Assembly (NCBI GenBank): GCA_964571255.1
Contig: CAZNAA010000001.1
Coordinates: 702,230 to 766,229, forward strand
Direction: 5' to 3'
Length of the DNA: 64,000 bases
Source: an uncultured Gammaproteobacteria bacterium
Lineage (GTDB): Bacteria; Patescibacteriota; Microgenomatia; Levybacterales; UBA12049
This document shows, in pieces, positions 1 through 64,000 of the stretch. Made by a program: the position numbers and the translations under genes. The notes below the pieces were generated by a model. The model had not been told where the DNA came from. It ran no database searches and saw only the letters and a program-made list of their open reading frames with translations. Position 1 is the stretch's first letter, and the number at the start of each line of letters is the position of its first letter.

Positions 1-2
1 TT

Positions 3-359
3 GGCGTTGCGCCTATTCTTGCGGGAGTTGGGGTACTATCAGCGGTCTATTATTTTTTTCTTCAACAAACAACTTTTTTAAACTGGACTATTCTTATCCC
101 TATTTGTACCACTTTTGTTATTGGTAATACCATGTTTTCTAGTCGAAAAGATTTAGAGGGCACCTTGGGGTTTCTAGTTATTGTTACCATTATCGGTGGA
201 ATTCTTTTAGCAGCAAATCCTTTTCTGAATCAATCACTTATTTATTTTCTAACTACTACTGCCACTCCTTTTTTTACCATTCTTTCTCTTTACTTACTTC
301 CTCCTATTATTCTGGACATAGCAATTATTCTTCTCGCAAAAGCACTCCAAACTACTTAG
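3..359 (+). CDS. membrane protein, 5'-truncated (enters from upstream of window)
   Basis: Frame 3 is open from position 3 into the tracked ORF 132..359 and the translation is hydrophobic throughout; no family recognised. Confidence 0.3.
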   Translation, partial: GVAPILAGVGVLSAVYYFFLQQTTFLNWTILIPICTTFVIGNTMFSSRKDLEGTLGFLVIVTIIGGILLAANPFLNQSLIYFLTTTATPFFTILSLYLLPPIILDIAIILLAKALQTT

Positions 360-2046
360 TCATATATTGACTACACATTTCCTCTCTAGATAAGGATTCA
401 ACTTTCAATTGAGAAAATGTTTTTGTGTTAATAAATCCTTGGAGTAAGTCGTAATTACAAAATGGATCATTGTAGATTCGATACACTGCTCCCCCATCAA
501 CCAAACGAGAAATAACCATACTATCTTGAGTTGTTTGAGAAGTTCCACATTCTGCTTGAGAGATATAAATAGTATTGGTATCAGGAACAAAGTTTAAATC
601 ACAAGACATAATAGTAACTCCACTTAACGTATACTTTTTCTTTTCAAAAGACTGACGAATCTCCATTACTGTTTCTTTATTTAACTTATTTGAATAAAAC
701 AAGTATTTTTTATATACATCCTCTGCATTATTAGAAAAAACAATCACTTTTTTGTTTTGCTCTTGTGCCTTGTCTATATACGCAGCCATTACTCGTAAGG
801 GTAAATCCGATCCACCAACAAGTGGGTATCTGGTGAAATAGACATAACTAAACTTTGCAATAAGAAAAGTATAAAGAAGCAGAAGACTGAGAGAAAATAT
901 CACTTGTTGCTTTTCTTTTAGGAAACTTTGGAGCTCTGAGATTCCCACACCTGCAACGATAAGAAGAAAAGGAATAAGAAGCGTATTGTGAGGAGAAAAG
1001 TTATCAGGATTTTTATGAAAAAGTTGAGGGACAATACTTAAGAGAATTAATCCGACGAGTACCCATCCCTTTTTCGGATATCGAGAAAATAAAAACCACA
1101 TTCCCACTAGAATACCTATCCCATCAATAACATGAAATAATCCGTAGGACTGCACTCCATAGAATTGATCCCCATTCATAAACAAGTATTCAGGAGAAAA
1201 TACTGCTGCAGTTTTTTTAAGTAAGATATCAGTGTATACAACAAGTTTATTTCCCATCACTAAAGAAAGTGGCGAGGGAATACTATTTTGTCTTTGAGAG
1301 ATAACAGTTTTAGAAACAGATTCATGGGTTGGCAAAAAGATTTCTCCTACTCGAGAAGTAGAAGTTGAAAATAATAGAGCTCCATACAGTCCAACTACTA
1401 AAAAGGATGCCCCAAGAAAAACCAAGTGTTTCTTTCCTACTTCTTTTTTGTTTTGAAAATATAGATATCCTATCCCGAGTAAAATTACAGGAAGAAAAAT
1501 GAGTTTGGTTCCAATATAGGAATAAAAACCAAGAAGAAAAATTGCGAAGGTAATAAAAAATTGCAAAGTGGATTTTGCTTTAAGAAGCAAATAAAGTCCT
1601 AAGATATAAAAAAACATGGAAAGATTCATTTCATACCCTGTGCGTCCAATAACTATTAACCATGGATTAATACTGGCAAGAAAGGCAACCCAAAGGGCTG
1701 TTTTTTCCGTGAACAACTGTTTTGTTAAAAGATACAGTGCATAAATTATCCCAACACTAAATACGACATGGGGAAGTTTTGATAAGAAAAGTGAACCAAA
1801 CGAAAAGAAGGAGAGAAAGTAGGGAAGTTCTGCTTGAGGAAAAGCTCCTAAAGGATACTGAAAAAGAAAAATAGATAAAGGATTCCACGTTCCTGAGACA
1901 TCACTTCCTGTAAAAAGAATAAATTTAGCAATAAATGAATAAATCATCTCGTCCCCACTGATGGCAACAGGGACTCTATCTAAAAAAATACCTCGCAGGA
2001 AAAGAGCTAACAGTACTATTCCGAAAAGAAGCTTATTTCCCCTCAT
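352..2046 (-). CDS. GT-C fold membrane glycosyltransferase (PMT/ArnT-like mannosyltransferase family)
   Basis: 564 aa polytopic protein; N-terminal LRGIFLDR...DEMIY loop-1 DE motif typical of GT39/GT83 lipid-linked-sugar transferases. Confidence 0.55.
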   Translation of the reverse strand: MRGNKLLFGIVLLALFLRGIFLDRVPVAISGDEMIYSFIAKFILFTGSDVSGTWNPLSIFLFQYPLGAFPQAELPYFLSFFSFGSLFLSKLPHVVFSVGIIYALYLLTKQLFTEKTALWVAFLASINPWLIVIGRTGYEMNLSMFFYILGLYLLLKAKSTLQFFITFAIFLLGFYSYIGTKLIFLPVILLGIGYLYFQNKKEVGKKHLVFLGASFLVVGLYGALLFSTSTSRVGEIFLPTHESVSKTVISQRQNSIPSPLSLVMGNKLVVYTDILLKKTAAVFSPEYLFMNGDQFYGVQSYGLFHVIDGIGILVGMWFLFSRYPKKGWVLVGLILLSIVPQLFHKNPDNFSPHNTLLIPFLLIVAGVGISELQSFLKEKQQVIFSLSLLLLYTFLIAKFSYVYFTRYPLVGGSDLPLRVMAAYIDKAQEQNKKVIVFSNNAEDVYKKYLFYSNKLNKETVMEIRQSFEKKKYTLSGVTIMSCDLNFVPDTNTIYISQAECGTSQTTQDSMVISRLVDGGAVYRIYNDPFCNYDLLQGFINTKTFSQLKVESLSREEMCSQYMTK

Positions 2047-2104
2047 TTCTATTCAGTATAGCAATGATTTGACAGAAGAGATAGAAACACAGTAAAGTGA
2101 GAGT

Positions 2105-4159
2105 GTGGAACCCTCCTCTGCCTCACCAACACCAGCATCAGATCCTCTTCACACGGAACTTACTAAAGGTGATAATAAACGGTTTCTTTTTATCATGGGA
2201 GGCTTAAGTATTCTCCTTCTTCTCACAGTTTTTGGTATGGCAACCTTTTTAAAAGGAAAATTACTCCCTTCTTTCTCAACAAATCCCAACACAACTACTT
2301 CAGATAATTCTAGTCAAAATACTCTTGGGCAATGGATCAACTGTAATGACGTCCGAGACATTATTTCAGAAGGAGACACTCTTTATGTTGCCTGTTATGG
2401 AGGGGTATTAATTCTTAACAAAAATGGGGAGATTAAAGAACAAATAACAAAAACAACAGGTTTAGGAAACCATACAAGCACTTCATTAGTGAAAATTGAT
2501 GACAATCTTTATATCGGCTCCCAAGATGGATTTACTCGCTATAATCTAAAAACGAAAGAGGCAAAGAAAATTAGTGTAAGTGAAGGACTAGTAAACGGAT
2601 CAAATATCATATTACGAGAGGATGGGACGGATATTTGGGTCGGGACATTTGATGGATTAAGTAAATATTCAACTACTACTGGAGTAATTACTAATTACCG
2701 CACAGAACTTGCGAACAAATCAACTAAATACAATATAAGTAACATTCTTGTTACACCTAGTAGTGTGTATGTCATTGTTCTTGCCAGTGCTGAATCATCG
2801 GGAGGAGTTGCGAGATTTGATAAACCAACTCAAACATGGGAGAGATTTGATGAGACAAGTTTTGTATCATCCACCTCTAATCCATCACGAATTGATTTGT
2901 ATGAGCTTGCACAAATCGGAGAAAAAGTATACGTAGCAGATAGTGGAACGATGATTTGGGAGGCTGAAAATAAAAAAGCTAGTAATTGGAAACCCTTATC
3001 AGAGATCATGGGAAAAATTGTTGATTCTCCTCAAAAATATGCCAACTTACTCGGTTCTCAAGGTGAAAAATTGTATGTACAACAAGATAAACAAATTTAT
3101 GCAGTTACTCCATCTTCAACCTCTACTGAGATATTTATGACCATTTCTCCAAACACTTTTGGAGGAACCTCCCCTATTATTTTAAAAGAGAACAAGATAT
3201 GGTACATTCAACCATATTCAGAATGGATTGTGATAGATATTCCTTCTAAGAGTGAATCGAAGCTTTCTCTAGAACGACCAGGTAAATTCTCCTCACTTCT
3301 TGGTGTTATTGATTCCGCTCTTTTCTTAGTGGCTGATGCTAGTGTCTATTCTTTAAGTAATAAACAATTTAAAAAAGAGTTAGATTTATCAAACGGTACT
3401 TTTGATGTTGTTCCCACCTTTTATCCGATTGTGGATTCGGACAAAATCTTTATGAGTTTTCAGTCTTGCGGACAAGCATGTACTGAATCACTTTTTTATC
3501 TCTATGACTATAAGGATAAGAAGAGTAATAAACTAACCGTTCCTGATTCTATTCAAAAACAATATCTAGAAACTAACCAATTTGGAGCACAACATCCACC
3601 CATTGTCTTTAACTCATTTAATAAGGAGAAAAACACAATTATCCTAAATGTTACAGGAAGTAAAGCGTTTACTCTTTCCTATTCTCTTCAAAATAATATA
3701 TGGGATCTACAAAGCACTACACCAACGGTATATCCCCCGATAGATCGGATAACATGTATTCCAAGCTTTACCTATGCTAAAGCCAATAAATTTGAGCAAA
3801 CAACCTGTCTTTCTGAAGATATATCCCCATTCAAAATTGAAACTAGTTCTCAAAACGAGGCCTCTCTTGTAACAGAAAATGGAGTAAAGGTCGATTATCC
3901 TCTTCCTCCTCTTGACTACTCACCTTTCAAAGGAGTAGATACTTCCTATTTCTTATCTCATATAGTTCCGAGTAAAGATAAGCTTTGGGTGATTACTTCT
4001 CGAGGATATAGTGTCTATGACAAAAAAACAGCTACTTGGAAAGCTCTTACAGAGAAAGACGGAATATTATCTAACTCAAATATTTTAACCCAACTTCTTG
4101 TTACTGACTCTGAAGCTTGGGTTCTTACAGAAGCTGGACTCTCCTATCTTCCTCAATAA
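2105..4159 (+). CDS. signal-anchored beta-propeller protein (two-component-regulator propeller-like repeats)
   Basis: N-terminal TM helix; repeated motifs LYVACYGGVLILN / LYIGSQDGFTRYN / IWVGTFDGLSKYS resemble Reg_prop blades; true start probably an internal Met. Confidence 0.45.
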   Translation: MEPSSASPTPASDPLHTELTKGDNKRFLFIMGGLSILLLLTVFGMATFLKGKLLPSFSTNPNTTTSDNSSQNTLGQWINCNDVRDIISEGDTLYVACYGGVLILNKNGEIKEQITKTTGLGNHTSTSLVKIDDNLYIGSQDGFTRYNLKTKEAKKISVSEGLVNGSNIILREDGTDIWVGTFDGLSKYSTTTGVITNYRTELANKSTKYNISNILVTPSSVYVIVLASAESSGGVARFDKPTQTWERFDETSFVSSTSNPSRIDLYELAQIGEKVYVADSGTMIWEAENKKASNWKPLSEIMGKIVDSPQKYANLLGSQGEKLYVQQDKQIYAVTPSSTSTEIFMTISPNTFGGTSPIILKENKIWYIQPYSEWIVIDIPSKSESKLSLERPGKFSSLLGVIDSALFLVADASVYSLSNKQFKKELDLSNGTFDVVPTFYPIVDSDKIFMSFQSCGQACTESLFYLYDYKDKKSNKLTVPDSIQKQYLETNQFGAQHPPIVFNSFNKEKNTIILNVTGSKAFTLSYSLQNNIWDLQSTTPTVYPPIDRITCIPSFTYAKANKFEQTTCLSEDISPFKIETSSQNEASLVTENGVKVDYPLPPLDYSPFKGVDTSYFLSHIVPSKDKLWVITSRGYSVYDKKTATWKALTEKDGILSNSNILTQLLVTDSEAWVLTEAGLSYLPQ

Positions 4160-4168
4160 TGGTATAAT

Positions 4169-4657
4169 ATGAGTATGAATCCCACACAAGAAATCGCAAC
4201 TTTTGGTGCAGGCTGTTTTTGGGGAGTTGAGGAGACATTTAGAAATCTTGATGGAGTTGTCCAAACTTCAGTTGGCTATATGGGAGGCAATAAAGAAAAT
4301 CCAACCTATGAAGATGTCTGTTCTGACCAGACAGGACATGCTGAAGTAATTCAAATCACTTTTGATCCAAAAATCACCTCGTATAAAAAGTTATTAGATG
4401 TATTCTGGGAGTCTCACAATCCAACAACATTAAATCGTCAAGGACCAGATGTTGGGACACAATACCGCTCTGTTATTTTTTACCATTCTCCACAACAGAA
4501 AGAAATTGCTGAGAAGTCTCTTAAAGAACAAGAAGAAGTGAGAGTATATACGTCCCCCATTGTCACCAAGATTGTTGAAGCAACACCTTTTTATAAAGCT
4601 GAAGAATACCACCAACAATACCTCGCCAAAAGAGGTTTAGAATCTTGCCATATTTAA
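4169..4657 (+). CDS. msrA: peptide methionine sulfoxide reductase MsrA
   Basis: Catalytic GCFWG motif at N-terminus (FGAGCFWGVEETF); 162 aa. Confidence 0.9.
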   Translation: MSMNPTQEIATFGAGCFWGVEETFRNLDGVVQTSVGYMGGNKENPTYEDVCSDQTGHAEVIQITFDPKITSYKKLLDVFWESHNPTTLNRQGPDVGTQYRSVIFYHSPQQKEIAEKSLKEQEEVRVYTSPIVTKIVEATPFYKAEEYHQQYLAKRGLESCHI

Positions 4658-4661
4658 TTCC

Positions 4662-5489
4662 ATGCCACAAGATAAATTTTCAGCTGTATGGCTTTCTCAC
4701 TCGAGTCTTACTGATTTTTTAAAGTGTCAAAGACTGTATTTTCTTCATAACGTCTATCGAGATCCAAAGACAGGACACAAGATGGGGATTATGAATCCAT
4801 CTTTAGCTCTTGGACAAACTGTTCATATAGTCCTTGAGGAATTATCTACTCTTCCTGTAGAAGAGAGGTTTAAGAAATCACTTCTTGAAAGATATGATGA
4901 GGTATGGAAAAGTGTTAGCGGGGAAAAAGGAGGATTTAAATCAAAAGAGGAAGAAGAGGAAATTAAAGAAAGAGGGAAAAAAATGCTTGAGCGGGTTATG
5001 AATAATCCTGGACCTCTTCTTAATAAAGCAGTTAAAATAAACCAAGATCTTCCTCATTTTTTACTCTCTCCTGAGGAGAATATTATTCTTTGTGGAAAAG
5101 TTGATTGGCTTGAATATTTACCAGATACAGATAGTGTTCATATAATTGATTTTAAAACAGGGAAAAAAGAAGAAGACCCAGATTCACTACAACTTCCCAT
5201 TTATCATCTCCTCGTTCAAACCTGTCAAAAACGAACAGTCTCAAAAGCCAGTTATTGGTATTTAGAAACAAATGACAGTCTTACGGAAAAAGAGTTATCA
5301 GATACCCAAGCAGCCAGAGATCATTTACTTCACTTAGGCAAACAAGTAAAACAAGTGCGAAGTGAAAAACTTTTTGAATGTCGGAAAAAGGGATGTTATC
5401 ACTGTGAGCCGTATGAGAGAATTTTAAAACAACAAGCAAAACCTGTGGGAGTAAATGAATATAATCAAGATATCTATATTATTACTTAG
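4662..5489 (+). CDS. PD-(D/E)XK nuclease superfamily protein (Cas4/RecB-like, Fe-S cysteines)
   Basis: IIDFKTGKK D..K motif; one N-terminal Cys plus C-terminal C-x4-C-x2-C cluster as in Cas4/AddB nuclease domains; no CRISPR nearby. Confidence 0.45.
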   Translation: MPQDKFSAVWLSHSSLTDFLKCQRLYFLHNVYRDPKTGHKMGIMNPSLALGQTVHIVLEELSTLPVEERFKKSLLERYDEVWKSVSGEKGGFKSKEEEEEIKERGKKMLERVMNNPGPLLNKAVKINQDLPHFLLSPEENIILCGKVDWLEYLPDTDSVHIIDFKTGKKEEDPDSLQLPIYHLLVQTCQKRTVSKASYWYLETNDSLTEKELSDTQAARDHLLHLGKQVKQVRSEKLFECRKKGCYHCEPYERILKQQAKPVGVNEYNQDIYIIT

Positions 5490-6327
5490 AACTCCATCTA
5501 GCATAAATTCCTGTTGAAAGATTTTTCTTAAAACTATCCTCAATTATTAACTCTCCATGTTCAATTGTTCCACTTTTTATATAATCTTTGAGTATGTTTT
5601 CTAACATAAAAGAAGAAGCTGTTATGGCGTAAGCATTCACGATCAAAAATAATGCCTCTTTTGAGAGAAGCTTAAAGCAATCCTCAAGAAGCAGAAGGAA
5701 GCTTTTTTGGAAATCCCATACTTCACCATCTGGTCCATGTCCATAAATTGGAGGATCCATAATAATCCCGTCATACTCTACTCCACGTCGTATCTCTCTT
5801 TTTACAAAAGAAACAGCATCATCAAGAATCCATCTGATCGGCTTATCAGTTAGACCAGATGCATCTTGGTTTTCTCTTGCCCACTGAATTGCTTTTTTAG
5901 AGGCATCAACATGGGTAACACTTGCTCCTTGTGCGGCACAAGCAATACTTGCTCCACCTGTATAACCAAAAAGATTTAGAATTTTTATATCCTTTCTCCC
6001 GGAGAGTTCTATTTTCTCCCTCATAAAATCCCAGTTCAGGTGTTGTTCTGGAAAAATTCCTGTGTGTTTAAACGGGGTAAGTCGAGCGTGAAAAGTTATG
6101 TCTTTATAACAAACGTTCCAAAACCCTGGGACTGGTTGGCGAATCTTCCATTCCTTTTCAAAGTGAGCATGAACTTTTTTCCACTTATTCTCATCACTTT
6201 TCTTCCAAATGCACTGAGGATCCGGACGAGAAAGAAGAATATCTCCATACTTCTCTAGTCGATACCCGTCTCCACTATCAATAAGAGAATAGTCCTTCCA
6301 CCCGGTAGTATGTAAGGGAGTGATCAT
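5482..6327 (-). CDS. class I SAM-dependent methyltransferase (RlmI/YccW-like rRNA MTase catalytic domain)
   Basis: LNLFGYTGGASIACAAQGA SAM-binding motif and DPPIYG motif IV. Confidence 0.5.
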   Translation of the reverse strand: MITPLHTTGWKDYSLIDSGDGYRLEKYGDILLSRPDPQCIWKKSDENKWKKVHAHFEKEWKIRQPVPGFWNVCYKDITFHARLTPFKHTGIFPEQHLNWDFMREKIELSGRKDIKILNLFGYTGGASIACAAQGASVTHVDASKKAIQWARENQDASGLTDKPIRWILDDAVSFVKREIRRGVEYDGIIMDPPIYGHGPDGEVWDFQKSFLLLLEDCFKLLSKEALFLIVNAYAITASSFMLENILKDYIKSGTIEHGELIIEDSFKKNLSTGIYARWSSK

Positions 6328-7292
6328 ATCGTTTTGAGTTCTTTTAAAAGAATTGGAACAAGCTTTTTAATTTCCGAATCATCATAAATATTAATTGAGT
6401 AAACTTTCTTATTCATTTTTTTAAGTTGTTTTACTTTTTTTCCTGTTTCTTCTTTAGTTAATAAATCGGATTTTGTGAGTAGCAAAATCTCATTTTTATC
6501 AAGAAGTTTGGTATTGTATTCTGAGAATTCATTTCGAACAGTGTTATATGTTTCAACAACGTTGTCTACCGTTCCATCAATACAGTGAATTAACATTTTT
6601 GTTTTCTCAATATGCTTCAGAAAAGAGATTCCTAACCCTTTCCCTTTTGAAGCTCCTTCAATAAGTCCGGGAATATCAGCTAAAATATATTTATCCATAA
6701 CTCCTAAGTTGGGTTCAAGAGTAGTAAAAGGATAATCTCCAATCTTAGGTTGTGCATTTGTCAAAACAGAGAGCAAACTACTTTTCCCCGCGTTTGGAAG
6801 TCCAATAATTCCAATATCTGCAATGATTCTTAAAACCAAGCGAATTTTTTTCTCTTCTCCCAAGGTTCCTTTTTCCGCAAAGCGAGGAGTCTGATTAGTT
6901 GAAGACTTGAATTCATTATTCCCCCGTCCACCTTTTCCTCCTGCAGCCATGAGTACTCTTTCATCATTCACTCTCATCTCTCGTGTTTTTCCACTTTCCA
7001 AATCCGTTACGTGTGTTCCAAAAGGAATAGAAATGATAAGATCTACTCCGTTTCTTCCATACAGATTTTTTCTATTCCCTTTAATTCCTGTCTCAGCTTC
7101 CCATTTCTTCTTATATTGAAATTTTTGCAGTGCTGAAACATCATCTACGCCTTGGAGATAGACACTTCCTCCGTTGCCTCCATTCCCTCCGTCAGGACCA
7201 CCTCGATAGTTTCCCTCATTGGTACGAAAAGACACGGCTCCATTGCCTCCATCTCCACCTTTGATCGTAATAGTCACTTCATCAATTAGCAT
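6324..7292 (-). CDS. obg: GTPase Obg/CgtA
   Basis: N-terminal glycine-rich Obg fold (GGDGGNGAVSFR, GGNGGNGGSV) followed by G1 motif GLPNAGKS. Confidence 0.9.
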   Translation of the reverse strand: MLIDEVTITIKGGDGGNGAVSFRTNEGNYRGGPDGGNGGNGGSVYLQGVDDVSALQKFQYKKKWEAETGIKGNRKNLYGRNGVDLIISIPFGTHVTDLESGKTREMRVNDERVLMAAGGKGGRGNNEFKSSTNQTPRFAEKGTLGEEKKIRLVLRIIADIGIIGLPNAGKSSLLSVLTNAQPKIGDYPFTTLEPNLGVMDKYILADIPGLIEGASKGKGLGISFLKHIEKTKMLIHCIDGTVDNVVETYNTVRNEFSEYNTKLLDKNEILLLTKSDLLTKEETGKKVKQLKKMNKKVYSINIYDDSEIKKLVPILLKELKTI

Positions 7293-7346
7293 TCCTCTAT
7301 TTTAACACAAAACTATAGGCAAAAGGGGACGTGCTATACTATATCT

Positions 7347-7814
7347 GTGTCAACTCTTCCTCTTCCTGGAGAAAAACATTTAACTGCATCAATCTGGATA
7401 ACAACTCCGGAGAAGCCTAAGAAAATTCTCCTTATTCATCATAAAAAGTTTGATATGTGGATTCAACCTGGAGGGCATGTAGAACAATTTGAGAATCCAT
7501 TAGAATGTATTATTCGAGAAACTATTGAAGAAACAGGAATAGATCTTAGTCCTTTTTTCACAACCACACCTATTGGTGAACAAAAACTTCTTCCTCTTCC
7601 TAAATTCTTTTTTGAAGAGATTGTTCCACCTCACGGAGAACAACCAAAACATTTCCACCTTGATTGTATGTACCACATAGAGCTTCCTGAACAGAGAGTA
7701 ACAAGAGAAGAGGCAGGAGCCAATGATATAGGGTGGTTTACTCTTGAGGAAACTGAAAAATTAAGTGTCCACAAAAACACACGGTATGCAATTGAAGAGT
7801 TATTAAGAGAGTAA
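7347..7814 (+). CDS. NUDIX hydrolase
   Basis: Nudix box GGHVEQFENPLECIIRETIEETGI. Confidence 0.8.
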   Translation: MSTLPLPGEKHLTASIWITTPEKPKKILLIHHKKFDMWIQPGGHVEQFENPLECIIRETIEETGIDLSPFFTTTPIGEQKLLPLPKFFFEEIVPPHGEQPKHFHLDCMYHIELPEQRVTREEAGANDIGWFTLEETEKLSVHKNTRYAIEELLRE

Positions 7815-7815
7815 G

Positions 7816-9582
7816 TTAGAAAATATCAAACTTCTCAAGGAGTTTTTTATTCCCATCAATCTGGTAGTGAAGTAAATCAGAATAAATCCCTTTTCGTGAA
7901 GATAACTCTTGAGGACTACCACTATCAACTATTTCGCCACTATCAATTACCAAAATCTTGTCCACATTTTGAATAGTTGAGAATCTGTGAGCAATGATAA
8001 TGACTAGTTTTTTCTTCATTAAATTTTCAAGAGCTTCTTGAACTTCTTTTTCAGATTTTGCATCTAGACTACTGGTTGCTTCATCCAGAATAAGAATCGG
8101 TGCATTCTTAAGAATAGCTCTAGCAATCTGAATTCGTTGCTTTTGTCCTCCAGATAGTTTTACTCCCCTTTCTCCAATCTCTGCATCCAACCCTTTTGGT
8201 AACTTCATTACAAAATCATACGCGTTTGCCAACTTTAAGGCTTCAATCACTTTTTTCTCTGAGGCTTCAGTTCCATATACCACGTTTTCTCTTACAGTAC
8301 TTGAGAAGAGTTCATTATCTTGGAAAACAAGGGAGATATTATGCCGGATAAAGCCATGATCAAGCGCTGAATAGCTTTTTCCAGAAAAAAGAATGCTTCC
8401 CCCTGTTGGTTCATAAAATTTCAAAATTAAATTTACAATCGTTGACTTACCTGCTCCACTATGTCCAACAAGTGCCACTTTTTCGTTTTTCTTCATTTCA
8501 AAACTCACATCTTTTAATACATTGTTTGACGTTTCATATTCAAAACTCACATTCTCAAAAGTAATAGTTGGATCCTTAACTGTTTCATACTCTTTTTTTG
8601 TACCCATGGTTTCTGTTGAGGGGAGAGAGAGAATATCAAAAAATTCTTTCGATCCACTCTCTGCTTCTTGAATTCGAGTCAGGAGAAAAGAGATGGCAAA
8701 GAGAGGTCGTCGAGCTTGTCCAATAAGCTGTAAGATAAGAACCATTTCTCCAATACTTAACATGCCCATAAAGGTGTTGTAAAAAACAATAATATTGATA
8801 ATCAGGAGAACAATTTGAAGACTTAACCCTCGGTAAAAATCAAAAATATGAAAGGTTTTACTTTGTTTGGCATAAATCTTATTGCTATCTCCCAAATTTT
8901 TAGATACTAAATCATACTCATATTTTTGGGTATTAAAACTTTTAACCAAAGCGATATTTGAAATTACTTCCCTAATTCTTCCTCGTGTTATATCTTCAAT
9001 GGCATTTTTCTTTACTTCTTCAAGTCCCCATTTTTGGGTTGAGATATAACTAATAAAAATATAAATGGGGAAAAGAAGAAAGGTAAAAAGAGCAATATAT
9101 ATATTGTAATAGGCAAGGACAAAAAGAGTAAAAACACTTTGAAGGAACATAGGAAGAAGAAAATTTGTCATTGTCGAGACAAAACCTTGAATTGACATAA
9201 TCCCTCGTGATAACTGATTAATTATTTTTCCAGATACTTCAGAGTCAAAATAAGTCTGAGGAAGAGTCATTACTTTATGGTAGAATTTTTCTGTTAAGTA
9301 CTTTCTCAATTCTCCTGTTACATGATCGCCTAATCGTTCACTAAGAACAGTGAAAACAAGGGAGATAAGACTTGATACAAATACTGCACCGATAAGAAGA
9401 ATCAATCTATTCAAGTCTCCAGCTTGGCCTTGAACTTGAGCCACAATCTGATCAACGATTGATTTGGAAAGAATTGGGCCTAATAACTCAAGCAGTGCTC
9501 CTCCGACAATTAAGGCCGCCAGAAGAAAAAGTAAGTTGTATAAAGGCTTAGCAAGCTTGATGATTTTAGCTATATTTTTCAT
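7816..9582 (-). CDS. ABC transporter permease/ATP-binding fusion (MsbA-type exporter)
   Basis: N-terminal 6-TM domain; Walker A GHSGAGKST, signature LSGGQKQR, Walker B ILILDEATS. Confidence 0.85.
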   Translation of the reverse strand: MKNIAKIIKLAKPLYNLLFLLAALIVGGALLELLGPILSKSIVDQIVAQVQGQAGDLNRLILLIGAVFVSSLISLVFTVLSERLGDHVTGELRKYLTEKFYHKVMTLPQTYFDSEVSGKIINQLSRGIMSIQGFVSTMTNFLLPMFLQSVFTLFVLAYYNIYIALFTFLLFPIYIFISYISTQKWGLEEVKKNAIEDITRGRIREVISNIALVKSFNTQKYEYDLVSKNLGDSNKIYAKQSKTFHIFDFYRGLSLQIVLLIINIIVFYNTFMGMLSIGEMVLILQLIGQARRPLFAISFLLTRIQEAESGSKEFFDILSLPSTETMGTKKEYETVKDPTITFENVSFEYETSNNVLKDVSFEMKKNEKVALVGHSGAGKSTIVNLILKFYEPTGGSILFSGKSYSALDHGFIRHNISLVFQDNELFSSTVRENVVYGTEASEKKVIEALKLANAYDFVMKLPKGLDAEIGERGVKLSGGQKQRIQIARAILKNAPILILDEATSSLDAKSEKEVQEALENLMKKKLVIIIAHRFSTIQNVDKILVIDSGEIVDSGSPQELSSRKGIYSDLLHYQIDGNKKLLEKFDIF

Positions 9583-9781
9583 ACCTTTGTATTATACCGT
9601 TTTTAGAGGCTAAATGATACAAATTAGATCCTAGTTCCTCTTGATCCTGATGTTTTAAGAGAAGCAATTGAGGATACCTGGTAAGATGAAAAACATATAC
9701 CCGTAACAATGCTCTGTAGGATATTCCCTAGTCTAAATAAAAAGTTATGCTGTTTTAAGCAGAATATGCTAGGATAATTTC

Positions 9782-10228
9782 ATGACGATTCTCTATCAAA
9801 ATCTCCCATCAGTTGCTCTACGTTTTACTAAAGGTGAAGAACTCATTTCTTTACTCACTACCTACGCAAAGGAAACGAATATCTCTTTTGCAAGCTTTAC
9901 GTTAATTGGAGCATGTAGTTCTGTTCTCCTCTCCTATTACAACTTAGACACAAAACAATATGAAGATAAAGAGGTTAAGGAAGATATGGAGATAGTGAGT
10001 GTTATTGGAAATATTTCGCTAAAAGACAATGAACCAGTTATTCATTCCCACGGAGTATTCTCAAAAAGAGATTTCTCAACCATTGGTGGGCATTTAAAAT
10101 CTATTATGATCTCAGGAACTGGTGAAGTGTTCTTAATGGTTTATCCTGTACAAATTACTCGTGAATATGATGAAGATACTGGACTATTCCTCCTTTCAAA
10201 TGAATTACAAACGAGTAAGACAGCTTAA
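9782..10228 (+). CDS. PPC (DUF296) domain protein, predicted DNA-binding
   Basis: Duplicated-half pattern ending in IHSHGVF...IGGHLKSIMISGTGEVFLM characteristic of PD1-like PPC domain. Confidence 0.45.
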   Translation: MTILYQNLPSVALRFTKGEELISLLTTYAKETNISFASFTLIGACSSVLLSYYNLDTKQYEDKEVKEDMEIVSVIGNISLKDNEPVIHSHGVFSKRDFSTIGGHLKSIMISGTGEVFLMVYPVQITREYDEDTGLFLLSNELQTSKTA

Positions 10229-11546
10229 CGATATTCAAGAGTCCTCCTCATCAAATCCTATTGTGTATTGGATGAATAGAGATCAACGATCACAAGATAA
10301 CTGGGCACTTCTTTTCGCTCAAGAAAAAGCATTGGAGAAGAAAGCCCCATTAGTCGTAGTTTTTTGCCTTCGTACCTCTTTTAAACATGCGACAGACAGG
10401 ATGGTTTCATTTCTACTTGGAGGACTTGAAGAGACAGCGAAATCCTTGGCGAAACATAATATTTCCTTTCAACTACTCCTTGGTAATCCTAAAAAGGAAC
10501 TTCCTTCATTTTTCTCACAAATAAAAGCTCAACTTCTTATCACTGAATTTACTCCATACCGAAGACACCGAAACTGGAGAGAGGAGCTAACGTCTCTTTC
10601 TCTTCCCTTTTATGAAGTTGATACAAGAAATATTGTTCCTTGCTGGATAGCCTCAGAGAAGCAAGAATGGGGAGCATATACTCTTCGTCCTAAAATTCAT
10701 AAACTGCTTGAAGAATTTTTGACTCCAATACCACCTTTAAAGAAACATCCCTACACTCTGTTTCCATTACCTTTACAAAATATTCTTTCCTTGAAAGGAA
10801 AAATAGAAATAGATACCTCAATCCCACCATCAGTGTTCTTTTCCCCAGGAGAGAAGAAAGCACAAGAGACATTACACACCTTTTTGCAGGATACAGAGAA
10901 TTATTCTCAAGATCGAAATGATCCAAATAAAAAGAGTACCTCCCAATTAAGCCCCTATCTCCACTTTGGTCATATTTCTTCACAACGAATAGCGCTTGAA
11001 GTACAGAAAAGTGAATTAAAACAAACAGATAAAGACGCTTTTTTGGAAGAACTCATTGTTAGACGTGAACTCTCTGATAATTATTGCTACTACAATAAGT
11101 TTCATAAAGAATTTACTGGATTTCCCATATGGGCTCAAGAGACTCTCAATCAACACCGAAAAGACAAACGGCCATATCTTTATACTCTTGAGGAGTTAGA
11201 AACAGCAAAAACTTATGATCCACTCTGGAATGCAAGTCAATTAGAAATGGTTCAGACAGGCAAAATGCATGGATATATGAGAATGTATTGGGCAAAAAAG
11301 ATTTTAGAATGGACAGCGACCCCTGAAGAAGCCCAAGAAATAGCTATTTATCTTAATGATAGATATCAATTAGATGGACGAGATACGAATGGATATACAG
11401 GTATTGCTTGGTCATTAGGAGGAGTTCATGATAGAGCGTGGGTTGAACGACCAATCTTTGGAAAAATTCGCTATATGAATTTTAAGGGAGCTTCGAAAAA
11501 GTTTGATATCAAAGCGTATATCGATGCTATTGAAAAGAGTGCTTAA
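10200..11546 (+). CDS. phr: deoxyribodipyrimidine photolyase, class II CPD type
   Basis: N-terminal RVRQL...NPIVYWMNRDQRSQDNWAL and C-terminal MHGYMRMYWAKKILEW...GIAWSLGGVHDRAW class II signatures; start moved to internal ATG (the tracked ORF starts on GTG at 10161 and overlaps the upstream gene). Confidence 0.8.
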   Translation: MNYKRVRQLNDIQESSSSNPIVYWMNRDQRSQDNWALLFAQEKALEKKAPLVVVFCLRTSFKHATDRMVSFLLGGLEETAKSLAKHNISFQLLLGNPKKELPSFFSQIKAQLLITEFTPYRRHRNWREELTSLSLPFYEVDTRNIVPCWIASEKQEWGAYTLRPKIHKLLEEFLTPIPPLKKHPYTLFPLPLQNILSLKGKIEIDTSIPPSVFFSPGEKKAQETLHTFLQDTENYSQDRNDPNKKSTSQLSPYLHFGHISSQRIALEVQKSELKQTDKDAFLEELIVRRELSDNYCYYNKFHKEFTGFPIWAQETLNQHRKDKRPYLYTLEELETAKTYDPLWNASQLEMVQTGKMHGYMRMYWAKKILEWTATPEEAQEIAIYLNDRYQLDGRDTNGYTGIAWSLGGVHDRAWVERPIFGKIRYMNFKGASKKFDIKAYIDAIEKSA

Positions 11547-11989
11547 CGCTTTGGAGATTGCTTTGCTCGTCGTGCTTTTCCACCTGTTCCAGCTTTTCTT
11601 CTTTCTCGAATTCGAGGATCTCGAGTCAAAAAGCCTTTTTTCTTAAGAGTTCCTCTAAATTCTTCTGGATTTAATTTTGCCAGCGCATTTGAGATACCTG
11701 CAACAACTGCATCTAGTTGACCACTCAGGCCTCCACCTACAACGCGAATAGTATAGGTGTATTTATTCACGACATTTGCAATACGAAGTGGTTCTGTTGC
11801 TTCAATGATACTTTGTGGAGTGGTGAAATACTCCTGAAGAGTTTTTCCATTTACATATATTTCCCCTTTTTTAATAGGAAGCTGATCCCATATCATCCCT
11901 TCAGCAACATGTTCAAAAAGTCGCACACGAGCAACTGCTGATTTTCGTCTTCCGAGAGCTAATACGTACTCTTTTTTTGTATCTTTCAT
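11543..11989 (-). CDS. rpsI: 30S ribosomal protein S9
   Basis: GGGLSGQ motif and basic C-terminal tail ...KQSPKR. Confidence 0.9.
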   Translation of the reverse strand: MKDTKKEYVLALGRRKSAVARVRLFEHVAEGMIWDQLPIKKGEIYVNGKTLQEYFTTPQSIIEATEPLRIANVVNKYTYTIRVVGGGLSGQLDAVVAGISNALAKLNPEEFRGTLKKKGFLTRDPRIRERRKAGTGGKARRAKQSPKR

Positions 11990-11992
11990 ACT

Positions 11993-12418
11993 TTACTTTA
12001 CAAATTTATCTTGATAGGTGTGATTTTCATCAGCTGAAACAAATAGTCGAGCAAGCATTGGCTTTTGCAGTTTATTTCCAGGAAGCATTCCTTTAACTGC
12101 TCGTCTAATAATCTCCTCAGGTCGTCTCTCACGGAGTTCTTTTAGTGTTTCTTGTCGAAATCCTCCAGGAAAACCTGAATGTCTGTAATATACTTTCATT
12201 CCTTCTTTTTTACCAGTCACTTCAACATCTTTAGCATTAATAATAACGACATAATCTCCACAATCTAAGTTTCGAACAAAATATGGTTTATTTTTCCCCA
12301 TAAGCAGAAGGGCAATTTCAGTTGCTGCTCTTCCTAAGGTTTTTCCTTTCAAATCAATCAGATGCCATTCTCTTTTGATATCTGATAGTGTTGTTGATTG
12401 TGTACCTACATATGCCAT
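11993..12418 (-). CDS. rplM: 50S ribosomal protein L13
   Basis: Conserved L13 N-terminus (WHLIDLKGKTLGRAATEIA) and size; directly upstream of rpsI. Confidence 0.9.
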   Translation of the reverse strand: MAYVGTQSTTLSDIKREWHLIDLKGKTLGRAATEIALLLMGKNKPYFVRNLDCGDYVVIINAKDVEVTGKKEGMKVYYRHSGFPGGFRQETLKELRERRPEEIIRRAVKGMLPGNKLQKPMLARLFVSADENHTYQDKFVK

Positions 12419-12952
12419 TTATTTTGTCTCCTTTTTTGCTTTAGGTTTTGTTTCTTTTTTGACAGTCTTTTTTACTGCTGCCTTTTTAGCAGGAGCTTTT
12501 TTTACATCTTTTTTCTTGTTCTCTTTTACTTCTACTGCTTCCTGAACTTCAGTCATATCTGCTGGAATTGAAGATACAGGAGCGTCAGCTTTAATTGCGT
12601 TTTTCTCAACCCACTCCATGGCAACCATCTCTGCATTATCAGAAAACCGATTTGGAAGTTTGATAAGTCGAGTATATCCTCCAGGTCGTGTTGCAAAGCG
12701 AGGAGCAATATCTTGCATCATCTTTTTTACTGCTTTTTCAATTAAATACTTACGAAGAGCATTTTCAGAGTTAAAATCACCTTTTCGTGCTTTCGTAACG
12801 AGTTTTTCAGCAAGACCTTTAACTGACTTGGCTTTAGCCTCAGTTGTTACAATTCTTTCCTCTAACACCAATGACGAAACAAGCGATTTGAAAAGCGCTT
12901 TTCTTTCATGAATATCTCTTTTAAGTTGTCGTCCAAATACATTTTTTCTCAT
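12419..12952 (-). CDS. rplQ: 50S ribosomal protein L17 with Lys/Ala-rich C-terminal extension
   Basis: N-terminal L17 signature RKxxFGRQLKRDxxERKALF...RIxTTxAKAK; lysine-rich ~60 aa tail. Confidence 0.85.
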   Translation of the reverse strand: MRKNVFGRQLKRDIHERKALFKSLVSSLVLEERIVTTEAKAKSVKGLAEKLVTKARKGDFNSENALRKYLIEKAVKKMMQDIAPRFATRPGGYTRLIKLPNRFSDNAEMVAMEWVEKNAIKADAPVSSIPADMTEVQEAVEVKENKKKDVKKAPAKKAAVKKTVKKETKPKAKKETK

Positions 12953-13074
12953 AAAAAAATCTCATTTCCTGAGTCTCAAACTATTGCTCTCTACAAATAT
13001 ATGTTGATATTTGTAGGTATAACACCTGCCTCGTGAGCAGGTAGGTTTGAGATCTAAGATTTGAGATTCAAGTG

Positions 13075-14031
13075 TTACGCAGAAAGCGTTATACCTTTTT
13101 CAGTCAATTTTTCCTCAATTACTTCAAGAGATTTTCCACCCATATTTCTCATAGAAACTAGTTCTCGGCGGGGAATGGTAATCAGTTGTTCAACGGTTTC
13201 AATTCCTCCGTTTCTTAAACTGTTATAGATTCGAGTTGGAAGATCAAGTTCATCAATAGTCATTTTCATAACCTTATCAGATGCTCCTGAAGTAACAATA
13301 GGAGAGATAACAGCTTCTGTTTGGTTAGGTTGAAAGATTTGAGTAAATGAAGAAGCAAGAATTTTTGCAGCTTTTTCTAAGGCATCCTTTGGAGCAACAG
13401 TTCCATTAGTCCAGACTTTCAGAGTTAGTTTATCAAGATTGGTTTGTCGTCCTACTCGAGTAGCCTCAACTGTATAGGTTACTCTCTCAACAGGTGTAAA
13501 AATGGCATCAGTTGAAATAACCCCTAACTCCCCTTCTTTCTCCTCAGCAAGTGTATATCCCATTCCTCTGGACACTGTCATCTCAACGTCAAGTTTTGAC
13601 TTATCTCCTGAAAGAGATCCAAGGTATAAATCCTTGTTCATTACCTCAGCTCCATTTGGTGCTTCAATATCAGCTGCTGTTACTTCTTTAGTTCCTTTTA
13701 CAGAAAGCTTGATAACTACAGAGTTTTGGTTTTCAGGGAGAGATACATGGAGTTTTTTAATGTTTAGCAGAAAATCAACTACATTTTCTTTTAATCCAGG
13801 AACAGTTGAAAAGCGATGCTTAACTCCAACAATTGAGACATTAGTAATTGCTGCACCTTCAATTGAGGTATATAGTACACGTCGAAGTGCATTTCCAAGA
13901 GTAGCTCCGTAGCCTGTTTCTAAAGGCTCAATAATGAACTCTCCGTATTCGGAAGTAGTAGTAATTTCTTTAACTGTAAATTGCATATTTACCATACTGT
14001 ATAGTATATCACTAACGTGAATAATATTCAA
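13075..14031 (-). CDS. rpoA: DNA-directed RNA polymerase subunit alpha
   Basis: N-terminal domain GYGxTLGNALRRVL and position between rpsD and rplQ. Confidence 0.9.
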   Translation of the reverse strand: MNIIHVSDILYSMVNMQFTVKEITTTSEYGEFIIEPLETGYGATLGNALRRVLYTSIEGAAITNVSIVGVKHRFSTVPGLKENVVDFLLNIKKLHVSLPENQNSVVIKLSVKGTKEVTAADIEAPNGAEVMNKDLYLGSLSGDKSKLDVEMTVSRGMGYTLAEEKEGELGVISTDAIFTPVERVTYTVEATRVGRQTNLDKLTLKVWTNGTVAPKDALEKAAKILASSFTQIFQPNQTEAVISPIVTSGASDKVMKMTIDELDLPTRIYNSLRNGGIETVEQLITIPRRELVSMRNMGGKSLEVIEEKLTEKGITLSA

Positions 14032-14614
14032 TGATTTGTTGTAAAGAGAATAATACCTCTACATCATCACGCACAGGGAGTCGAGTTAGCTTCCCTTCCA
14101 TCCCATTTTTTTCGATAAAGGAGAGAATATTTTCCTTCTCGTCACTCGTTTTTTTGATTACCTCATTTGCTTGCATCTTCTCACTTACAGCAATTGTCTC
14201 TCCCACTTTTACTTGATAAGAAGGAATTGTCATTTTTACTCCATTCACTCTAATATGACCATGAGAAACCAGTTGTCGAGCCATAAAACGAGATGGAGCA
14301 AAACCTAGTCGATACACAAGATTATCTAATCGAGTTTCAAGGAGTGAGATAATCGTATCAGATGAGTCTCCAACTTGCTTTCCAGCCTTCTCAACGAGTC
14401 TACTGAATTGTTTCTCAAGCATGCCATATACTGCTTTAGCTTTTTGTTTTTCTCGAAGTTGTGCTCCAAATTCTGAAACTCGTCGTCGTCCTTTTTTTCC
14501 GTGTACTCCTGGGAGTACATTTAATCGTCTCAAAAGAGAAGCTGATGTTTTATCAAGAACATTGACTCCTTCTCGACGGGCTAATTTGTGCTTTGGTCCA
14601 GTATAACGTGCCAT
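14012..14614 (-). CDS. rpsD: 30S ribosomal protein S4
   Basis: MARYTGPKxKLxRREG N-terminus; S4 domain. Confidence 0.9.
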   Translation of the reverse strand: MARYTGPKHKLARREGVNVLDKTSASLLRRLNVLPGVHGKKGRRRVSEFGAQLREKQKAKAVYGMLEKQFSRLVEKAGKQVGDSSDTIISLLETRLDNLVYRLGFAPSRFMARQLVSHGHIRVNGVKMTIPSYQVKVGETIAVSEKMQANEVIKKTSDEKENILSFIEKNGMEGKLTRLPVRDDVEVLFSLQQIIEYYSR

Positions 14615-14617
14615 AGT

Positions 14618-15019
14618 TTAGACTCTTCTCCTTTTTTTTGCCCGTGGTCCGTTATGAGGGATTGGGGTAATATCTGTAATTGACGTAATAGAAAGTCCTG
14701 CAGTTCTGACTGCACGAAGGGCTGAATCTCGTCCAGGTCCAGGTCCTTTAACATACACATCAACGGATTTTAATCCTGCCTTTGCTGCTTTTGCAGCTGC
14801 ATCTTCCATGGCCATTGAGCCAGCATAAGGAGTAGACTTTCGAGCTCCCTTAAACCCCTTTGCGCCACTGGAGCTCCAAGAAATAGTATTTCCACTCTCA
14901 GTTGTTAAGGTAACAATGGTGTTGTTAAAGGTTGCACTAATATATGCTCTTCCGTTATCAGTCACTTCAAGCGTTGATTTTTTCTTTGTTGTTTTTTCTA
15001 CTTGTTTTGCTTTTGCCAT
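14618..15019 (-). CDS. rpsK: 30S ribosomal protein S11
   Basis: Conserved S11 core ([21 protein letters not shown]) and C-terminal PHNGxRxxKRRR. Confidence 0.9.
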
Positions 15020-15022
15020 AAA

Positions 15023-15430
15023 TTACTTTCCTTTTGCTTTTTGAGCTGTTTCCATCTTTACTGCCATTTCTTTTTTGATAGCTCCAATAGTAAGTCTCTT
15101 TCCTCTTTTAGTACGAGCGTTTGATCTGGTTCTTTGTCCATGTACTGGAAGTCCTTTAGAGTGTCGTACTCCTCGATAAGATCCATTTTCTCTTAACCTT
15201 TTAATATTTCCAAGGAGTTCTCCTCGTAAGTCTCCTTCAACTTTAATTGCTTCAAGAACCTTAGTGATACGTTTAATCTCTTCTTCAGATAAATCTTTCG
15301 TTCGAATTTCTGATTTGATCTCAGCTTGCGTTAAAATTCCTTTTACATTACTTCGTCCCACACCATACAAATACGTTAATGCAATATCAATTCTTTTTTC
15401 ATCTGGTATGGTTATTCCTGCAATTCTCAT
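15023..15430 (-). CDS. rpsM: 30S ribosomal protein S13
   Basis: MRIAGIxIP...ALTYIYGVG N-terminus. Confidence 0.9.
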   Translation of the reverse strand: MRIAGITIPDEKRIDIALTYLYGVGRSNVKGILTQAEIKSEIRTKDLSEEEIKRITKVLEAIKVEGDLRGELLGNIKRLRENGSYRGVRHSKGLPVHGQRTRSNARTKRGKRLTIGAIKKEMAVKMETAQKAKGK

Positions 15431-15433
15431 AAA

Positions 15434-15547
15434 TTATCCTTGGCGTTGCTTGTGTTTTGCTATTTCACACAATACAAAAACTATCCCTCGTCTGCGGACT
15501 ATTTTACATTTCATACATCTTTTTTTGGCACTTGCTTGTACTTTCAT
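15434..15547 (-). CDS. rpmJ: 50S ribosomal protein L36 (zinc-binding C+ form)
   Basis: Not in the supplied ORF track; a manual minus-strand translation gives [37 protein letters not shown] (37 aa) with a C-x2-C-x12-C-x4-H zinc ribbon, lying between infA and rpsM. Confidence 0.85.
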
Positions 15548-15558
15548 ATTTTTCCCTT

Positions 15559-15780
15559 TTAACGTCTGAGGAGTCTTGTAATTCTCCCTTTCGTATTGTC
15601 ATATTTTGTCATTTCTAAAATGACGGTATCTCCTGGAATAATTCGGACGTAATTAATCTTCATTTTTCCAGCTAAATGACAAAGAACAATAGAACCATCT
15701 TCAAGCTCAACTCGATATAACTGATTGGGCAAAGATTCGAGCACTCTCCCTTGTTTTTCAAAAGATCCTTGATGGGCCAT
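15559..15780 (-). CDS. infA: translation initiation factor IF-1
   Basis: S1-like domain [37 protein letters not shown]; start set at the Met of MAHQGSF. Confidence 0.9.
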
Positions 15781-15903
15781 AAATATCATCGAACAAGAGG
15801 AAATCTATGTAGCACTTATCACGTGATGAAAAAGCGTATTCCCCATTGCGCTATTGATTCAGTTATTATAACAAACCACCCACAAAAGAGCAACACTATA
15901 TCA

Positions 15904-16680
15904 CTACTGAGTCAGAATGACAGGTCCCTCTGGTGTTATGACTAAAGATCTCTCAAAAAAACCTGCTAAATCTCCGTCTTTTGTCCGAATAGTCCATCCA
16001 TCTGGATCATAAGTAATAGCTCTTCCACCTTTGTTATAGATAATTTCAATGGCAATCGTCATATTTTCTTTAAGCAGAGGCGTTTGCTCAAGAGGAGCAT
16101 AGACAAAACCTGGGATTTCTGGCTCCTCATGCAACTCCCGCCCCACTCCGTGTCCTACAAGAGTTCTCACCACTGAATATCCTCCTTCTGTTTCAATAAT
16201 TCTCTGCATCACTTCTGAGAGATGCCCAACTCTATTTCCTACCTTTGCCATTTTTATAGCTTCCATAACTGCCATCTCTCCAGCTTTAATAAACTTGTCC
16301 ACTTCTGTTTCTGCTTCACTTGGGGCTTTTCCAACTCGAATAGTTTGTCCCATATCGGTATGAAACCCTTCATAGAATACGCCACAATCAAGACCAATTA
16401 TATCTCCTTCTTTCAGCACATATTTACTGGGGATTCCATGAACAACAACGTCATTTGTTGCAACACAAAGCGTATGCTTGTAACCCGGAACTCGCATAAA
16501 TCCTGGTTCTCCTCCTCGTTCTCTAATAAGTTTTTCAGCCAGAGCATCTAGTTCTATTTCTGACACTCCAGGTTTAACATACTTCAAGAGAGCAAAAAGG
16601 ACATCTGAAAGAATGTGCCCTCCTATTTTCATTACTTCAACTTGTTCTGGTGTTTTTATTGTTATTCCTTGCTTACCCAT
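15904..16680 (-). CDS. map: type I methionine aminopeptidase
   Basis: Pita-bread fold metal ligands (VATNDVVVHGIP, GHGVGRELHEEP); conserved position after adk in the spc/alpha cluster. Confidence 0.9.
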   Translation of the reverse strand: MGKQGITIKTPEQVEVMKIGGHILSDVLFALLKYVKPGVSEIELDALAEKLIRERGGEPGFMRVPGYKHTLCVATNDVVVHGIPSKYVLKEGDIIGLDCGVFYEGFHTDMGQTIRVGKAPSEAETEVDKFIKAGEMAVMEAIKMAKVGNRVGHLSEVMQRIIETEGGYSVVRTLVGHGVGRELHEEPEIPGFVYAPLEQTPLLKENMTIAIEIIYNKGGRAITYDPDGWTIRTKDGDLAGFFERSLVITPEGPVILTQ

Positions 16681-17219
16681 ACTAAAAACCTCTCTAGCTC
16701 CCTTGCTAATTCTTCTTTTGAATTTTCATTTTTTATCAGATAATCGGCAAGAGCAATTGGTCCACCTTTATTCGTCACTTCAATCTCGGATATGTCTCGT
16801 TCCCGCGCTTCACTAAGGGTAAATGGTCGCTCTTTTCGTTGAGAAAGCCTTTCATAGCGAATATCTGTTCTTGTATAGATGCAAAGAAGCAAAAGAGAAG
16901 GAAATTTTTCCTTCAAATATGTGTATTCTTCCCAACTATATACTCCATCAAGTAATAAATGTTCTGTTGTCTCTAATTCTTTTTCTATTTTCGGAAGCAT
17001 CGTGATGGCAACTCCTGCCATTCCAAAGTCATCTCGAATCTTTTTTCTAAAATACGCAGTGTTTTCTGGACTCCATGCAAGCCCGGCCGCACTTATCTGA
17101 TCATCAATGGCTGAGCCAAAACGAATTGCAGAGTAACCATGAGATTTGAGTAATTCTACTGCTTCACTTTTTCCAGAACCAGTCATTCCAACGATGGCAA
17201 TGATTTTTTTCTTATTCAT
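16662..17219 (-). CDS. P-loop nucleotide/nucleoside kinase (cytidylate kinase / dephospho-CoA kinase-like)
   Basis: Walker A IIAIVGMTGSGKS immediately after the inferred start; ~185 aa; start set at the internal Met 5 nt downstream of the adk stop. Confidence 0.4.
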   Translation of the reverse strand: MNKKKIIAIVGMTGSGKSEAVELLKSHGYSAIRFGSAIDDQISAAGLAWSPENTAYFRKKIRDDFGMAGVAITMLPKIEKELETTEHLLLDGVYSWEEYTYLKEKFPSLLLLCIYTRTDIRYERLSQRKERPFTLSEARERDISEIEVTNKGGPIALADYLIKNENSKEELARELERFLVWVSKE

Positions 17220-17766
17220 GCGTGGGGAGTTTTGTAACAATTTCTTTGTGAATATCCTCAATTGATTGTTCTCCATTTACTTCAACCAAGAGATGATGAT
17301 GTTTATAGTGATCAAGTACTGGTTTAGTTTTTTCATGAAACTGCTCAATTCGCTTTCTTAGGGCAATAAGAGTCTCATCTTCTCTATCATCAGCTGCCTC
17401 TCCTTCTCTAAAAGACAGTCTCCAGAGTGCCTCTTTATCAGATACTAAAAGATAAATTACTTTAGTAAGTTTTTCTTTAAACTCTTCTGCTTGGTGGAGT
17501 GTTCGAGGAAAGCCATCAAGAATATAGCCTTTTTCATATTCAGGACGAGCGAGGTACTCATTCACAATTTCAATAGTTTTTGCATCAGATATTAAAAACC
17601 CTGCATTCATGACTTCTTTAATATGTCGACCAAAAGGAGTGTGTTCTTTAGCAATTTCACGGAAAATATGGCCTGTTGAGAGATAGGGGATTTTAAACTT
17701 TTTTGAAAGAAGATTTCCTTGTGTTGATTTTCCTGATCCTTGAATACCAATGAGTACTAGTTTCAT
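17212..17766 (-). CDS. adk: adenylate kinase (short form, no zinc lid)
   Basis: MKLVLIGIQGSGKSTQGNLLSKKFKIPYLSTGHIFR. Confidence 0.9.
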   Translation of the reverse strand: MKLVLIGIQGSGKSTQGNLLSKKFKIPYLSTGHIFREIAKEHTPFGRHIKEVMNAGFLISDAKTIEIVNEYLARPEYEKGYILDGFPRTLHQAEEFKEKLTKVIYLLVSDKEALWRLSFREGEAADDREDETLIALRKRIEQFHEKTKPVLDHYKHHHLLVEVNGEQSIEDIHKEIVTKLPTHE

Positions 17767-17771
17767 ATGTG

Positions 17772-19061
17772 TTATCTCCTCAAAAATCCTTCATAGTTTC
17801 TTGATACGAGTTGTGCTTCAAGTGCTTTATACGTTTCCAAAGCCACAGCTACAGCAATAAGAACACTTGTTCCTCCAACAAGAAAGGTTTGAATTCCTGT
17901 CAATTCTCTAGCAATATTTGGCAAAACAGCAATCAGTCCGAGAAAGGTTGCTCCAACGAGTGTGATACGGTTGAGAATATAGTTTAAGTAATTCGCTGTA
18001 GGAGTACCAGGCCGCACTCCTGGGATAAAACCTCCGTGCTTTTGCATTTCCTCAGAAATCTTTTTTGGGTTGAATACAACTGCGGTATAAAAGTACGTAA
18101 AGGCAATAACTAAGAAGAAAGAGAAAACATTATAGGGCCACCCTGAAGGATTAAAAGAGGTTGTCAAAAAGGTTCCAACTGAGCGAAGTACGTCATTACT
18201 TGAAGAGACAAAAAAGTTTCCCATAAGAGAGGGCATGAGGACCAGAGACATGGCAAAAATGATTGGAATAACTCCCGCTTGATTGAGCCGAAGTGGCAAA
18301 TGCGTTGATTCTCCCCCATACGTTTTATTTCCCCGAACTCTTCTCGCATAATACACGGTCAACTGACGCGTTGCTTCAGTCACGACAATAATGGCAACAA
18401 TGACCCCAAGTCCAATGACTAAAAAGATTAAAAGGTTAGAAAAGTTCTCAGACGTCGTAGTGGTAAGTGTTTGCCAAACAGTTGCCGGAAATCTTCCCAC
18501 AATGCCTCCAAAAATGATTAGAGAAATTCCATTTCCCAATCCTTGTTCAGTAATCAACTCTCCAAGCCACACCAAAAGCATGGTTCCCGCAACCATAGTT
18601 AAAATGAAGGTTAAAAGAGCAATAGGGGAGAGAAGAGAGATAAAGCCTTGGCTTCGTAAAAGAGCATACATTCCAATGGCTTGTAAGATAGCTAGAGGCA
18701 CTGTTAAAAACCGGGTATATTGATTAATCATTCGCTTGCCTTGTTCTCCTTCTTTAGAGAGTGCCTCAAGTTTAGGAAAAACAAGGGTTAACAGTTGAAT
18801 GATAATTGAGGCATTAATATATGGATTAAGACCTAAGGCCATAATGGAAAAATTCGCCAGAGTTCCTCCAGAAAAGACATCAAGTAAGCCTAAGAATTGG
18901 TTTTGAGCGAATGCTTGTTTTAAACTAGCAACATTTACCCCAGCTACTGGGATATGAGCAAACAACCGAAAGATAAGAAAGATCCCTGCAATAAAGAGAA
19001 CTTTTTTTCTTACATCCGGTGTCGTGACAGCAGTTTTAAACACCTGAAGAATTTTTTTCAT
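17772..19061 (-). CDS. secY: preprotein translocase subunit SecY
   Basis: 10-TM protein with SecY signature regions ([15 protein letters not shown]); conserved position after rplO. Confidence 0.9.
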
Positions 19062-19066
19062 TGAAT

Positions 19067-19504
19067 TTATGAGAGGATTACTCCACCAGCTTTTTCAATT
19101 TTCTCACGAGCGGAGGAAGTGGTTTTTAACTTAATTTGCAATGCCTGGGCAATTTCTCCAACTCCTGTAAGCTTGATACTTCTGGTACTGTCCTTTGAAG
19201 AAATAAGTTTTTCTTTCAAAAGAAGCTCTCTATCCACTAGTGTATCCTTTTTAAGACTGGCAAGGATAGTGAGCGGAAGAACTAAATACTCTGGTCTAAA
19301 AGATTTATTTTTCTCTTTTCCCCTAAGAAGTGGCATACGCTTAGTTAAAGGCAATGCTCCTCCTTCAAATCGAAGAGCTACTTTACTTCGAGCTAATTGC
19401 CCTTTTTGTCCACGTCCTCCTGTTTTTCCTCTCCCTGAGCCATGTCCTTGGCCTTTTCGACGAAGTGGTTGTTTGATACTCGTTGTTAAGTTATGTAAAT
19501 CCAT
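19067..19504 (-). CDS. rplO: 50S ribosomal protein L15
   Basis: Gly/Arg-rich N-terminus [19 protein letters not shown]. Confidence 0.9.
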
Positions 19505-19506
19505 AG

Positions 19507-19998
19507 TTATTTTTCCTCTTTATCTTGTCGTGATTTTTTATTATCCACACGTTCTTGAACTAATTTCAAAGCTTCAAGAGTTGCATAAATATTATTTACT
19601 TTATTTCTTGTCCCTAAGATTTTACTGGAAACATTCTGAATTCCTGCTGCTGAAACGACACTTCGAATTGCACCACCGGCAATAATACCACTTCCTGGAG
19701 GAGCTGGTTTTAACATGATTCGAGCTGCTCCACGCTTGAGTTCTACTTTATAAGGAATAGTTCCATTCTCAATTGGAACTGTGATCATATGTTTCTTAGC
19801 CAGAACAATTCCTTTTCGAATAGCATTTGAGACATCTGGTGCTTTCCCGAGTCCTACTCCAACTTTCCCTTTTTTGTCGCCCACAACAGCAAGAGCTGAG
19901 AAACCAATTTTGTTTCCTCCAGTTGTCTTTTTAGATGTACGATTAATTTGTACTATCTTTTCGTCAAATTCTGATTGTTGTCCTCTATTGTAATCCAT
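19507..19998 (-). CDS. rpsE: 30S ribosomal protein S5
   Basis: S5 dsRBD plus C-terminal domain (VVGDKKGKVGVGLGKA). Confidence 0.9.
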   Translation of the reverse strand: MDYNRGQQSEFDEKIVQINRTSKKTTGGNKIGFSALAVVGDKKGKVGVGLGKAPDVSNAIRKGIVLAKKHMITVPIENGTIPYKVELKRGAARIMLKPAPPGSGIIAGGAIRSVVSAAGIQNVSSKILGTRNKVNNIYATLEALKLVQERVDNKKSRQDKEEK

Positions 19999-20327
19999 TA
20001 GAATTGTAATCCTCCTTCTCGTGCACCTTCTGCCAAAGCTTTAACTCGACCGTGATATTTATATGGTCCCTTATCAAACACTACTTCATTTACTTTTTTC
20101 TCTTTTGCTAACTTTGCAATTTCCATTCCCAACTTTTTTGCTTTCTCAATTGGGGTCCCTTTTTTATCACTCAGTACTTTCTCAGAAATCCCAGCCAAAG
20201 TAACCCTCTTACTGTCATCAATCAGTTGTGCATAGATTGACGTATTTGAGCGGTAGACTGACAATCTGATTCTATCAGTTGTTGCTCGAATGTTTTTGCG
20301 TGTTTTGTTTTGTCTTTGTGTTTTCAT
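19998..20327 (-). CDS. rplR: 50S ribosomal protein L18
   Basis: L18 family pattern (RLSVYRSNxxIYAQLIDD); position between rplF and rpsE. Confidence 0.9.
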   Translation of the reverse strand: MKTQRQNKTRKNIRATTDRIRLSVYRSNTSIYAQLIDDSKRVTLAGISEKVLSDKKGTPIEKAKKLGMEIAKLAKEKKVNEVVFDKGPYKYHGRVKALAEGAREGGLQF

Positions 20328-20878
20328 TATTTTCCTCCTACAGCTTTAGCTGCTTTTCCTGCTTTTCGTCTAATTCGTTCTGTTGAATATTTAATTCCTT
20401 TTCCTTTATATGGTTCAGGTTTTTTAAAGTCTCTAATTTTTGCAGCTGCTTCACCAACGTCTTCAATCCGTATTCCTGAAACAATAATATTGTTTTCAAC
20501 TACTGCAATTTTTACTCCCTCTCGTGGAGTGAATTTCACTGGATGAGAGAACCCTAGAGAAAGAACTAAGGTTTCTCCTTGCATCTGAGCTCTATAACCT
20601 ACTCCAACGAGTTCTAGTTTTTTTTCAAATCCGACTGTTACTCCTTTGACTAAATTGTTTAAAAGAGCTCGAGTTAATCCATACATCGCTTTTTGTGTAA
20701 AGTCATCTTCATTTTCCATGACTACTCGAACAATATTGTCCTCAAGTAAAACCTTCATTCCTGATGGAATAGTCATTCCAAGCTGTCCTTTAAGACCTGA
20801 AACACTCACCTGTTTTCCATCAAGAGTAACAGTAGTGCCAGGTTCAAGTGTAATAGGAAGTTTTCCAATTTTAGACAT
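20327..20878 (-). CDS. rplF: 50S ribosomal protein L6
   Basis: MSKIGKLPITLEPGTTVTLDG; two L6 alpha/beta domains. Confidence 0.9.
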   Translation of the reverse strand: MSKIGKLPITLEPGTTVTLDGKQVSVSGLKGQLGMTIPSGMKVLLEDNIVRVVMENEDDFTQKAMYGLTRALLNNLVKGVTVGFEKKLELVGVGYRAQMQGETLVLSLGFSHPVKFTPREGVKIAVVENNIIVSGIRIEDVGEAAAKIRDFKKPEPYKGKGIKYSTERIRRKAGKAAKAVGGK

Positions 20879-20884
20879 ATAGTT

Positions 20885-21274
20885 TTACCAAACTTCAAAA
20901 AGAAGTTCTCCTCCAATTCCTTTTTTCGATGCATCTTTTCCAGTCATAACTCCTTGACTCGTGGTTAAAATACTCACCAATGATCTTTTTTGAGGAGTAC
21001 GAAGTCCTTTAGTATCGGTATACACTCGTAGCGATGGTTTTGAAACAATCGTTACATTATTGACAACAGGTTTTCGTCTGACATATCGAAGTTGTGCCTT
21101 AATTCCTCTTTTCCCATCAACTTCATTTTCACTTACCTCTGCAAGAAATCCTTCTTTAACAAGGACCTTTCCAATAGACAAAATAAGTTTTGAATAGGGC
21201 ATAGATACCTCATGACGACGAGCCATTGAAGCATTTTTAATTTTAATAATAAAGTCTGATACTAAATAATTCAT
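20885..21274 (-). CDS. rpsH: 30S ribosomal protein S8
   Basis: S8 family N-terminus and size; position between rpsZ and rplF. Confidence 0.9.
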   Translation of the reverse strand: MNYLVSDFIIKIKNASMARRHEVSMPYSKLILSIGKVLVKEGFLAEVSENEVDGKRGIKAQLRYVRRKPVVNNVTIVSKPSLRVYTDTKGLRTPQKRSLVSILTTSQGVMTGKDASKKGIGGELLFEVW

Positions 21275-21278
21275 ATAT

Positions 21279-21464
21279 TTACCAACTTGCCTTAAAAATT
21301 CCTGGCAATTCCCCCTTCATTGCTCGCTCTCTAAAACACATTCTGCATAGTCCGAATCGACGAATAAAAGCACGAGATCTTCCACAAATTCCACATCTAT
21401 TTACCATTCGAACGGTAAATTTCTGTTTTTTATTAAATTTCGCAATATCTGATGTTTTTGCCAT
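21279..21464 (-). CDS. rpsZ: 30S ribosomal protein S14 type Z (zinc-binding)
   Basis: 61 aa with [23 protein letters not shown] zinc ribbon. Confidence 0.9.
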
Positions 21465-21506
21465 AGTGTTATTATACCCTAGAGTACAGCCTCAAACAAG
21501 CCTGTA

Positions 21507-22061
21507 TTACTTACTAGCCCCTTTCTCAAAAGGCATCCCCAAAATTGTTAAAAGAGCCCTTCCTTCGGTGTTATCTCTTGCACTCGTTACAATCACAATC
21601 TCAACTCCTTGTGCTCTTTCAACTGTTGTTGGATCAATTTCAGGAAATACGGTATATTCAGTAAAGCCAATGGAATAGTTTCCTCGTCCATCAAAACTAT
21701 TTACTTTTACTCCTCTGAAGTCTTTGAGTCGTGGAAGAACTACGTTTACAAATTTTTCGTAGAATGAATACATTCTTTTTCCTCGAAGTGTTACAGAAGC
21801 TCCAATAGCGTCTCCTTGGCGAAGCTTGAAACTAGCAATAGACTTTTTAGACTTATTGACTCGTGGATGCTGTCCAGTTACTACTTCCAAAACTTTAACT
21901 GCTCTTTCTACATTTTTCTTATCTCCCACTGCATCTTTAATTCCCATATTAATGACAATTTTCTCCAAATGAGGAATAGCCATAGGATTTTTAATCTTTA
22001 GCTCATCTTGAAGTTTGGCTGATAGAGTCTTTTTAAACTGATCGTATAGTGTTGTATCCAT
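21507..22061 (-). CDS. rplE: 50S ribosomal protein L5
   Basis: L5 core (VINMGIKDAVGDKK); start moved to an internal Met so the gene no longer overlaps rplX. Confidence 0.85.
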   Translation of the reverse strand: MDTTLYDQFKKTLSAKLQDELKIKNPMAIPHLEKIVINMGIKDAVGDKKNVERAVKVLEVVTGQHPRVNKSKKSIASFKLRQGDAIGASVTLRGKRMYSFYEKFVNVVLPRLKDFRGVKVNSFDGRGNYSIGFTEYTVFPEIDPTTVERAQGVEIVIVTSARDNTEGRALLTILGMPFEKGASK

Positions 22062-22065
22062 AATT

Positions 22066-22371
22066 TTAAATTTTTGCGCTACATTTTTTACAAATTCTAA
22101 CCTTTTTGTCTTTCTCCATAACATATCCTACTCTTGTTTGCTTTTTGCATTTTGGACAAATCAAAGCAATTGCAGCCAATGGAAGTGGCTTAGTAATGAT
22201 TTTAATCTCAGACTTTTGATTTGCATTCCGAGCTTTAACATGTTTTTTGTATTCATTCACTCCAGGAATAAGAACCTTATCCAGTTTTGCAAATACTTGC
22301 TCAACAGTTCCTTCTTGTCCTTTGTTTTTTCCAGAAACGATTTTAATGTGATCTCCTTTTATTAATTTCAT
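22066..22371 (-). CDS. rplX: 50S ribosomal protein L24 (KOW) with C-terminal CxxC...CxxC
   Basis: MKLIKGDHIKIVSGKNKGQEGTV KOW motif; tail ICPKCKKQTRVGYVMEKDKKVRICKKCSAKI. Confidence 0.85.
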   Translation of the reverse strand: MKLIKGDHIKIVSGKNKGQEGTVEQVFAKLDKVLIPGVNEYKKHVKARNANQKSEIKIITKPLPLAAIALICPKCKKQTRVGYVMEKDKKVRICKKCSAKI

Positions 22372-22375
22372 ATTT

Positions 22376-22750
22376 TTATACTACCTCTGGTGCCATACTC
22401 GCAATTTTCATAAATCCAGCATCTCGTACTTCTCGAGAGATTGGTCCAAAAATACGAGTTCCTTTTGGATTCTTATCTTTCGCATTATCAATAACTACAG
22501 CTGCATTATCAGAAAACCGAATATATGACCCGTCTGATCTTTTATGTTCTTTTCGAGTTCGAACGACAACTGCTTTTACCATCTCTCCCTCTTTTACTGT
22601 TCCATGAGGAATCGCTTGTTTCACAACGCAGTTTATCACGTCACCAACTCGACCAAATTTATGCCTAGATCCTCCGTACACTTGAATTACCATCAAGATG
22701 CGTGCTCCGGAGTTATCGGCAGCTGTTAACATACTTCTGTGTTGAATCAT
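22376..22750 (-). CDS. rplN: 50S ribosomal protein L14
   Basis: [17 protein letters not shown] canonical L14 N-terminus; start moved to an internal Met. Confidence 0.9.
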
Positions 22751-22751
22751 A

Positions 22752-22988
22752 TTACTTTTCCTCTCCTCCTTTGAGTTTGAAATATTTGTCTTTTGACATT
22801 TTTCGAGTTTCCACAATAGAAACTTGTTGTCCAATTACTACATCCATTCCTGCTGGATCTACTTTGAACTTTTTACTTTTCTTCATCAGTTTTTTATACA
22901 ACGGATGAGGAGTTCGTCGAGTTACTTCCACCACAATGGTGTTTTGCATACTGGTTGAGGTTACTACCCCTTGTAATACTTTAGGCAT
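22752..22988 (-). CDS. rpsQ: 30S ribosomal protein S17
   Basis: OB-fold S17 pattern [16 protein letters not shown]. Confidence 0.9.
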
Positions 22989-23190
22989 TCTGACTCATCT
23001 CCTTTCCTCTTTTAATCGTTAAGATAATAGCTAATTTGTCTTTCATACGATCTAGATACGTTGTATTCTTTAGCTTCATTTGTGCTTTTTCAAGCCGCAT
23101 ATCAGCAATTGATTGTCTTACTTCCTTTACTAATCCAACTAGTTCTGGAATTGTTTTTGTATGTAAGTCTTGTACGTCTCTTTTTTTCAT
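22981..23190 (-). CDS. rpmC: 50S ribosomal protein L29
   Basis: Small helical protein between rplP and rpsQ; L29-like N-terminus. Confidence 0.8.
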   Translation of the reverse strand: MKKRDVQDLHTKTIPELVGLVKEVRQSIADMRLEKAQMKLKNTTYLDRMKDKLAIILTIKRGKEMSQNA

Positions 23191-23192
23191 AG

Positions 23193-23609
23193 TTATATTG
23201 TTCTCATTTTTGAGATAATTTTCGTTTTTACTGGTAACTTGTGAGATGCAAGACGCAATGCTTCCATTGCTGTTTCATATGTCACTCCACCCATTTCAAA
23301 CAACACTCTGCCACTCTTTACTGGAGCAACGAACTCATGCACATCTCCTTTGCCTCCACCCATTCTTACCTCTGGTGGTTTTTTCGTGATTGGCTTATCT
23401 GGAAAAATCCGAATCCAAAGTCTTCCTCCTCGAGCCGTAAAGTGAGTAATTGCACGTCGTGCTGACTCAATTTGTCGACTTGAAATCCATCCCATTTCTT
23501 CAGCAACTAACGCCATGTCTCCATAGGCAAACTCCATCCCTCGTGTTGCAACACCTTTCATACTGCCTCTCATTTGTTTTCGATATTTTACTCTTCTTGG
23601 TGTTAACAT
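23193..23609 (-). CDS. rplP: 50S ribosomal protein L16
   Basis: [16 protein letters not shown]-terminus. Confidence 0.9.
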
Positions 23610-23612
23610 ATA

Positions 23613-24260
23613 TTATTTCTCCTCTGGAGCATTAATCCAGACTTTTACTCCAATGTATCCTTTTTTTGTTAATGCAGGATAACTTGCATACACAATATTT
23701 TCTCTAATCGTTGAGAGAGGAACGGTTCCTTGTTGGATTTTTTCCCGTCTTCCAATCTCTGCTCCTGCAATTCTTCCAGCAAGGGCAATTCGAACTCCTT
23801 TGGCTCCTGCACTCATTACTCTATCTGCTGATTGTACTAACACTCGTTTGTAAGGCAAACGACGAATCAGCATATCAGCAACGTTTTTTGCAACCAATGT
23901 CGCGTCCAAGTTTGGCTCTTTCACTGGTTCAATCTTTATCTCAACCTTTGGCAAAAACTTCTTTCCTGCTTTGGTCATGAAAAAACTCATAATGACTCTT
24001 TTCAACTCTTCAATACCACTTCCACCTCGTCCAATAACGATTCCAGGCTTAGCAACGTGAATGAGAATCTTAACAGTATTAATTGATCTCTCAATCTCAA
24101 CTTTAGCTACTCCTGCATTTTGGAGCCTATCTACTAACATCTTTCGAAGTTGGTAGTCCTCAAGTACTGTTTTGTTATATCCTCTTTCGTTAAACCATCT
24201 ACTTTGCCAAGTAGTAGTGGTATTTAATCTAAAAACTAATGCATTTACCTTATGTCCCAT
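23613..24260 (-). CDS. rpsC: 30S ribosomal protein S3
   Basis: MGHKVNxxxFRL N-terminus; KH domain. Confidence 0.9.
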   Translation of the reverse strand: MGHKVNALVFRLNTTTTWQSRWFNERGYNKTVLEDYQLRKMLVDRLQNAGVAKVEIERSINTVKILIHVAKPGIVIGRGGSGIEELKRVIMSFFMTKAGKKFLPKVEIKIEPVKEPNLDATLVAKNVADMLIRRLPYKRVLVQSADRVMSAGAKGVRIALAGRIAGAEIGRREKIQQGTVPLSTIRENIVYASYPALTKKGYIGVKVWINAPEEK

Positions 24261-24262
24261 AT

Positions 24263-24598
24263 TTATTTATTGTCTCCAACGATTATTCGAATATGTGTCA
24301 TTCTTTTTTTATATGGATAGACTCTTCCTCGCGTTGCTGGATGGAATCTTTTAAGAGATGGTCCTTCCATAATATCCACTGCAAGTAGTTTCAGCGCGCT
24401 TTTATCAGCCTGTGCGTTATTTACTGCATTCGCAACAGCACTCTCAATTGTTTTAATAAGAGGAGTTGCACCTCTTCGTGAAACCATAGAAAGCGTTGTT
24501 AAGGCTTGCTCAATACTTGCTCCACGAATCGTATCAGCAATATATCTTACCTTTCTTGGACTTACTGGTACTGATTTTGAAACTGCTTGTGCTTTCAT
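24263..24598 (-). CDS. rplV: 50S ribosomal protein L22
   Basis: L22 family pattern; position between rpsS and rpsC. Confidence 0.9.
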   Translation of the reverse strand: MKAQAVSKSVPVSPRKVRYIADTIRGASIEQALTTLSMVSRRGATPLIKTIESAVANAVNNAQADKSALKLLAVDIMEGPSLKRFHPATRGRVYPYKKRMTHIRIIVGDNK

Positions 24599-24605
24599 AT
24601 TCTTT

Positions 24606-24890
24606 TTATGTCTTAGTAATCTCTCGAGCTACGATTCTTCCGTGTGTTCTAAAGGTTCTTGTCAAAGCAAATTCTCCTAATCTGTGTCCAACCATTGATT
24701 CAGAAACAGAAACATTAATATGCACTCGTCCGTTATGAACTCCAAAGATATGCCCAACAAACTCTGGTGGGATTTGACAAGCTCTTGCCCACGTTTTGAT
24801 AACAGAATTATCTCCTGATTCTTTTTGCTTCAAAACTTTTTTCAAAAGTCTTTGATCAATATATGGTCCTTTTTTACTACTTCTACTCAT
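24606..24890 (-). CDS. rpsS: 30S ribosomal protein S19
   Basis: [19 protein letters not shown] canonical N-terminus. Confidence 0.9.
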
Positions 24891-25633
24891 TATTTCTTCT
24901 TTCTCCCTTGCAGGATATATTTATTCGAATATTTCTTTGGTCGTCGTCTCTTTCCAACAGCTGATGAACCAGCGTAGTTTTTCGGTGTTGGCATACCAAT
25001 TCCACTTCGTCCTTCTCCTCCTCCATGAGGATGAGATCTTGGATTCATCGCTACTCCTCGGACACTTGGCCGTCTCCCCATATGGCGAGCTCTTCCAGCT
25101 GAGCCTATCTCTTCGTTTTTCCAATCAACATTTCCAACTTGTCCAATGGTTGCATATCCTGTTGCAAATACTTTTCTCATTTCCCCAGATGGTAATTTCA
25201 AGTGAATATACTTTCCATCATGTGCTGAAACAACAGCTGCTGTTCCTGCTCCTCGAGCAAGTTGTCCACCTTTTCCAGGAGTGAGCTCAACATTATGTAC
25301 AACTGTTCCAACTGGAATTTTCTCAAGAGGAAGGGCATTCCCCACCTGAATCGTTGCCTCTTCTCCTGCTACTATTGTAGCAGCTACTCCAAGTCCCACT
25401 GGAGCTAAGATATATCTTTTTTCTCCATCAGGATAGAAAATAAGGGCAATATCACACGTTCTGTTTGGATCGTATTCAATTGCTGAGACTACTCCTTGGA
25501 TATCTCGTTTGTTTCTCTTAAAGTCAATCAGGCGAATATATCTCTTGTGCTCTCCACCCCGGTGTCTAACCACTACTTGTCCAGAAGAGTTTCTTCCTGT
25601 TAATTTTCTTTTTATTACCTTTAAGTTGTTCAT
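24890..25633 (-). CDS. rplB: 50S ribosomal protein L2 (N-terminally shortened)
   Basis: [18 protein letters not shown]...YDPNR and C-terminal HGGGEG; lacks ~28 aa of the usual N-terminus, and only 32 nt separate it from rplW. Confidence 0.9.
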
Positions 25634-25665
25634 AGTATCAAATTTTCTCCTTTAAATCAAAATTT

Positions 25666-25947
25666 TTACTCAGATAGACTAAATAAGTTAATCGTTTGTC
25701 CCTCTTTAAGCATGACACTGACCTTTTTTACTGGCATCACGTCTACCTTTGTTCTTCTTTGTCCCACTCGTTTTGTTTTTCCTTTTCGAGTAGTTGAGGT
25801 GATTCCTGTAACAGTTACTCCAAATTGCTTCTCAATTGTTTTTTTAATTGCTTCTTTTCGAGAAGAAACTGGAACAACAAAGGTATAGTTTCTTTTTCCT
25901 GCCTCATTCATTGATTTTTCAGTAATAACTGGTTTAATAAACATCAT
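25666..25947 (-). CDS. rplW: 50S ribosomal protein L23
   Basis: Size and position between rplD and rplB; L23-like core. Confidence 0.85.
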   Translation of the reverse strand: MMFIKPVITEKSMNEAGKRNYTFVVPVSSRKEAIKKTIEKQFGVTVTGITSTTRKGKTKRVGQRRTKVDVMPVKKVSVMLKEGQTINLFSLSE

Positions 25948-26624
25948 TACGATTGTCCTCCTGCAATTCGCTTTTCCAAACTTTCCAATGCTTCTTTCAT
26001 GAGAATTATTTTTTTGGCATTAATAATGTCATAACTAGTTACGTCCATGACACTAAAACACAGTACATTTTCCATATTTCGAACCCCTCTATAGACTCCT
26101 TTAGCACCAGCTGGAGTTAGAACAAGTGTTCGTCCCCTGGAATCTGAAAGTTTGCTAAAAAGAGTAACGTATGCCTTTGTTTTTGCTTCTATTTCTCCGA
26201 TTCCTTCAACTACTTTCACATTCTCAACAATACTACTAAAAGCGCTTTGAAGAGCTTTTTTTCTCATAACTTTAGATAGAGATTGTTCAAACTCCCGCTG
26301 GTGTGGTCCATGAGCTACTCCTCCTTTAACAAAGATAGGAGCTGACTTTGCACCATGTCGAGCTCGTCCTGTTCCTTTTTGACGATACCATTTAGCTTTA
26401 GTCATATTAATTTCTCCTCGTGTTTTGGTATCAAGAGTTCCTTGACGCTGATTGACCAAATAAATTTGGATTGCCTGTTTTAGGAGAGATTTATTGACAC
26501 TTTGTCCAAAAACACTTTCAGGAAGCACTACTGTTCCCGCTTTCTCACCAGTTACACTAAATACATCTACACTTAAGTGATTCGTTGTTGCTTTAGCTGT
26601 TTTTGCTGTAATTGATTTTGCCAT
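25947..26624 (-). CDS. rplD: 50S ribosomal protein L4
   Basis: L4 core WYRQKGTGRARHGA. Confidence 0.9.
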   Translation of the reverse strand: MAKSITAKTAKATTNHLSVDVFSVTGEKAGTVVLPESVFGQSVNKSLLKQAIQIYLVNQRQGTLDTKTRGEINMTKAKWYRQKGTGRARHGAKSAPIFVKGGVAHGPHQREFEQSLSKVMRKKALQSAFSSIVENVKVVEGIGEIEAKTKAYVTLFSKLSDSRGRTLVLTPAGAKGVYRGVRNMENVLCFSVMDVTSYDIINAKKIILMKEALESLEKRIAGGQS

Positions 26625-26626
26625 AT

Positions 26627-27541
26627 TTATTTACCTTCCTCAGTTTCTTCACTTTTTACTTCTTCAGGGGATGCGACGTCTTCACTTACTGGTGTTTCAT
26701 CAGCCACTTCAACCGTTTGCTCAAGAGGAGCTACTGCTTCCTCAGAAACAACTGCTTCCGTATTTTCTTCAATAGGAGCTTCCTCCACTTTTGTTTTCTC
26801 AGCAATTGCTTGAGACTGTGCATCTATTTTGGCTTGCTCTGCTTCTTCTTGAAGTCTTTTCTGCTCAGCTACTTCTGCTTCCTCACTCGTTGGTTGCAAC
26901 GGAACAAATTGCTTATCTTCCCCGATTTTTGTGACAATCACCATACTGTTTTTGACTCCTGGTACTAGTCCATCAATCAAAAGAAGCTTGGCAACAGGAT
27001 CCATTCCGACAATCGTCAGATTTTTAACGGTTATTGTATCTTGTCCCATGCGTCCTGCCATTCTTTTTCCTTTATATACTCGTCCTGGAGTGGTTGTTTG
27101 TCCAATAGATCCAGGATGTCTCTCTCTATCTGATTGTCCGTGAGTTCGAGGTCCACCTCGAAAATTATGACGTTTTACTACTCCGGCAAATCCTTTTCCT
27201 TTTGAAACTCCTGTTACTTGAACTTTATCTCCTGGTTGGAAAACAGTATCAACAGCTACAGTTGTTCCGACAAGATCAGTTTGAACATCAGCCATTCGGA
27301 ACTCTTTTAAATGATAAGACACAGTGTCAAACTGTGCCTTTTTTGCGTTTCCGAGTGCAGCTTTACTTGGGTTTTTCTTTGTCCCAAGTCCCATCTGGAG
27401 TGCGGTATATCCGTGAAGATCCTGGGTCTTAACGCCAGTTATACGGTTATCATCAATTTTAATAACAGTCACAGGTGTACGTTTCCCGTTTTGCAGGAAG
27501 CGCTGTGTCTGTATTTGTTTAATTCCAAGTAATGTGTTCAT
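26627..27541 (-). CDS. rplC: 50S ribosomal protein L3 with ~90 aa acidic C-terminal extension
   Basis: L3 core (VTVIKIDDNRITGVKT...GKGFAGVVKRHNFRG) then Glu/Ala/Val-rich tail. Confidence 0.9.
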   Translation of the reverse strand: MNTLLGIKQIQTQRFLQNGKRTPVTVIKIDDNRITGVKTQDLHGYTALQMGLGTKKNPSKAALGNAKKAQFDTVSYHLKEFRMADVQTDLVGTTVAVDTVFQPGDKVQVTGVSKGKGFAGVVKRHNFRGGPRTHGQSDRERHPGSIGQTTTPGRVYKGKRMAGRMGQDTITVKNLTIVGMDPVAKLLLIDGLVPGVKNSMVIVTKIGEDKQFVPLQPTSEEAEVAEQKRLQEEAEQAKIDAQSQAIAEKTKVEEAPIEENTEAVVSEEAVAPLEQTVEVADETPVSEDVASPEEVKSEETEEGK

Positions 27542-27665
27542 AATACAAAAAAAGATAGCTATAAGAGCTATCCTCCATGAGTTTATCCCTTAATAGGCAA
27601 TGTTTTACATTTTTACTAATATATAATATTCTTTGGGCATCTACGTAATGAAAATGCAACTTCCG

Positions 27666-27974
27666 TTACATTTTGATCTCAATATCAACTCCCGCTGGTA
27701 GCTCCAAATGTGTTAAACTGTCAATTGTTTTATCTGTTGGACTGACGATATCGATGAGCCTTTTATGGATTCGAATCTCGAAATGGTCTCGTGCATTTTT
27801 ATCAACAAAGGGAGATCTGTTTACTGCAAAGACACTTCGATCTGTGGGGAGAGGTACGGGTCCCACAATTTTAGCTCCGGTACGTATCGCCGTATCAAGG
27901 ATTTGTTGACAACACGAATCTATGACTCGTGCATCGTAACTTTTGAGTTTTACTCTAATTCTTCCTTTTGGCAT
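27666..27974 (-). CDS. rpsJ: 30S ribosomal protein S10
   Basis: [17 protein letters not shown]...[13 protein letters not shown]. Confidence 0.9.
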
Positions 27975-28000
27975 AATTCCAACAGACTGTTAAAGAACAC

Positions 28001-29179
28001 TTATTTAATGATCTTAGTAATCACTCCAGCTCCAACCGTTCTTCCACCTTCGCGGATAGCAAATCGGAGTCCTTCTTCAAGCGCTACTGGGACAATCAGT
28101 TGCACTACCATTTTAATACTATCTCCTGGCATTACCATTTCAACACCTTGTGGGAGAGTAGCACTTCCAGTTACATCAGTTGTTCGGATATAGAATTGTG
28201 GTCTGTATCCTGAGAAGAATGGAGTATGACGTCCGCCTTCTTCTTTCGTTAAGATATATACTTCAGCATCAAAATCAGTATGAGGAGTAATACTTCCTGG
28301 TTTTGCCAATACTTGTCCACGCTCTACTTGATCTTTTTCAACTCCTCGAAGAAGAAGTCCTACATTATCTCCAGCTTGTCCTTCGTCAAGTTGTTTTCTA
28401 AACATCTCAACTCCAGTAACAACAGTTGACTTGGTTTCAGTCATTCCAACGATTTCAATAGTTTCGTTTACTTTAACTACTCCTCTTTCAATTCTTCCTG
28501 TTACTACTGTTCCTCGTCCTTTGATTGAGAAAACATCCTCAACAGGCATTAAGAATGGTTTATCAAGTGCTCGAACTGGTGTTGGGACATAGTCGTCAAC
28601 AGCCTGCATGAGATCAAGAATCTTTTGTTCATATTCAGCATCTCCTTCAAGTGCTTTGAGTGAAGATCCGCGAATAATTGGAACGTCATCTCCTGGGTAT
28701 TTGTATTTTGTAAGAAGTTCTCGAACTTCCATTTCAACCAAATCCAAGAGTTCTGGATCATCAACCATATCGCATTTGTTAAGATAAACAACAATTGCAG
28801 GAACTCCAACCTGATAGGCAAGAAGAATGTGTTCTCGTGTTTGAGGCATAGGTCCATCTGGTGCTGAAACAACTAAAATTGCTCCGTCCATCTGTGCTGC
28901 TCCTGTAATCATGTTTTTGATATAGTCAGCGTGTCCTGGAGCATCGATATGGGCATAATGTCTGGTAGCTGTTTCGTATTCGTTGTGAGAAATGTTAATG
29001 GTGACTCCACGAGCTCTTTCTTCTGGGGCGTTATCAATATCTTCGTATTTTTTAGCTTCTGCCATTCCTGACTTTGCAAGAACAGTCGTGATAGCTGCTG
29101 TTGTTGTAGTTTTTCCATGATCGACGTGACCGATGGTACCGATATTTACGTGTGGTTTGGTTCGATTAAATGTTGCCAT
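28001..29179 (-). CDS. tuf: elongation factor Tu
   Basis: [21 protein letters not shown] GTPase motifs; 392 aa. Confidence 0.95.
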
Positions 29180-29290
29180 AGTTTTTCAAAAAATAAACTC
29201 ACGAATCATTCATGAGATTGATGTAATGATACTACATTTTCTATTTAGCGTCAATACCCTACTTCTAGAAGAAATATGTGTGAATTAGCT

Positions 29291-30367
29291 TCAGAAATAA
29301 GTGAATGCCCAGTAAGAAAAATTATTAACTCCATATTTTTGAAGCCAAGATTGTTTCTCTTTTACTGAATGATGATCTTCAAGCCAAATAATATGTTTTT
29401 TGCTTCCTAATGTATAGGTAACTTTTGTTTCTTCAGAATCTGAGTCTTTCAAGACAATGCAGCTACTACAATCGAGATACTTCTGCGTTATGACATTAGT
29501 ACTTAAGGCAACCCCTGCTTTGACTGTCTTGTTCTCTTCGTTTACTTCCCAATCGTATCCAAAATATCCAAAAGCAATATTGATCTTCTCAAGTGGCATT
29601 ATTTTTTGAGCATCTATTATTAGTTCTTTAAAATCATAGCCATATACTTCCCCTCCTGTTAATGGAAAGTTTGGTCCTGGATTTCCACTGGCTTTATGAA
29701 AATCATACGCCATAAAAATAACCTTATCACTCACTTTGGCTATGTCTTTAACATTAAAGGGACGGGGACGATAAAAAACGTCACCATACAGGGCTGTATA
29801 GAATTTCAAATTATCTTTTTTTGTTTTTTCTGAAAAAAAAGTCGTTAATGAAGTTACTTGCGTTATTAATGAGTCAAATGGAAAGACACTGTGTTCCAAA
29901 TCTAGTACTATTCCCTTCATTCCTCGTTCTTTGACAAGAGTTAAAGCTGAGTCAATCAGCTTTTCTTGCTCTCGTTTATTCTCAAGTATCTTTGTATTCT
30001 GCTCCCGATTTAGCATTCGAATCACAAGAAGTGACTTTTCTGGCTCTACATAACGAAGAAAGGAAGGAAGACGAGTATATCCTTCATCCGTCTGATCTAT
30101 GCCACTTTTTCCTGGAGTAACACCAAAGTAATAGTATTCTTCATACTTTTCATCTTTCAGACTAGAGCTAATTGTCCAGTAAGGGACAAAGACTGATTCG
30201 TACTTTGTTGTGAGGTTTTTTTCAGACAAAGAAGGAGAGTAAAAAGGGGTTGAAGGAAGTGAAATTCGCAAGTCAGATTTTATCTTTTGCTTAGCATAAA
30301 TTAGTCCATAATAAGTTCCTCCAAGAAAAAGGACAATAAGTATAATAAAAGAAATAAATTTTCTCAT
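29291..30367 (-). CDS. membrane-anchored hypothetical protein, possible glycoside-hydrolase-like domain
   Basis: N-terminal TM helix; GIVLDLEH resembles a degenerate GH18 DxDxE catalytic strand; assignment weak. Confidence 0.25.
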   Translation of the reverse strand: MRKFISFIILIVLFLGGTYYGLIYAKQKIKSDLRISLPSTPFYSPSLSEKNLTTKYESVFVPYWTISSSLKDEKYEEYYYFGVTPGKSGIDQTDEGYTRLPSFLRYVEPEKSLLVIRMLNREQNTKILENKREQEKLIDSALTLVKERGMKGIVLDLEHSVFPFDSLITQVTSLTTFFSEKTKKDNLKFYTALYGDVFYRPRPFNVKDIAKVSDKVIFMAYDFHKASGNPGPNFPLTGGEVYGYDFKELIIDAQKIMPLEKINIAFGYFGYDWEVNEENKTVKAGVALSTNVITQKYLDCSSCIVLKDSDSEETKVTYTLGSKKHIIWLEDHHSVKEKQSWLQKYGVNNFSYWAFTYF

Positions 30368-31137
30368 TTATTGTAATGGTTCAGCAAACGTGCTTTCGGT
30401 GAGTGAAAGGAATTTTGCTCAAAAAACACTGGTTTCTCAGCAGAAATTTCTTGAAATTTACTCTCGTTTTTAGCACAAACTAAAAGAGAATTCATCCTAC
30501 GTTTTTCTTCAAACTCTCCTATTCCAACTAATTTCATCTCAAGCCCAGACAAAATACCAGAAACAGAATGTGCATACCAAGGAACTCTGTGGAATCGGCT
30601 TGTAAGAATCTGTGATACAGCAGGGATAAGAGGCCTATCAATCACTGCCATAGCTAACCCATCCTCTGACAATACTCTACGCAAGCTATTTCCTGTAGCT
30701 TTTAATTGTTCAGGATTCATAAACATAAACGTGAAATCAAAGACACCTATATCAAGACTATTATCAGGAAATTCATCTGACAGCTGTTCTAAAGAAGTTT
30801 GAGTTGGAAAAACGTTTGAAATAAATTTATCTTTTTGCCATCCATCTATTGCATCAACAGGTTTTTCATTTTTATCAACAACAAAATACCCATCATTTGG
30901 ATTAGGATGATTGCGTTGAGCAAATGCAATAAAAGAAGAAAGGGCTTGGATATTTGGAAAGAACCCTCCAAGAAGCCAATTTAGCTGTGTTGGAGGCAGT
31001 GGTAACTTGTTGCGTTCTAAGACCTGTTTTAAGCCTGCTTGATACGCATATTCGTTCGTTTCGAAACTTACTAACTCATATTTCCCACCAATAGTATAAT
31101 ATGCCTCCCAATTCGTATCCATAATTTTCTTATACAA
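30364..31137 (-). CDS. hypothetical protein (possible methyltransferase-like fold)
   Basis: Weak glycine-rich motif LLGGFFPN and acidic FPDNSLDIGVFDF stretch; no confident family. Confidence 0.2.
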   Translation of the reverse strand: MYKKIMDTNWEAYYTIGGKYELVSFETNEYAYQAGLKQVLERNKLPLPPTQLNWLLGGFFPNIQALSSFIAFAQRNHPNPNDGYFVVDKNEKPVDAIDGWQKDKFISNVFPTQTSLEQLSDEFPDNSLDIGVFDFTFMFMNPEQLKATGNSLRRVLSEDGLAMAVIDRPLIPAVSQILTSRFHRVPWYAHSVSGILSGLEMKLVGIGEFEEKRRMNSLLVCAKNESKFQEISAEKPVFFEQNSFHSPKARLLNHYNK

Positions 31138-31178
31138 GAAATGAGAGAGAATAACAAGAAATTGAGGATATACGAAGC

Positions 31179-33296
31179 TTATTCAACTCGTCCAGTGAAG
31201 GTGGATTTTGCAACCATTTGTTCAACAATATTTTTAGGAACGATTTCATAATGAGATGGTTCCATGTAATACGTTGCTCTTCCTTGTGACATACTTCGAA
31301 TTACCATAACATATCCTGACATTTCCTCAAGGGGAACCATGGCTTTAATAATGGTTGTTATTCCTTTTTCCTCAGTTCCTGAAATTTGAGCACGACGAGA
31401 CGATAAATCTCCAATAATGTCTCCCATAAACTCAGAAGGGGTAGTTACCTCAACCTTCATCATCGGTTCAAGTAAATTAATGCCTGATTTTTTTGCAGCT
31501 GCTTGGAGAGCTTGAGAAGCAGCGATTTTAAAGGCTACTTCACTGGAATCGACATCATGATATGACCCGTCATAGCATGTTACGTTCACATCAATTACCG
31601 GATATCCAAGAAGAATTCCATTTTCAAGAGTTTCCTTAACACCTTTTTCAACTGCACGAATAAACTCAGCAGGAATTGCTCCTCCACGAATGGCGTCAAC
31701 AAACGTGTTGCCCTCTCCTCGAGCTTTTGGAGTAACTCGAAGCATACAGTGCCCATATTGTCCTCGTCCTCCAGATTGACGAATGTATTTTCCTTCTCCT
31801 TCAGCTTCTGCTTCAATGGTTTCTTTATACGCAACTTGAGGAGCTCCTACATTTGCTTCAACTCCAAACTCTCTTTTCATTCGATCAACCATAACTTCCA
31901 GTTGCAACTCTCCAATTCCAGCAATAATAGTTTGGTTGGTTTCATGGTTGGTTTTAACCGTAAAAGTCGGATCCTCTTCTGTAAGGCGCTTCAGAGCAAG
32001 ACCAAGTTTTTCTTGATCTGATTTGGTTTTAGGCTCAATAGCAAGTGAGATAACGGGTTCTGGGAAAGTAATTTTCTCAAGAACAATCGGTTTATCTTGA
32101 GCACAAAGTGTATCTCCTGTAATGGTATCTTTCAGACCAACTATGGCAACGATTTCACCAGAAAATGCCTCTTTGATTTCTTCTCTTTCATTTGCATGCA
32201 TTAAAAGAAGTCTTCCTACTCGCTCGGTTACGCCTTTGGTACTGTTGTAAATATAAGATCCTGAAGCAATGGTTCCTGAATAAACTCTAAAGTAGGTTAA
32301 TTTTCCAACGTGTGGATCGTTTTGAATCTTAAAGGCAAGTCCTGAAATAGCTTCATCTGGAACAAGCTTTCTGTCTTCTTTTTCTCCTGTTTTTGGATTT
32401 TCACCAGTAACGTGTCCCAAATCTGCGGGGGAGGGAAGATAGTCAACTACTGCATCCAAAAGAGGTTGAACACCTTTATTTCTGAGAGAGGTTCCTGCAT
32501 AAATTGGAACGAGCTTATACGCAATTACAGAGGCTCGAAGAGAAGCCTTTAGCTCTTCAACGCTAATCTCTTCTCCACTAAGATATTTTTCCAAGAGAGC
32601 ATCGTCATTTTCAGCAATCTTTTCAACCAATTTACGTCGATACTCTTCAACTTTTTCCTTCATGTCCTCAGGAATCGAGTCATTGACTTCAAAAGTTGCT
32701 CCTAATTCTTCAGAGTTCCAGACAATGGAGTGACGAGTAAGGAGATCAACGTTTCCAACATACGTATCTTCAGCTCCAATAGGAAGAACCATAATAGCTG
32801 GATTTGCACCGAGGCGCTCTTCAATACTTTTTACCGTTGCTAAAAAGTCAGCGCCTAATTTGTCCATTTTGTTGACAAAACAAATACGAGGAACTTTATA
32901 TTTATCAGCTTGACGCCAAACGGTTTCAGATTGTGATTGCACTCCTTCTTCTGCATCAAGTACCGTAATTCCTCCATCAAGCACACGAAGGGATCGCTCT
33001 ACTTCAGCAGTAAAATCAACGTGTCCAGGAGTATCAATGATATTTACTCTGTAGTCTTTCCAAAAAGTAGTTGTCGCAGCGGAAACAATCGTAATCCCTC
33101 GCTCTTTTTCCTGCTCCATCCAGTCCATTTGAGTATTTCCTTCGTCAATATCTCCTAATTTGTAGGTTCGTCCAGTGTAGTAGAGAATACGCTCAGTAGT
33201 TGTAGTTTTTCCTGCGTCAATATGCGCAATAATTCCGATATTTCGGATTTTATCAAGTGGATAATTTCTATTTTTCGTGATATCTGCCATAAACAA
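31179..33296 (-). CDS. fusA: elongation factor G
   Basis: [21 protein letters not shown]-domain motifs; 705 aa. Confidence 0.95.
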
Positions 33297-33445
33297 AAAA
33301 CCTAAATGAGACAGCTGCCCATTTAGAATTCACTAAAGTATAGCATATTATTTTTCTTTTTTCACTGGTAAATTTTAGACTCCAATACAGCAAGTAATTA
33401 CTTTGACATTATGGGTAAAAGAACCTAGACTAGAAAGAGTACACT

Positions 33446-34006
33446 ATGCGACTGACTGCCCCTTCTATTAACCTTTTACGTGACCAGGAAAAAAGTTTTT
33501 TTGAAAAACTTATTAGCTGGTCATTAAATATTGGCAGACTGATTCTTATTCTTACAGAGTGTTTGGCATTAGGAGTATTTTTATATCGATTTAAACTTGA
33601 TCGAGATATAGTTGACTTACACGATGAGATCGAAAAACAACAAACGTTTGTCAGGCTTTTGGAATCTCGAGAAAAAGAATATCGTAATATTGAACAACGA
33701 TTAACAACTGCAGGAGAACTCCTCTCCTCAACTCCTCAAGCAACTACTATTACTAAACAGATTCTCGATCAAGCAGATAATGCTCTCTTGGTTAGCCAAT
33801 TTGCACTTTCCCCAACCTCGTTTCACATCGAGGGAAGAGCCATTTCTCTAGATAAAGTACGAGTTTTTATTGAATACCTTAAAACATACCCTAATGTAGA
33901 AGGAGTGAGTGTAGATCGAATTGAAAATAAAACTTCAACTGCCTCACTTGAAATAAGTATTTCAGCTGATTTTAAGAAAGGAGAAAAAAAGAAAAGTGGA
34001 AGATAG
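33446..34006 (+). CDS. pilN: type IV pilus assembly protein PilN-like
   Basis: N-terminal INLL motif (MRLTAPSINLLRDQEK) followed by a single TM and periplasmic domain. Confidence 0.5.
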   Translation: MRLTAPSINLLRDQEKSFFEKLISWSLNIGRLILILTECLALGVFLYRFKLDRDIVDLHDEIEKQQTFVRLLESREKEYRNIEQRLTTAGELLSSTPQATTITKQILDQADNALLVSQFALSPTSFHIEGRAISLDKVRVFIEYLKTYPNVEGVSVDRIENKTSTASLEISISADFKKGEKKKSGR

Positions 34007-34619
34007 AAGACGATTTTTACAAAATTTAGCTAAAAGAAGATATTTGGCAATGGCTCAGTATCTTCCTAAAATTTCAAGAGAAAAAATCCAGGAATATAGT
34101 GCACTTATTCTCACTCTTATTGCCCTTATCGTCTTTGGAGTATTTGCTATTAATCCAACTCTTACTACCGTTATTGAACTACGAAAACAACTGGAAGACA
34201 GTCAGTTTGCGGTTGAAAGATTAAAAACAAAAGTTGTTAATCTTAATTCTCTCTCTCAACAATATCAAATCCTTCAACCAGATCTCCCCATTCTTCTTGA
34301 GGCACTCCCTCAAAATCCTTCTCCTTCAGTACTTCTTGGACAGATTCATGAGCTTGCCAACCAAGAAAGAGTAAAGGTGGTAACGCTTGATTCTTCAGAA
34401 ATTACGCTCTATCCCCCTTTACGAGCAACAGGGAAAGAAGCTTCGTTTATTTTTACCCTTTCAGTTCAAGGAGATTACAACTCTTTACTCAGCTTTATGG
34501 ATAGTTTAATAACGTTTAACCGACTAGTTCAATTTGAATCTATTTCGTATCTTAAACCAGAAAAAGAAACAATCCTGCCTAGACTATCGATTAGAGGAAG
34601 GGCATACTTTTTACCATGA
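33996..34619 (+). CDS. PilO-like bitopic protein
   Basis: Single TM after a short cytoplasmic region, then coiled-coil and alpha/beta domain; adjacent to the pilN-like gene. Confidence 0.35.
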   Translation: MEDRRRFLQNLAKRRYLAMAQYLPKISREKIQEYSALILTLIALIVFGVFAINPTLTTVIELRKQLEDSQFAVERLKTKVVNLNSLSQQYQILQPDLPILLEALPQNPSPSVLLGQIHELANQERVKVVTLDSSEITLYPPLRATGKEASFIFTLSVQGDYNSLLSFMDSLITFNRLVQFESISYLKPEKETILPRLSIRGRAYFLP

Positions 34620-34927
34620 AACAAAAAGATTTAGTCTATATTCTCACATCCATTGCAATCTTTACCTTTTTTTGGATAGGATTTTCTTTGTGGCACGTCT
34701 ATACAACCTCAACTCTTAAAGATCCCCTAGCATCCCAACTTGCACAAGTCCCAGCTACTTTTTCAACTGATGTACTTCTAGAGTTGAAAAAAAGAAAAAC
34801 TATTATCCCCCAAACCACTCTAACGAGTGCTACTCTTTCTGCTTTGCCTATTCTTACTCCAACTCCTATACAAACTGCCTCACCAAGTAGCACACCAACA
34901 ACAAGTAGTCCAATCCTATTACCATGA
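34616..34927 (+). CDS. small membrane-anchored Pro/Thr/Ser-rich protein
   Basis: N-terminal TM, C-terminal PT-rich low-complexity tail; translationally coupled to neighbours. Confidence 0.3.
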   Translation: MKQKDLVYILTSIAIFTFFWIGFSLWHVYTTSTLKDPLASQLAQVPATFSTDVLLELKKRKTIIPQTTLTSATLSALPILTPTPIQTASPSSTPTTSSPILLP

Positions 34928-36372
34928 GAGCATCTATTTGGAATAAACAAATCCCCTCTATCTTAGGGATCCTTCTTTTAGTTGGAGGGTTATTTGCTAC
35001 CTCTTATTTGGTTGATAAAAGAGTTTTTTTCTTTACCAAAGCCTCAACAGGAACTGAGCCACAATTTGTAACAATTACGAATGTTTCTGATTCCTCCTTT
35101 AGCGTAACCTATCAAACGAGTGAGCTGACACAAGGGACGCTGTCTCTTGGAGAAGCAGCTGATAAAACAGAGAAAATTGTTTTAGACGATCGGGATCAAT
35201 CAGCAGGAAAATCAGAAGTTTATAATTTACATCATATTAGTGTCAAAAATACGACACCAGATACAACCTATCAGTTTTTCATTGTTTCTGGAAAAGATGT
35301 GTATGGAGACAAAGGCAAACCATATTCAGTCAGAACTGGCCCCAAAATCACCTCAGACCCATCAACTCAGCCTCCTCTTACAGGAAAAGTAAATGAAAAA
35401 GAAGAAGTTTTACTCGTGGTAACTGGTGCAGGGATAGCCCCACTCTCCACTCTAATGAAGCAAGATGGAACTTATTTTCTTCCTTTAAATGCCATTCGGG
35501 ATGCTTCTTTACAAGAATTTGTTACTCTTTCCCCCTCTCTTCCCCTCACTCTTTCTATTTATGGGAAGACTACTCGCTCTCTTGCCACTTTCTTCCCATC
35601 TGACTCATCTCCTTTACCTCTTATTATTTTAGGACAAGAATATGACTTCACTACTCTTGAGAAAAAAACAGAATCTACCCCTTTAAGTTCTGATAGTGCT
35701 TCTTTTCTTCCTTTATACGCCGACATCTCAGAAGACACCACAGTGTCTCTCTCTGTCCCAAGTAACGGAACTTCTGATTCTCAACCACTGTTTTCAGGAG
35801 AGGGAGTACCACAAGAAACAGTGGAGATTGAGATTCGCTCAGACGTCATAACTGGAACAACAAAAGTGCTTGCTAATGGAACCTGGTCTTTTCGTCCATC
35901 AACTCCTCTTCCTCCTGGAGAGCATACGATTACGATTAAAACCAAAGAAAAAAATGGATTATTAAAATCCATCACTCGCTCCTTTACAGTATACGCACAA
36001 GGGAGTCAATCAACAGAGCCATCTGTCAAACCAACTAATACTCCCAGTACTATTCCTTCCCCCACACCTACTGTAACAGCATCTCCAACTCCTACTCCTA
36101 CCAAAGTGCCTTCACCAGCACCAAGTAGTACCACTACTCCCACTCTCCCTCTTCCAACAACTAGTGTGATAACGGCAACTCCAACTATTGCTCTCCCAAC
36201 CCCCACTCCCACACTGCGAATATCACCAGCGATACCAACACCTACTTCAACCACCCCTCCACCTATTGCTGATACAGGAAGTTTGAGTGCCTATGTTATT
36301 TTGCTCTTTGGGGTCTTCACATGTGGAGTAGGTTTGCTATTATTCTTTAGATCAGGAAGAGGAGTGATATGA
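34924..36372 (+). CDS. cell-surface protein with Fn3-like domain, PT-rich stalk and C-terminal sorting-signal-like anchor
   Basis: N-terminal TM; ITNVSDSSFSVTYQT...TTYQFFIVSG Fn3/PAP-N-like domain; long P/T-rich linker; terminal IADTGS + hydrophobic stretch + RSGRG. Confidence 0.4.
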   Translation: MRASIWNKQIPSILGILLLVGGLFATSYLVDKRVFFFTKASTGTEPQFVTITNVSDSSFSVTYQTSELTQGTLSLGEAADKTEKIVLDDRDQSAGKSEVYNLHHISVKNTTPDTTYQFFIVSGKDVYGDKGKPYSVRTGPKITSDPSTQPPLTGKVNEKEEVLLVVTGAGIAPLSTLMKQDGTYFLPLNAIRDASLQEFVTLSPSLPLTLSIYGKTTRSLATFFPSDSSPLPLIILGQEYDFTTLEKKTESTPLSSDSASFLPLYADISEDTTVSLSVPSNGTSDSQPLFSGEGVPQETVEIEIRSDVITGTTKVLANGTWSFRPSTPLPPGEHTITIKTKEKNGLLKSITRSFTVYAQGSQSTEPSVKPTNTPSTIPSPTPTVTASPTPTPTKVPSPAPSSTTTPTLPLPTTSVITATPTIALPTPTPTLRISPAIPTPTSTTPPPIADTGSLSAYVILLFGVFTCGVGLLLFFRSGRGVI

Positions 36373-37640
36373 ATATAGCAATAATTGGAGCAGGGTTTAC
36401 TGGGCTTTCTGCAGCCTACAGACTACAACAAAAAGGACATACCGTTACAATCTATGAAAAAGAGGACTCTCCAGGAGGACTTGCGATTGGCTATTCCCAT
36501 CCTAAATGGGAGTGGAGTTTAGAGCAACATTATCATCACTGGTTTACTAACGATACTTCAATTCTTTCACTCGCCAAGGAGATAGACTATCCCGTTATCA
36601 TTAAAAGACCAAAAACAAGTGTTTACTTACAAAGTAAAGTATGGCAACTGGACTCTGCCAAACACCTTCTCACCTTTCCACTGCTTTCTTTATTTGAAAG
36701 ACTCCGAATGGCAGGAGTTTTTTTTCTGCTATTTCGGCTCAATCCGTATTGGAAATGGCTTGAGAATATTCAAACCACCACAGCTCTTCCCAAATTAATT
36801 GGGAAAAAAGCCTATACCCTTTTATGGGAACCACAATTAAAAAATAAGATGAAGCAGTTTGTTGATCAGATCTCACTCGTTTGGTTTTGGGCAAGAATAA
36901 AAAAAAGAACAACAAGTCTTGCCTATCCTGAAAAAGGATTTCTTCATTTTGCCAAAACATTTGCAGATCTTATTGAGAAAAATGGCGGAAAGTTTATTTA
37001 TACAGCTGAGATTGAATCGATAAGACAGGAGAAGAAAGAAGTACATATTACTCAGAAAACTGGATTAGTCGAGAAATATGATAAAGTACTGGTCACTCTT
37101 CCTACTCATTTATTTACTAAACTCACCCCCCAGCTTCCTCAGAAGTATTTGGATTCTCTAGTAAGACTCCAAGGACTAGGGGCAACTAATTTGGTGCTTC
37201 GATTAAGAAACCAATTTTTTTCTGATAACACCTATTGGTTAAGCCTTTGTGTCCCGTCTTCTCCTCTTCTTGTCATTGTTGAGCATACTAACTTCATGGA
37301 TAAGACACACTATAATGAAGAACATTTGGTTTACTTAGGAAACTATCTTTCTCCAACAGATAAGAAGTTCTCTTATTCCAAAGAGCAACTTCTTGCTCAC
37401 TATCATCCCTTTCTGGAGAAGCTCCATCCAGGATACAAAAAAGACCTTATTGGTACAGATCTGTTCCATGCACCCTTCGCTCAACCCATTGTCCCTAAAA
37501 ATTATTCCGCACTTGTTCCACCCCTCACGACTCCTCTTTCCCAAGTATTTCTAGCCAATATGCAACAAGTCTATCCTTGGGATAGGGGGACAAATTATGC
37601 AGTTGAATTAGGAGAAAAAGCGGCATCACAAATTGGATGA
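36369..37640 (+). CDS. FAD/NAD(P)-binding oxidoreductase (amine oxidase / phytoene desaturase / UDP-galactopyranose mutase-like superfamily)
   Basis: Rossmann dinucleotide motif MNIAIIGAGFTGLSAAYRL...YEKEDSPGG. Confidence 0.6.
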   Translation: MNIAIIGAGFTGLSAAYRLQQKGHTVTIYEKEDSPGGLAIGYSHPKWEWSLEQHYHHWFTNDTSILSLAKEIDYPVIIKRPKTSVYLQSKVWQLDSAKHLLTFPLLSLFERLRMAGVFFLLFRLNPYWKWLENIQTTTALPKLIGKKAYTLLWEPQLKNKMKQFVDQISLVWFWARIKKRTTSLAYPEKGFLHFAKTFADLIEKNGGKFIYTAEIESIRQEKKEVHITQKTGLVEKYDKVLVTLPTHLFTKLTPQLPQKYLDSLVRLQGLGATNLVLRLRNQFFSDNTYWLSLCVPSSPLLVIVEHTNFMDKTHYNEEHLVYLGNYLSPTDKKFSYSKEQLLAHYHPFLEKLHPGYKKDLIGTDLFHAPFAQPIVPKNYSALVPPLTTPLSQVFLANMQQVYPWDRGTNYAVELGEKAASQIG

Positions 37641-39292
37641 ACTATATAAGAAAACATTTACTTTTTTTCACTCTTTCTCTTTGCCTTCTTATTGGAGGGT
37701 TTTTACGATTTTATAATAGTAACTGGGATCAAGGAAACTATTTTCATCCAGATGAGCGAAATATTGCCATGGCAGTTTCTCGAATTTCTTTTTTTACTCA
37801 TCTAGATCCTGAATTTTTTGCCTATGGAGGACTACCAGTCTATCTATACAGAGCAGTAGGGGAGGGGCTCATCTTGCTAACCAATGACCATTCCTGGGTA
37901 AGTGAATGGGGGAAAATTAATTTGATTGGAAGATTTTTCTCTGCTCTTTTTTCAACACTTACTATTTTCCCTTTATTTTTTCTAGCTAAAAAAGTGTTTT
38001 CACTAAAAACAGCCATACTTACTGTCGTCTTTTATTCCTTTGCAGTTTTTTCTATTCAAACAGCTCATTTTGGAGTTACAGAAAGTATGATTACTTTTTT
38101 TGTGGTTTCAATTGCATGTACTGCGCTTTATTTATTTGAGACTCCTCGTTTCTCTCTGTTTTTATTACTTGGAGCACTTCTTGGACTGGCACTTGCTTCA
38201 AAAACTGCAGCCATTTCTTTTTTTGTGTATCCATCATTTCTTTTTTTCCTTCTTCTTTTTCGGCATCGAAAGAAAAAAGAGCTTTCTTTTTCTTATCTTT
38301 TAAGAGCTGGATTAGCCGTTGGAGTAACGAGTATTCTTTTCTTTCTTCTTTTCTCTCCCTTTACTATTTTATCTTGGGATAAATTCTCTGAATCCATGAA
38401 GTACGAATCCGGGGTCGTTCAAGGAACACTACCTGTTCCCTATACACTTCAGTTTACAGGAACTCCGAATTATCTTTTTCAACTCTATAATTTTCTCTAT
38501 CAAATTGGCCCCCTTACTCTCCTTCTTGTTCTTGTTCCATTTGTTTTGTGGAAAGAAAAAAAGTGGAAAGATCCTGTATTTCTTTTATTTATCTCTTTTC
38601 CATTTATGTACTTTTTGTATGTGGGATCCTGGTTTACAAAATTTGTCAGATATATGGTTCCTCTTCTTCCTTTTGTTCTAATTCTTATTAGTTATACGTG
38701 TGATTTTTTACTCATACAGTATAAAAGAGTAGGGAGGGGAGTATTTTTATTTTTCTATGTTACAACCTTTTTATGGACATTTGCTTTCATGCATATCTAT
38801 ACGAACCCACAAACACGAGTTAAGGCCTCAGAGTGGATTTATGTGAATATCCCACCTGGTGCATCTTTGGCTGGCGAACATTGGGATGATGGATTACCAA
38901 TCTCTTTAGGTGCACTCTCTCAGTCTTTATATCAGACAACGGCACTTCCCATCTATGATCTTCATACTCCAGAAGATGTTGAGAAACTTTCTGTTACTCT
39001 TTCTAAAACTGATTATATTGTGCTAAATAGCAGACGTTTATATGGAACTCTTCGGAGACTATCTGAGAAGTATCCCTATGCCAGTTCTTACTACAATAAC
39101 TTGTTTGATGAAAAATTAGGATTTAAAAAAGTTCAAGAATTTAGCTCTTACCCTTCTGTTTTTGGAGTAACAATCCCTGATGACTATAGTGAGGAGACCT
39201 TTCAGGTATATGATCATCCAAAAGTCATTATTTTCAAAAAGGAGACAAATTTTTCATCTGAGGAAATAGCAAACAAAATTATTAAACCATAG
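37637..39292 (+). CDS. GT-C fold membrane glycosyltransferase (PMT/ArnT-like)
   Basis: Polytopic 551 aa protein; FLRFYN...HPDER loop-1 DE motif. Confidence 0.5.
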   Translation: MNYIRKHLLFFTLSLCLLIGGFLRFYNSNWDQGNYFHPDERNIAMAVSRISFFTHLDPEFFAYGGLPVYLYRAVGEGLILLTNDHSWVSEWGKINLIGRFFSALFSTLTIFPLFFLAKKVFSLKTAILTVVFYSFAVFSIQTAHFGVTESMITFFVVSIACTALYLFETPRFSLFLLLGALLGLALASKTAAISFFVYPSFLFFLLLFRHRKKKELSFSYLLRAGLAVGVTSILFFLLFSPFTILSWDKFSESMKYESGVVQGTLPVPYTLQFTGTPNYLFQLYNFLYQIGPLTLLLVLVPFVLWKEKKWKDPVFLLFISFPFMYFLYVGSWFTKFVRYMVPLLPFVLILISYTCDFLLIQYKRVGRGVFLFFYVTTFLWTFAFMHIYTNPQTRVKASEWIYVNIPPGASLAGEHWDDGLPISLGALSQSLYQTTALPIYDLHTPEDVEKLSVTLSKTDYIVLNSRRLYGTLRRLSEKYPYASSYYNNLFDEKLGFKKVQEFSSYPSVFGVTIPDDYSEETFQVYDHPKVIIFKKETNFSSEEIANKIIKP

Positions 39293-41130
39293 TGTTAGGA
39301 TTACTTTTCTTATTTTCATCAGTTTTTTTTGGACACTTCCTTTTTCTCCTCTTTTTTCAAAAAAAAGTGAGTGACGGGATCACTCGGTTTATCTCTGGAA
39401 TATTTATTGGTAGTTTTTTTGCAGTATGGTTGGTGTTTTTTCTCTCATTTCTTTTCCCTCTTTATATTAGTACGTTACTTTGCTCAGTATTTCTTATTCT
39501 AGGAGGTGGGTTTATCTGGAGACAAAAACAAACACAGTTAAAAGGAACCTATTCCTTTTTTTCCTCTGTATTATTTTTCCTCTTACTTCTGTTCTCAAGT
39601 TATATTATGCACCAAACGCTTCAGTACCATAATCAAACATTTTTAATTGGACAAGATATTTGGGCAGATTCTGAAGTACATATTCCACTCATTCGTTCTT
39701 TTTCTCTTGGAGAAAATATCCCACCAACTGCTCCGTTTGTTCCGAACAAAAACCTGTCTTATCATTTTATGTTTTATTTTTGGAGTGGAATATTGGAGAA
39801 TGGAGGACTTCCTCTTGTCTTTAATTTAAATCTTCTGAGTATTTTTTCTTTTGCTGGGTTTTGCTACCTCGTATTTTTCTTTTTTTCTTCCTTTTTTTCT
39901 TCGCGATTTGTAGGAAGTATTTCTATACTTCTTATTTTATTCCCAAGTACCTTTGGATTAATTGATGCTCTAACAAAACTCCCCCCCACTTCTTTTCTAA
40001 ATTTTTTATCAAGTCTTTGGAATCAAAATGCATATTATTCCGTCCATCCTTTTCAATCAGATTACGTAAGTATTTTTTGGGGTCTTGTTACGTATGTAAA
40101 TCAAAGACATTTATCTTTTGCTCTTGTTGGACTTTTTTTATCTCTTTTCCTTTTGTATCAATCATCACATCATTCAAAAAGAGAAATCTTTTTTTTAGCA
40201 CTTATTACCGGAGGGCTTCCCTTCTGGCAAATTCATGTCTTTATTGCAATGGGGGGGTGTATTGGAGTCTTTCTCTTATGGAAAAAAGAGTATCAAAAGT
40301 TTTTTTTGTTTACTTTAGTTTCTGGTCTGCTGAGTTTCCCTCAACTCATTTTTTTAAGTAAAGATGTTTTTTCTTCTTTTCATTTTTATCCAGGTCTTTT
40401 TTCTGGAAGTCCTCTCTCTTATGAATTCTTTTTGTATTGGGTATGTAACTTAGGATTCCTCTATATTCTCTTCCCACTTAGCCTTTTTTTTGTTCATAAA
40501 AAACACTGTGTGCTTCTTTTGAGTTTCACCCTTCTTTTTCTTCTCGCCCATCTTTTCCAATTTAATGCAGAGCTTTATAATAATCACAAATTTCTTAATA
40601 TCTGGATATTGGGAATAAATGCTTATGGAGCTTTTACTCTTCGACTATTGTGGGATTTTTCATTGGGAAAGATTTTAGTTTTTCCTATTCTCTTTTTTCT
40701 TTTTCTCTCAGGATTTGGGGAATTTATGGTAATAAAGAATCAGCCAACTCTTTCTCTTTTAGATGTCTCTCAATCTTCTTTTACAAACTGGGTCGAGAAA
40801 AATACTCCACCTCAATCTGTTTTTCTTGCTCCATTTGATGAGATGTATCATCCTGTCAGACTAGCTGGACGAAAAACGTATCAACACTATCCTCGCTATG
40901 CGTGGGCATATGGATATGATGATATAAAAATGAATCACATAGTTAAAGATCTCTATAAAACAATAGATATGACTACTACTAAACAAATTCTTTCTGATCT
41001 GAAGATCAGCTATGTTATTCTTCCAAAAGAAACTATTTTAGAGTTAGAGGAAATTAATAAATCTCTTTACCTTGACTCTTTTCCTCTCGTATATTCTGAT
41101 TTGCGATTTGATGTAGTAGAAATAAAATGA
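39292..41130 (+). CDS. polytopic membrane protein, putative GT-C family
   Basis: 612 aa with >10 predicted TM helices; sits in the glycosyltransferase cluster; no diagnostic motif. Confidence 0.3.
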   Translation: MLGLLFLFSSVFFGHFLFLLFFQKKVSDGITRFISGIFIGSFFAVWLVFFLSFLFPLYISTLLCSVFLILGGGFIWRQKQTQLKGTYSFFSSVLFFLLLLFSSYIMHQTLQYHNQTFLIGQDIWADSEVHIPLIRSFSLGENIPPTAPFVPNKNLSYHFMFYFWSGILENGGLPLVFNLNLLSIFSFAGFCYLVFFFFSSFFSSRFVGSISILLILFPSTFGLIDALTKLPPTSFLNFLSSLWNQNAYYSVHPFQSDYVSIFWGLVTYVNQRHLSFALVGLFLSLFLLYQSSHHSKREIFFLALITGGLPFWQIHVFIAMGGCIGVFLLWKKEYQKFFLFTLVSGLLSFPQLIFLSKDVFSSFHFYPGLFSGSPLSYEFFLYWVCNLGFLYILFPLSLFFVHKKHCVLLLSFTLLFLLAHLFQFNAELYNNHKFLNIWILGINAYGAFTLRLLWDFSLGKILVFPILFFLFLSGFGEFMVIKNQPTLSLLDVSQSSFTNWVEKNTPPQSVFLAPFDEMYHPVRLAGRKTYQHYPRYAWAYGYDDIKMNHIVKDLYKTIDMTTTKQILSDLKISYVILPKETILELEEINKSLYLDSFPLVYSDLRFDVVEIK

Positions 41131-41149
41131 TTCCTGATACAATTTAGCT

Positions 41150-43543
41150 ATGTTTATTCCTAATTTTTTTGATGCACTGAGTTGGTATACCCTTCTTCTT
41201 TTTATAGGATTATTGTTTTTTCCCATAAGTAATTATTTCTTTTCTTCTTTTTTTGATAGAGGCTTTGCTTTCTCCAAAGTGGTAGGAATGGTTCTTATTA
41301 GTTACAGCATGTATGTATTCGGAACACTCCATTTACTTCCCTTTACACAAATTAGCTTGCTTTTTATTTTACTTTTTTGGGGAGGACTCAGTGTCTACCT
41401 TTTCTTTACTCATACGTTAAAAGTTAAAAAGACTGAAAGAAGACGACTGCTTTGGGTGTTTTTGTTAGAAGAAATCCTATTTCTACTTTGCTTTCTTTCT
41501 TGGCTCTACGTTCGTTCTTTTTCTCCTGATATTCATAGTTTAGAAAAATACATGGATTTTGGGTTTATGAATAGTATTCTCAAATCGACCTACTTTCCTC
41601 CAAAAGATATGTGGTTTGCTCCTTTTGCTATTAACTACTATTATTTTGGGCATTTGGTAACAGCAGTTCTAACCAAGTTGTCTCACTTATCTTCAGGACT
41701 TACCTATAACTTCATGCTCTCCTCAATTGTCGGATTTTGCTTCACTATGGTATTTTCACTGGCCACTACTCTTTTTTCCCGTCTCCCAAAAATACAACTG
41801 AAATATATTCTCCTCACAGGAATACTCGCTGCACTTCTTACCACCTTTGGAGGGAACTTGCATACTCTCTATGCCTTTTTTAAACCATACAACACAGAAA
41901 AACCAGAATTTTTCTTCTCAATCAAAAAAGAAACACAATGGAAATTTAAATCTCTTGAATTCTCTCTTTTTAATCTATGTTTCAACTCACCTTCCTATTA
42001 TGACTCTCAGTCAAAAACTAAAATTATTTGTTCAGATACAGAACAACAACAACGCTTCACCTATCCCAACGCGTATTGGTATCCTAACGCAACTCGGTTT
42101 ATTTATAACACTATTCATGAGTTTCCCATTTATTCCTGGGTTGTTGCAGATTTACACGGTCACGTATTAGATATCCCCTTTGTTTTATTAGTACTAGCTT
42201 TGCTTCTCGCGTTTTTTACTCATCCTGCTTCTCTCCCTTCACTTTCTTTTTCCTCACTTCGCAGTAGTGTCAAAAAAGATCTTTTATATCTAGTAGCTTT
42301 AGGTTGTGGAATTGGAGTACTCTATATGACAAATGCCTGGGACGGAATAATTTATCTCACTCTTACTGAAATTGTGATTGTTATTCGTTTTCTTCTTCCG
42401 TTTAAAACTTCTTGGCTTCGTGAAGGAATGGATAAGTGGAGACAAATTGGACTAGGAACACTTGCCTCAAGTGGAGTTGTTGGAAGTATTTTCTTACTTA
42501 CCTCTCTTCCTTTTTCTTTTCATATTACCCCTCCCGTTTCAGGAATTGGCGTACTGTGCGTACCAGAACCTATTATTCAAAAAGTAATTGAGTTAAATAC
42601 TCCGCTTACCTTACCTGCCCGAGAGAAAATAATTGCAGAAACAAAAATGGGGAGAATTGGCCCATTTGTCCTTGAGAAAAATCACTGCCAACATACCCCG
42701 TTGTGGCAATTTGGCATATTATATGGCCACTTTGCCTTCTTTACTATTGCACTTATTCTTTTCTTGAGAAAAAAGGAAAAAGAAAGATCTGACATATTTA
42801 TCCTTACTCTAGCTGGCTTTTCTACTCTCCTTCTTGTTATTCCTGAGTTTATTTATCTTCGTGATATTTATCCAGATCACTACAGAGCCAATACGATGTT
42901 TAAGCTTGCCTTCCAAGCGTTTATGCTCTTGTCTCTCGTGAGTGGGTATAGTTTTTTAAGAATTCTCTCCTCCACTTCCAAGAAATCTTTTTGGGGAATG
43001 ATGAGAAGAGGTATGTTTCTTTTCTTCAGTATTATTATTTTAACTCTTCTTTTTATCTATCCATACTTTGCCATTACGTCATTCTACGGAAACCTTAGTG
43101 AAACAAATAGAAGAGCAAAAAGTTTGGATGGAACTGTCTATCTTTCTGCTTTGTATCCAACAGATGTTGCAGGAATTCGATTTTTAAACAACGTCGTTAC
43201 TGAACAAAAAATTATTTTAGAAGCACAAGGAGATTCCTATACCGATTATGGCAGAGTTTCAGTTCATACTGGCCTTCCAACAGTATTGGGGTGGTATGTC
43301 CATGAATGGCTATGGAGAGGATCAAGTGACGTACCTGCACCACGGGTAAGTGATATCCAAAGAATCTATGAGACAACAGATGTTCAAGAAGCCAAAACCT
43401 TACTCAATAAATATGACGTGTCATATGTTTTCATTGGGAAATTAGAAAAAGATAAATATCCTCTCTTGTCTGAGGAAAAGTTTACAAAACTAGGAGTACG
43501 GATTTTTCAAAGTGGAGAAACCACTATTTATCAACTACCTTAA
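41150..43543 (+). CDS. Chlor_Arch_YYY (DUF2298) domain membrane protein
   Basis: 797 aa polytopic protein containing the AINYYYFGHL motif characteristic of the chloroflexi/archaeal YYY family; C-terminal soluble domain. Confidence 0.45.
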   Translation: MFIPNFFDALSWYTLLLFIGLLFFPISNYFFSSFFDRGFAFSKVVGMVLISYSMYVFGTLHLLPFTQISLLFILLFWGGLSVYLFFTHTLKVKKTERRRLLWVFLLEEILFLLCFLSWLYVRSFSPDIHSLEKYMDFGFMNSILKSTYFPPKDMWFAPFAINYYYFGHLVTAVLTKLSHLSSGLTYNFMLSSIVGFCFTMVFSLATTLFSRLPKIQLKYILLTGILAALLTTFGGNLHTLYAFFKPYNTEKPEFFFSIKKETQWKFKSLEFSLFNLCFNSPSYYDSQSKTKIICSDTEQQQRFTYPNAYWYPNATRFIYNTIHEFPIYSWVVADLHGHVLDIPFVLLVLALLLAFFTHPASLPSLSFSSLRSSVKKDLLYLVALGCGIGVLYMTNAWDGIIYLTLTEIVIVIRFLLPFKTSWLREGMDKWRQIGLGTLASSGVVGSIFLLTSLPFSFHITPPVSGIGVLCVPEPIIQKVIELNTPLTLPAREKIIAETKMGRIGPFVLEKNHCQHTPLWQFGILYGHFAFFTIALILFLRKKEKERSDIFILTLAGFSTLLLVIPEFIYLRDIYPDHYRANTMFKLAFQAFMLLSLVSGYSFLRILSSTSKKSFWGMMRRGMFLFFSIIILTLLFIYPYFAITSFYGNLSETNRRAKSLDGTVYLSALYPTDVAGIRFLNNVVTEQKIILEAQGDSYTDYGRVSVHTGLPTVLGWYVHEWLWRGSSDVPAPRVSDIQRIYETTDVQEAKTLLNKYDVSYVFIGKLEKDKYPLLSEEKFTKLGVRIFQSGETTIYQLP

Positions 43544-44618
43544 TTTCTGTTTGCTTTTTAACGAATGCTTGAATCTCGGTATATATTCCATTTCCTACTT
43601 TTGGAATTAAAACCCATTGATACCCAAACTCCTCACTCAGTGGGGGATTAACAAGAAGTCCCTCTCTCTCTTCATCTCCTGCGTCAATAACAGCACTGGA
43701 AATTTTTCCATGCTGCATTTTTTGAGCCAGACGAATAAAATCATCAAACTCGTCTTGGGAAATATCTGTGTCAATACTGGATTTTACGGTTTCATATAAT
43801 CCCGAAACTTTGAGAGGATTCAAAAGCGTTCCGGCTGAAAAGACTTTTTCCCGTACGGCTTGAATTACTTTCTCTTGTCTTTTTGATCTAGCAAAATCAG
43901 ATCCCTCAACTCCTAGCGCGTGACGGGAGCGAACGAATTTTAAAGCTAGTTCTCCGTTCATGTGTTGTTTTCCTTTAGGAATATATACGTGTTCATATCG
44001 ACAAGGAAATGCGTCTAATTGAGACGAGGCTGTTGCTAAAAGTGGTAACTCTTCCTCTGGCTTTTCGCAGGTATCTGTTTCTTTTCCAGATATTGGGTAT
44101 TCATAATCATCAAGAATTCTCTCTACCTCAACATCAATTCCTCCAAGAAGGTCAATGATTTGAACAAAGCCTGTAAAATCCACCCTCACAGCATAATCTA
44201 TTTTTTGATTCACGACTCTCCCCACTACTGCTTTTACAAGAGGCAAACCTGTTCCTGCTTTTTCATCCTCTCCATTGGCATAGGCTTTATTAATTTTTGA
44301 GTTAATCTCTTTTACCCATAAGTCTCTGGGAAGAGAGACAAGGTGTGCTGTTTGAGAAGCTGAATCAACACTTGCAAAAATGATTGTATCTGTCAGATTT
44401 GGTCCATCATGTTTTCCTCCCCCAATACCCAATAGGAGAATATTAATCTTATTGTTCTCAGCTCGCTTTAACCCAATCTCTTTATGGAAAAGGAGCTGAT
44501 ACAAAACAGGAGCATATCGTATTCCTTCAACAATAAACTTCCCAACAAACACAAGAAAAATTATTCCTACCACGAGAAGCATTTGCTTAGTTTTAGTCAG
44601 GGTTTGGGGCTTATGCAT
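43524..44618 (-). CDS. LCP (LytR-CpsA-Psr) family cell-envelope polymer transferase
   Basis: N-terminal TM; LLGIGGGKHDGPNLTDTIIFASV...LVSLPRDLWV core LCP motifs. Confidence 0.8.
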   Translation of the reverse strand: MHKPQTLTKTKQMLLVVGIIFLVFVGKFIVEGIRYAPVLYQLLFHKEIGLKRAENNKINILLLGIGGGKHDGPNLTDTIIFASVDSASQTAHLVSLPRDLWVKEINSKINKAYANGEDEKAGTGLPLVKAVVGRVVNQKIDYAVRVDFTGFVQIIDLLGGIDVEVERILDDYEYPISGKETDTCEKPEEELPLLATASSQLDAFPCRYEHVYIPKGKQHMNGELALKFVRSRHALGVEGSDFARSKRQEKVIQAVREKVFSAGTLLNPLKVSGLYETVKSSIDTDISQDEFDDFIRLAQKMQHGKISSAVIDAGDEEREGLLVNPPLSEEFGYQWVLIPKVGNGIYTEIQAFVKKQTEIKVVDK

Positions 44619-44622
44619 ACTG

Positions 44623-45282
44623 TTACGTTATCGCTTCTAAAAGAGAGAGAGTTGTTTCTACTTCAATACTCGCAGTCCCCACCAAAACCCCTGACAGAAC
44701 AGAAGAGGAGAGATACTTCATGATATTTTTTGACTCCACACTTCCTCCGTATAGTACTTCTACTCCTGGTTTTTTTTCTTTTATCTCTCGTGCTACGCGC
44801 TCTGTTTCTTCAATATTTTCTGCCTCTCCTGTCCCAATTGAGCTAGGTGGTTCATAGGCAACTACATTCACTCCTGAAGGAATGGGAGTTGATTCTGATT
44901 GGACACAAAAAAGTGGAGCAAGATGGGAGTTGAGTGCCATCTCAACTTTTTTCTCTAAAACATCTGGTGTTTCTGATAGGTATTGACGTCTTTCACTATG
45001 TCCAATAAGCGCGTACTGAGCAAACTCTTTAACAAGAGAGGCGGGAACTTCACCAGTATAGGACCCTTCAGAAAGTGAGGAGACGTCCTGGCTTGAGAGA
45101 AGAAAAGGAAGACCCTTTTTTTGTACGTATTCTGAACAAAAAGATAAAAGAGTATAGGGGACTGCGAGAACGTAAAAGTAATTTGAAGAAAAAGAAGTTT
45201 GAGAGAGTGCATCAAGCCACTCTTTCGCTTCCATGGTGGTTTTTCGAGCTTTCCAATTAAGCACTATTAGTGAGTTTTTCAT
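44623..45282 (-). CDS. tpiA: triose-phosphate isomerase
   Basis: NWK, IGHSERR, AYEPPSSIGTG and YGGSV motifs; shorter than usual at 219 aa. Confidence 0.8.
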   Translation of the reverse strand: MKNSLIVLNWKARKTTMEAKEWLDALSQTSFSSNYFYVLAVPYTLLSFCSEYVQKKGLPFLLSSQDVSSLSEGSYTGEVPASLVKEFAQYALIGHSERRQYLSETPDVLEKKVEMALNSHLAPLFCVQSESTPIPSGVNVVAYEPPSSIGTGEAENIEETERVAREIKEKKPGVEVLYGGSVESKNIMKYLSSSVLSGVLVGTASIEVETTLSLLEAIT

Positions 45283-45318
45283 ATGCTAGAATAGTATGAC
45301 TATTACAGAGTATACTCT

Positions 45319-47145
45319 ATGCCAGAACAACTGCTCAAGTCTTTAAATCCTCAACAACAAGAAGCTGTTATCAACTCAGTAGGTCCCTCCATTATTTTAG
45401 CAGGAGCAGGCAGTGGAAAAACAAGAGTTTTGACTTATAAGGTACTCTATCTTGTTCTGGAAAAGCAGATCGATCCATCAGAGATATTGATGGTCACGTT
45501 CACAAATAAAGCAGCTGGAGAGATGAAGGAGAGAATTCAAACTTTTTTTGGAGAGTACCGCATTGGATCCCTTCCTCTGGTTACTACCTTTCATTCTCTT
45601 GGAGCTCGCCTTCTCAGACGTCATCCTGACAGAGTGGGTTTATCAACGGATTTTACGATTTATGATTCGACTGATCAGATTGACGCCATAAAAGAAGTGA
45701 TGCATAGCTTAGGTATTTCTCCAAAAGACGTAAAACCTAGTGCAGCACTCGGGACTATCTCCAATGCAAAAAATGAGCTGCTCTCCCCTGATCTCTATGC
45801 AAGTTTTTCTCGTGGACAATTTCAAGTTGCTGTTTCTAAAATCTATACTGCCTATCAAAAGCTATTGCAACAAAATAATGCAGTTGATTTTGACGACTTA
45901 GTCTTAAAAGGCGTCATGCTTTTAAAAGAAAATCCTGATTTAGCCCAGAAATATCAACAAACCTTTCAATATATTTTAATTGATGAGTATCAAGATACAA
46001 ATAAACCTCAATATGAATTTACCAAACTTCTCTCAAAACAAGCAAAGCATATTTGCGTGGTTGGAGACTTCTCTCAAAGTATCTATTCCTGGAGAGGAGC
46101 AGATTTTCAAAATCTCAAACGGTTTGAAGTGGATTTTCCTGGAACCAAAACCTTTTCTCTTTCCCAAAATTACCGATCAACTCAAACCATACTTGACGGA
46201 GCAACAGCTGTGATCAAAAAGAACACACTCCACCCAGTGTTGAAACTATGGACAGAAAATCCTCAAGGAGAATCTATTGAAGTCTATGAAGCAAAATCAG
46301 AACAAGATGAAGCGGACTTTATTATTCAGAAACTAATAGAGCGGGGAGTGAGTAAATTAGCAGACAACGCCGTACTCTATCGAACCAATGCCCAGTCTCG
46401 AGTGATCGAAGAAGCTTTTCTGCATCATGGAATTCCCTATACCCTTATTGGCGGAACGCGGTTTTATGAAAGAAAAGAGGTAAAAGATGTTTTGTCTTAT
46501 CTTCGACTCGTTGCTAATCCTACAGATTCTGTTTCAAAAACACGAGCTGAAAAATTAGGGAAAGGAAGATTTAGTGCTTTTGAAGAATTTCTCTCTACCA
46601 AGTCAGCTGAAGAGCGAGAAAAAACGATTGATTTACTTGATCAAATTCTTGAAAAAACTAACTATCTTTCTCTGTACAACGAAGAAGATCCAGAAGATAT
46701 GGCCCGACTTGAAAACATTAAAGAATTACGATCTGTTGCCTATAGCTTTCCTGATCTCATTGAGTTTTTAGAAAATGTTGCCTTAGTTGAGAAAGAGTAT
46801 TCAACTGAGGACGAGAAAGCCACTAAAAACACGGTTACGCTTATGACGCTTCATGCAGCCAAAGGATTAGAATTTCCTGTTATTTTTATGGTTGGCATGG
46901 AGGAGGGGATTTTTCCTCATAGTAGATCGCTTATGGATAAGCATGAATTGGAAGAAGAAAGAAGACTTTGTTATGTTGGAATTACAAGAGCTCGGGAAAA
47001 GCTCTATTTGACCTATGCTAAAAAAAGACTTTTTTTCGGACAAAGAACTGCAGGAGTCATGAGCCGCTTCCTTTTCGATTTGCCAGAAGAAGCTCTTTTA
47101 CAGCATACTAGTACTAGTTCCTATTTTGATCCTTATGACGTTTAG
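45319..47145 (+). CDS. UvrD/PcrA/Rep family ATP-dependent DNA helicase (short form)
   Basis: Walker A AGAGSGKTRVLTYKV, DEYQDTN motif II, VGDFSQSIYSWRGA motif III. Confidence 0.85.
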   Translation: MPEQLLKSLNPQQQEAVINSVGPSIILAGAGSGKTRVLTYKVLYLVLEKQIDPSEILMVTFTNKAAGEMKERIQTFFGEYRIGSLPLVTTFHSLGARLLRRHPDRVGLSTDFTIYDSTDQIDAIKEVMHSLGISPKDVKPSAALGTISNAKNELLSPDLYASFSRGQFQVAVSKIYTAYQKLLQQNNAVDFDDLVLKGVMLLKENPDLAQKYQQTFQYILIDEYQDTNKPQYEFTKLLSKQAKHICVVGDFSQSIYSWRGADFQNLKRFEVDFPGTKTFSLSQNYRSTQTILDGATAVIKKNTLHPVLKLWTENPQGESIEVYEAKSEQDEADFIIQKLIERGVSKLADNAVLYRTNAQSRVIEEAFLHHGIPYTLIGGTRFYERKEVKDVLSYLRLVANPTDSVSKTRAEKLGKGRFSAFEEFLSTKSAEEREKTIDLLDQILEKTNYLSLYNEEDPEDMARLENIKELRSVAYSFPDLIEFLENVALVEKEYSTEDEKATKNTVTLMTLHAAKGLEFPVIFMVGMEEGIFPHSRSLMDKHELEEERRLCYVGITRAREKLYLTYAKKRLFFGQRTAGVMSRFLFDLPEEALLQHTSTSSYFDPYDV

Positions 47146-48160
47146 AGATGTAACAGATGCTGATTTTGAGTTATTTAACTCCCTCGCACTTCACCCTATG
47201 CAAACTATTGAGTGGGGAGAGTTTCGCAGAAAAACTGGAGTAACAGTTATGCGAAGAATAGGGGAGGAGAATGGGAAAGCCGTTTTAGCTTATCAAATGA
47301 CTATTCATCCCCTTCCCCTTTCTCTTTTTACCATTGGGTATGTTCCAAAAACAGAGTATCCTAGTGAAGAAATGCTTCAGGACTTAAAGGAAGTAGGGGA
47401 GAGAGCAAAGTGTATCTATGTTCAACTAGAGCCACAAAGCACCAAGTCTGCTGATACCCTTCTTACTAGATCTGATATCAGTCTTTCTCATCACCCTCTT
47501 TTCACCCAAACAACCTTTTTCCTTGATCTAACTCATTCTGAGAAAGAACTACTAGAGGCTATGCACCAAAAAACCAGATACAACATTTCCGTTGCAGAAA
47601 AGAACAAGGTTGAAGTGAAAGAGGATAACTCAGAAGAAGCATTTCTTACGTATCTTCGCCTTACCGAAGAAACAGCTAAGCGGCAAGGATTTTTCGCACA
47701 CTCTCCTCTCTATCACAGACTGCAATGGGAAACACTGAAGCATGTAAGAAAAAGTCCACAAGACTTCACAACTCACCTACTTCTTGCTTCCTATACTCCA
47801 CCAAACAGTCATCCTATTCCTTTAGCTGCCTGGATTGTTTTTCTTTTTAAAGATACACTTTACTATCCCTATGGGGCATCAAGTGAGTTATATCGAGAAA
47901 CAATGGCCTCAACCAAAATGATGTGGGAGGTAATCATGTTTGGGAAAAAACATCAAGCCCAATCTCTTGATATGTGGGGAGCAGCAAAAAAAGAAGAACC
48001 AGATCCATCTGATCCGTACTCAGGATTTCATCGGTTCAAGAAAAACTTCGGAGCTAGATTTACGCAGCTTACTCCAAGTATTGATCTGATTATTTCACCA
48101 ACTTTGTATCGACTTTTTATTCTTGTTAACACACTTCGATGGAGAATCTTGAAAAGATAA
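47126..48160 (+). CDS. FemAB-family (GNAT-fold) peptidoglycan peptide-bridge aminoacyltransferase-like
   Basis: N-terminal QTIEWGEFRRKTG and C-terminal GFHRFKKNFGA resemble FemX/FemAB motifs; overlaps the helicase 3' end. Confidence 0.4.
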   Translation: MILMTFRDVTDADFELFNSLALHPMQTIEWGEFRRKTGVTVMRRIGEENGKAVLAYQMTIHPLPLSLFTIGYVPKTEYPSEEMLQDLKEVGERAKCIYVQLEPQSTKSADTLLTRSDISLSHHPLFTQTTFFLDLTHSEKELLEAMHQKTRYNISVAEKNKVEVKEDNSEEAFLTYLRLTEETAKRQGFFAHSPLYHRLQWETLKHVRKSPQDFTTHLLLASYTPPNSHPIPLAAWIVFLFKDTLYYPYGASSELYRETMASTKMMWEVIMFGKKHQAQSLDMWGAAKKEEPDPSDPYSGFHRFKKNFGARFTQLTPSIDLIISPTLYRLFILVNTLRWRILKR

Positions 48161-49764
48161 TGAAAAAGCTGTTTTCTTCCTTTTCCAAACTCCCTCTCTC
48201 CTACCTTCTCACCATTCTTATAGGTATAGGATTTTTTACTTATCTCAATATTCTGCCCAATGAGCTTTTTTATGATGATGAGTTCTTTATTTATAATAAT
48301 GAGTATGTTAAATCATTTGACTTGATCAAATACTTTACTGAAAATGTTGATGCAGGAGGAGGGATAGTAAGTAACTATTATCGCCCACTCCTTCTCACTC
48401 TTTTTGGACTCTCTTACCAAATAGCGGGAGACTCTGGATGGATCTATCATCTTCTTAGTCTTTCCTTTCACCTCACAGCAGGAGTTGGGATTTTTTTTGT
48501 TTTATATCGTTTATTTCCAAGAAGTGTTGCCTTTCTTACCTCTCTTCTTTTTCTTATTCACCCTATCCAAACCGAATCTATTTCTTATGCATCAGGTATT
48601 AGTGACCCGCTATATGTAACCTGTATTGCACTTACCCTTCTTTCTTTTCTCAAAAACACTACATGGAGCCGTTATACCACGCCTTTATTTTTCCTACTTG
48701 CTCTTCTTTCCAAAGAAGCAGCACTCATCAGCTTAGGGCTTATGCCACTTTGTCTTTGGCTGCAGGAAGGGAAAAAAATTCAGAAAACATATAAAAACTA
48801 TTTGACCCCCTATATACTTAGTGTTCTTATTTTCTTTTTTTACGGAACTCTTCGCTTAACGGTATTGAATTTTGAAAACACGTTAAACTTCTTAAATGAT
48901 AATTCTCTTTATGCTACTAATGTTTTTGTTCGCCTCTTTACCTTTCTTTCCATTCTTCCAACCTATCTAGGCTTACTACTTTTTCCACATACTTTGTATA
49001 TTGAACGAGTTGCTCAGGTTGTTTTGACTCCTACTATTTTGGAACTAGGAGTAGTTATGGGGATTCTTGCAGTCATTCTTATTAGTATTCGGTCAAAAAT
49101 TCTTTTTTTTGGCATCATGTGGTTTTTTATCAGTATTATCCCCGCTAGTGGAATTACTCCCATTAATGGAATTATCTATGAACATTTCCTCTATCTACCT
49201 TCTGTGGGAATTTTCTTTCTTTTTTCCTACGGAGCGTATTGGCTCATACTACAAGTAAAAAACGACATAACCAGGGTATTCATTCTTGGAATACTCCTCT
49301 TGCTTTGCCTAACCTTTATCACTCGTACGATGATTCGAAATACCGAGTGGAATAATCCTTTAGTGTTTTACTCACACCTTCTGGCCCATAATCCTCAAAG
49401 TGTTCGGGCCTTAAATAATTACGGCATGGCACTTGCTAAAAATGGAGAGCAAAAAGAAGCAATTAGGTACTATGAGAGGGCTATTTCTCTACCTAATGGA
49501 TATCCTCAAATCTATTTTAATTTAGGAAATTCTTACTATGCCATAGGCGATCTGACAAAAGCAGAAACAGCGTATATACAGGCAGTAGAAAATTCAGAAG
49601 AGTTCTATAGAGCATATCAAAATCTGTATACTCTTTATCTTGCCTCTGGAGAAAAAGAGAAAGCCAATACCCTTCTTGAGAAAATAAAAGAAAAAGGAAA
49701 AACAAATCAACAGTTTACTCTTTTATATGAATATCTTTCTTCTGTCTCTGAGGAAAAAAGATAA
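48139..49764 (+). CDS. polytopic membrane protein with C-terminal TPR repeats (TMTC/PMT-like)
   Basis: ~11 TM helices followed by TPR units (ALNNYGMALAKNGEQKEAIRYYERAI...). Confidence 0.5.
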   Translation: MENLEKIMKKLFSSFSKLPLSYLLTILIGIGFFTYLNILPNELFYDDEFFIYNNEYVKSFDLIKYFTENVDAGGGIVSNYYRPLLLTLFGLSYQIAGDSGWIYHLLSLSFHLTAGVGIFFVLYRLFPRSVAFLTSLLFLIHPIQTESISYASGISDPLYVTCIALTLLSFLKNTTWSRYTTPLFFLLALLSKEAALISLGLMPLCLWLQEGKKIQKTYKNYLTPYILSVLIFFFYGTLRLTVLNFENTLNFLNDNSLYATNVFVRLFTFLSILPTYLGLLLFPHTLYIERVAQVVLTPTILELGVVMGILAVILISIRSKILFFGIMWFFISIIPASGITPINGIIYEHFLYLPSVGIFFLFSYGAYWLILQVKNDITRVFILGILLLLCLTFITRTMIRNTEWNNPLVFYSHLLAHNPQSVRALNNYGMALAKNGEQKEAIRYYERAISLPNGYPQIYFNLGNSYYAIGDLTKAETAYIQAVENSEEFYRAYQNLYTLYLASGEKEKANTLLEKIKEKGKTNQQFTLLYEYLSSVSEEKR

Positions 49765-50361
49765 TTACTTTTTCTTCAGGGGGGTTGGAGTTTTTTTCGT
49801 GGATGCTTTTACAGCTTCTTTTTTCTTTTTAGAAACTTCATAGACAAAGAGTTTGTGGGCTTTATTTTCAGCAATAATGGGGAAGTAGGGGATAGGGTAG
49901 CGATAACTAATAACTCGTGTCCCCTCTTTTAGTTCTTTTTCTAATTTGGGTTGTAATTTTAATAACGCTCGGGGGACTAAGTAAGTATACACAACAGTAG
50001 CAGGGGAAAGATCAACCTCATGAAAATTCTTTTTAATAATCGTTATTTTGTCTCCTGTCTTTTCTTTCCAGTTGAGAATTCGAGATTGAGTAACACGTAG
50101 GGGATCTACTTCAATACCAACACTTCTGACTCCAAACTCTTTGGCAAGAGTTCTTAAGTTTTCTCCATCACCTGATCCCAACTCGTAGACTAAATCCTTA
50201 TTCGTAATCTTTCCTACTTTTTTAATAGCTCGAGCAACTTTTGCATCTGTTTTCCACCACGGCGCCCAAGGTGAATCTGGAGGCCAGAACCATGAGAGGA
50301 GATAAAAAAGAAAGATAATAATAAGAAGAACAATAATCTCAGAAAGAATAAACCAAATCAC
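49765..50361 (-). CDS. membrane-anchored class I SAM-dependent methyltransferase
   Basis: N-terminal TM; motif I VYELGSGDGENLRTLA. Confidence 0.6.
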   Translation of the reverse strand: MIWFILSEIIVLLIIIFLFYLLSWFWPPDSPWAPWWKTDAKVARAIKKVGKITNKDLVYELGSGDGENLRTLAKEFGVRSVGIEVDPLRVTQSRILNWKEKTGDKITIIKKNFHEVDLSPATVVYTYLVPRALLKLQPKLEKELKEGTRVISYRYPIPYFPIIAENKAHKLFVYEVSKKKKEAVKASTKKTPTPLKKK

Positions 50362-50417
50362 GTGTATTATCGTAGCAGAAATAAAAAAGAAGGTATAGAG
50401 AAAAGGTAAGTGGTTTA

Positions 50418-50514
50418 GTGCCGGGGAGAGGAAGAGACGAGGTATTCGGCTTGTTAGCGCTCAACGCGCTTAGCCGATGTACCATCATCTTTTTTCTTCC
50501 TTCTCCCCAGGCAC
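50418..50514. repeat. 97 nt long-stem structured element, copy A (19 bp imperfect outer stem enclosing a 30 nt hairpin)
   Basis: Outer arms GTGCCGGGGAGAGGAAGAG / CTTCCTTCTCCCCAGGCAC; inner hairpin CGGCTTGTTAGCGCTCAACGCGCTTAGCCG; 3 mismatches to copy B at 52893..52989 over ~110 nt. Confidence 0.6.
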
Positions 50515-50525
50515 TTGAGCTCTTG

Positions 50526-50996
50526 CTATCGCGGGTTTGGGTTCCAGATCACTCCACTTTGGAGAAGTGCAAGAGGAGTCGTTCCTTCACTCATCTCCAC
50601 GTAGGTCTGGATTATTGCACCATGGGGGATATTCTTCCCTTTCGGGTCAAAGTGGCACTTGAGACGTGCCACAGTCGACGGCGAGGAGCAGACTGGCCAT
50701 TTGACTCCACCAAACTCAACCCAGATACTTATGCTTCGTTCAAACGAAGGACCAGTGACTACTACTTCAATTTCCACCAATCCCTCGGCGTTTTCCCGGG
50801 GGAGTCCATCAAATTTGATGAAGTCCTCCGACGTGTTTGAAGGAGTGGATGGGCGAGTAGGTACTGGTTTTGGTCGAGCCTGACTCGAGCGTGGGAGGTT
50901 GTCCCACGCCAAAGCAACGAAGATAAGAAGACCTACGAGTGCTACGGCAAAAGAACGCCATCCTGTCTGTTGTCGGTTACGTGATCGTTTGACCAT
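50526..50996 (-). CDS. signal-anchored secreted protein, module A (diverged paralog of 53002..53448)
   Basis: GGAGGTG Shine-Dalgarno before the ATG; basic N-terminus then hydrophobic helix; shares a C..FDP..IP.G..I block with the copy-B protein; visibly GC-rich. Confidence 0.5.
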   Translation of the reverse strand: MVKRSRNRQQTGWRSFAVALVGLLIFVALAWDNLPRSSQARPKPVPTRPSTPSNTSEDFIKFDGLPRENAEGLVEIEVVVTGPSFERSISIWVEFGGVKWPVCSSPSTVARLKCHFDPKGKNIPHGAIIQTYVEMSEGTTPLALLQSGVIWNPNPR

Positions 50997-51079
50997 GACT
51001 CACCTCCGTGTAAACAGATATCTCCACACCTTCCGGGACATCCGAAAGGTGAGTAGACTCGAGTGAGGGAGCAGAGATA

Positions 51080-51328
51080 CTAGAAAGTCAGGTACTGAAT
51101 CCTCGTCACTCCAGATGTTTCTCGAACCTGAGCCAGATAACTACTGATCTGGTCCGGAGTAACACCTCGATAGAGCGTTGAGAAGAGATATCGTCCCTCC
51201 TCAAGCTCAACAGGATTTCCCGCTACGGCGTTAGACGCCGGTGCTGCCGAGAAAGGAGGAAGCGTTGTATTATAGCTTCCATCCGGAAGCTTCTTCCTCG
51301 TCACTTCCACTGCAATGAGATAGTTCAT
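51080..51328 (-). CDS. small protein (82 aa), module A
   Basis: GGAGGA Shine-Dalgarno 5 nt before the ATG; first gene behind the conserved promoter and leader. Confidence 0.4.
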   Translation of the reverse strand: MNYLIAVEVTRKKLPDGSYNTTLPPFSAAPASNAVAGNPVELEEGRYLFSTLYRGVTPDQISSYLAQVRETSGVTRIQYLTF

Positions 51329-51497
51329 CAGATTCCTCCATGCGGTCTAGATCTGCCCCCTCAAAGACCGCTCAGAGAAAAAAGAAGTAATTCTTTCCTT
51401 TCTTAGCAGTCTTTGCGTAAGACAAACTAATTTAGCAAGAGCTTGTTAAAGAACTAAGAAGAAGTTGAAACGCATTTGTTTCTTTTTCTTCTTATTA
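51329..51497 (-). promoter_or_regulatory. conserved ~165 nt structured 5' leader, module A
   Basis: Hairpins AAGAAGAA-AAAGAAACAAAUGCGUUUCAAC-UUCUUCUU and GCGGUCU...AGACCGC are identical in copy B; the SD lies directly 3' of hairpin 2. Confidence 0.45.
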
Positions 51498-51503
51498 AGC
51501 GTG

Positions 51504-51532
51504 AGATTACCATAAAAATGCCTTGATGTCAA
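51504..51532 (-). promoter_or_regulatory. sigma70-type promoter, module A (-35 TTGACA, 17 nt spacer, -10 TAATCT)
   Basis: Read on the minus strand; copy B has TTGACT / 17 nt / TAATCT. Confidence 0.5.
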
Positions 51533-51597
51533 ACTATGGGATAATTTACTTTGAGTAACTTCTAGACAAGTTACACTCAAAAGAGTATAAATAGGGT

Positions 51598-52203
51598 ATG
51601 TTTGAATTACCCACTCTTCCGTATGACTACTCCGCTCTTGAACCATATATTGATGAAGAAACTATGCGTCTTCACCACACCAAACATCACCAAACCTATA
51701 TTACAAAGCTTAACGAAGCGCTAGCAAAACATCCAGAGATTCATATTGATAACGCAGAAGAATTATTAAAACAACTTACTTCTCTTCCTGAGGATATTCA
51801 GAAAGCTGTAAGAAATCATGGTGGGGGACACAGTAATCATTCTCTTTTCTGGACTATTATGAGTAAAAGTGAGGGGAGTACTCCTTCTGGAAAAATTGCT
51901 AAAGCCATTGAGGAAACATTTGGCAGTTTTGATGAGTTTAAAGAGAAATTCTCAACTACCGCAACAAATATCTTTGGCTCAGGTTGGGCATGGCTGGCGG
52001 TAAAAGAAGGCAAACTTCACCTGCTTGATACAGCGAATCAAGATTCACCACTTCTTCAAGGAATGACTCCTGTTTTTGCTTTAGATGTGTGGGAGCATGC
52101 ATATTATTTGAAATATCAAAACAAGAGAGCTGATTATATTGCCGCCTGGTGGAATATTATTAACTGGGAAGAGGTTGAGAAGCGTTTTGAAAGTGCAATG
52201 TAG
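51598..52203 (+). CDS. sodA: Fe/Mn superoxide dismutase
   Basis: [29 protein letters not shown] and DVWEHAYY metal-ligand motifs. Confidence 0.9.
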
Positions 52204-52893
52204 ATGAAATCCCTATTCCTTAAAATTAGTTTAGTCAGTATCTATCTTGTGTGTTTTCTCGTTCCCGGTTACACCTACTTTTTCTCAAGTCCCACAACTC
52301 TTGAAACTCTTAAAAGCACTCCCATCACTGATCCGCTCTTTCACTTAACCCTTTTTAGACTTTTTGGACTCTATGCCTTTACCCTTGTCTGGAGTCAAAT
52401 TATGCTTGGAGCTCTCAGACTTCCTTTAACCAGATTTTTTGGGAGTAAAATACTAGGATTGCATATCACCTTTGGTATCACTACGCTTCTTTTCACTTTC
52501 TTGCATACCGGACTTTTTTCCCTAGCTCATTTTTTACAAACTCCACCTGTTTTTTTCCCTCCAACCATGTTGCAAACGTATTTGGGAAGTCTGGCAATCT
52601 ATGGATACTTAGGACTCATTGCCTTTGACTTGATGCTTCTCACTACTGCGGCAGGAATCCTGAGAAAGAAGTTATTTATTCGAAAATACTGGAGACTTAT
52701 TCACAAAGGGAATTATCTTATCTTTATTCTTGTTTTTATTCACAGCTCTATGATTGGGAGTGAAATAGGAACTTCTCCTATGCAATATCTCTATCGTTTC
52801 TTTCTTCTCACTTTTATTGGAGTTGTAGGGTACAAACTATACGATGCCAATAAATCCTGCTTACAAAAAGTTACGGAGAATAATGTGGCTTAG
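52204..52893 (+). CDS. bis-heme b-type membrane protein (ferric reductase / MsrQ-like transmembrane domain)
   Basis: Six predicted TM helices with two His pairs spaced 13-14 residues apart (LHITFG...FLHTG; IHKGN...FIHSS); start codon abuts the sodA stop. Confidence 0.4.
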   Translation: MKSLFLKISLVSIYLVCFLVPGYTYFFSSPTTLETLKSTPITDPLFHLTLFRLFGLYAFTLVWSQIMLGALRLPLTRFFGSKILGLHITFGITTLLFTFLHTGLFSLAHFLQTPPVFFPPTMLQTYLGSLAIYGYLGLIAFDLMLLTTAAGILRKKLFIRKYWRLIHKGNYLIFILVFIHSSMIGSEIGTSPMQYLYRFFLLTFIGVVGYKLYDANKSCLQKVTENNVA

Positions 52894-52989
52894 TGCCGAG
52901 GAGAGGAAGAGACGAGGTGTTCGGCTTGTTAGCGCTCAACGCGCTTAGCCGATGTACCATCATCTTTTTTCTTCCTTCTCCTCAGGCAC
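52893..52989. repeat. 97 nt long-stem structured element, copy B
   Basis: Starts in the stop codon of the 52204..52893 gene; the G>A change in the 5' arm is matched by C>T in the 3' arm, so pairing is preserved. Confidence 0.6.
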
Positions 52990-53001
52990 TTGAGCTCTTG
53001 C

Positions 53002-53448
53002 TTACGGGACCTTAACCTTTACTGGTGACGATCGCCAGAACTTTACTCCGGTGTTCAGCTCATACTGAATATTTATTCGCCTACCAGAGGGAATCTCCCA
53101 GATGCTTGGGTCAAACTCGCAGAGATAGATATGTCCACTCCCTCGGGGAGCGGATTGCTCGGGAGTTAGATCACAGAGATGGACCGCTACGGGAGCGTCT
53201 ATCCCTTCCCACTCCCAAGTTCCGAGGAAAGAAACAAGTGTCAGGTCATCCCTACGAGGGACATAGACACTCATCTTGATCTTTCCATCCACCACTCGGG
53301 GGGAATCATTCCAATCTGCTCCAGACTGAAGTGTCCTATTATTGAACAGGAGTGAAATCCCAAGTATTGTCAAAAGGCAGATAGTAACAAGTCCTCGTCC
53401 CCAAGAGAATTTAGAGCGCGGTCGATTAGTGTACGTCCGAGCACCCAT
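53002..53448 (-). CDS. signal-anchored secreted protein, module B
   Basis: GGAGGA Shine-Dalgarno; basic N-terminus plus TM; HIYLCEFDPSIWEIPSGRRINIQ matches CHFDPKGKNIPHGAIIQ in the module-A protein. Confidence 0.5.
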   Translation of the reverse strand: MGARTYTNRPRSKFSWGRGLVTICLLTILGISLLFNNRTLQSGADWNDSPRVVDGKIKMSVYVPRRDDLTLVSFLGTWEWEGIDAPVAVHLCDLTPEQSAPRGSGHIYLCEFDPSIWEIPSGRRINIQYELNTGVKFWRSSPVKVKVP

Positions 53449-53533
53449 AGTGGTGTCCTCCAGTTAGAGATAGTATCGCGACACTTCCGGGACATCCGAA
53501 AGTGAGTACGATTGAGTGAGGGGGCAGAGGTCA

Positions 53534-53758
53534 CTAGAAGAGCCTGTGCATGTGATAGTCGATCAGATTAGGATCAATTTTGAGATTGATCCTAAAGGTA
53601 TTCATATCTTCCTCTGAGATATGATGCCGACTTATTGAAATATAGATACCATCTTTTGGTACCGCGTCAATGCTAGCAAGCAGAGGAACTGAGTCTTGCA
53701 ACGCACATGGATACTTTCGTGAACGCATCTTACAAACAACCAAGTAATCGTACATCAT
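53534..53758 (-). CDS. small protein (74 aa), module B
   Basis: GGAGGG SD then ATGATG; same position as the module-A small ORF but highly diverged. Confidence 0.35.
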   Translation of the reverse strand: MMYDYLVVCKMRSRKYPCALQDSVPLLASIDAVPKDGIYISISRHHISEEDMNTFRINLKIDPNLIDYHMHRLF

Positions 53759-53917
53759 CCCTCCCTGCGGTCTAGATCTGCCCCCTCAAAGACCGCTCAG
53801 AGAAAAAAGAATAAGCTTCTTTTCTTTCTGAACAATCCTTAAAGAGACATTTAAGCAAGAGCTGTTAAAGAACGTAAGAAGAAGTTGAAACGCATTTGTT
53901 TCTTTTTCTTCTTATTA
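53759..53917 (-). promoter_or_regulatory. conserved structured 5' leader, module B
   Basis: Same two hairpin blocks as 51329..51497; the central ~45 nt is variable. Confidence 0.45.
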
Positions 53918-53923
53918 CGCGTG

Positions 53924-53952
53924 AGATTATCATAAAAATATCTTAAAGTCAA
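53924..53952 (-). promoter_or_regulatory. sigma70-type promoter, module B (-35 TTGACT, 17 nt, -10 TAATCT)
   Basis: Read on the minus strand. Confidence 0.5.
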
Positions 53953-54005
53953 ACTATGGGACGGTTTATGTTTGATCTTAGTGCTTTGTACAAAGGGAGA
54001 TTATC

Positions 54006-54638
54006 CTAGATTCCAACTAGTTTATTCGCTAGCTTATCTACTCGTTCATTCATTTCTATTCCTGCATGTCCTGCAACTTTTTCATAGACTACTTGTAACG
54101 CATTTTCCTGAATTACTTTTTCAATTGCCTCAAAGATTTCTTTATTCGCTTTAATCATTGAAGCGGGTTTAAAGAGGTTATGAATCGAGATTTGACTGTC
54201 AGAGAGAATTTTTATTGTTTTATACTTGTTTTTAGCTGCCCAAACTAACGCTTCAAAAATAGCCAACGCTTCTGCTGTATTATTCGTTTGCTTTCCTTCA
54301 ACTAACCCACTTGCTTCAAAGTTTTTGGTAACAAAAGCCCAAGCAGCTTTGGCATTGACTTGTCCATTGCTTGCACACGCCCCGTCAGTCCAAATCTCGA
54401 TATCAAACTGGTGATCTAAAGGAAGCTCTGGAGTCGTAAAAAGAGAGTAGTTTTTATTCACTACTTTAAAAGAGTCGTCTAGATACATTTTCTGACACCT
54501 TGGACAGAAGTAATAGGCAGTATAGTAATATTGTTTTAACAATTGCTCAGGAGTACGTCTGGTTTGACGTACTTGTAGTGGAGTCCTACAGGTTTTACAT
54601 GTTTTATTTGATAAATTCTGCGACATAGGACTTTGCAA
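54006..54638 (-). CDS. rnhA: ribonuclease HI with N-terminal zinc-ribbon region
   Basis: C-terminal RNase H1 residues (IWTDGAC, TNNTAEALAIFEAL, ILSDSQ, HAGIEMNERVDKLAN); N-terminal CKTC...CPRC. Confidence 0.7.
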   Translation of the reverse strand: MQSPMSQNLSNKTCKTCRTPLQVRQTRRTPEQLLKQYYYTAYYFCPRCQKMYLDDSFKVVNKNYSLFTTPELPLDHQFDIEIWTDGACASNGQVNAKAAWAFVTKNFEASGLVEGKQTNNTAEALAIFEALVWAAKNKYKTIKILSDSQISIHNLFKPASMIKANKEIFEAIEKVIQENALQVVYEKVAGHAGIEMNERVDKLANKLVGI

Positions 54639-54909
54639 ACCCTCCTCTCTCTTTTTTCTTCTTTAATCGAATTTGCTCCAATTGTTTTTTTGTAGCTCCT
54701 GTCTCTTTCAAGAGAGCCAAAAGAACTTCTTGAATATCCGCTAACTCTTCAAGTGTATCGTCAAGTAAAAATTCTTTTACCTCCTCTTGTAATTTTTCTT
54801 TGAGTAGGGGAGTGACATCACTTTTCTTTGCTTGGTACCATTTCCCTTTTTTCCCAAGTTGTTGCATTAATTCTGGAATTTTATCACGAACGAGCTTTTT
54901 TACTAACAC
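54604..54909 (-). CDS. MazG-like nucleoside triphosphate pyrophosphohydrolase (small all-alpha)
   Basis: LVRDKIPELM...EEVKEFLLD...EELADIQEVLLALL pattern of MazG/HisE-like NTP-PPase. Confidence 0.5.
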   Translation of the reverse strand: MLVKKLVRDKIPELMQQLGKKGKWYQAKKSDVTPLLKEKLQEEVKEFLLDDTLEELADIQEVLLALLKETGATKKQLEQIRLKKKKERGGFAKSYVAEFIK

Positions 54910-55102
54910 AAAAAGAGTATATCAGAAGTGGGGGAGTTAGAAGGGTAGACAATCCCAAATAAACCTCGACTTATTAGGGGGATGCTGTAAGGGTTACTCT
55001 TTTCAAAAAAATGGTTAATTTTATTACATTGATACTAAGTTGCTAAACGCTTTTTCATAGATGAAAGGCTGGATACGTCTTATATGTATTGGTGCCTGCT
55101 CC

Positions 55103-55468
55103 CTACTCTAGGATTAGCAATAAAATACCCTGAGTGCTAAAATGTATTTTCGTGTTTTTTTTAGGCGTGCCATGTATCAACTCTGAGCCTATTTCCTGTA
55201 TTATCGAAGGGCCTTCCCTATTCCAATAATAACTTTGCCCTATTGTTGCAACAAGTAGACTATAGAGGTTAAATCCATTGACTCCACAGGCTCCCAAAAA
55301 ACTCATTAAGAGTCCTCCAATAAATGCTCCAACAATTCCTAATATGATAGTAAGTACTGCTCCCTGCTGTGCATTAGTACCCATCACTATGGATGCAATC
55401 CATCCTACGATTGCTCTTAAAACGATCCATAAGTAATATTCATGCCTACATGTCCACCTCTTTTCCAC
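55103..55468 (-). CDS. GlsB/YeaQ/YmgE family small membrane protein
   Basis: IILGIVGAFIGGLLMSFLG...GFNLYSLLVATIGQ; true start probably an internal codon. Confidence 0.5.
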   Translation of the reverse strand: MEKRWTCRHEYYLWIVLRAIVGWIASIVMGTNAQQGAVLTIILGIVGAFIGGLLMSFLGACGVNGFNLYSLLVATIGQSYYWNREGPSIIQEIGSELIHGTPKKNTKIHFSTQGILLLILE

Positions 55469-55540
55469 TTACTACTCTCCTGTGTAGAATAAACTCTACA
55501 AAAAATGAATATGAAAGAAGTATGAGAGCAGTAAGACCGT

Positions 55541-56284
55541 TTAACGCTTTTTTCCGCCAAAGACCAAATTAGTCGCAACGCCAACAACTCCAACCCCCAC
55601 ATGGGTCCACTCACTATTAAGTTGGTTGTCATCATGTGGTTTATCTGCAGCATATACCCACTCGATAAGATGGACTCCTTCTAGGGTATAGCCGTAACTG
55701 GAGTTTTCACCTAAAGAGCTAAAACCAAGTTTACTAAATCCATCTTGATTATTCATAAAGTCCATAAACCCTTTGTGACCATCCAATGTCCCCTTCTGTG
55801 AAAATTCGTTTGCACGAGAATGGGCATAATTTGCCAAAGACGAATCCCAGCTAAGACTTCCCTTCCCATGTTTCTGCCGATAACTATTTAAGGCTTGTAG
55901 GATTTCTTGAGGTGTTCCCTGCTTTTCGTCATTTTTCACCTGCATTGTCCACGTATGCTCGTCAATCTGAACTGCCTTTCCCCACTCTTGTGACTTTTGT
56001 AGAAGTGGAGTCGGTGTAGCAGTTGGAATAACAAGTTTTTTCTGTCCTACTCCTAACTCTTTAATTTGGGTGTAGCGAGACAGGGCTTGTTTTCGAGCAT
56101 TTTCTAAAGGAGTTGCAATCGTACTTTGATGCGTGGGGCTTGAAGAAACCAAAACTCTTTCCCCTTTATAGGAGAATGGAATAAAAGAAGTGGTTATACT
56201 AAAGATGCTACAAAGGAAGAGAAAGGTCCATCTTTTTGAAAAAAGAGTAGTAACGGGAAAAGATAAGTAGTGTGTTACTTTCAT
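55541..56284 (-). CDS. CAP (SCP/PR-1, YkwD-like) domain secreted protein
   Basis: N-terminal TM; C-terminal GENSSYG...EWVYAADKPHDDNQLNSEWTHVGVGV resembles the CAP GENIAYG...HRxNIL..THVGVG pattern. Confidence 0.45.
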   Translation of the reverse strand: MKVTHYLSFPVTTLFSKRWTFLFLCSIFSITTSFIPFSYKGERVLVSSSPTHQSTIATPLENARKQALSRYTQIKELGVGQKKLVIPTATPTPLLQKSQEWGKAVQIDEHTWTMQVKNDEKQGTPQEILQALNSYRQKHGKGSLSWDSSLANYAHSRANEFSQKGTLDGHKGFMDFMNNQDGFSKLGFSSLGENSSYGYTLEGVHLIEWVYAADKPHDDNQLNSEWTHVGVGVVGVATNLVFGGKKR

Positions 56285-56353
56285 ATGAGGACACTACATC
56301 TAGTAAGACATACCCTATAAAAAAAAGCAAGATCCCTATAGTATAATACTCTT

Positions 56354-57115
56354 ATGGAGAATATCATTCTTATCAATAAACCTAGAGGAATTACTCCTTT
56401 AGACAGTATCATTTCATTTAAGAAGTCTCGTCCAGAGTTCTCTTCTGAGACAATTAGCTTTGCAGGAAGACTAGATCCTATGGCAGAAGGACTTTTAGTT
56501 CTGTTAGTTGGAGAAGAGAATAAAAAAAGAAAACAGTACGAAGGATTACCCAAAACATATGAGTTTACTCTCCTTTTAGGTATCACTACTGATACCTATG
56601 ACATATTGGGGAAAATCACTTCCGTACGTACTCCTGCAGTTACTAGTGAAAAAACACTTCTTTCCACGCTTCCCTCTTTTGTCCATACCTTCTCTCAACC
56701 CTATCCTCCCTACTCTTCAAAACCTGTGAATGGAAAACCGCTCTATTATTGGGCACGAGCAGGTAAGATGACTGAGCTTACTATTCCTGAAAAGATAGTA
56801 ACAATCACTAGTCTCACTCCCCTCTCTTCTAGCTCTATTGACTCCTCCTCCCTACTTTCATCAATTACTGCAGATATTTCCCGCGTCAAAGGCGACTTTC
56901 GCCAAGATGATATCCTCTCCTCCTGGGAAAAATGTGCCCCCAATCTCCCCTCCTCTCTTCCTCTCCTTACTTTTCGTGTAACATGTACCAGTGGAGTATA
57001 TATTCGGTCTTTGTGTCAGGCAATGGGGGAAAGCCTTGGGTGCGGGGCACTTGCCTATCGGATTAGAAGGACACAAGTTGGAGAGTTTTTACTGCAAGAT
57101 GCACTAACTCTTTAA
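56354..57115 (+). CDS. truB: tRNA pseudouridine(55) synthase TruB
   Basis: LINKPRGITP...FAGRLDPMAEGLLVLLVGE catalytic-Asp motif. Confidence 0.75.
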   Translation: MENIILINKPRGITPLDSIISFKKSRPEFSSETISFAGRLDPMAEGLLVLLVGEENKKRKQYEGLPKTYEFTLLLGITTDTYDILGKITSVRTPAVTSEKTLLSTLPSFVHTFSQPYPPYSSKPVNGKPLYYWARAGKMTELTIPEKIVTITSLTPLSSSSIDSSSLLSSITADISRVKGDFRQDDILSSWEKCAPNLPSSLPLLTFRVTCTSGVYIRSLCQAMGESLGCGALAYRIRRTQVGEFLLQDALTL

Positions 57116-57155
57116 GAAACTCTTGTATACTTTCATGACCATATTACTTCTTACT

Positions 57156-58328
57156 CTACTCTTTTTTTTCCAGAATAAAACGCTCCACTATTACCCATAG
57201 GAAATATCCAACAGGTAAGAAAAATAACAGCTTGGGATAATAAGACATGGTTAATACAGAAAAACTGTTGAAGAGACAAAAATACCCTAACCCCTTTTCT
57301 TTTTTCCATTCTTTCACAAAAAGAAAAAGAAGAAGTATGAGAACAACTCCTAAAGAATACGAGTAGCGAAGACTAGAAACCATAATCCATGGCTTCCAAT
57401 CCATCGGAAGAAAAAGGAAAACAAGAAAAAGAAAAAGAGCTAGGAAGCTGAGTTTTTTTATTTCTTCAGACAGAGTTAATCGATTTACTAAATAAATAAA
57501 TGGAAAAGCAAAAAACCAGAGTGTGAATAATTTATATTCTGAAATGAGTGCGTGAAAAACGAGTAGTGGATAGGCAAAAATTGTTCTCCAGACTACTTCA
57601 TCACTTCTAAATACCCCCTCCCCCTTGAAACCTAACACGTCAAGTGGATAGAATGGATTTCCTAATAACAAATAGTTTCTCACATACCATCCTCCTCCAA
57701 GGAGGAAAGCAGGAAGAAGAAAAACTGCAAGTTTTTTTAGCGTAATAGTTTTTTTAAGAGATACTAAGGATATGATAAAAAGAGGAAGTGGATACACCAA
57801 AGCAATAAATTTCGATCCAATAAGCATCCCCACGCTTACCCCAAGTAGTCCCCACTTCCATACGTTTTTAAGAGATGAACGAAGAAGAAGAAGTGTTGTA
57901 AAGAAAAAAATACTTACCCAGACATCAATACTTACCGAATTTGCCCACCTATGAAAAACCGTTAGTGAAATACACGTTAAGGAGAACAACAGACTCATCT
58001 CTTTTGACAACACATAAGACCGGGCAAGAAGATACAGCACAAAACTAAATACAAAAAGTGCAAAAAGATTCGAAAGAGTTAAGGGAATATAGAAGAGTAA
58101 AAATAAACTGTGGAAAAGATTCGAGCTTCCTGGATAGTATTGTTGCGGAACTGTTATTCCCTGTGGAGAGATAAATTCACCGGATAAAATCATTTTGGCA
58201 ATTGGAATATGATAATCCCAACTATCCCCTAATGCAGGAATCGGGCTTCGTATCCCTTCGTACAGATAATAAGAGAATAAAAAAAAGACAAAGAAAAAAA
58301 GAATCTTAATAATAGTTCGCAGCTCCAT
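57156..58328 (-). CDS. polytopic membrane protein (O-antigen polymerase / GT-C-like)
   Basis: 390 aa, ~10 TM helices; no diagnostic motif. Confidence 0.3.
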   Translation of the reverse strand: MELRTIIKILFFFVFFLFSYYLYEGIRSPIPALGDSWDYHIPIAKMILSGEFISPQGITVPQQYYPGSSNLFHSLFLLFYIPLTLSNLFALFVFSFVLYLLARSYVLSKEMSLLFSLTCISLTVFHRWANSVSIDVWVSIFFFTTLLLLRSSLKNVWKWGLLGVSVGMLIGSKFIALVYPLPLFIISLVSLKKTITLKKLAVFLLPAFLLGGGWYVRNYLLLGNPFYPLDVLGFKGEGVFRSDEVVWRTIFAYPLLVFHALISEYKLFTLWFFAFPFIYLVNRLTLSEEIKKLSFLALFLFLVFLFLPMDWKPWIMVSSLRYSYSLGVVLILLLFLFVKEWKKEKGLGYFCLFNSFSVLTMSYYPKLLFFLPVGYFLWVIVERFILEKKE

Positions 58329-58560
58329 TTTCCGTATTGTACTGATAGTCTATGCTAAAATAAAGCGCAAAATGGAAACACTTGGACGGGTACTAGTTAC
58401 TAGTGGATCAGGCGGAATTTTTGACAACAAGAAGAAGGTATTCTAACAAAAAGGCTAGAGATATAGGGTTTACCCCTACTTCTCTAGCGCTAAATGTAAA
58501 AGATACACATAAGTGGTATCAAGAAGAGCAAAGCTCAAAAAGATAGTCACTCACGAAGAG

Positions 58561-58911
58561 TTACCATCTTTTATTTTCTCTTTTGAAATTTCCTCCTTGT
58601 CCTCCGCCACCGCGTCGGTCATTTTGGAAAGATCCTCCGCCACCAGTTCGTGGTCGGTCTTCTTGAGGACGTGCCTCGTTGACAATCATTGCTCGCCCAT
58701 CAACTTCTTGATTATTGAACATTTCCTGTGCTTTTTGAGCTTCTTCAGGTGTTGCCATCTCGACAAATCCAAATCCTTTACTTCGTCCAGTTTCACGATC
58801 ATTAATCACCTTTGCAGATGTAACCGTTCCAGCCTGGGTAAATAGTTCTTGCAACGTTTCAGACGTTGTACTGTATGGAAGATTTCCAACAAATAATTTG
58901 TTTGTAGTCAT
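58561..58911 (-). CDS. RRM-domain RNA-binding protein with Gly/Arg-rich tail
   Basis: RNP-2 LFVGNL and RNP-1 KGFGFVEM; tail with GGGG and RGG repeats. Confidence 0.85.
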   Translation of the reverse strand: MTTNKLFVGNLPYSTTSETLQELFTQAGTVTSAKVINDRETGRSKGFGFVEMATPEEAQKAQEMFNNQEVDGRAMIVNEARPQEDRPRTGGGGSFQNDRRGGGGQGGNFKRENKRW

Positions 58912-59047
58912 TATGCTCCTCCTTTCTTTATATATATTTCTATAGAGGAGCCATTAGATTTGAATGGTCATTAAACATTGACTGTATCGCTACAGTAAAC
59001 CTCACTAGATAAAAAGAGTATACAGGAAGTTGGGGAAAGTTGCAATC

Positions 59048-59692
59048 TTACTTCAAAAGAGTATCTAATTCTTGCTTCATGGCATCATACGTATAGGAGC
59101 CACGATATTGTTTGCCATTAATAAAAAAGGTAGGAGTACCTGTTACTCCTACGTCAGTCCCGTCTTTCATGTCTCGCTCCACTTTGTTTCGAACCTCTTC
59201 ACTAGAAAGTGCCGATTTAAATTTCGCTTCATCTAGCTTTAGCTCTTTAGCTAAAGAAAGAAATACAGCATCTACGCTCTCTAAACCTTCCCACTCAGCT
59301 TGTTTCTGAAATAACAGGTGAGACATTTCCCAGAATTTTCCCTGTGCTCCTGCAGCTTCTGCAACACGTGAGGCTGGAATAGCATGCTTATGCATCCCTA
59401 AAGGAAAATTTCTAAACACAACTTTTATCTTCTCTTTGTAGTCTTTTTGAATCTGTTCAACTACAGAGCTAACTCCTCTACACCCCGGACATTGAAAGTC
59501 TCCAAATTCAACAAGCACTACTTTTGCGTCTTTTGGTCCGGTGAAATGGCTATCAGATCTGACTAGTTTTGATGTATCAACAAGTGTTCCATCAAGAGAA
59601 GCTGAAGGGTTTCCAAAAAGAAACGCAGCTCCAACTGCCATAAGGATTGCAAGTAAACTTATCCCACCTAATATTTTAGCTTCATTTGACAT
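59048..59692 (-). CDS. DsbA-family thiol:disulfide oxidoreductase, membrane-anchored
   Basis: N-terminal TM; thioredoxin-fold active site FQCPGCR. Confidence 0.8.
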   Translation of the reverse strand: MSNEAKILGGISLLAILMAVGAAFLFGNPSASLDGTLVDTSKLVRSDSHFTGPKDAKVVLVEFGDFQCPGCRGVSSVVEQIQKDYKEKIKVVFRNFPLGMHKHAIPASRVAEAAGAQGKFWEMSHLLFQKQAEWEGLESVDAVFLSLAKELKLDEAKFKSALSSEEVRNKVERDMKDGTDVGVTGTPTFFINGKQYRGSYTYDAMKQELDTLLK

Positions 59693-60101
59693 AAGATTTT
59701 TTATACCAATACATGAGAGCCGTAATCATAACAAAAGATACCAAAGAAAGAAAGGGAATAGTAATAAATCCAAGCCACTCAATAAATTTTGTCGTACAAG
59801 AAATTCCTTGAATACATGGTTGAATACTTTCTGGAATGAGATGGTAATAAAGTAGATTGTGATAAATCCCGATAAGTAGTCCAACAATACTTAAAGGTAA
59901 TACGTACTGATATACTTTCGTGTCTTTAACTAAAATACCTATTCCTAAAATCGGAACAAGTGGGTACATAGCAATTCTTTGATACCAACATAAAACACAG
60001 GGAGTCCACTTCATGACTTCACTAAAGAAAAGACTTCCAAGAGTTGAGGTTAGGGCGATAAGAAAGGCTGCGTAGAGGAAATATTCTTTTTGAAGTTTCA
60101 T
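59682..60101 (-). CDS. dsbB: disulfide bond formation protein B (DsbB/BdbC)
   Basis: 4-TM protein with CVLCWYQR redox pair and a second Cys pair in loop 2 (CIQGISC). Confidence 0.8.
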   Translation of the reverse strand: MKLQKEYFLYAAFLIALTSTLGSLFFSEVMKWTPCVLCWYQRIAMYPLVPILGIGILVKDTKVYQYVLPLSIVGLLIGIYHNLLYYHLIPESIQPCIQGISCTTKFIEWLGFITIPFLSLVSFVMITALMYWYKKSYVK

Positions 60102-60118
60102 ACAACTTCCCTATTATA

Positions 60119-60673
60119 TCATCCTTTTTTCTTTGGAAGAGGAGTAAAAATAAGTGTTGTGATAAACGTTCCTATAGAAAGAAGGAGCCAAAATGGAATG
60201 ACAGTTCTTACAACTTGCGCTTTTCTTTCTTCATACACTTTAAGAGATCTTCCCATTACTACGTATCCTGCAGGATTATTTGTTTTGTAGATCAAAACTG
60301 CTTGTCGTAGTTTTTTCTCCGGTTCCCAGGTGAGAGAATAGGGAGTATTGCCTGAAACATGATCAAATACGCCAGGTGGGAACACTACGGGTTTTCCATT
60401 ATGCGTTGTCGTACTACTTACGAGCTTTTTATTTTGATTGAAAGTCATAATGTAGACTTGAGGATAGGAGGCAAGATCTGTCATTTTCCCATTCACGACT
60501 AAACTTCCTTGTGTCTTGACAATATTTACCATTGCTTCACCAGAAACGTATAAAACATCTGTTGCACTTTGTCTTATTTGCTGATGGAGGAGGAGAAGAA
60601 CAAGAAAACAAGTTCCGCTAAGGCAAACAAAAAGAGGGAGAAAAGTACGAAGAGACAAGAGGAGTCGCAGCAT
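60119..60673 (-). CDS. membrane-anchored hypothetical protein
   Basis: N-terminal TM, periplasmic beta-rich region, C-terminal TM; no family recognised. Confidence 0.3.
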   Translation of the reverse strand: MLRLLLSLRTFLPLFVCLSGTCFLVLLLLHQQIRQSATDVLYVSGEAMVNIVKTQGSLVVNGKMTDLASYPQVYIMTFNQNKKLVSSTTTHNGKPVVFPPGVFDHVSGNTPYSLTWEPEKKLRQAVLIYKTNNPAGYVVMGRSLKVYEERKAQVVRTVIPFWLLLSIGTFITTLIFTPLPKKKG

Positions 60674-60685
60674 ACGGAAAGTATA

Positions 60686-61102
60686 TCACACCTCTTTTAC
60701 CATCTCAGGTGAGAAGGGGTTATAGGCAACTTCCCAAATATATCCATCTAAATCCTTAAAATATCCCGAATATCCTCCCCACTCTCTTTTAACAGGAGAA
60801 GCTGTAATAATCGCTTCTGTTTTTTCTAATTCTTTAAAAAATGTATCTACTTCATCAATGGAGGAAAGATTATGAGCTAGAGTAAATCCTGGAAACAAAA
60901 CAGTCTCTGCACAGTCAATAGAAACGTGGGCTTCTTCAGCTAGTTTTTCTTTTGGGTAGAGTGACAAATGAATGTTTTTCAAAGGGAAAAATACTACGTC
61001 TCCTTCAATTCCTTTACTTGAAAATCCAAGAGATTTGTAAAACTCATAGGATTTTTCTAAGTTATTCACTCCAAGAGTGATTAAGCTAATATATGGTTTC
61101 AT
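60686..61102 (-). CDS. VOC family protein (glyoxalase/bleomycin-resistance fold)
   Basis: ISLITLGVNNLEKSYEFYKSLGF N-terminal beta-alpha-beta-beta-beta module. Confidence 0.7.
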   Translation of the reverse strand: MKPYISLITLGVNNLEKSYEFYKSLGFSSKGIEGDVVFFPLKNIHLSLYPKEKLAEEAHVSIDCAETVLFPGFTLAHNLSSIDEVDTFFKELEKTEAIITASPVKREWGGYSGYFKDLDGYIWEVAYNPFSPEMVKEV

Positions 61103-61695
61103 TTTTTTGTTTGGTAAAGAGAAAGATATAATTCATCATACAAACTTGCAGCAATATGTAAACCCATTTCCAGTGTTGTATAAGTGATTTCACTTTCTCT
61201 TCCGTGAATAAGTAAGTTTCGAAGCCATCTCATTGTCTCGAGTTGTTTAACTCCTTCTTTGGTTAATAAATCATTTTCAAAAAGCATATCTGTTAAAACT
61301 TTTGGGTTCACATTGGAAGGAATGTCTTGTTTTAAGTTTTCTGTCGCATAGATTCGGAGCAACCGTTCAACTTCATAAGAATATTCCAGAAAACTTGATT
61401 TATCAACACTCCCTCTTTCTAATCTCGTTTGCTCTTCTCCTTTTGTAAGTCTTGTTTTTTTGCTTTCCTTTTTCTTTTTTATTGCTTTTTTCCCTTCAAG
61501 TTGCTTTAGTTCTTTCTCAATTTTTTTTCCTTTTAATCCCCAGAAATTAAATTCTTTGAGTTCTGAAAAAAGTGATAATAAAAGAAGCATAATGGAGAGA
61601 AGAACAACTTCAGAAGATAACTGTGCTCCAAACACATGAAAAAGCGTGGTGAAAAGAATAATGATTAGAATAAGCCAGGTAAGAAGTTTTATCAT
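61099..61695 (-). CDS. membrane-anchored protein with C-terminal HEPN-like (R-x4-H) motif
   Basis: N-terminal TM + Lys-rich coiled coil; C-terminal MRWLRNLLIHGRE matches the HepT/DUF86 RNxxxH motif. Confidence 0.3.
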   Translation of the reverse strand: MIKLLTWLILIIILFTTLFHVFGAQLSSEVVLLSIMLLLLSLFSELKEFNFWGLKGKKIEKELKQLEGKKAIKKKKESKKTRLTKGEEQTRLERGSVDKSSFLEYSYEVERLLRIYATENLKQDIPSNVNPKVLTDMLFENDLLTKEGVKQLETMRWLRNLLIHGRESEITYTTLEMGLHIAASLYDELYLSLYQTKK

Positions 61696-61744
61696 CTTGC
61701 TAAAGATTATACTATAGGGGCAGCGAATTGATAAGTACTACCTT

Positions 61745-62677
61745 TTACACATTTTCAACCAGAATAAAAATCACATAGAGACAAAGCAAGAAAAATCCTT
61801 CTTTCCGAGAGATATCATGCTTGGAGGTTGAGAAAAAGTAAAATAATCCTAGACCAAAAGCAATAAGACAAAAGGTTATAAGAAAATTATCAACAGTTGT
61901 TACCGCTCCGTTGTGAAGAAGAGAGAATAACCCAAAGAATAAAGTATTCACAGCAGCAGAGCCAATGTAATCCCCAAAAGCTACATCTTTTGTTCCCGAG
62001 ATCACTGACTTTATCGCTAAGGACAGCTCGGGAAGGTTTGTTCCTAACGAGAGAATAACTAAACTAATGTAAAAAGGCGAGATGTGAAAGAAACTGGAAA
62101 AGTATAACGTATTATCTACAATAATTCTTGAAGCAACAAATACAATTCCTACTCCTAAAAGGACCTTTAGGATATCTTTAAAAGAATAATATTTCACTTC
62201 AAGGACACGATTATTTTCTGTATCAAATATTCCATGTTCTTTCTGAATGAAGAAAAAAAGGATGAAGTAGAGCATGATTAAAACTACGGCCTCAAGATTT
62301 GTTACTTGTCTATCGATCACAAAAAAGATAGGAGAAAGCATCACGAGAAAAGAAAGGATTAAGTTTTTATTACTTAACTCGTGATGCAGCTTTATTCCTT
62401 TCCCCAAAATAGCCATGAGAGGAATAATAAAAAAGAAAATAAAAACAACTCCTCCAATCAGATTCCCAACAAATATTTCAGGATTATTTTCCGAAAGAGC
62501 TGTTAATCCCAAGCCAAACTCAGGAGTTGAAGTAAGAAGGCCAAGGATAAAAAAAGAAAAAGCAAAAGAGGAGAGGTGAAGTCTTTTCGAAAAAGAGACA
62601 GCAGAGGAGACAATAAGCCCTGCCCCATACCAGATAGCAATAAATGCTCCAAGAGATATCAGTAAATTAAACCACAT
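61745..62677 (-). CDS. Na+/Ca2+ exchanger (CaCA family, YrbG-like)
   Basis: Two alpha-repeat regions (GNLIGGVVFIFF; GDYIGSAAVNTLFF), 10 TM helices. Confidence 0.8.
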   Translation of the reverse strand: MWFNLLISLGAFIAIWYGAGLIVSSAVSFSKRLHLSSFAFSFFILGLLTSTPEFGLGLTALSENNPEIFVGNLIGGVVFIFFFIIPLMAILGKGIKLHHELSNKNLILSFLVMLSPIFFVIDRQVTNLEAVVLIMLYFILFFFIQKEHGIFDTENNRVLEVKYYSFKDILKVLLGVGIVFVASRIIVDNTLYFSSFFHISPFYISLVILSLGTNLPELSLAIKSVISGTKDVAFGDYIGSAAVNTLFFGLFSLLHNGAVTTVDNFLITFCLIAFGLGLFYFFSTSKHDISRKEGFFLLCLYVIFILVENV

Positions 62678-62699
62678 CTTCTATCTAGTATATCAATAT

Positions 62700-63290
62700 T
62701 TATTTCACTTTTTGGAATGTCACAATCCAGTCTGTTAGAGTATTTCTGTCAACAAGAATACAGTTATTCCACTCTGCAAGTTTTTTGGCTTCTCTTGTAA
62801 AGAAATTGTTTGTCACTACCATAGACAGAGTACAATTATATGCTGTCATTGCAGTAAAAGCTTGTCTGATCGCATCAGCGTTTACTGTGTTGCTATATCT
62901 TTTAATCTGTATACTATATCTCTCTTTTCCTTTTCTTCCTACAGCGTCTGTTCCAAAATCTCCTGTTTTTCCTGTGTGTTCTATCTCATATCCTTGTGAT
63001 CTTAATAGTGCTACTACATAATGCTCAAACTCTACTCCACTCATATGATCTACATCCGAAAGTGCTATTGCTCGTAATCTTTTTTTCTCTTGTTGAATAA
63101 TGATGTAGATAAGAACTGCGCCAGAGAGGAGAACCATTCCTCCTAAAAAGAAAAGATATAGCTGAATCCTATCAAGGTTAAAAGGAACTACTCGGGAGAA
63201 AAGAAAGCCAATGCCTAATAAAAGTGCGATAAAAACAAATAAAGTGGAGTCAAAAAAAGTTGGTGGTTTTTTTCTATAATAACGAGCCAT
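62700..63290 (-). CDS. Mrr-cat-type restriction endonuclease domain protein with two N-terminal TM helices
   Basis: GVEFEHYVVALLRSQGYEIEHTGKTGDFGTDAVG...IQIKRY PD-(D/E)XK Mrr catalytic core. Confidence 0.55.
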   Translation of the reverse strand: MARYYRKKPPTFFDSTLFVFIALLLGIGFLFSRVVPFNLDRIQLYLFFLGGMVLLSGAVLIYIIIQQEKKRLRAIALSDVDHMSGVEFEHYVVALLRSQGYEIEHTGKTGDFGTDAVGRKGKERYSIQIKRYSNTVNADAIRQAFTAMTAYNCTLSMVVTNNFFTREAKKLAEWNNCILVDRNTLTDWIVTFQKVK

Positions 63291-63739
63291 TTATTATTAC
63301 TTATTATAACCTATTTCCAAATTCTTCTTTATTATTTTTTGCCCTTTCAATAACTTCTGGAGCAGACCACGTATTTAACCTTGCTCTATCATTAAAAGAA
63401 ACTGCTCTCATCGTCGAAAAAGACCATCACTCAAGTTTTAAACAAATACCAGAACTGTGGGATTTATATGGAGATCACGGAATAATTTATCAACAATTTG
63501 AGTTATGGGATAGTATTGTGTTGTATACGTACGACGAATTAAAAGAGAATGCTATAAAGGAAGGTTTTTTAGTAACTAGTTTAGAAAAACTTTTGTTACT
63601 CTGTAATGTTCGAGGTGTATATGATACAAGATACTTAGAAGATGCGAAGTTAGTTGCAAAAGCGTTAACTACTCAAAATTATGATGGTTTTGACGACAAT
63701 ACAATAAATACGTACTGGAAATTACTTCTTCATAAATAG
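63260..63739 (+). CDS. hypothetical protein
   Basis: 159 aa ORF, no recognised motif; the first 10 codons overlap the opposite-strand gene. Confidence 0.2.
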   Translation: MVVFFYNNEPFIITYYNLFPNSSLLFFALSITSGADHVFNLALSLKETALIVEKDHHSSFKQIPELWDLYGDHGIIYQQFELWDSIVLYTYDELKENAIKEGFLVTSLEKLLLLCNVRGVYDTRYLEDAKLVAKALTTQNYDGFDDNTINTYWKLLLHK

Positions 63740-63771
63740 TTTTCCTTTCTTCCCATGCTAGAATAAACCAT

Positions 63772-64000
63772 ATGATTTTTCTTCCACCTACCTTTTGGGA
63801 AATAAAAGACAGTGTCAAAAAAGGGAAAGGAATCTTTGCAACAAAAGATATTTTACCCGGCGTTCTGATTGGTGATTACTTAGGAAAAGTCTTAAGAACT
63901 GCAACTGAGGCAAACTTTGAGAACGATAGGAATTTATACCTCATGTACTATAGTGACCAAGCCTGTTTATATCCTGAAAATCCATCTCTTCCAGGAGTTC
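63772..64000 (+). CDS. SET-domain protein (3'-truncated at window end)
   Basis: Not in the ORF track; manual translation from ATG 63772 gives GKGIFATKDILPGVLIGDYLGKVL, the canonical SET N-terminal motif. Confidence 0.5.
   Translation, partial: MIFLPPTFWEIKDSVKKGKGIFATKDILPGVLIGDYLGKVLRTATEANFENDRNLYLMYYSDQACLYPENPSLPGV

Follow-up and report, generated by a model that had tools for sequence, protein, structure and literature searches.

The window, a 64,000-nucleotide (64 kb) stretch of DNA, carries on its minus strand two modules, A and B, whose non-coding parts are conserved and whose coding parts are strongly diverged. Each module probably is a structured mRNA scaffold that is restricted to one lineage (Patescibacteria) and located at the sodA/methyltransferase locus, this genome having one additional copy. 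The best explanation of the data as a whole, to which we assign a probability of roughly 0.55, is that of a conserved lineage-specific RNA scaffold with interchangeable genes for small cell-envelope proteins, where the function of these payloads and the regulatory mechanism are what we infer. A limited set of ultra-small bacteria (Patescibacteria/CPR) carries the unit of about 1.1 kb, and the methyltransferase homologues of the locus are likewise named as Patescibacteria. Among relatives taken from ENA, Logan and JGI contigs (loci L0xx) it was found, besides the window, in L001, L008-L010, L012, L013 and L034-L037, with a truncated ORF2 in L008, while the same locus lacks the module in L014-L016. 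Module B is inserted between convergent ferric-reductase-like and RNase H genes, whose stop codons abut at the empty site in L008 and L009, and carries with it some 60 nt from the intergenic region on the sodA side. Neither the RNA nor the proteins of the modules gave a match in Rfam, Pfam, PHROG or PADLOC, and we found no described family or system that corresponds to them.

The coexistence of conserved flanks and diverged genes, which had been proposed in a first-pass annotation of the sequence, is confirmed. The modules share three direct repeats (Table 1), and promoter/leader, inter-ORF block and 97-nt 3' hairpin are 86-97% identical between them. Pairwise alignment agrees with the annotated part order, which is the same in A and B: promoter, leader, ORF1, spacer, ORF2 and 3' element. 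The small ORFs of 82 and 74 amino acids and their partners of about 150 were found as 82/156 and 74/148 amino acids; as described, ORF2-A and ORF2-B have in common only one short block (25 amino acids, BLASTP E=7e-4; 23-26% identity overall) and ORF1-A shows no significant similarity to ORF1-B. Exact 35-45-mers from all three blocks occur twice each in the window (0 in shuffles), and in these 64 kb of a genome of 772,860 bp nhmmer detected no copies beyond the two non-adjacent ones. The modules are also GC-richer than their surroundings, as stated previously, at roughly 50% GC where the window averages 37.5% (sd 3.9), and are the only sustained GC islands within the 64 kb.

Table 1. Elements of modules A and B, in positions of the window
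Feature	Position	Strand	Remarks
Module A, whole unit	50418..51532	-	-35 box to end of 3' hairpin; aligned with module B and orthologous L001, L008, L010
Promoter A (putative)	51504..51532	-	-35 TTGACA (51527-51532), 17 nt, TAATCT (51504-51509); read from sequence, block conserved in all variants
Leader hairpin 1, A	51455..51494	-	Apical loop AAAUGC; minimum-free-energy fold, 8/8 leaders
Closing helix 5' arm, A	51433..51443	-	AGCUCUUGCUA; RNAalifold helix 1, columns 73-83 with 347-357
Leader hairpin 2 (long hairpin), A	51363..51414	-	Helix 2, 20 pairs
G-rich motif, A	51352-51362	-	GAGGGGGCAGA, in hairpin 3 loop
Leader hairpin 3, A	51342..51371	-	GCGGUCU...AGACCGC; per-sequence folds with 5' arm of hairpin 2 removed
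ORF1-A	51080..51328	-	82 aa; predicted cytoplasmic, ferredoxin-like (bS6/ACT-like) fold
C-rich motif, A	51065..51075	-	UCUGCUCCCUC, 4 nt past ORF1 stop codon; complements leader G-rich motif
Inter-ORF hairpin, A	51027..51051	-	CACCUUUCGG-AUGUC-CCGGAAGGUG, then conserved motif GUGUNGNGAUA; helix 4
ORF2-A	50526..50996	-	156 aa; predicted N-terminal membrane anchor and 7-strand beta-sandwich ectodomain, two conserved Cys
Closing helix 3' arm, A	50518..50528	-	UAGCAAGAGCU, takes in ORF2 stop codon
3' hairpin, A	50418..50514	-	97 nt, imperfect; helices 5-8
Module B, whole unit	52893..53952	-	Empty site in L008/L009; aligned with module A
-10 box and leader, B	53767..53929	-	Sequence, alignment with module A, folds
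Leader hairpin 1, B	53875-53914	-
Closing helix 5' arm, B	53852-53863	-
Leader hairpin 2, B	53788-53840	-
G-rich motif, B	53777-53787	-
Leader hairpin 3, B	53767-53796	-
ORF1-B	53534..53758	-	74 aa; diverged allele on L011
Spacer elements, B	53482..53528	-	C-rich motif UCUGCCCCCUC 53518-53528; inter-ORF hairpin 53482-53504
ORF2-B	53002..53448	-	148 aa; predicted membrane-anchored, same protein family as ORF2-A
Closing helix 3' arm, B	52993-53004	-	UAAGCAAGAGCU; alignment and helix scoring
Closing helix 3' arm with 97-nt hairpin region, B	52893..53004	-	Compensatory exchange of G-C for A-U when compared with module A
3' hairpin, B	52893-52989	-	97 nt, imperfect
Direct repeat D1	50410-50527 / 52885-53002		118 nt, 97% identical; repeat search
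Direct repeat D2	51431-51548 / 53851-53968		118 nt, 86% identical; repeat search
Direct repeat D3	51332-51386 / 53757-53811		55 nt, 96% identical; repeat search

The scaffold has five components, a 5' hairpin, the closing helix, the long leader hairpin with its shorter competitor, the inter-ORF hairpin and the 97-nt 3' hairpin, and is maintained as RNA, through compensatory substitutions on the sense strand. RNAalifold, run unprompted on six payload-deleted variants, recovered all helices, namely the closing helix, which in this fold abuts the last stop codon, the long leader hairpin, the leader-spacer pairing and the inter-ORF and 3' hairpins. In the resulting structure 94.1% of cells pair, as compared to 45-51% with partners slid, and compensatory change is seen in 17 pairs as compared to 3-5, a value that 0 of 500 shuffles reach; since only two sub-clades, with six to eight sequences in all, contributed to the covariation sample, these changes represent few independent events. 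The bias for G.U over A.C (52 versus 9) places the RNA structure on the sense strand. By the closing helix (95.5% of cells paired, compensatory change in 3 pairs) leader nucleotides ~55-65 pair with the sequence of the last stop codon, which yields a panhandle around the whole coding part; this helix carries compensatory indels of 1 nt in module B and 2 nt in L013, and its duplex has z scores of -2.6 to -4.9 in 7/7 variants. Helix 2 is paired in 99.2% of cells with 4 compensatory pairs, the conserved spacer hairpin of the annotation corresponds to helix 4 (10 pairs, 98.3% of cells, 3 compensatory), and its long-stem 3' element is an imperfect hairpin in both modules with compensatory change in 7 pairs. 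The leader-spacer pairing (helix 3, GGGGGC/GCCCCC) is found in 91% of cells, with no compensatory change by the tool's count; its duplex is significant in module A, module B and L013 only, and does not outperform shuffles in L001, L012 or L034. Stable folding extends to the coding RNA of ORF2 (z = -3.2 and -2.8, versus +0.7 for sodA) and to the whole module transcript, which exceeds shuffles. Finally, scaffold identity between lineages (90-95%) is close to that of neighbouring housekeeping coding sequence (84-93%), so that the anomaly lies chiefly in payload divergence.

The putative promoter is near-consensus, as had been claimed, in its -35 box, which is a perfect TTGACA in module A (TTGACT in module B), but the -10 box TAATCT retains just the TAnnnT core and a scanner for consensus promoters did not call it; more distant relatives have TTGATA-17-TATAAT. 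Transcription of module A would start near 51497, this start, the 3' end and the operon status being deduced from sequence. No U tract follows the 3' hairpin, where a terminator scan likewise calls no intrinsic terminator. The leader folds with z = -3.85, and its hairpins 1 and 3 are formed in every lineage with varying arm sequences: the stems of hairpin 1 differ among the 8 leaders while the loop A(A/U)(A/U)UGC is kept, and the arms of hairpin 3 read GCGGUCU/AGACCGC, GUCUUCG/CGAAGAC or GGUCUUCA/UGAAGAUC according to lineage. Hairpins 2 and 3 are mutually exclusive and compete for the same GGUCUU segment.

All four ORFs of the two modules are preceded by a GGAGG-type Shine-Dalgarno sequence at the right distance. 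Confident AlphaFold2 models predict an FN3-like fold for ORF2 and a ferredoxin-like fold for ORF1, so ORF2 is most likely a membrane-anchored protein with an FN3/Ig-like ectodomain and a conserved pair of Cys, and ORF1 a cytoplasmic ferredoxin-like protein. Among 1.84 billion representative proteins there was no relative of ORF2 outside the lineage, and the toxin or immunity function envisaged earlier found no family match. The payloads of relatives may instead be small multi-pass membrane proteins; every payload after ORF1 is a membrane protein, including hydrophobic ones of 48, 73 and 93 amino acids (L034, L013).

But how have the payloads come to differ so much within so constant a frame? 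In pairwise comparison ORF2 alleles show dN/dS of 0.09-0.28, values that are rough because dS is saturating at 1.3-3.2, whereas dS of the flanking genes is 0.5-0.8; for the ORF2-B allele P0010 on L011 (59% identical) dN/dS is 0.23. Low dN/dS combined with dS far above that of the flanks shows the ORF2 alleles to be old and constrained, and the payload ORFs are genuine genes under purifying selection, with site-specific positive selection perhaps acting in addition. Closely related strains share these ancient alleles out as a mosaic. Thus, L001 and L008 differ little in ORF1 (dS 0.07) but strongly in ORF2 (dS 1.4) between flanks of 87-90% identity; L012 and L034 agree at 95% in ORF1 and 82% in the flanks, yet have unrelated second payloads, which seem to have been swapped together with the 3' hairpin; and L013 has a B-like ORF2 at the locus that holds module A in the window. 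Old alleles in mosaic distribution point to cassette-like replacement via the conserved blocks rather than to an arms race in place. In addition, the comparisons support patchy homogenisation of the two paralogous scaffolds by recombination: A and B are closer to each other than orthologues are in the 3' part of the leader (93% versus 83%) and in the 3' element (95% versus 90-93%), the opposite being true of the leader middle (72% versus 96-98%). The interpretation offered in the first-pass annotation therefore stands in part. Purifying selection on the non-coding parts at the RNA level is supported by covariation, recombination that homogenises them is evident in the regions just named, and the architecture is indeed without a described counterpart. 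The rapid arms race, however, is at odds with the substitution rates and the mosaic, and nothing demonstrates or calls for a foreign origin, since the representative proteins searched contain no ORF2 relative outside the lineage, the raised GC is common to every allele and high GC accompanies unusually stable mRNA folding in the modules.

We suggest that each module gives rise to a strongly promoted, bicistronic mRNA of about 1.05-1.1 kb built on the RNA scaffold, in which the conserved blocks would stabilise the transcript and tie its control to translation. On reaching the stop codon of ORF1, a ribosome would open the G-rich/C-rich pairing, 4-17 nt beyond this codon, and termination at the last ORF would likewise open the closing helix, whereby the fold would report translation; the alternative between hairpins 2 and 3 might act as a switch. 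As no Shine-Dalgarno site is visibly sequestered by the conserved helices, translational control is a guess. At the DNA level the same blocks would provide homology arms for replacement of whole ORFs by homologous recombination, which would also homogenise, in patches, a pair of copies in the same genome. The payloads may be variable proteins on the surface of an episymbiotic bacterium, their diversity being kept by balancing or frequency-dependent selection and not by fast divergence in place.

Long-distance pairing of 5' and 3' regions is a hallmark of the hok and aapA toxin mRNAs (PMC6733600). Like these type I systems (hok/Sok of plasmid R1, aapA/IsoA of Helicobacter pylori), the modules form compact structured mRNAs whose 5' part pairs with the 3' part (PMC6733600), have alternative (metastable) leader hairpins, exist in several chromosomal copies with conserved folding and encode membrane proteins. 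One could thus imagine an addiction module in which the closed mRNA silences a harmful membrane protein until it is processed, the antidote being an undetected antisense RNA or ORF1, and the uniformly membrane-bound payloads after ORF1 as well as a duplicated, dispensable and, in L008 and L014-L016, truncated or missing locus would suit this idea. Yet the product of ORF2 is no short hydrophobic peptide but a protein of 148-156 amino acids with a predicted folded FN3-like ectodomain, the closing helix contains no Shine-Dalgarno site and masks no ribosome-binding site, and, unlike in hok and aapA, no antisense RNA gene was found. Moreover, nothing resembling a promoter lies inside the conserved blocks on the antisense strand, only the sense strand supports the structure, and PADLOC and Pfam give no toxin or antitoxin match. 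Together with two or three ORFs per module, among them the 150-residue and the cytoplasmic ferredoxin-like proteins, and with payloads that are replaced wholesale between strains, this makes a type I-like function unlikely. A mere non-coding RNA with incidental ORFs is hardly credible. While GC-rich islands in an AT-rich genome, a transcript more stable than shuffles and ORFs enclosed by long-range helices might be read in this way, the frames remain open in every allele although divergence is saturated, most substitutions are synonymous, Shine-Dalgarno sites are correctly spaced, both predicted folds are confident with conserved Cys residues, and Rfam has no match.

The modules also resemble integron cassettes, including integrase-less attC clusters, in that small, very diverse ORFs of unknown function each precede an imperfect hairpin (60-140 nt) that is conserved, and in that presence varies between close relatives. 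A recombinase encoded elsewhere might accordingly use as its folded-DNA sites the 97-nt 3' hairpin, which is of attC-like size, and possibly the inter-ORF one as well, a view to which the joint swap in L012 and L034 and the insertion of module B at a site without intergenic spacer lend some colour. We nevertheless consider such a site-specific system, integron-like or otherwise, to be quite unlikely, since attC core motifs (RYYYAAC / GTTRRRY) are missing at the outer ends, the many G.U pairs of the sense RNA would turn into A.C mismatches in the complementary strand and be weak in DNA, and every unit comes with a promoter, a 175-nt leader and an inter-ORF element of its own, which are likewise conserved. 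There is, in addition, no array in the 64 kb, no integrase or transposase appears among the annotated neighbours (20 kb of L008), and the sodA-side sequence within module B fits a plain segmental duplication. Could the modules then be just an old tandem-like duplication, their regulatory likeness reflecting recent gene conversion and no special RNA function? The closeness of the paralogues in two of the blocks would agree with this, but architecture and compensatory changes persist in the single-copy lineages L012, L013 and L034, whose flanking genes have only 66-72% protein identity. Conversion between paralogues cannot explain conservation there, and we regard this reading as very doubtful.

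Two further groups of known systems resemble the modules in part. Conserved flanks are known from variable surface-protein loci such as Mycoplasma vsp/vlp (conserved 5' regions) and the expression sites of Anaplasma msp2 and Borrelia vlsE. There too highly divergent envelope proteins vary by recombination; in the modules, however, the conserved parts are untranslated and persist as RNA structure, the differences concern entire ORFs rather than segments within one ORF, and no silent archive of donor cassettes is seen. Long-distance RNA interactions couple translation in the single-stranded RNA phages MS2 and Qbeta, and the icaR mRNA of Staphylococcus aureus pairs its 5' and 3' UTRs; these are single characterised cases in which Shine-Dalgarno masking is known. 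The module scaffold differs in being a reusable frame for unrelated payloads with masking not evident, but shares with them long-range helices sited in the path of ribosomes, which would open these helices during translation or on termination.

The two modules are built to one plan: in pairwise alignment a promoter, a leader of about 175 nt, a small ORF (ORF1; 82 aa in module A, 74 aa in module B), a spacer of 83-88 nt with a conserved core, a larger ORF (ORF2; 156 and 148 aa, respectively) and a 97-nt hairpin, the 3' element, follow one another in identical order in both. A repeat search of the window returned three direct-repeat families, namely the 3' element (118 nt, 97% identical), the promoter with the first leader hairpin (118 nt, 86%) and the end of the leader (55 nt, 96%), and exact 17-45-mers drawn from every conserved block have exactly two occurrences in the window and none in shuffles. 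ORF2-A and ORF2-B have just one 25-residue block in common (E=7e-4), and the similarity between ORF1-A and ORF1-B is not significant. The first-pass annotation was thus right in describing conserved flanks around diverged ORFs, and also in calling the modules GC-rich: at about 50% GC versus a window mean of 37.5% (sd 3.9) they are the only sustained GC islands within the 64 kb. GC spikes at ~36000 and ~56800, considered as further elements, both lie inside ordinary long ORFs. Of the near-consensus sigma70 promoter the block itself is present, but its -10 box (TAATCT) is weak and a consensus scanner makes no call. Within the 64-kb window nhmmer and exact k-mers find only two, non-adjacent copies of the flanks.

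Positions of the modules, their neighbours and related features in the window and in relative contigs (L numbers).
Feature	Sequence	Positions	Strand
Module A	window	50418-51532	minus
sodA, between modules A and B	window	51598-52203	plus
Ferric-reductase-like membrane gene, between modules A and B	window	52204-52893	plus
Ferric-reductase-like gene, codons running into module B end	window	52885-52893	
Module B	window	52893-53952	minus
RNase H gene adjoining module B	window	54006-54638	minus
Motif GUGUNGNGAUA	window	51021-51030	
Motif GUGUNGNGAUA	window	53474-53485	
Motif GUGUNGNGAUA	L012	~851-862	
Motif GUGUNGNGAUA	L013	~5012-5023	
Same ORFs as window module A	L003	1-1183	
Module A orthologue	L008	9040-9990	minus
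Module A orthologue	L009	1500-2450	minus
~300-nt insertion upstream of module promoter	L012	1-290	
~300-nt insertion upstream of module promoter	L034	840-1160	
RF03531 match (n00280, 74.6 bits)	window	46924-47023	plus

All payload ORFs, that is the ORFs carried by the modules, are preceded by a Shine-Dalgarno site. By the Nei-Gojobori method ORF2 of module A and of its relative on contig L001 (61% amino acid identity) differ with a dS of 1.74 and a dN/dS of 0.18, ORF2 of module B and of the module B variant on L011 (62%) with a dS of 1.27 and a dN/dS of 0.23, and the two window copies with a dN/dS of 0.28 at a saturated dS of 3.2, whereas the flanking genes of the window and of the syntenic contig L008 give a dS of 0.51-0.84 and a dN/dS of 0.05-0.13. 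Low dN/dS together with dS above that of the flanks therefore indicates that the payloads are under purifying selection yet far more diverged than the surrounding genome; over the ORF2 alleles dS is saturated, which makes these ratios approximate. The rapid diversification in place envisaged earlier for the secreted proteins is not supported. Judged by their sequences, the payload ORFs are real, constrained and old. Their GC content is 0.49-0.58, except for ORF1-B (0.40), with a GC3 of 0.45-0.68, as compared to 0.35-0.44 and 0.30-0.44 in neighbouring genes. In predicted structures the ORF2 ectodomain is a seven-strand beta-sandwich superimposable, at fold level only, on FN3 domains, and ORF1-A has a ferredoxin-like alpha/beta fold, a beta-alpha-beta-type sandwich that can be superimposed on bS6 or ACT domains. 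Searches of all payload ORFs against Pfam, PHROGs and PADLOC gave nothing significant, leaving the toxin or immunity families suggested for the secreted proteins without a match in these collections, and ORF1 matched no predicted viral structure significantly. The ORF2 proteins are orphans: word-indexed searches found one relative each, at 59% identity, and among 1.84 billion representative proteins a profile search recovered just the two of the window.

The conserved parts were compared in an alignment (A8) of leader, spacer and 3' element joined with the payloads deleted, from six variants (modules A and B, L001, L012, L013 and L034), a small set drawn from two sub-clades. RNAalifold, unprompted, predicted five elements: a closing helix of 11 bp between leader AGCUCUUGCUA and UAGCAAGAGCU at the last stop codon, leader hairpin 2 (20 bp), a leader-spacer helix (GGGGGC/GCCCCC) joining the leader to sequence 4-17 nt past the ORF1 stop, an inter-ORF hairpin (10 bp) and the long 3' hairpin. 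Standard pairs fill 94.1% of cells versus 45-51% in controls with the partners slid by 1-3 columns, and 17 pairs have changed on both sides versus 3-5 when slid; the observed values were reached in none of 500 shuffles. The closing helix holds three covarying pairs and shows AU/UA and AU/CG exchanges, its insertions in module B (+1 nt) and L013 (+2 nt) are matched on both sides, and its duplex is better than shuffles in seven of seven variants (z -2.6 to -4.9). The leader-spacer pairing is tentative, because its duplex exceeds shuffles in only three of six variants and shows no compensatory change. The excess of G.U over A.C pairs (52 versus 9) places the structure on the transcribed strand, the minus strand of the window. 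In per-sequence folds hairpin 1 forms in all eight leaders and keeps the apical loop A(A/U)(A/U)UGC. Hairpin 3, with arms that vary between lineages and a G-rich motif in its loop, uses the GGUCUU segment that is also the 3' arm of hairpin 2, so that the two are mutually exclusive. Compared with dinucleotide shuffles, greater folding stability is seen for the leader (z -3.85) and for both ORF2 coding regions (z -3.2 and -2.8) but not for sodA (z +0.7). Rfam 15 gave no match in the modules at the gathering threshold, chance-level microRNA and snoRNA matches only at E<=5, and none in the relatives. On these models we regard the scaffold, i.e. the conserved non-coding blocks, as an RNA structure.

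Directly 3' of the inter-ORF hairpin every variant carries a conserved unpaired motif, GUGUNGNGAUA, whose core is palindromic in each: AGATATCT in module A, TCGCGA in module B, L012 and L034, and TCGA in L013. A protein that binds as a dimer might recognise it, or it might serve in RNA-RNA kissing. We also weighed a conserved upstream ORF beginning with the AUG of the inter-ORF hairpin loop and rejected it, as its frame varies from 3 to 54 codons.

Contigs for comparison were reached via ORF2 relatives, sodA and the neighbouring methyltransferase gene, named homologues of which come from Levyibacteriota, Parcubacteria and 'Patescibacteria group'. The window's source contig measures 772,860 bp, and the host is accordingly a CPR bacterium. 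Variants of module A adjoin sodA or the methyltransferase gene on L001/L002, L003 and L010; L008 (44 kb) and L009 (8 kb) are both syntenic, and L012, L013, L034 and L035-L037 are more distant relatives. In the lineage of L014-L016 the gap between sodA and the methyltransferase gene is only ~140 nt and holds no module. Logan contigs of about module length had suggested a circular or tandem element, an idea discarded because they are merely broken at the repeats, from which the sequence runs on into sodA or the methyltransferase gene. On L008 and L009, which belong to a related species, the module A orthologue no longer has the inter-ORF hairpin, and its ORF2 lacks the N-terminal membrane anchor; ~93 C-terminal codons of this ORF are still open in a frame of 107 codons in all, and gene callers annotated nothing in this interval on L008. 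Scans of public collections yielded no modules other than those on the contigs reached through proteins. In genome contigs the 3' apex motif had four unrelated chance matches; in metagenome contigs the 5' 20-mer had none and a two-block leader pattern had 17, all of them in a phage DNA-polymerase gene or in other coding sequence; viral contigs gave either no match or false positives within phage genes of high GC, and blastn against GenBank phages no match.

What the modules carry differs between relatives. After ORF1, L013 has a B-like ORF2 and a 73-aa membrane protein, and L034 membrane proteins of 48 and 93 aa; on L035-L037 a hydrophobic stretch and then basic residues close the preceding ORF, resembling a C-terminal membrane anchor. 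The flanks of L001 are nearer to the window (91-94% identity) than to L008 (87-90%), yet its ORF1 cannot be aligned with that of the window and is nearly identical to that of L008 (dS 0.07), while its ORF2 differs from both (dS 1.4-2.8). L012 and L034 share 82% identity in the flanks and 95% in ORF1 but have unrelated second payloads and 3' hairpins of only 63% identity, and the B-like ORF2 of L013 sits at the locus that is of A type in this genome. These patterns therefore indicate that replacement affects ORF1 and the downstream payload separately and has its breakpoints in the conserved blocks. Recombination had also been proposed to homogenise the non-coding parts. Modules A and B are indeed more alike than module A and its orthologues in the 3' part of the leader (93% versus 83%) and in the 3' element (95% versus 90-93%), but in the middle of the leader the order is reversed (72% versus 96-98%), so homogenisation holds for the former two only. 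On contig L003 (Logan SRR8893625) a B-type leader middle (alignment columns 309-390) is combined with the sodA flank and with the promoter and ORFs of module A; the contig is either a real A/B recombinant in that population or a chimera that de Bruijn assembly created across shared repeats. The ~300-nt insertions of L012 and L034, the latter between sodA and the module, have common segments such as GCACCCC.TCTGCTCTACGCTTTGCTTCGGCAGGCTTCCCCTGA and the start GTCATT..GAG.GAA.CG...AATC and look like a repeat or mobile-element remnant.

Module B is an insertion in this genome, because its site is empty on L008 and L009, where the ferric-reductase-like gene and RNase H meet stop codon to stop codon. 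As it contains the promoter and ~60 nt homologous to the intergenic region on the sodA side, it is a segmental copy made at the DNA level, and copying through RNA is ruled out. Its 3' hairpin ends at the stop codon of the ferric-reductase-like gene, which runs three codons into the module (..NNVA* versus ..N* at the empty L008 site), so that the insertion changed the C-terminus of this gene. The adjoining RNase H has an N-terminal extension of ~70 residues with weak zinc-ribbon matches; its L013 orthologue is only 146 aa long and directly adjoins sodA, without the ferric-reductase-like gene.

We propose that one structured mRNA would be transcribed from the module promoter, its ends protected by hairpin 1 and the 3' hairpin and its coding part enclosed in a panhandle by the closing helix. 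The 3' hairpin has no U tract and is not a canonical intrinsic terminator. Since the C-rich motif lies close behind the ORF1 stop and the last stop codon is either part of the closing helix's 3' arm or precedes it by at most 6 nt, terminating ribosomes would open both helices. Together with the alternative of hairpins 2 and 3 this suggests a translation-linked control of stability or downstream translation, which we put forward as no more than a hypothesis, because no conserved helix masks a Shine-Dalgarno site. As DNA, the conserved blocks would provide homology for allele replacement, and the high module GC could stem from recombination-associated GC bias or from selection for mRNA structure.

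How do the modules compare with known systems? Closest in RNA architecture are the type I toxin mRNAs of the hok/aapA kind, whose 5'-3' long-distance interaction (PMC6733600) has its counterpart in the closing helix. Unlike these, the modules do not sequester a ribosome-binding site: the arms of the conserved helices are placed ~120 nt ahead of the ORF1 Shine-Dalgarno site or at the last stop, and no GGAGG site falls within a conserved helix. As to a cis-encoded antisense RNA antitoxin, the conserved blocks contain no promoter-like plus-strand site, and the structure is specific to the sense strand. In place of a small (<~60 aa) hydrophobic toxin the window modules encode an ORF2 of 148-156 aa with a beta-sandwich ectodomain, and a 48-aa transmembrane payload occurs in L034 only.

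In logic the modules come closest to integron cassettes. The outer ends of attC hairpins carry the R'' (RYYYAAC) and R' (GTTRRRY) cores, neither of which is found at the ends of the 3' hairpin, with its outer stem GUGCCUGGGG...CCCCGGCAC in the window and GGUGCUGGG...CCCAGCGCC in relatives. Unlike the promoterless cassettes, every module has its own promoter; instead of a tandem array next to intI/attI the 64-kb window holds two non-adjacent copies and no others by nhmmer, and no integrase is annotated among the neighbours on L008. A diversity-generating retroelement was rejected, as there is no reverse transcriptase and no template repeat, only the three non-coding repeat families; the neighbouring RNase_H/RVT_3 match is an RNase H fold, and whole ORFs differ rather than adenine positions alone. 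We rate the modules as the combination of two things, a structured mRNA closed over a long range and a variable envelope-protein locus that recombines, and see a modest chance that they are a distinct system. More speculatively, at a probability of roughly 0.15, the scaffold may be a previously unknown CPR 'chassis', a fixed RNA frame recognised by host machinery that gives any inserted small envelope gene uniform expression, stability or membrane targeting and whose conserved segments double as the exchange mechanism.

Patescibacteria/CPR are abundant, mostly uncultured episymbionts, and to our knowledge little is known of their gene-expression regulation and surface variation. If real, such a chassis would amount to population-level surface variation in episymbionts by means unlike integrons, toxin-antitoxin loci and classical antigenic-variation sites. 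A multi-part mRNA scaffold of ~400 nt with covariation-supported 5'-3' closure, reused around unrelated payloads, would be a new class of cis-acting RNA. The modules would also mark a place of surface-protein exchange between strains, and the scaffold offers a handle for small envelope genes missed by annotation, like the ORFs skipped on L008.

Elsewhere in the 64-kb window ARAGORN found no tRNA or tmRNA genes. The only Rfam match above gathering is RF03531, described as 'Clostridioides difficile sRNA included into helicase gene'; by synteny with L008 it probably lies within a UvrD-like helicase gene, and because of this location it may be conserved coding sequence, not an sRNA.

Follow-up and report, generated by a model that had tools for sequence, protein, structure and literature searches.

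Bidirectional intrinsic terminators are among the closest described relatives of the hairpin reported here. Like it, they are stable G+C-rich hairpins at the 3' ends of genes on both strands, with an A tract and a U tract on either side of the inner hairpin and with strict Watson-Crick pairing by which both transcripts fold. As in our hairpin, compensatory substitutions occur in them, where such switches are documented and ordinary (PMC5381666). REP/BIME, ERIC and Correia elements are likewise repeated imperfect palindromes in transcribed intergenic DNA, and they are found in tens to hundreds of dispersed copies in unrelated contexts. Correia and ERIC elements are about 100-150 nt long; Correia elements come with TA duplications and REPs with RAYT transposases. 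Another example is the integron attC site, including its clusters without an integrase. Here a short gene cassette is closed on its 3' side by an imperfect palindrome of 57-141 nt. The attC site shares with our hairpin the presence of extrahelical bases and the fact that sites in one chromosome are alike while the cassette ORFs differ. Finally, the Sma/Cla 3' repeat of the Neisseria pilin genes and the 5' regions of the Mycoplasma vsp/vlp genes are conserved non-coding frames of variable surface proteins. These families also have hypervariable exported or surface genes between conserved non-coding recombination anchors, although the likeness is an analogy only.

The locus departs from each of these systems. 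Compared to intrinsic terminators, the hairpin is 97 nt long, has an extra outer clamp of about 19 bp which encloses the U tract, has no U tract behind the complete hairpin on the minus strand and is repeated within a larger module. Unlike the dispersed REP, ERIC and Correia elements, it has two copies in a constant gene context, and it shares no sequence similarity with any of them. In contrast to attC cassettes, the modules that carry it have their own promoter-like region and 5'UTR and are not placed in an adjacent array. Neither the silent-cassette repertoire nor the site-specific recombinase of the variable surface-protein families was seen, only two loci are involved, and the organism and the proteins are unrelated. 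In its probable way of working, the hairpin comes closest to large bidirectional terminators and 3'UTR palindromes, and the module as a whole resembles the variable surface-protein loci.

Structure and stability of the hairpin

The window is a stretch of 64,000 nt from an uncultured Gammaproteobacteria bacterium (GCA_964571255.1, CAZNAA010000001.1:702230-766229), and all positions are counted from its first letter. A first-pass annotation of the window had described two copies of a 97-nt element with a long stem, and its coordinates as well as every statement on the sequence hold. Copy A is located at 50418..50514 and copy B at 52893..52989, both without an assigned strand, and each is composed of 19-nt outer arms, a mid stem and an inner two-tier hairpin of 5+5 bp. 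In copy A the arm GTGCCGGGGAGAGGAAGAG (50418-50436) pairs with CTTCCTTCTCCCCAGGCAC (50496-50514), forming an outer stem of 18 bp; its two single-base bulges are 8 nt apart on the same arm. The inner hairpin reads CGGCU..AGCGC-UCAAC-GCGCU-U-AGCCG, and between the mid and outer stems there is an unpaired run of U6 on the plus strand, or A6 on the minus strand. The arm pairing with its two bulges, the two-tier hairpin and the U6 tract are thus all present in the sequence as they had been described.

Within the 97 nt the two copies differ at three positions. Two of these are partners in the outer stem, G at 50424 in copy A against A at 52899 in copy B and C at 50507 against T at 52982, and together they turn a G-C into an A-U pair. 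The third is A at 50444 against G at 52919.

Folding both copies on both strands, which had been proposed as a check, returned a long hairpin each time, with energies from -51 to -57 kcal/mol. The plus strand RNA folds as a single long hairpin with -53.6 and -51.4 kcal/mol (A and B) and the minus strand RNA with -56.6 and -52.9 kcal/mol. The z-scores of these folds range from -7.7 to -9.8; out of 200 dinucleotide shuffles not one was equally stable. For single-stranded DNA the energies of this fold lie between -25.5 and -30.4 kcal/mol. The hairpin structure is real and unusually stable, far beyond chance.

The hairpin closes a repeated two-gene module

The hairpin is not free-standing. It forms the 3' end of a two-gene module of about 1.1 kb on the minus strand, of which the window holds two copies, A and B, 2.5 kb apart with host genes between them. 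At a spacing of about 2.4-2.5 kb the repeat finder detected the pairs 51332-51386/53757-53811 (96% identity) and 51431-51548/53851-53968 (86%). The stretches between the repeat families are the only extended GC-rich islands of the window, with about 50% G+C compared to 37.5% overall. Read on the minus strand, the module consists of a promoter-like region, a 5'UTR of about 170 nt, ORF1 (ORF1A, 82 aa, 51080..51328; ORF1B, 74 aa, 53534..53758), an intergenic hairpin, ORF2 (ORF2A, 156 aa, 50526..50996; ORF2B, 148 aa, 53002..53448), a motif of 11-12 nt with the ORF2 stop codon, and the hairpin, which starts 3-4 nt past that motif in both copies. The stop codons of ORF2A and ORF2B are 11-12 nt ahead of the hairpin.

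The length of 97 nt describes the hairpin correctly, but the repeat proper is 118 nt long. This conserved block is found on the minus strand at 50410..50527 (A) and 52885..53002 (B), is 95.7-97% identical between the two, and extends beyond the hairpin by GTGGYTTAG at one end and by TTGAGCTCTTGCT at the other. A covariance-model search, another check that had been suggested, was run with the 118-nt block and with the filters off, and it found no third copy in the 64 kb of the window, out of a genome of 773 kb. Between modules A and B the promoter and 5'UTR are 83.6% identical and the intergenic region 74%, compared to 52% for ORF1 and 51% for ORF2 at the nucleotide level, which is the level of unalignable DNA. 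Conservation as a whole extends between the promoter-like site and the hairpin, the span of one transcription unit. The promoter-like site of module A, TTGACA-15-GGTAAT (51506..51532, minus strand), was read from the sequence at the upstream edge of conservation and has the counterpart TTGACT-15-GATAAT in module B; it is a weak match to the consensus, for which the promoter scanner made no call.

The likeness of the two hairpin copies follows from the repetition of the whole transcription unit. The first-pass annotation had argued that copy A lies between two genes of the same strand, so that a terminator role would be insufficient to explain it. This argument fails, as both copies hold the identical position after paralogous minus-strand ORF2 genes, and recognising the repeated module resolves the puzzle of copy A. 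The hairpin is the conserved end-piece of a duplicated two-gene cassette and would most likely act as a two-way transcription stop and as an RNA-protecting cap.

Related strains

Related sequences were found by exact-protein look-up as short Logan/ENA contigs. Short related contigs stop inside the hairpin or inside the upstream repeat, as expected if the assembly breaks at a repeat. The contigs L002 and L003 represent the orthologous locus A, with an ORF2 of 59% protein identity and an ORF1 without nucleotide match. Module A has a counterpart of 98% identity in L004, and the partial L018 has a B-type ORF2. L019 (44 kb) and L020 come from syntenic sister strains, whose host genes are 85.5-88.2% identical to those of the window. 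Their module A is decayed: deletions have removed the intergenic hairpin and half of ORF2, on its 5' side, and the 3' hairpin is intact. Module B is missing in both, and the stop codon of the heme-protein gene adjoins the stop codon of the RNase H gene. Samples that carry the repeat are SRR8893622, SRR8893625, SRR35242003, SRR32548947, ERZ15185638 and ERZ28620071; no paper in the literature mentions the sample accessions.

In five further contigs from more distant relatives (L021-L025) the heme protein is 48-51% identical and the backbone of helicase, FemAB, methyltransferase, heme protein and RNase H is kept. These contigs contain no module, the covariance model finds no hairpin in them, and they carry Ni-SOD and an S26 peptidase where the window has module A and Fe-SOD. 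Since L019 and L020 have no module B and L021-L025 have neither module, modules A and B are regarded as lineage-specific acquisitions. Every hairpin copy, whether in A, B, L002/L003, L019/L020 or the partial L018, is found directly after an ORF2 homolog.

RNA structures along the module transcript

Besides the 97-nt hairpin there are further predicted RNA structures in the module. The 3' closing motif of module A, UAGCAAGAGCU in the mRNA (50518..50528, minus strand), includes the stop codon of ORF2A and is complementary to the 5'UTR closing motif AGCUCUUGCUA (51433..51443, minus strand), with pair probabilities of about 1.0 in the fold of the whole mRNA. In module B the 3' closing motif UAAGCAAGAGCU (52993..53004, minus strand), which includes the ORF2B stop codon, is one base longer, and the 5'UTR motif AGCUCUUGCUUA (53852..53863, minus strand) has the matching extra base. 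In L019 a C-to-U change leaves the pair as G-U. In minimum-energy and partition-function folds of the transcripts of about 1.1 kb from A, B and L002, this closing helix is predicted to form across about 900 nt of unrelated sequence with pair probabilities of 0.87-1.0. Because the helix is predicted in all three transcripts, the module looks like an mRNA with its ends tied, in which the 97-nt hairpin would be placed 3-4 nt beyond the closing helix.

The 5'UTR contains a long G-U rich hairpin (A: 51351..51427; B: 53776..53850, both minus strand). Out of its 33 pairs, nine are G-U or U-G in every sequence, eight vary by wobble substitution and two have changed on both sides. It forms only on the minus-strand RNA and is taken as a structure of that RNA, since the G-U pairs would be A-C mismatches on the other strand. 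The intergenic hairpin of module A, CACCUUUCGG-AUGUC-CCGGAAGGUG (51027..51051, minus strand), shows a U-A to C-G double change in L002. Its counterpart in module B (53482..53504, minus strand) is one base pair shorter by a paired deletion, which L018 shares. The other conserved non-coding parts of the module all show changes that preserve structure on the minus-strand RNA, and we take these as signs that RNA structure is under selection in the module.

Covariation among the hairpin versions

There are four distinct versions of the hairpin in the reachable data (A, B, L002 and L019). In the model-guided alignment standard pairs fill 96.4% of the 167 pair cells, compared to 38-47% when the partners are slid by one to three columns. 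The structure is clearly maintained. Changes on both sides were found in one out of 42 pairs, which is the pair that had been called a textbook covariation, and one further pair alternates between U-G and C-G. The paired change from G-C to A-U is real, but it is one event, and 165 of 500 column shuffles reach the same covariation value, which is not significant with four sequences. In a simulation with three random substitutions in 97 nt, a double change that preserves Watson-Crick pairing arose in 1.2% of the cases (p = 0.012); the compensatory change is thus nominally unlikely by chance, yet a single event. L018, a contig from another sample, has the B-type variant in its 5' arm as well, so the change is fixed in the B lineage and not a sequencing error. 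Disruptive changes exist as well, namely U-A to A-A or A-G, A-U to A-C and one deleted G, and these are located at helix ends beside loops, mostly in the mid stem. The covariation of the hairpin is therefore suggestive and not proven, and to call it a textbook case is an overstatement.

The palindrome might have no function of its own and be copied along with the module, its similarity being kept by gene conversion, while one template switch produced the change from G-C to A-U in a single step. Such a switch in a quasi-palindrome can write both compensating changes without selection, yielding perfectly compensated hairpins (PMC8794818). With one compensated pair and a shuffle control that is not significant, the covariation fits this idea too. 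Moreover, the divergence of the hairpin between strains (88-92% identity) is similar to that of the host coding DNA (85.5-88.2%), and the single available host-gene segment of L002 has 90.9%. We nevertheless regard a palindrome without function as clearly unlikely, because the four versions keep their pairing far above the slid controls, the outer stem has changed less than the interior, and the hairpin is intact in L019 and L020 although their ORF2 has decayed. Furthermore, the other non-coding parts of the module all change in structure-preserving ways, and neutral non-coding DNA should be scrambled at the level of divergence seen in the ORFs.

Strand symmetry and terminator features

All of the 22 pairs of the outer stem are G-C or A-U in all four versions, without any G-U pair, and 98.9% of the cells are paired. 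The only pair substitution in this stem is the full change from G-C to A-U. Such a lack of G-U pairs is what one would expect of a helix that has to form on both strands, or in DNA; the perfect strand symmetry fits a site that works at the DNA level equally well and in this respect counts against the two-way transcription stop. In the mid stem the G-U pairs are in conflict, with the column pair 44/93 favouring the minus strand and 51/87 the plus strand. Choosing a functional strand from the G-U pairs of the hairpin was dropped, as the evidence is contradictory.

On the plus strand the inner hairpin together with the mid stem has a dG of -22 to -23.5 and is directly followed by U6-U7 in all versions (U6 in A and B, U7 in L019, and the complementary A7 in L002). 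By its sequence, this part reads as a canonical intrinsic terminator; the terminator scanner made no call because the loop and the bulges exceed its limits. On the minus strand the inner hairpin is more stable, with a dG of -26 to -27.6; it is followed by UCUCUUCC and has the A tract ahead of it. The full hairpin is followed by CUAAACCAC... with a weak U tract only, and intrinsic termination on the minus strand would not be canonical, since a U tract proper is missing after the full hairpin.

Copy B starts on the final G of a TAG stop codon (52891-52893), that of a gene for a ferric-reductase-like heme protein, which confirms that the element begins inside this stop codon. The terminator-like part of copy B on the plus strand is placed at the end of the SOD-heme operon. 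For copy A there is no obvious convergent plus-strand gene to terminate. A bidirectional terminator, as the first-pass annotation had suggested, fits the location at gene 3' ends and the plus-strand hairpin followed by U6-U7. The element had also been called much larger than an ordinary terminator, and the other terminator-like sites of the window indeed have stems of 5-11 bp within about 25 nt and are no commoner than in shuffled sequence. Since ordinary sites have such short stems, the hairpin is not the standard terminator of this genome. The outer clamp of about 19 bp is unnecessary for a terminator and counts against the terminator reading.

We consider the best explanation, with a probability of roughly 0.5, to be a bidirectional terminator or insulator that is at the same time a 3' stabiliser of the mRNA and closes a lineage-specific, horizontally acquired module. 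The module mRNA would be made from the minus strand, and at its end the hairpin would fold 3-4 nt past the ORF2 stop motif, which is itself predicted to pair with the 5'UTR. Such a closed and heavily structured 3' end could stop 3' exonucleases and hold down read-through into the gene that follows. On the plus strand, the putative terminator would halt convergent transcription, in copy B that of the SOD-heme operon, before it enters the module in antisense. The element would then have to fold in both transcripts, which would hold the outer stem strictly to Watson-Crick pairs; we propose this as the reason why its sole substitution is a full change from G-C to A-U. Palindromes in 3'UTRs that serve both as terminators and as stabilisers are documented for REP elements (bioRxiv 10.64898/2026.03.23.713779).

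In another explanation the main role belongs to a processed RNA, where cutting by RNase III would give a small RNA derived from the 3'UTR or would control the half-life of the mRNA. An otherwise uninterrupted, bulged duplex of about 20 bp could plausibly serve RNase III as a substrate, and the hairpin does sit in the 3'UTR of a structured mRNA. We find this improbable, as there is no promoter within the conserved block on either side, target complementarity was not identified, and no match was found among 4227 Rfam families at E<=5 except generic noise from miRNA hairpins. That noise is one match on the hairpin, to a miRNA precursor model with 20.6 bits compared to a gathering score of 81; at the gathering threshold Rfam gave no match on the hairpin. 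The earlier suggestion of an sRNA has to be narrowed accordingly: with no upstream promoter in the conserved block on either strand, an independent sRNA gene is unlikely.

Other RNA candidates were rejected as well. No Rfam family for a riboswitch or another known RNA was found, and there is no tRNA or tmRNA in the window. A retron or DGR was discarded because there is no reverse transcriptase nearby, the RVT_3 match of the RNase H protein reflecting its RNase H-like fold.

Insertion of module B and comparison with mobile elements

By comparing the filled site with the empty site of L019 and L020, we delimited module B as an insertion of 1111 nt (52885..53995, minus strand), which is absent at the syntenic site of both sister strains. 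The insert and the 118-nt block share their first base, which puts the start of the insert 8 nt ahead of the hairpin. The insert is flanked by GGAGAATAAT on the left (52875..52884) and GGAGATTATC on the right (53996..54005), an imperfect direct repeat of 10 bp with 8/10 identical positions and no assigned strand, which is a candidate target-site duplication; in L019 the empty site carries GGAGAATAG once. A direct repeat around module A was sought and not found. The genes called in the 20-kb syntenic locus include no integrase, transposase or reverse transcriptase.

These observations could also point to a site at the DNA level, that is, the terminal structure of a mobile or exchangeable 1.1-kb cassette, which would act as a cruciform or in single-stranded DNA with a recombinase or transposase supplied in trans, or as a homology anchor for the swapping of ORFs. 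Module B is inserted relative to the sister strains and starts exactly at the 118-nt block, it has the direct repeat around it with a single copy at the empty site, and the strictly Watson-Crick stem with its two extrahelical bases 8 nt apart is attC-like. In addition, the ORFs are replaced or very divergent between strains with the frame kept, and the hairpins A and B of one genome (95.7%) are closer to each other than the orthologous A hairpins across strains (88-92%). We judge such a site unlikely, however. No integrase, transposase or reverse transcriptase is called in the 20-kb locus, the module has no terminal inverted repeats, the R''/R' core sites of attC are missing, and there is no direct repeat around module A. 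The repeat around module B has two mismatches and could be due to chance or microhomology. Furthermore, there are only two copies of the hairpin in 64 kb and only two members of the ORF2 family in a library of 1.84 billion proteins.

An attC identity was examined separately. The core sites RYYYAAC/GTTRRRY are absent, since the hairpin ends with AGTGCC...GGCACT, and the nearest candidate, GCTCAAG, has no complementary partner. Phage_integrase has no match in the 20-kb syntenic locus and no IntI is nearby. With core sites, array and integrase missing, and with cassettes that have a promoter-like region, attC was rejected. IS200/IS605-type elements (PATE) have subterminal hairpins at both ends, a Y1 transposase and no target duplication. 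Here the large hairpin is 8 nt from one end of insert B, while the other end has only a 12-nt palindrome, CTTTGTACAAAG; the candidate 10-bp duplication argues against this family, and no TnpA was seen. REP/BIME was rejected because the hairpin is 97 nt long instead of 20-40 nt and has two copies, and there is no transposase-like Pfam match nearby.

The hairpin could further be an independent miniature inverted-repeat element (MITE) of the Correia or ERIC kind, inserted twice, which would agree with the inverted arms of 19 nt, the length of about 100 nt, the intergenic position and the short-read assemblies that break inside the hairpin. The terminal inverted repeats are, however, trivially true of any long hairpin. 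All occurrences are in one register after an ORF2 homolog and within a larger repeat, the flanks of the 97-nt and 118-nt blocks share no direct repeat that would indicate a target-site duplication, and neither the 64 kb nor the related loci, about 85 kb in all, contain a solo copy. The two copies in the window and those of the related loci are not dispersed, as the latter all follow ORF2 homologs and none occurs in L021-L025. A MITE is thus largely refuted and in our opinion very improbable.

Wider searches returned chance matches only. The stem-core pattern GGAGAAGGAAGA-N40-70-TCTTCCTCTCC, which is purine-rich, had one match in genome contigs (L005) and 12 in metagenome contigs (L006-L017), all of them low-complexity chance matches, and none in viral contigs. 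A search of viral contigs with the inner-hairpin 17-mer, the 5'UTR motif and the intergenic hairpin gave two chance matches, and a blastn search of module A against 50,697 phage records gave no match.

As a long shot, the whole module, from promoter to hairpin, might be an undescribed kind of mobile cassette of about 1.1 kb in an uncultured bacterium with a small genome, with the hairpin as its end-structure. It would be expressed by itself, encode hypervariable membrane-anchored surface proteins, make a target duplication of about 10 bp and depend on a factor encoded elsewhere. Its coding core might even be invertible between the inverted repeats of 11-12 nt at 50518-50528 and 51433-51443, which would allow phase variation.

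Proteins encoded by the module

ORF2A and ORF2B are paralogs with about 24% amino acid identity. Comparing ORF2 between strain pairs, differences are most frequent at the third codon position, followed by the first and then the second, with many synonymous codons and a synonymous codon change of about 50%. ORF1 and ORF2 are genes despite their divergence. Searches for ORF1 and ORF2 in Pfam, PHROGs and PADLOC revealed no family, the sole entry being a 'membrane protein' PHROG with an E-value of 0.099. When ORF2 was run against 1.84 billion representative proteins in a full HMMER scan, only the two proteins of the window came back; together with a word-indexed search the yield was these two and two close relatives from Logan/ENA.

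Taken alone, the hairpin would be one more large 3'UTR terminator or stabiliser without a known family, and of modest interest. The unusual part is its context. An orphan, GC-rich two-gene cassette keeps its promoter and the RNA structures of its 5'UTR, intergenic and 3' regions, with substitutions that preserve structure, while its proteins, of which one is a membrane-anchored Ig-like protein, are replaced or diverged beyond recognition between close strains, and one copy of the cassette is an insertion polymorphism. This orphan hypervariable cassette is more interesting than the hairpin itself. If confirmed, it would be a compact model of how bacteria with small genomes vary a surface protein within a fixed expression frame. 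It would also offer a natural test bed for selection on structures needed on both strands, which have no G-U pairs, compared to structures needed on one strand, which have many.

AlphaFold predicts for ORF2 an N-terminal transmembrane helix, a disordered linker and a confident Ig/FnIII-like beta-sandwich with a C-terminal pLDDT of about 90; a fold search matched generic Ig/FnIII sandwiches only, with E-values no better than 0.003, and we treat ORF2 as an orphan family. For ORF1 a small alpha/beta fold of the ferredoxin/ACT-like kind is predicted (pLDDT 83), with generic fold matches and no family. A motif of the form Cys...C-x-FDP...IP-G...W is common to the three or four ORF2 versions.

Two paralogous GC-rich modules

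The 64-kb window has only two extended GC-rich islands, located at 50410-51572 and 52885-53995 (~50% versus 37.5%). The two islands are paralogous modules with two genes each, ORF1 and ORF2, here called module A and module B. Between the two copies the non-coding parts are 84-97% identical, and the ORFs share ~51% identity at the nucleotide level.

Module B and its empty site

The syntenic contigs of L019 and L020, two sister strains, lack module B, and the stop codon of the gene for a ferric-reductase-like heme protein directly abuts the stop codon of the RNase H gene there. In the window, an imperfect direct repeat of 10 bp borders insert B, with GGAGAATAAT at 52875-52884 and GGAGATTATC at 53996-54005; the empty site (L019 10670-10690) carries a single copy of it. 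The heme-protein gene ends within the inserted repeat, which supplies its final three codons, GTG GCT TAG (window 52885-52893). This insertion and a frame difference of 1 nt further upstream change the C-terminus of the heme protein, which is …TENNVA in the window versus …SYGE in L019. The right end of insert B is a perfect 12-nt palindrome, CTTTGTACAAAG (window 53984-53995), and the corresponding place in module A (51552-51577) has a different inverted repeat of 9 bp, GAGTAACTT...AAGTTAC-CTC.

Locus A in related strains

In the same sister strains module A is decaying (L019 8560-9130, L020 1626-2200): the 5' half of ORF2 has been deleted together with the intergenic hairpin and no gene is called, while the 5'UTR and the 3' hairpin are still intact. 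The orthologous locus of another related strain (L002) has flanks which are ~92% identical to the window, and its ORF1 (434-695, 93 aa) has no detectable nucleotide similarity to ORF1 of module A (window 51080-51328, 82 aa). The lack of detectable similarity between such conserved flanks points to an ORF1 allele that was replaced and did not diverge in place.

Structured elements of the modules

The hairpin between ORF1 and ORF2 is found at 51027-51051 and 53482-53504 in the window and at ~727-751 in L002, where a U-A pair has undergone a compensatory change to C-G. In module B and in L018, a contig with a B-type ORF2, one base pair of this hairpin is deleted with the loss of both partners.

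A second hairpin, of 33 bp and with many G-U pairs, lies in the 5'UTR on the minus strand (window 51351-51427 and 53776-53850). Its 3' arm is invariant, and the 5' arm differs between A and B by transitions that preserve the pairing. Since it overlaps with an alternative hairpin, GCGGUCU...AGACCGC, located directly upstream of the ORF1 ribosome-binding site, the 5'UTR hairpin may act as a regulatory switch.

In both modules an inverted repeat of 11-12 nt encloses the coding part, pairing 50518-50528 with 51433-51443 in module A and 52993-53004 with 53852-53863 in module B, where a 1-nt insertion is matched on both sides. This repeat is predicted by folding to close the module mRNA 5' to 3' with a probability of ~1. 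As DNA, it could equally form the arms of an invertible segment.

Variable spots in distant relatives and Rfam match

More distant relatives share the gene backbone without the module. In place of module A and the Fe/Mn-SOD of the window, L021 (5135-5933) and L025 (2764-3538) have a Ni-SOD and an S26/S24 peptidase; the type of superoxide dismutase is swapped at this spot. The junction between the heme gene and the RNase H gene is also a variable spot, and in L023 (6651-7778) and L025 (4346-5572) it holds a protein of 375/408 aa that is not related to ORF2 and carries a twin-arginine-like signal.

The sole Rfam match above the gathering score in the window is RF03531 (46924-47023, plus strand, 74.6 bits), described as 'C. 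difficile sRNA included into helicase gene'. As it is located within a UvrD-like helicase ORF (45319-47145), the match probably reflects conserved coding sequence.

Follow-up and report, generated by a model that had tools for sequence, protein, structure and literature searches.

The 64-kb window, by which we mean the whole stretch of 64,000 nucleotides analysed here, contains two short gene pairs that are each preceded by the same promoter-like site and the same long, conserved leader, and the question that this locus raises is what such a leader does for the genes behind it. A sequence-only reading had drawn the leader as two conserved hairpins flanking a variable segment, and had suggested that it could be a riboswitch- or thermometer-like regulatory RNA. 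The answer that we favour, with about even confidence and on the basis of sequence comparison and folding models, is that the region comprises the promoter and the 5' UTR belonging to a self-contained bicistronic module and that its leader would work post-transcriptionally, setting mRNA stability and translation through competition between a long local hairpin (HP2) and two long-range helices (X:X' and Y:Y'), with no sensing of ligand or temperature. Our comparison covers six leaders and seven modules from about five closely related lineages; sequences other than the window are referred to by L numbers, and all coordinates below are of features on the minus strand.

Organisation of the modules

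Each module is ~1.1 kb long and runs from the leader through ORF1, an intercistronic hairpin (HP3) and ORF2 to a 3' hairpin (HP4), the leader being one of four conserved non-coding blocks per module. The window holds two copies, A and B, both on the minus strand, and their conserved 32-38-mers are absent from shuffled versions of the window. As for the secreted-protein operon that the leader was expected to control, what stands downstream is a small ORF followed by an Ig-like protein anchored in the membrane. In module A these are ORF1-A (51080..51328), encoding a hypervariable, small ferredoxin/ACT-like protein of 82 aa, and ORF2-A (50526..50996), encoding 156 aa with an N-terminal TM helix, a linker and an Ig-like beta-sandwich. 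Their counterparts in module B are ORF1-B (53534..53758; 74 aa) and ORF2-B (53002..53448; 148 aa), the latter belonging to the ORF2-A family with 23-28% identity to ORF2-A. The ORFs span 74-86 aa (ORF1) and 148-161 aa (ORF2), lie about 85 nt apart without overlap, and show codon-position identity in the order second > first > third; to judge from their sequences they are real genes. Neither Pfam nor PHROGs matched a family to any of the four ORFs, and an ORF2 profile search of 1.84 billion representative proteins returned only the two window proteins. Structure searches pointed to an Ig/FN3-like fold for ORF2 and a soluble ACT/ferredoxin-like fold for ORF1, these being generic folds only, at E values around 3e-3 to 1e-2.

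The RNA between and behind the ORFs is also conserved. HP3 (51027..51051 in module A, 53482-53504 in module B) has in module A the form CACCUUUCGG-AUGUC-CCGGAAGGUG, its loop being invariant, and has undergone a compensatory U-A to C-G change as well as a paired deletion. HP4 is a 97-nt hairpin which, with its UAAACCAC tail, ends module A (50410..50514; z -7.1). In module B it occupies 52893-52989 with a compensatory G-C to A-U change, and the 3' end of its block (52885..53004) overlaps the stop of a convergent ferric-reductase-like gene. In comparison with L005 and L006, module B has been inserted where two stop codons converge. The contig, with its length of 772,860 bp, its GC content of 37% and its genes, suggests a CPR-like bacterium with a small, low-GC genome. 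The modules have a GC content atypical of it, and their whole transcripts fold with z scores of -2.8 to -4.0, compared with +0.7 and +2.4 for neighbouring genes. A tRNA/tmRNA scan of the window found none.

Predicted start of the transcript

The promoter-like site of module A (51504..51532) consists of TTGACA at 51527-51532, a 17-nt spacer and TG-n-TAATCT, with the -10 element at 51504-51509; that of module B (53924..53952) consists of TTGACT at 53947-53952, a 17-nt spacer and TG-a-TAATCT, with the -10 element at 53924-53929. The -35 element, exact 17-nt spacing and TAATCT that had been reported as common to both copies are thus all present. Describing the site as a near-consensus sigma70 promoter is apt for the spacer and for the -35 element, which matches the consensus at 6/6 positions in copy A and 5/6 in copy B, but not for the -10 element, which agrees with TATAAT at 3/6 positions and has a TG-n extension upstream. 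It is because of this -10 element that a consensus promoter scan of the window left the sites of both modules below threshold and unlisted. Among six sequences TTGAC and ATTTTTATGrTAATCT are invariant and changes are confined to the spacer. In the mechanism that we propose, a sigma70-type promoter made up of this -35, the 17-nt spacer and a weak, TG-extended -10 would initiate transcription a few nucleotides upstream of HP1, which would place the start site of module A near 51497.

Fold of the leader

The claim of a conserved, structured leader of ~165 nt holds, with a length of ~165-170 nt, significant folding in both copies (z -4.2 and -4.8) and signs of selection at the RNA level on the sense strand only. 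The two-hairpin drawing fared less well; it captures the first hairpin and the conserved sequence blocks, but leaves out a long hairpin, the complementarity between leader and distant downstream RNA, and the other conserved RNA blocks. The first hairpin, HP1, lies near the 5' end (51455..51494) with the form UAAGAAGAA-AAA-GAAAC-loop-GUUUC-AAC-UUCUUCUUA, and recurs at 53875..53914, the sequences at 51456-51493 and 53876-53913 being identical. It folds at -12.3 kcal/mol (z = -5.9) with invariant pairs, changes being seen only in the loop and internal loop, so that this part of the earlier drawing is upheld. As the second step of the proposed mechanism HP1, at the extreme 5' end inferred for the transcript, would shield the mRNA from decay that depends on the 5' end. 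Hairpins or leaders that stabilise an mRNA from its 5' terminus include the E. coli ompA 5' UTR, the B. subtilis aprE and ermC leaders and the cryIIIA STAB-SD. The present leader is like these in having a stable hairpin that would lie only a few nucleotides from the 5' end and an SD-like G-rich box upstream of the real SD, and in being transferable, since it fronts unrelated ORFs. It differs in carrying an extra helix of 31-34 bp together with long-range partners, both of which those stabilisers lack.

This extra helix is HP2, of 31-34 bp, which lies at 51351..51427 in module A and at 53776..53848 in module B, where it has 31 bp and a fold energy of -39 to -40 kcal/mol. The conserved block UUCUUUUUUCUCUGAGCGGUCUUUGAGGGGGCAGA supplies its 3' arm, and its 5' arm is the central segment of ~45 nt that had been set down as variable. 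That segment does differ between the copies, but it is no unstructured spacer, as it pairs with the conserved 3' block. HP2 is predicted in 6/6 leaders at -35 to -41 kcal/mol, and 97.9% of cells are paired, compared with 54-60% after sliding of the partners. In eight pairs one side alone is altered and pairing is retained, and one pair is C-G in module B and A-U in L003 and L005; double-sided covariation in the leader amounts to one pair among these six leaders of closely related lineages. When the divergence of A and B was simulated under neutrality, 0 of 2000 runs attained the observed stability. Fold energies are -34 to -40 kcal/mol for the sense strand, which has 8-9 G·U pairs, and -14 to -24 for the antisense strand. 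The apical loop varies. On these models, HP2 is maintained by selection that is specific to the sense strand. The A-type HP2 helix has bulges.

The second hairpin of the sequence-only reading concerns the boundary between the leader and ORF1. A 32-mer, GAGCGGUC...GACCGC, is identical at 51342-51373 and 53767-53798, and is separated from GGAGG by 2 nt in copy A and by 3 nt in copy B, the SD of ORF1-A being at 51335-51339, on the 3' side of GACCGC. The invariant GACCGC (51342-51347) had been taken as the 3' half of that hairpin and is an alternative partner for GCGGUC at 51366-51371. The sequence block is indeed conserved and adjoins GGAGG, and the six pairs of the hairpin are invariant, but the fold is weak when taken alone (-12.7 kcal/mol; z -0.8 to -1.35, not significant) and has a predicted probability of 0.00 in four full-length transcripts. 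In the third step of our mechanism HP2 would form while the leader emerges, and would sequester the conserved 3' block containing GCGGUC and the G-rich Y box.

The same observations bear on whether the leader could be a riboswitch or an RNA thermometer, in which refolding on binding of a metabolite or on heating would expose or hide the ribosome-binding site of ORF1. The leader resembles the cis-regulatory families of Rfam in being a long, conserved and significantly structured 5' UTR that ends at the SD, and the many G·U pairs of HP2 and the two mutually exclusive partners of GCGGUC, the HP2 5' arm or GACCGC near the SD, might be expected of such a switch. However, a search of 50200-54100 against Rfam gave no match at the gathering score and nothing relevant at E values up to 10, the best sub-threshold matches being miRNA and snoRNA models at 16-25 bits compared with gathering scores of 34-82. 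Conservation falls on bases in helices and variation on the loops and internal loops, so that two serial hairpins stand where a multi-helix junction with conserved unpaired bases would be looked for. The SD lies outside the conserved helices, with an unpaired probability for the ORF1 SD of 0.25-0.54 and partners that are not conserved, and SD accessibility follows no consistent pattern over the modules. The GACCGC state would have to compete with a hairpin of -34 to -40 kcal/mol, too stable for physiological melting; neither pairing state of GCGGUC covers the SD, and the leader has no terminator-like site. The cargo, moreover, is hypervariable and of no metabolic class. Since there is neither an Rfam match nor a conserved unpaired core, the proposal of a riboswitch- or thermometer-like leader is unsupported, and we regard sensing of this kind as highly improbable.

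A long helix that is kept while its sequence drifts could also be a substrate for RNase III. Leaders and intercistronic hairpins processed by this enzyme are found in the phage T7 early mRNAs, the lambda N leader and the rnc and pnp leaders, and they share with the present modules long, near-perfect helices flanking cistrons and the maintenance of a helix when the sequence of one arm is not maintained. Cleavage of HP2, and perhaps of HP4, would remove HP1 and X and free Y and GCGGUC, yielding a translatable or an unstable mRNA. Selection for helix length and near-perfect pairing as the 5' arm drifts would be consistent with this, and cleavage would explain why GACCGC is kept, as a perfect partner for GCGGUC that cannot compete in the intact RNA. 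On the other hand, a motif search of the 64-kb window for RNase III, CsrA, Hfq and RNase J/Y signatures found none, the 8-9 G·U pairs and bulges of the A-type helix are atypical of the strongest sites, and cleavage alone leaves X:X' and Y:Y' unexplained. We therefore consider processing by RNase III unlikely.

Predicted pairing between the leader and downstream RNA

The post-transcriptional reading that we favour gives these two complementarities a central part. In module A the X box of the leader (51433..51443; AGCUCUUGCUA) is the complement of X' (50518..50528; UAGCAAGAGCU), which spans the ORF2 stop codon, and the Y box within the HP2 3' arm (51352..51363; UGAGGGGGCAGA) is the complement of Y' (51064..51075; UCUGCUCCCUCA), a C-rich segment 4 nt past the ORF1 stop codon. 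In module B the X box is AGCUCUUGCUUA (53852..53863) with its complement X' at 52993-53004, and the Y box (53777-53788, within HP2) has its complement Y' at 53517-53528. Spanning 11-12 nt (X:X') and 9-12 nt (Y:Y'), these are the longest leader-to-downstream complements of each module except in L005 and L014; X:X' is the longest or joint longest in modules A, B and L003, and it is down to 8 nt in L005 and L014, with one pair broken in L014. Of shuffled sequences, 1-8% contain a complement of at least 11 nt. Chance complementarity is made likelier by low-complexity runs of purines and pyrimidines. In copy B an extra U in X is matched by an extra A in X'. In four modules whose cargo is unrelated, the predicted ensemble probability of X:X' is 0.76-0.80. 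That of Y:Y' reaches 0.94-0.95 in two of them but is about 0 in the two where Y stays in HP2.

If these predictions hold then, as a fourth step, Y may swap HP2 for the C-rich Y' past the ORF1 stop once the downstream RNA has appeared, and as a fifth X would pair with X' over the ORF2 stop, giving a 5'-3' panhandle with the 97-nt HP4 at its end. The competing local (HP2) and long-range (Y:Y' and X:X') helices would then govern both the manner and the timing of translation of the two cistrons. It is from these five steps taken together that the leader would be said to act post-transcriptionally.

Pairing of the two ends of an mRNA, together with transient local hairpins, is an established trait of type I toxin mRNAs (PMC6733600), and the long-distance interaction is present here as a prediction. 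The likeness to hok/Sok and to aapA/IsoA of Helicobacter (PMC6733600) extends to a long structured leader, a compact and highly folded mRNA whose helices are kept by compensatory change, and an order in which local hairpins come first and a stable pairing of the 5' UTR with the 3' end follows, again by prediction in the present case. The module could on this basis be an addiction module akin to type I toxin-antitoxin systems, with an end-paired, stable mRNA that is inert until processed, one harmful product and an unseen antisense RNA. In addition to the end pairing and the co-transcriptional hairpin, the membrane insertion of ORF2, the promoter of its own, the atypical GC content, the second, inserted copy and the unusual degree of structure in the transcript would all fit. 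The encoded proteins do not, however, resemble small toxins, as the modules encode two larger hypervariable proteins, a soluble ACT-like one of 74-86 aa and one of 148-161 aa, inserted in the membrane, whose ectodomain is Ig-like, where a peptide of <60 aa would be expected. Cargo is exchangeable for unrelated ORFs, the slot in L014 holding a soluble protein, and in L005 and L006 ORF2 is truncated with the scaffold intact. Furthermore, the SD lies outside the long-range helices and the SDs are not consistently sequestered, the ORFs neither overlap nor adjoin, and a consensus scan found no plus-strand (antisense) promoter common to both modules. An addiction module is, in our estimation, quite unlikely.

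Cargo exchange and distribution

We also compared how fast the parts of the module change. Orthologous leaders, from the start site to Y, are 91-100% identical, as are the non-coding blocks between related genomes (91-100%), while the ORFs are strongly diverged or replaced. Third-codon identity in the same genomes is 0.68-0.79 for nine flanking genes and 0.58-0.88 for two short gene fragments beside the module. The ORF1 slot holds three types, and slot 2 of L014 holds an unrelated, soluble ORF of 74 aa. A recombination breakpoint lies at the leader/ORF1 junction, where a tract of 480 nt that is 100% identical between L014 and L006 comes to its end. Part of the identity of leaders between lineages reflects recent recombination rather than purifying selection.

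This raises the alternative that the blocks act mainly as DNA, either as homology arms or through inversion at X/X' and Y/Y', and that the RNA folds are by-products. It would account for the wholesale replacement of cargo, for the end of the identical tract at the leader/ORF1 junction, for the insertion of module B between convergent stop codons, and for X/X' and Y/Y' being inverted repeats that bracket the ORFs. Against this, selection is strand-specific, a G·U pair becoming an A·C mismatch on the other strand and in DNA, and the compensatory changes in HP2, HP3, HP4 and X:X' keep RNA pairing and not DNA identity. There is also no adjacent recombinase gene, and the orientation of the ORFs is uniform across all seven sequenced modules. 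A role as a DNA element first and foremost thus seems distinctly improbable. Three more specific candidates were rejected: an integron cassette with attC, there being no integrase nearby and HP4 ending in GUGCC/GGCAC, where attC would have its R''/R' core sites (RYYYAAC...GTTRRRY), with GTTGAG only in the apical loop; a DGR, there being no reverse transcriptase nearby and the variation extending over whole ORFs with no adenine specificity; and an invertible element, with no recombinase nearby and all copies in the same orientation.

Several copies in a small genome, alike almost to identity in promoter and 5' UTR but leading into highly divergent surface proteins anchored in the membrane, also recall the vlp, vsp and vsa loci of Mycoplasma. 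In these the conserved part reaches into the signal peptide, and switching occurs by homopolymer slippage or site-specific inversion; here, in contrast, each ORF is flanked on either side by structured RNA blocks, with neither a recombinase nor a tract for phase variation in evidence.

Profile searches with nhmmer for the leader, the intercistronic block and the 3' block gave no further copies in the whole window or in the loci of the more distant relatives L007, L017 and L019, and for this reason the element appears confined to a narrow lineage. Exact patterns for the leader in viral, genome and metagenome contigs, and for the HP4 core in viral contigs, had no match. The HP4 core pattern had four matches in metagenome contigs (L009-L012), all of which are chance occurrences inside GC-rich coding sequence.

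Implications

If the leader is the post-transcriptional element that we favour, its conserved blocks would double as homology arms for the exchange of ORF cassettes between strains, a role suggested because the blocks are conserved. Structured 5' UTRs as such are widespread. This locus is unusual in that its most conserved part is non-coding RNA, that both proteins are among the fastest changing of the genome, and that one slot accepts an unrelated gene. Were the pairing of mRNA ends and the co-transcriptional hairpin confirmed, they would provide, beyond the type I toxin systems, an independent second case of this combination.

A broader and more tentative reading, which we hold to be rather unlikely, is that this is a kind of cassette locus, undescribed before, that is framed by RNA. 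Its fixed, self-folding scaffold would give any ORF placed within it a uniform programme of stability and translation, would supply the homology arms for the exchange of surface-protein and small-protein cassettes, and would copy itself into new intergenic sites. The predicted parts of this scaffold would be the 5' hairpin, the switchable long hairpin, the intercistronic hairpin with its invariant loop, the 3' hairpin, and nested helices that bracket the ORFs at their stop codons. A scaffold that programmes stability and translation regardless of cargo would be a natural, portable expression cassette. If this reading is correct, the locus would serve an ultra-small bacterium as a lineage-specific platform for the expression and diversification of proteins that face a host or phage, and a small genome, probably that of an episymbiont, may be diversifying its surface proteins by a route that uses no DGRs, invertases or slippage tracts.

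Results

A conserved promoter-like site heads a four-block module

The analysis presented here is purely computational and rests on seven modules from one narrow lineage, with related loci (L003, L004, L005/L006, L013, L014 and L015) drawn from ENA and Logan assemblies only. The promoter and leader elements reported in the sequence-only reading are all present and lie, as described, on the minus strand. The -35 hexamer is TTGACA in module A (51527-51532) and TTGACT in module B (53947-53952), and a 17 nt spacer separates it in both copies from the -10 TAATCT (51504-51509 and 53924-53929). Downstream lie the core of HP1, the 5'-proximal hairpin (AAGAAGAA...UUCUUCUU; 51456-51493 and 53876-53913), the 32-mer GAGCGGUC...GACCGC (51342-51373 and 53767-53798), the GGAGG Shine-Dalgarno (SD) sequence (51335-51339 in copy A) and the ORF1 start (51328 and 53758). 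Long exact repeats of the leader occur twice in the window and not at all in shuffled sequence.

The description of the promoter as near-consensus is apt for the -35, but not for the -10, which matches TATAAT at three of six positions and is preceded by TG-n; a consensus scan did not list the site. The site is nevertheless conserved, with TTGAC and ATTTTTATGrTAATCT invariant in six related sequences while 6-7 spacer positions vary. Invariant hexamers around a varying spacer are what a functional promoter should show; the transcription start site (TSS) is a putative one. Between the module A -35 and the start codon of the divergent superoxide dismutase (SOD) gene (51598, plus strand) we also observed a near-perfect palindrome, TTTGAGTGTAACTT-GTCTAG-AAGTTACTCAAA (51551-51580), which is kept in L003, L005 and L015, is missing upstream of module B, and is probably an operator of the SOD promoter.

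Alignment of copies A and B, together with repeat finding, gave the order of the module. The 5' block comprises the promoter, HP1, the X box, the long hairpin HP2 (which holds the Y box), GACCGC and the SD; it is followed by ORF1, then by the Y' box, the intercistronic hairpin HP3 and a second SD, then by ORF2, and finally by the X' box and the 97-nt hairpin HP4. The modules differ from their surroundings in GC content, at about 50% compared with about 37% for the flanks. The leader is part of a four-block scaffold enclosing hypervariable cargo.

The leader is selected as a sense-strand RNA

Leader A folds at -55.4 kcal/mol and leader B at -61.0 (z against shuffles -4.2 and -4.8, respectively), and within them HP1 forms a robust hairpin (z -5.9 at -12.3 kcal/mol). 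As a side observation, the HP1 loop carries an AUG from which a mini-ORF (MRFNFFLVL*) of 9 codons in A (51441-51470) and 14 in B extends across the HP1 3' arm; no SD precedes it, its AUG is UUG in L005 and L014, and it is probably not translated.

The variable segment of about 45 nt, previously placed between two hairpins, proved to be the 5' arm of HP2, whose 3' arm is the conserved block UUCUUUUUUCUCUGAGCGGUCUUUGAGGGGGCAGA. HP2 is present in all six available leaders (31-34 pairs, -35 to -41 kcal/mol), with 97.9% of alignment cells paired compared with 54-60% when partners are slid. Eight pairs show a one-sided change that keeps pairing (C/U opposite G, or A/G opposite U), and for one pair B has C-G where L003/L005 have A-U. 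Neutral simulation of the 5' arm, applying the changes that separate A from B (9 transitions, 7 transversions and one indel) with no structural constraint, gave a mean of -20.8 +/- 5.2 kcal/mol, and the observed -40.0 was reached in none of 2000 runs. HP2 contains 8-9 G·U pairs, and its antisense strand folds at -14 to -24 kcal/mol compared with -34 to -40 for the sense strand; because the sense strand folds so much more stably, selection acts on the minus-strand RNA. A helix of this length might be processed by RNase III, a reading we consider unlikely; what the data do establish is a leader under RNA-level selection on the sense strand, dominated by HP1 and the long hairpin.

The second hairpin drawn earlier, GCGGUC/GACCGC, did not hold up. 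In isolation it folds at -12.7 kcal/mol (z -0.8 to -1.35), its pairing shows no variation among sequences, and its probability is 0.00 in four full-length ensembles because the HP2 5' arm holds GCGGUC. GACCGC itself is invariant between variable flanks; it may offer another pairing partner in one of the states of the RNA, or belong to the ribosome-binding region.

Downstream hairpins and long-range complementarity

HP4 folds at -52.9 to -56.6 kcal/mol, the 136-nt stretch holding it has a z of -7.1, and in copy B one G-C pair has become A-U by compensatory change. HP3 spans 9-10 bp and its AUGUC loop is invariant; in this hairpin L003 and L014 show a double change from U-A to C-G, and B and L013 have lost one whole pair, on both sides. 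We also noted that the invariant CGGAUGUCCCG of HP3 (51027-51051 and 53482-53504) includes GGAUGU, the hexamer with which the CsrA SELEX consensus RUACARGGAUGU ends, and that a second GGA lies about 35 nt downstream in the ORF2 SD. From these motifs a site for a CsrA-type repressor is conceivable, but a search of the window for csrA-like motifs gave none.

Two leader boxes conserve complementarity to sites at or just past the two stop codons. X (AGCUCUUGCUA) and X' (UAGCAAGAGCU) are exact complements, the latter containing the ORF2 stop codon; Y (UGAGGGGGCAGA) has its complement in Y' (UCUGC[C/U]CCCUCA), which in every module begins 4-8 nt past the stop of ORF1. The two rank as the longest complements between leader and downstream sequence in each module, except that X:X' is only 8 nt in L005 and L014; shuffles yielded a complement of at least 11 nt in 1-8% of cases. 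Copy B has an extra U in X and an extra A in X', so that 12 continuous pairs are kept. A C-to-U change in X of L005 and L014 gives a G·U pair with X', and one further pair is broken in L014. In partition-function folding X:X' has a probability of 0.76-0.80 in all four full-length modules, whose cargo is unrelated, and Y:Y' one of 0.94-0.95 in A and L014 and of approximately zero in B and L003, where Y stays in HP2.

Variable cargo and exchange among related loci

Across nine flanking genes the window and L005 share 84-98% protein identity and a third-codon identity of 0.68-0.79; in two short module-adjacent gene fragments (55 and 60 codons) third-position identity is 0.58-0.88 among the window, L003/L004 and L005. 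Orthologous leaders are 91-100% identical from the TSS to Y. The ORFs show the opposite trend: ORF2 identity is 60% between A and L003 and 23-28% between A and B, and ORF1 falls into at least three barely alignable types, the alignable pair A/L014 being 37.5% identical. Identity by codon position runs second > first > third, and the module ORFs are therefore real coding genes. The ORF1 model is a confident small ACT/ferredoxin-like fold (pLDDT 83). ORF2 has a transmembrane helix (residues 14-32), a disordered linker and a predicted beta-sandwich (59-150; block-mean pLDDT 76-95), with two conserved cysteines and an FDP...IP.G motif; structure search returned only generic Ig/FN3-like matches, and among 1.84 billion representative proteins there were no homologues besides the window's own two. 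The module ORFs (50526-51328 and 53002-53758) have a GC3 of about 0.48 compared with 0.30-0.36 in their neighbours, and are unusually structured (z -2.8 to -4.0 against shuffles; SOD +0.7, methyltransferase +2.4), which could be due to foreign origin or to selection for compact mRNA.

In L014 (188-412, minus strand) the entire cassette of the second slot has been replaced between conserved RNA blocks: a soluble 74-aa ORF, unrelated to the Ig-like membrane protein, occupies its place, and HP3 and HP4 are kept. L005 (8556-8880; L006 is identical) has a deletion of about 250 nt directly past the Y' box that removes HP3, the second SD and the N-terminal transmembrane half of ORF2, and spares the leader, ORF1 and HP4. 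The truncated module lies in a 1-kb gap without any gene-caller annotation. L005/L006 also lack module B, the ferric-reductase-like and RNase H genes abutting stop to stop (L005 10670-10700); module B (52885-54022) is inserted exactly between these convergent stop codons, altering the C-terminus of the membrane protein (229 vs 226 aa), with no target-site duplication or terminal inverted repeat evident. A B-type module was found elsewhere, in L013. All conserved blocks are missing from the more distant relatives L007, L017 and L019; at the equivalent of the module B site, L017 (9251-10378) and L019 (4346-5572) encode a protein of 375-408 aa that is unrelated and has a twin-arginine-like signal, and this may be a position where genes for exported proteins have landed repeatedly.

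L014 (778-1257) and L006, which come from one sample, share 480 nt at 100% identity, a stretch that extends from the HP2 3' arm across the promoter and takes in the first 250 nt or so of SOD. Beyond it, identity is 80-90% towards SOD, and the cassettes at the opposite end are unrelated. The tract points to recent recombination, its breakpoint falling at the leader/ORF1 junction, so part of the leader identity stems from exchange rather than purifying selection. Such exchange would suit a primarily DNA-level role in recombination, a reading we hold to be improbable beside the strand asymmetry of HP2, and we continue to favour a role for the leader as RNA.

Discussion

The proposal of a structured cis-acting leader stands, with its hairpins partly redrawn and the riboswitch- or thermometer-like label set aside. 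The leader has no match in Rfam, a conserved unpaired core is absent, the SD lies outside the conserved helices, and the stability of the main helix is far beyond what would allow melting. The sole Rfam gathering-score match in the window, RF03531 (C. difficile 'sRNA included into helicase gene'; 46924-47023, plus strand), sits within a UvrD/PcrA-type helicase ORF and so most likely reflects coding-sequence conservation, not an sRNA.

The closest working analogy is with type I toxin mRNAs, which have a 5'-3' long-distance interaction and transient hairpins (PMC6733600). Membership of that family fails on toxin size and on toxin nature, and an antisense RNA is apparently lacking, the consensus scan showing no plus-strand promoter common to both modules; we consider it improbable that the module is an addiction module. 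In the regulatory scheme that we favour instead, HP1 would be 5'-terminal and protective, HP2 would form co-transcriptionally and compete with Y:Y', and X:X' would close the mRNA, the leader thereby controlling stability and folding-dependent translation. The more interesting object is the entire scaffold-plus-cassette module.
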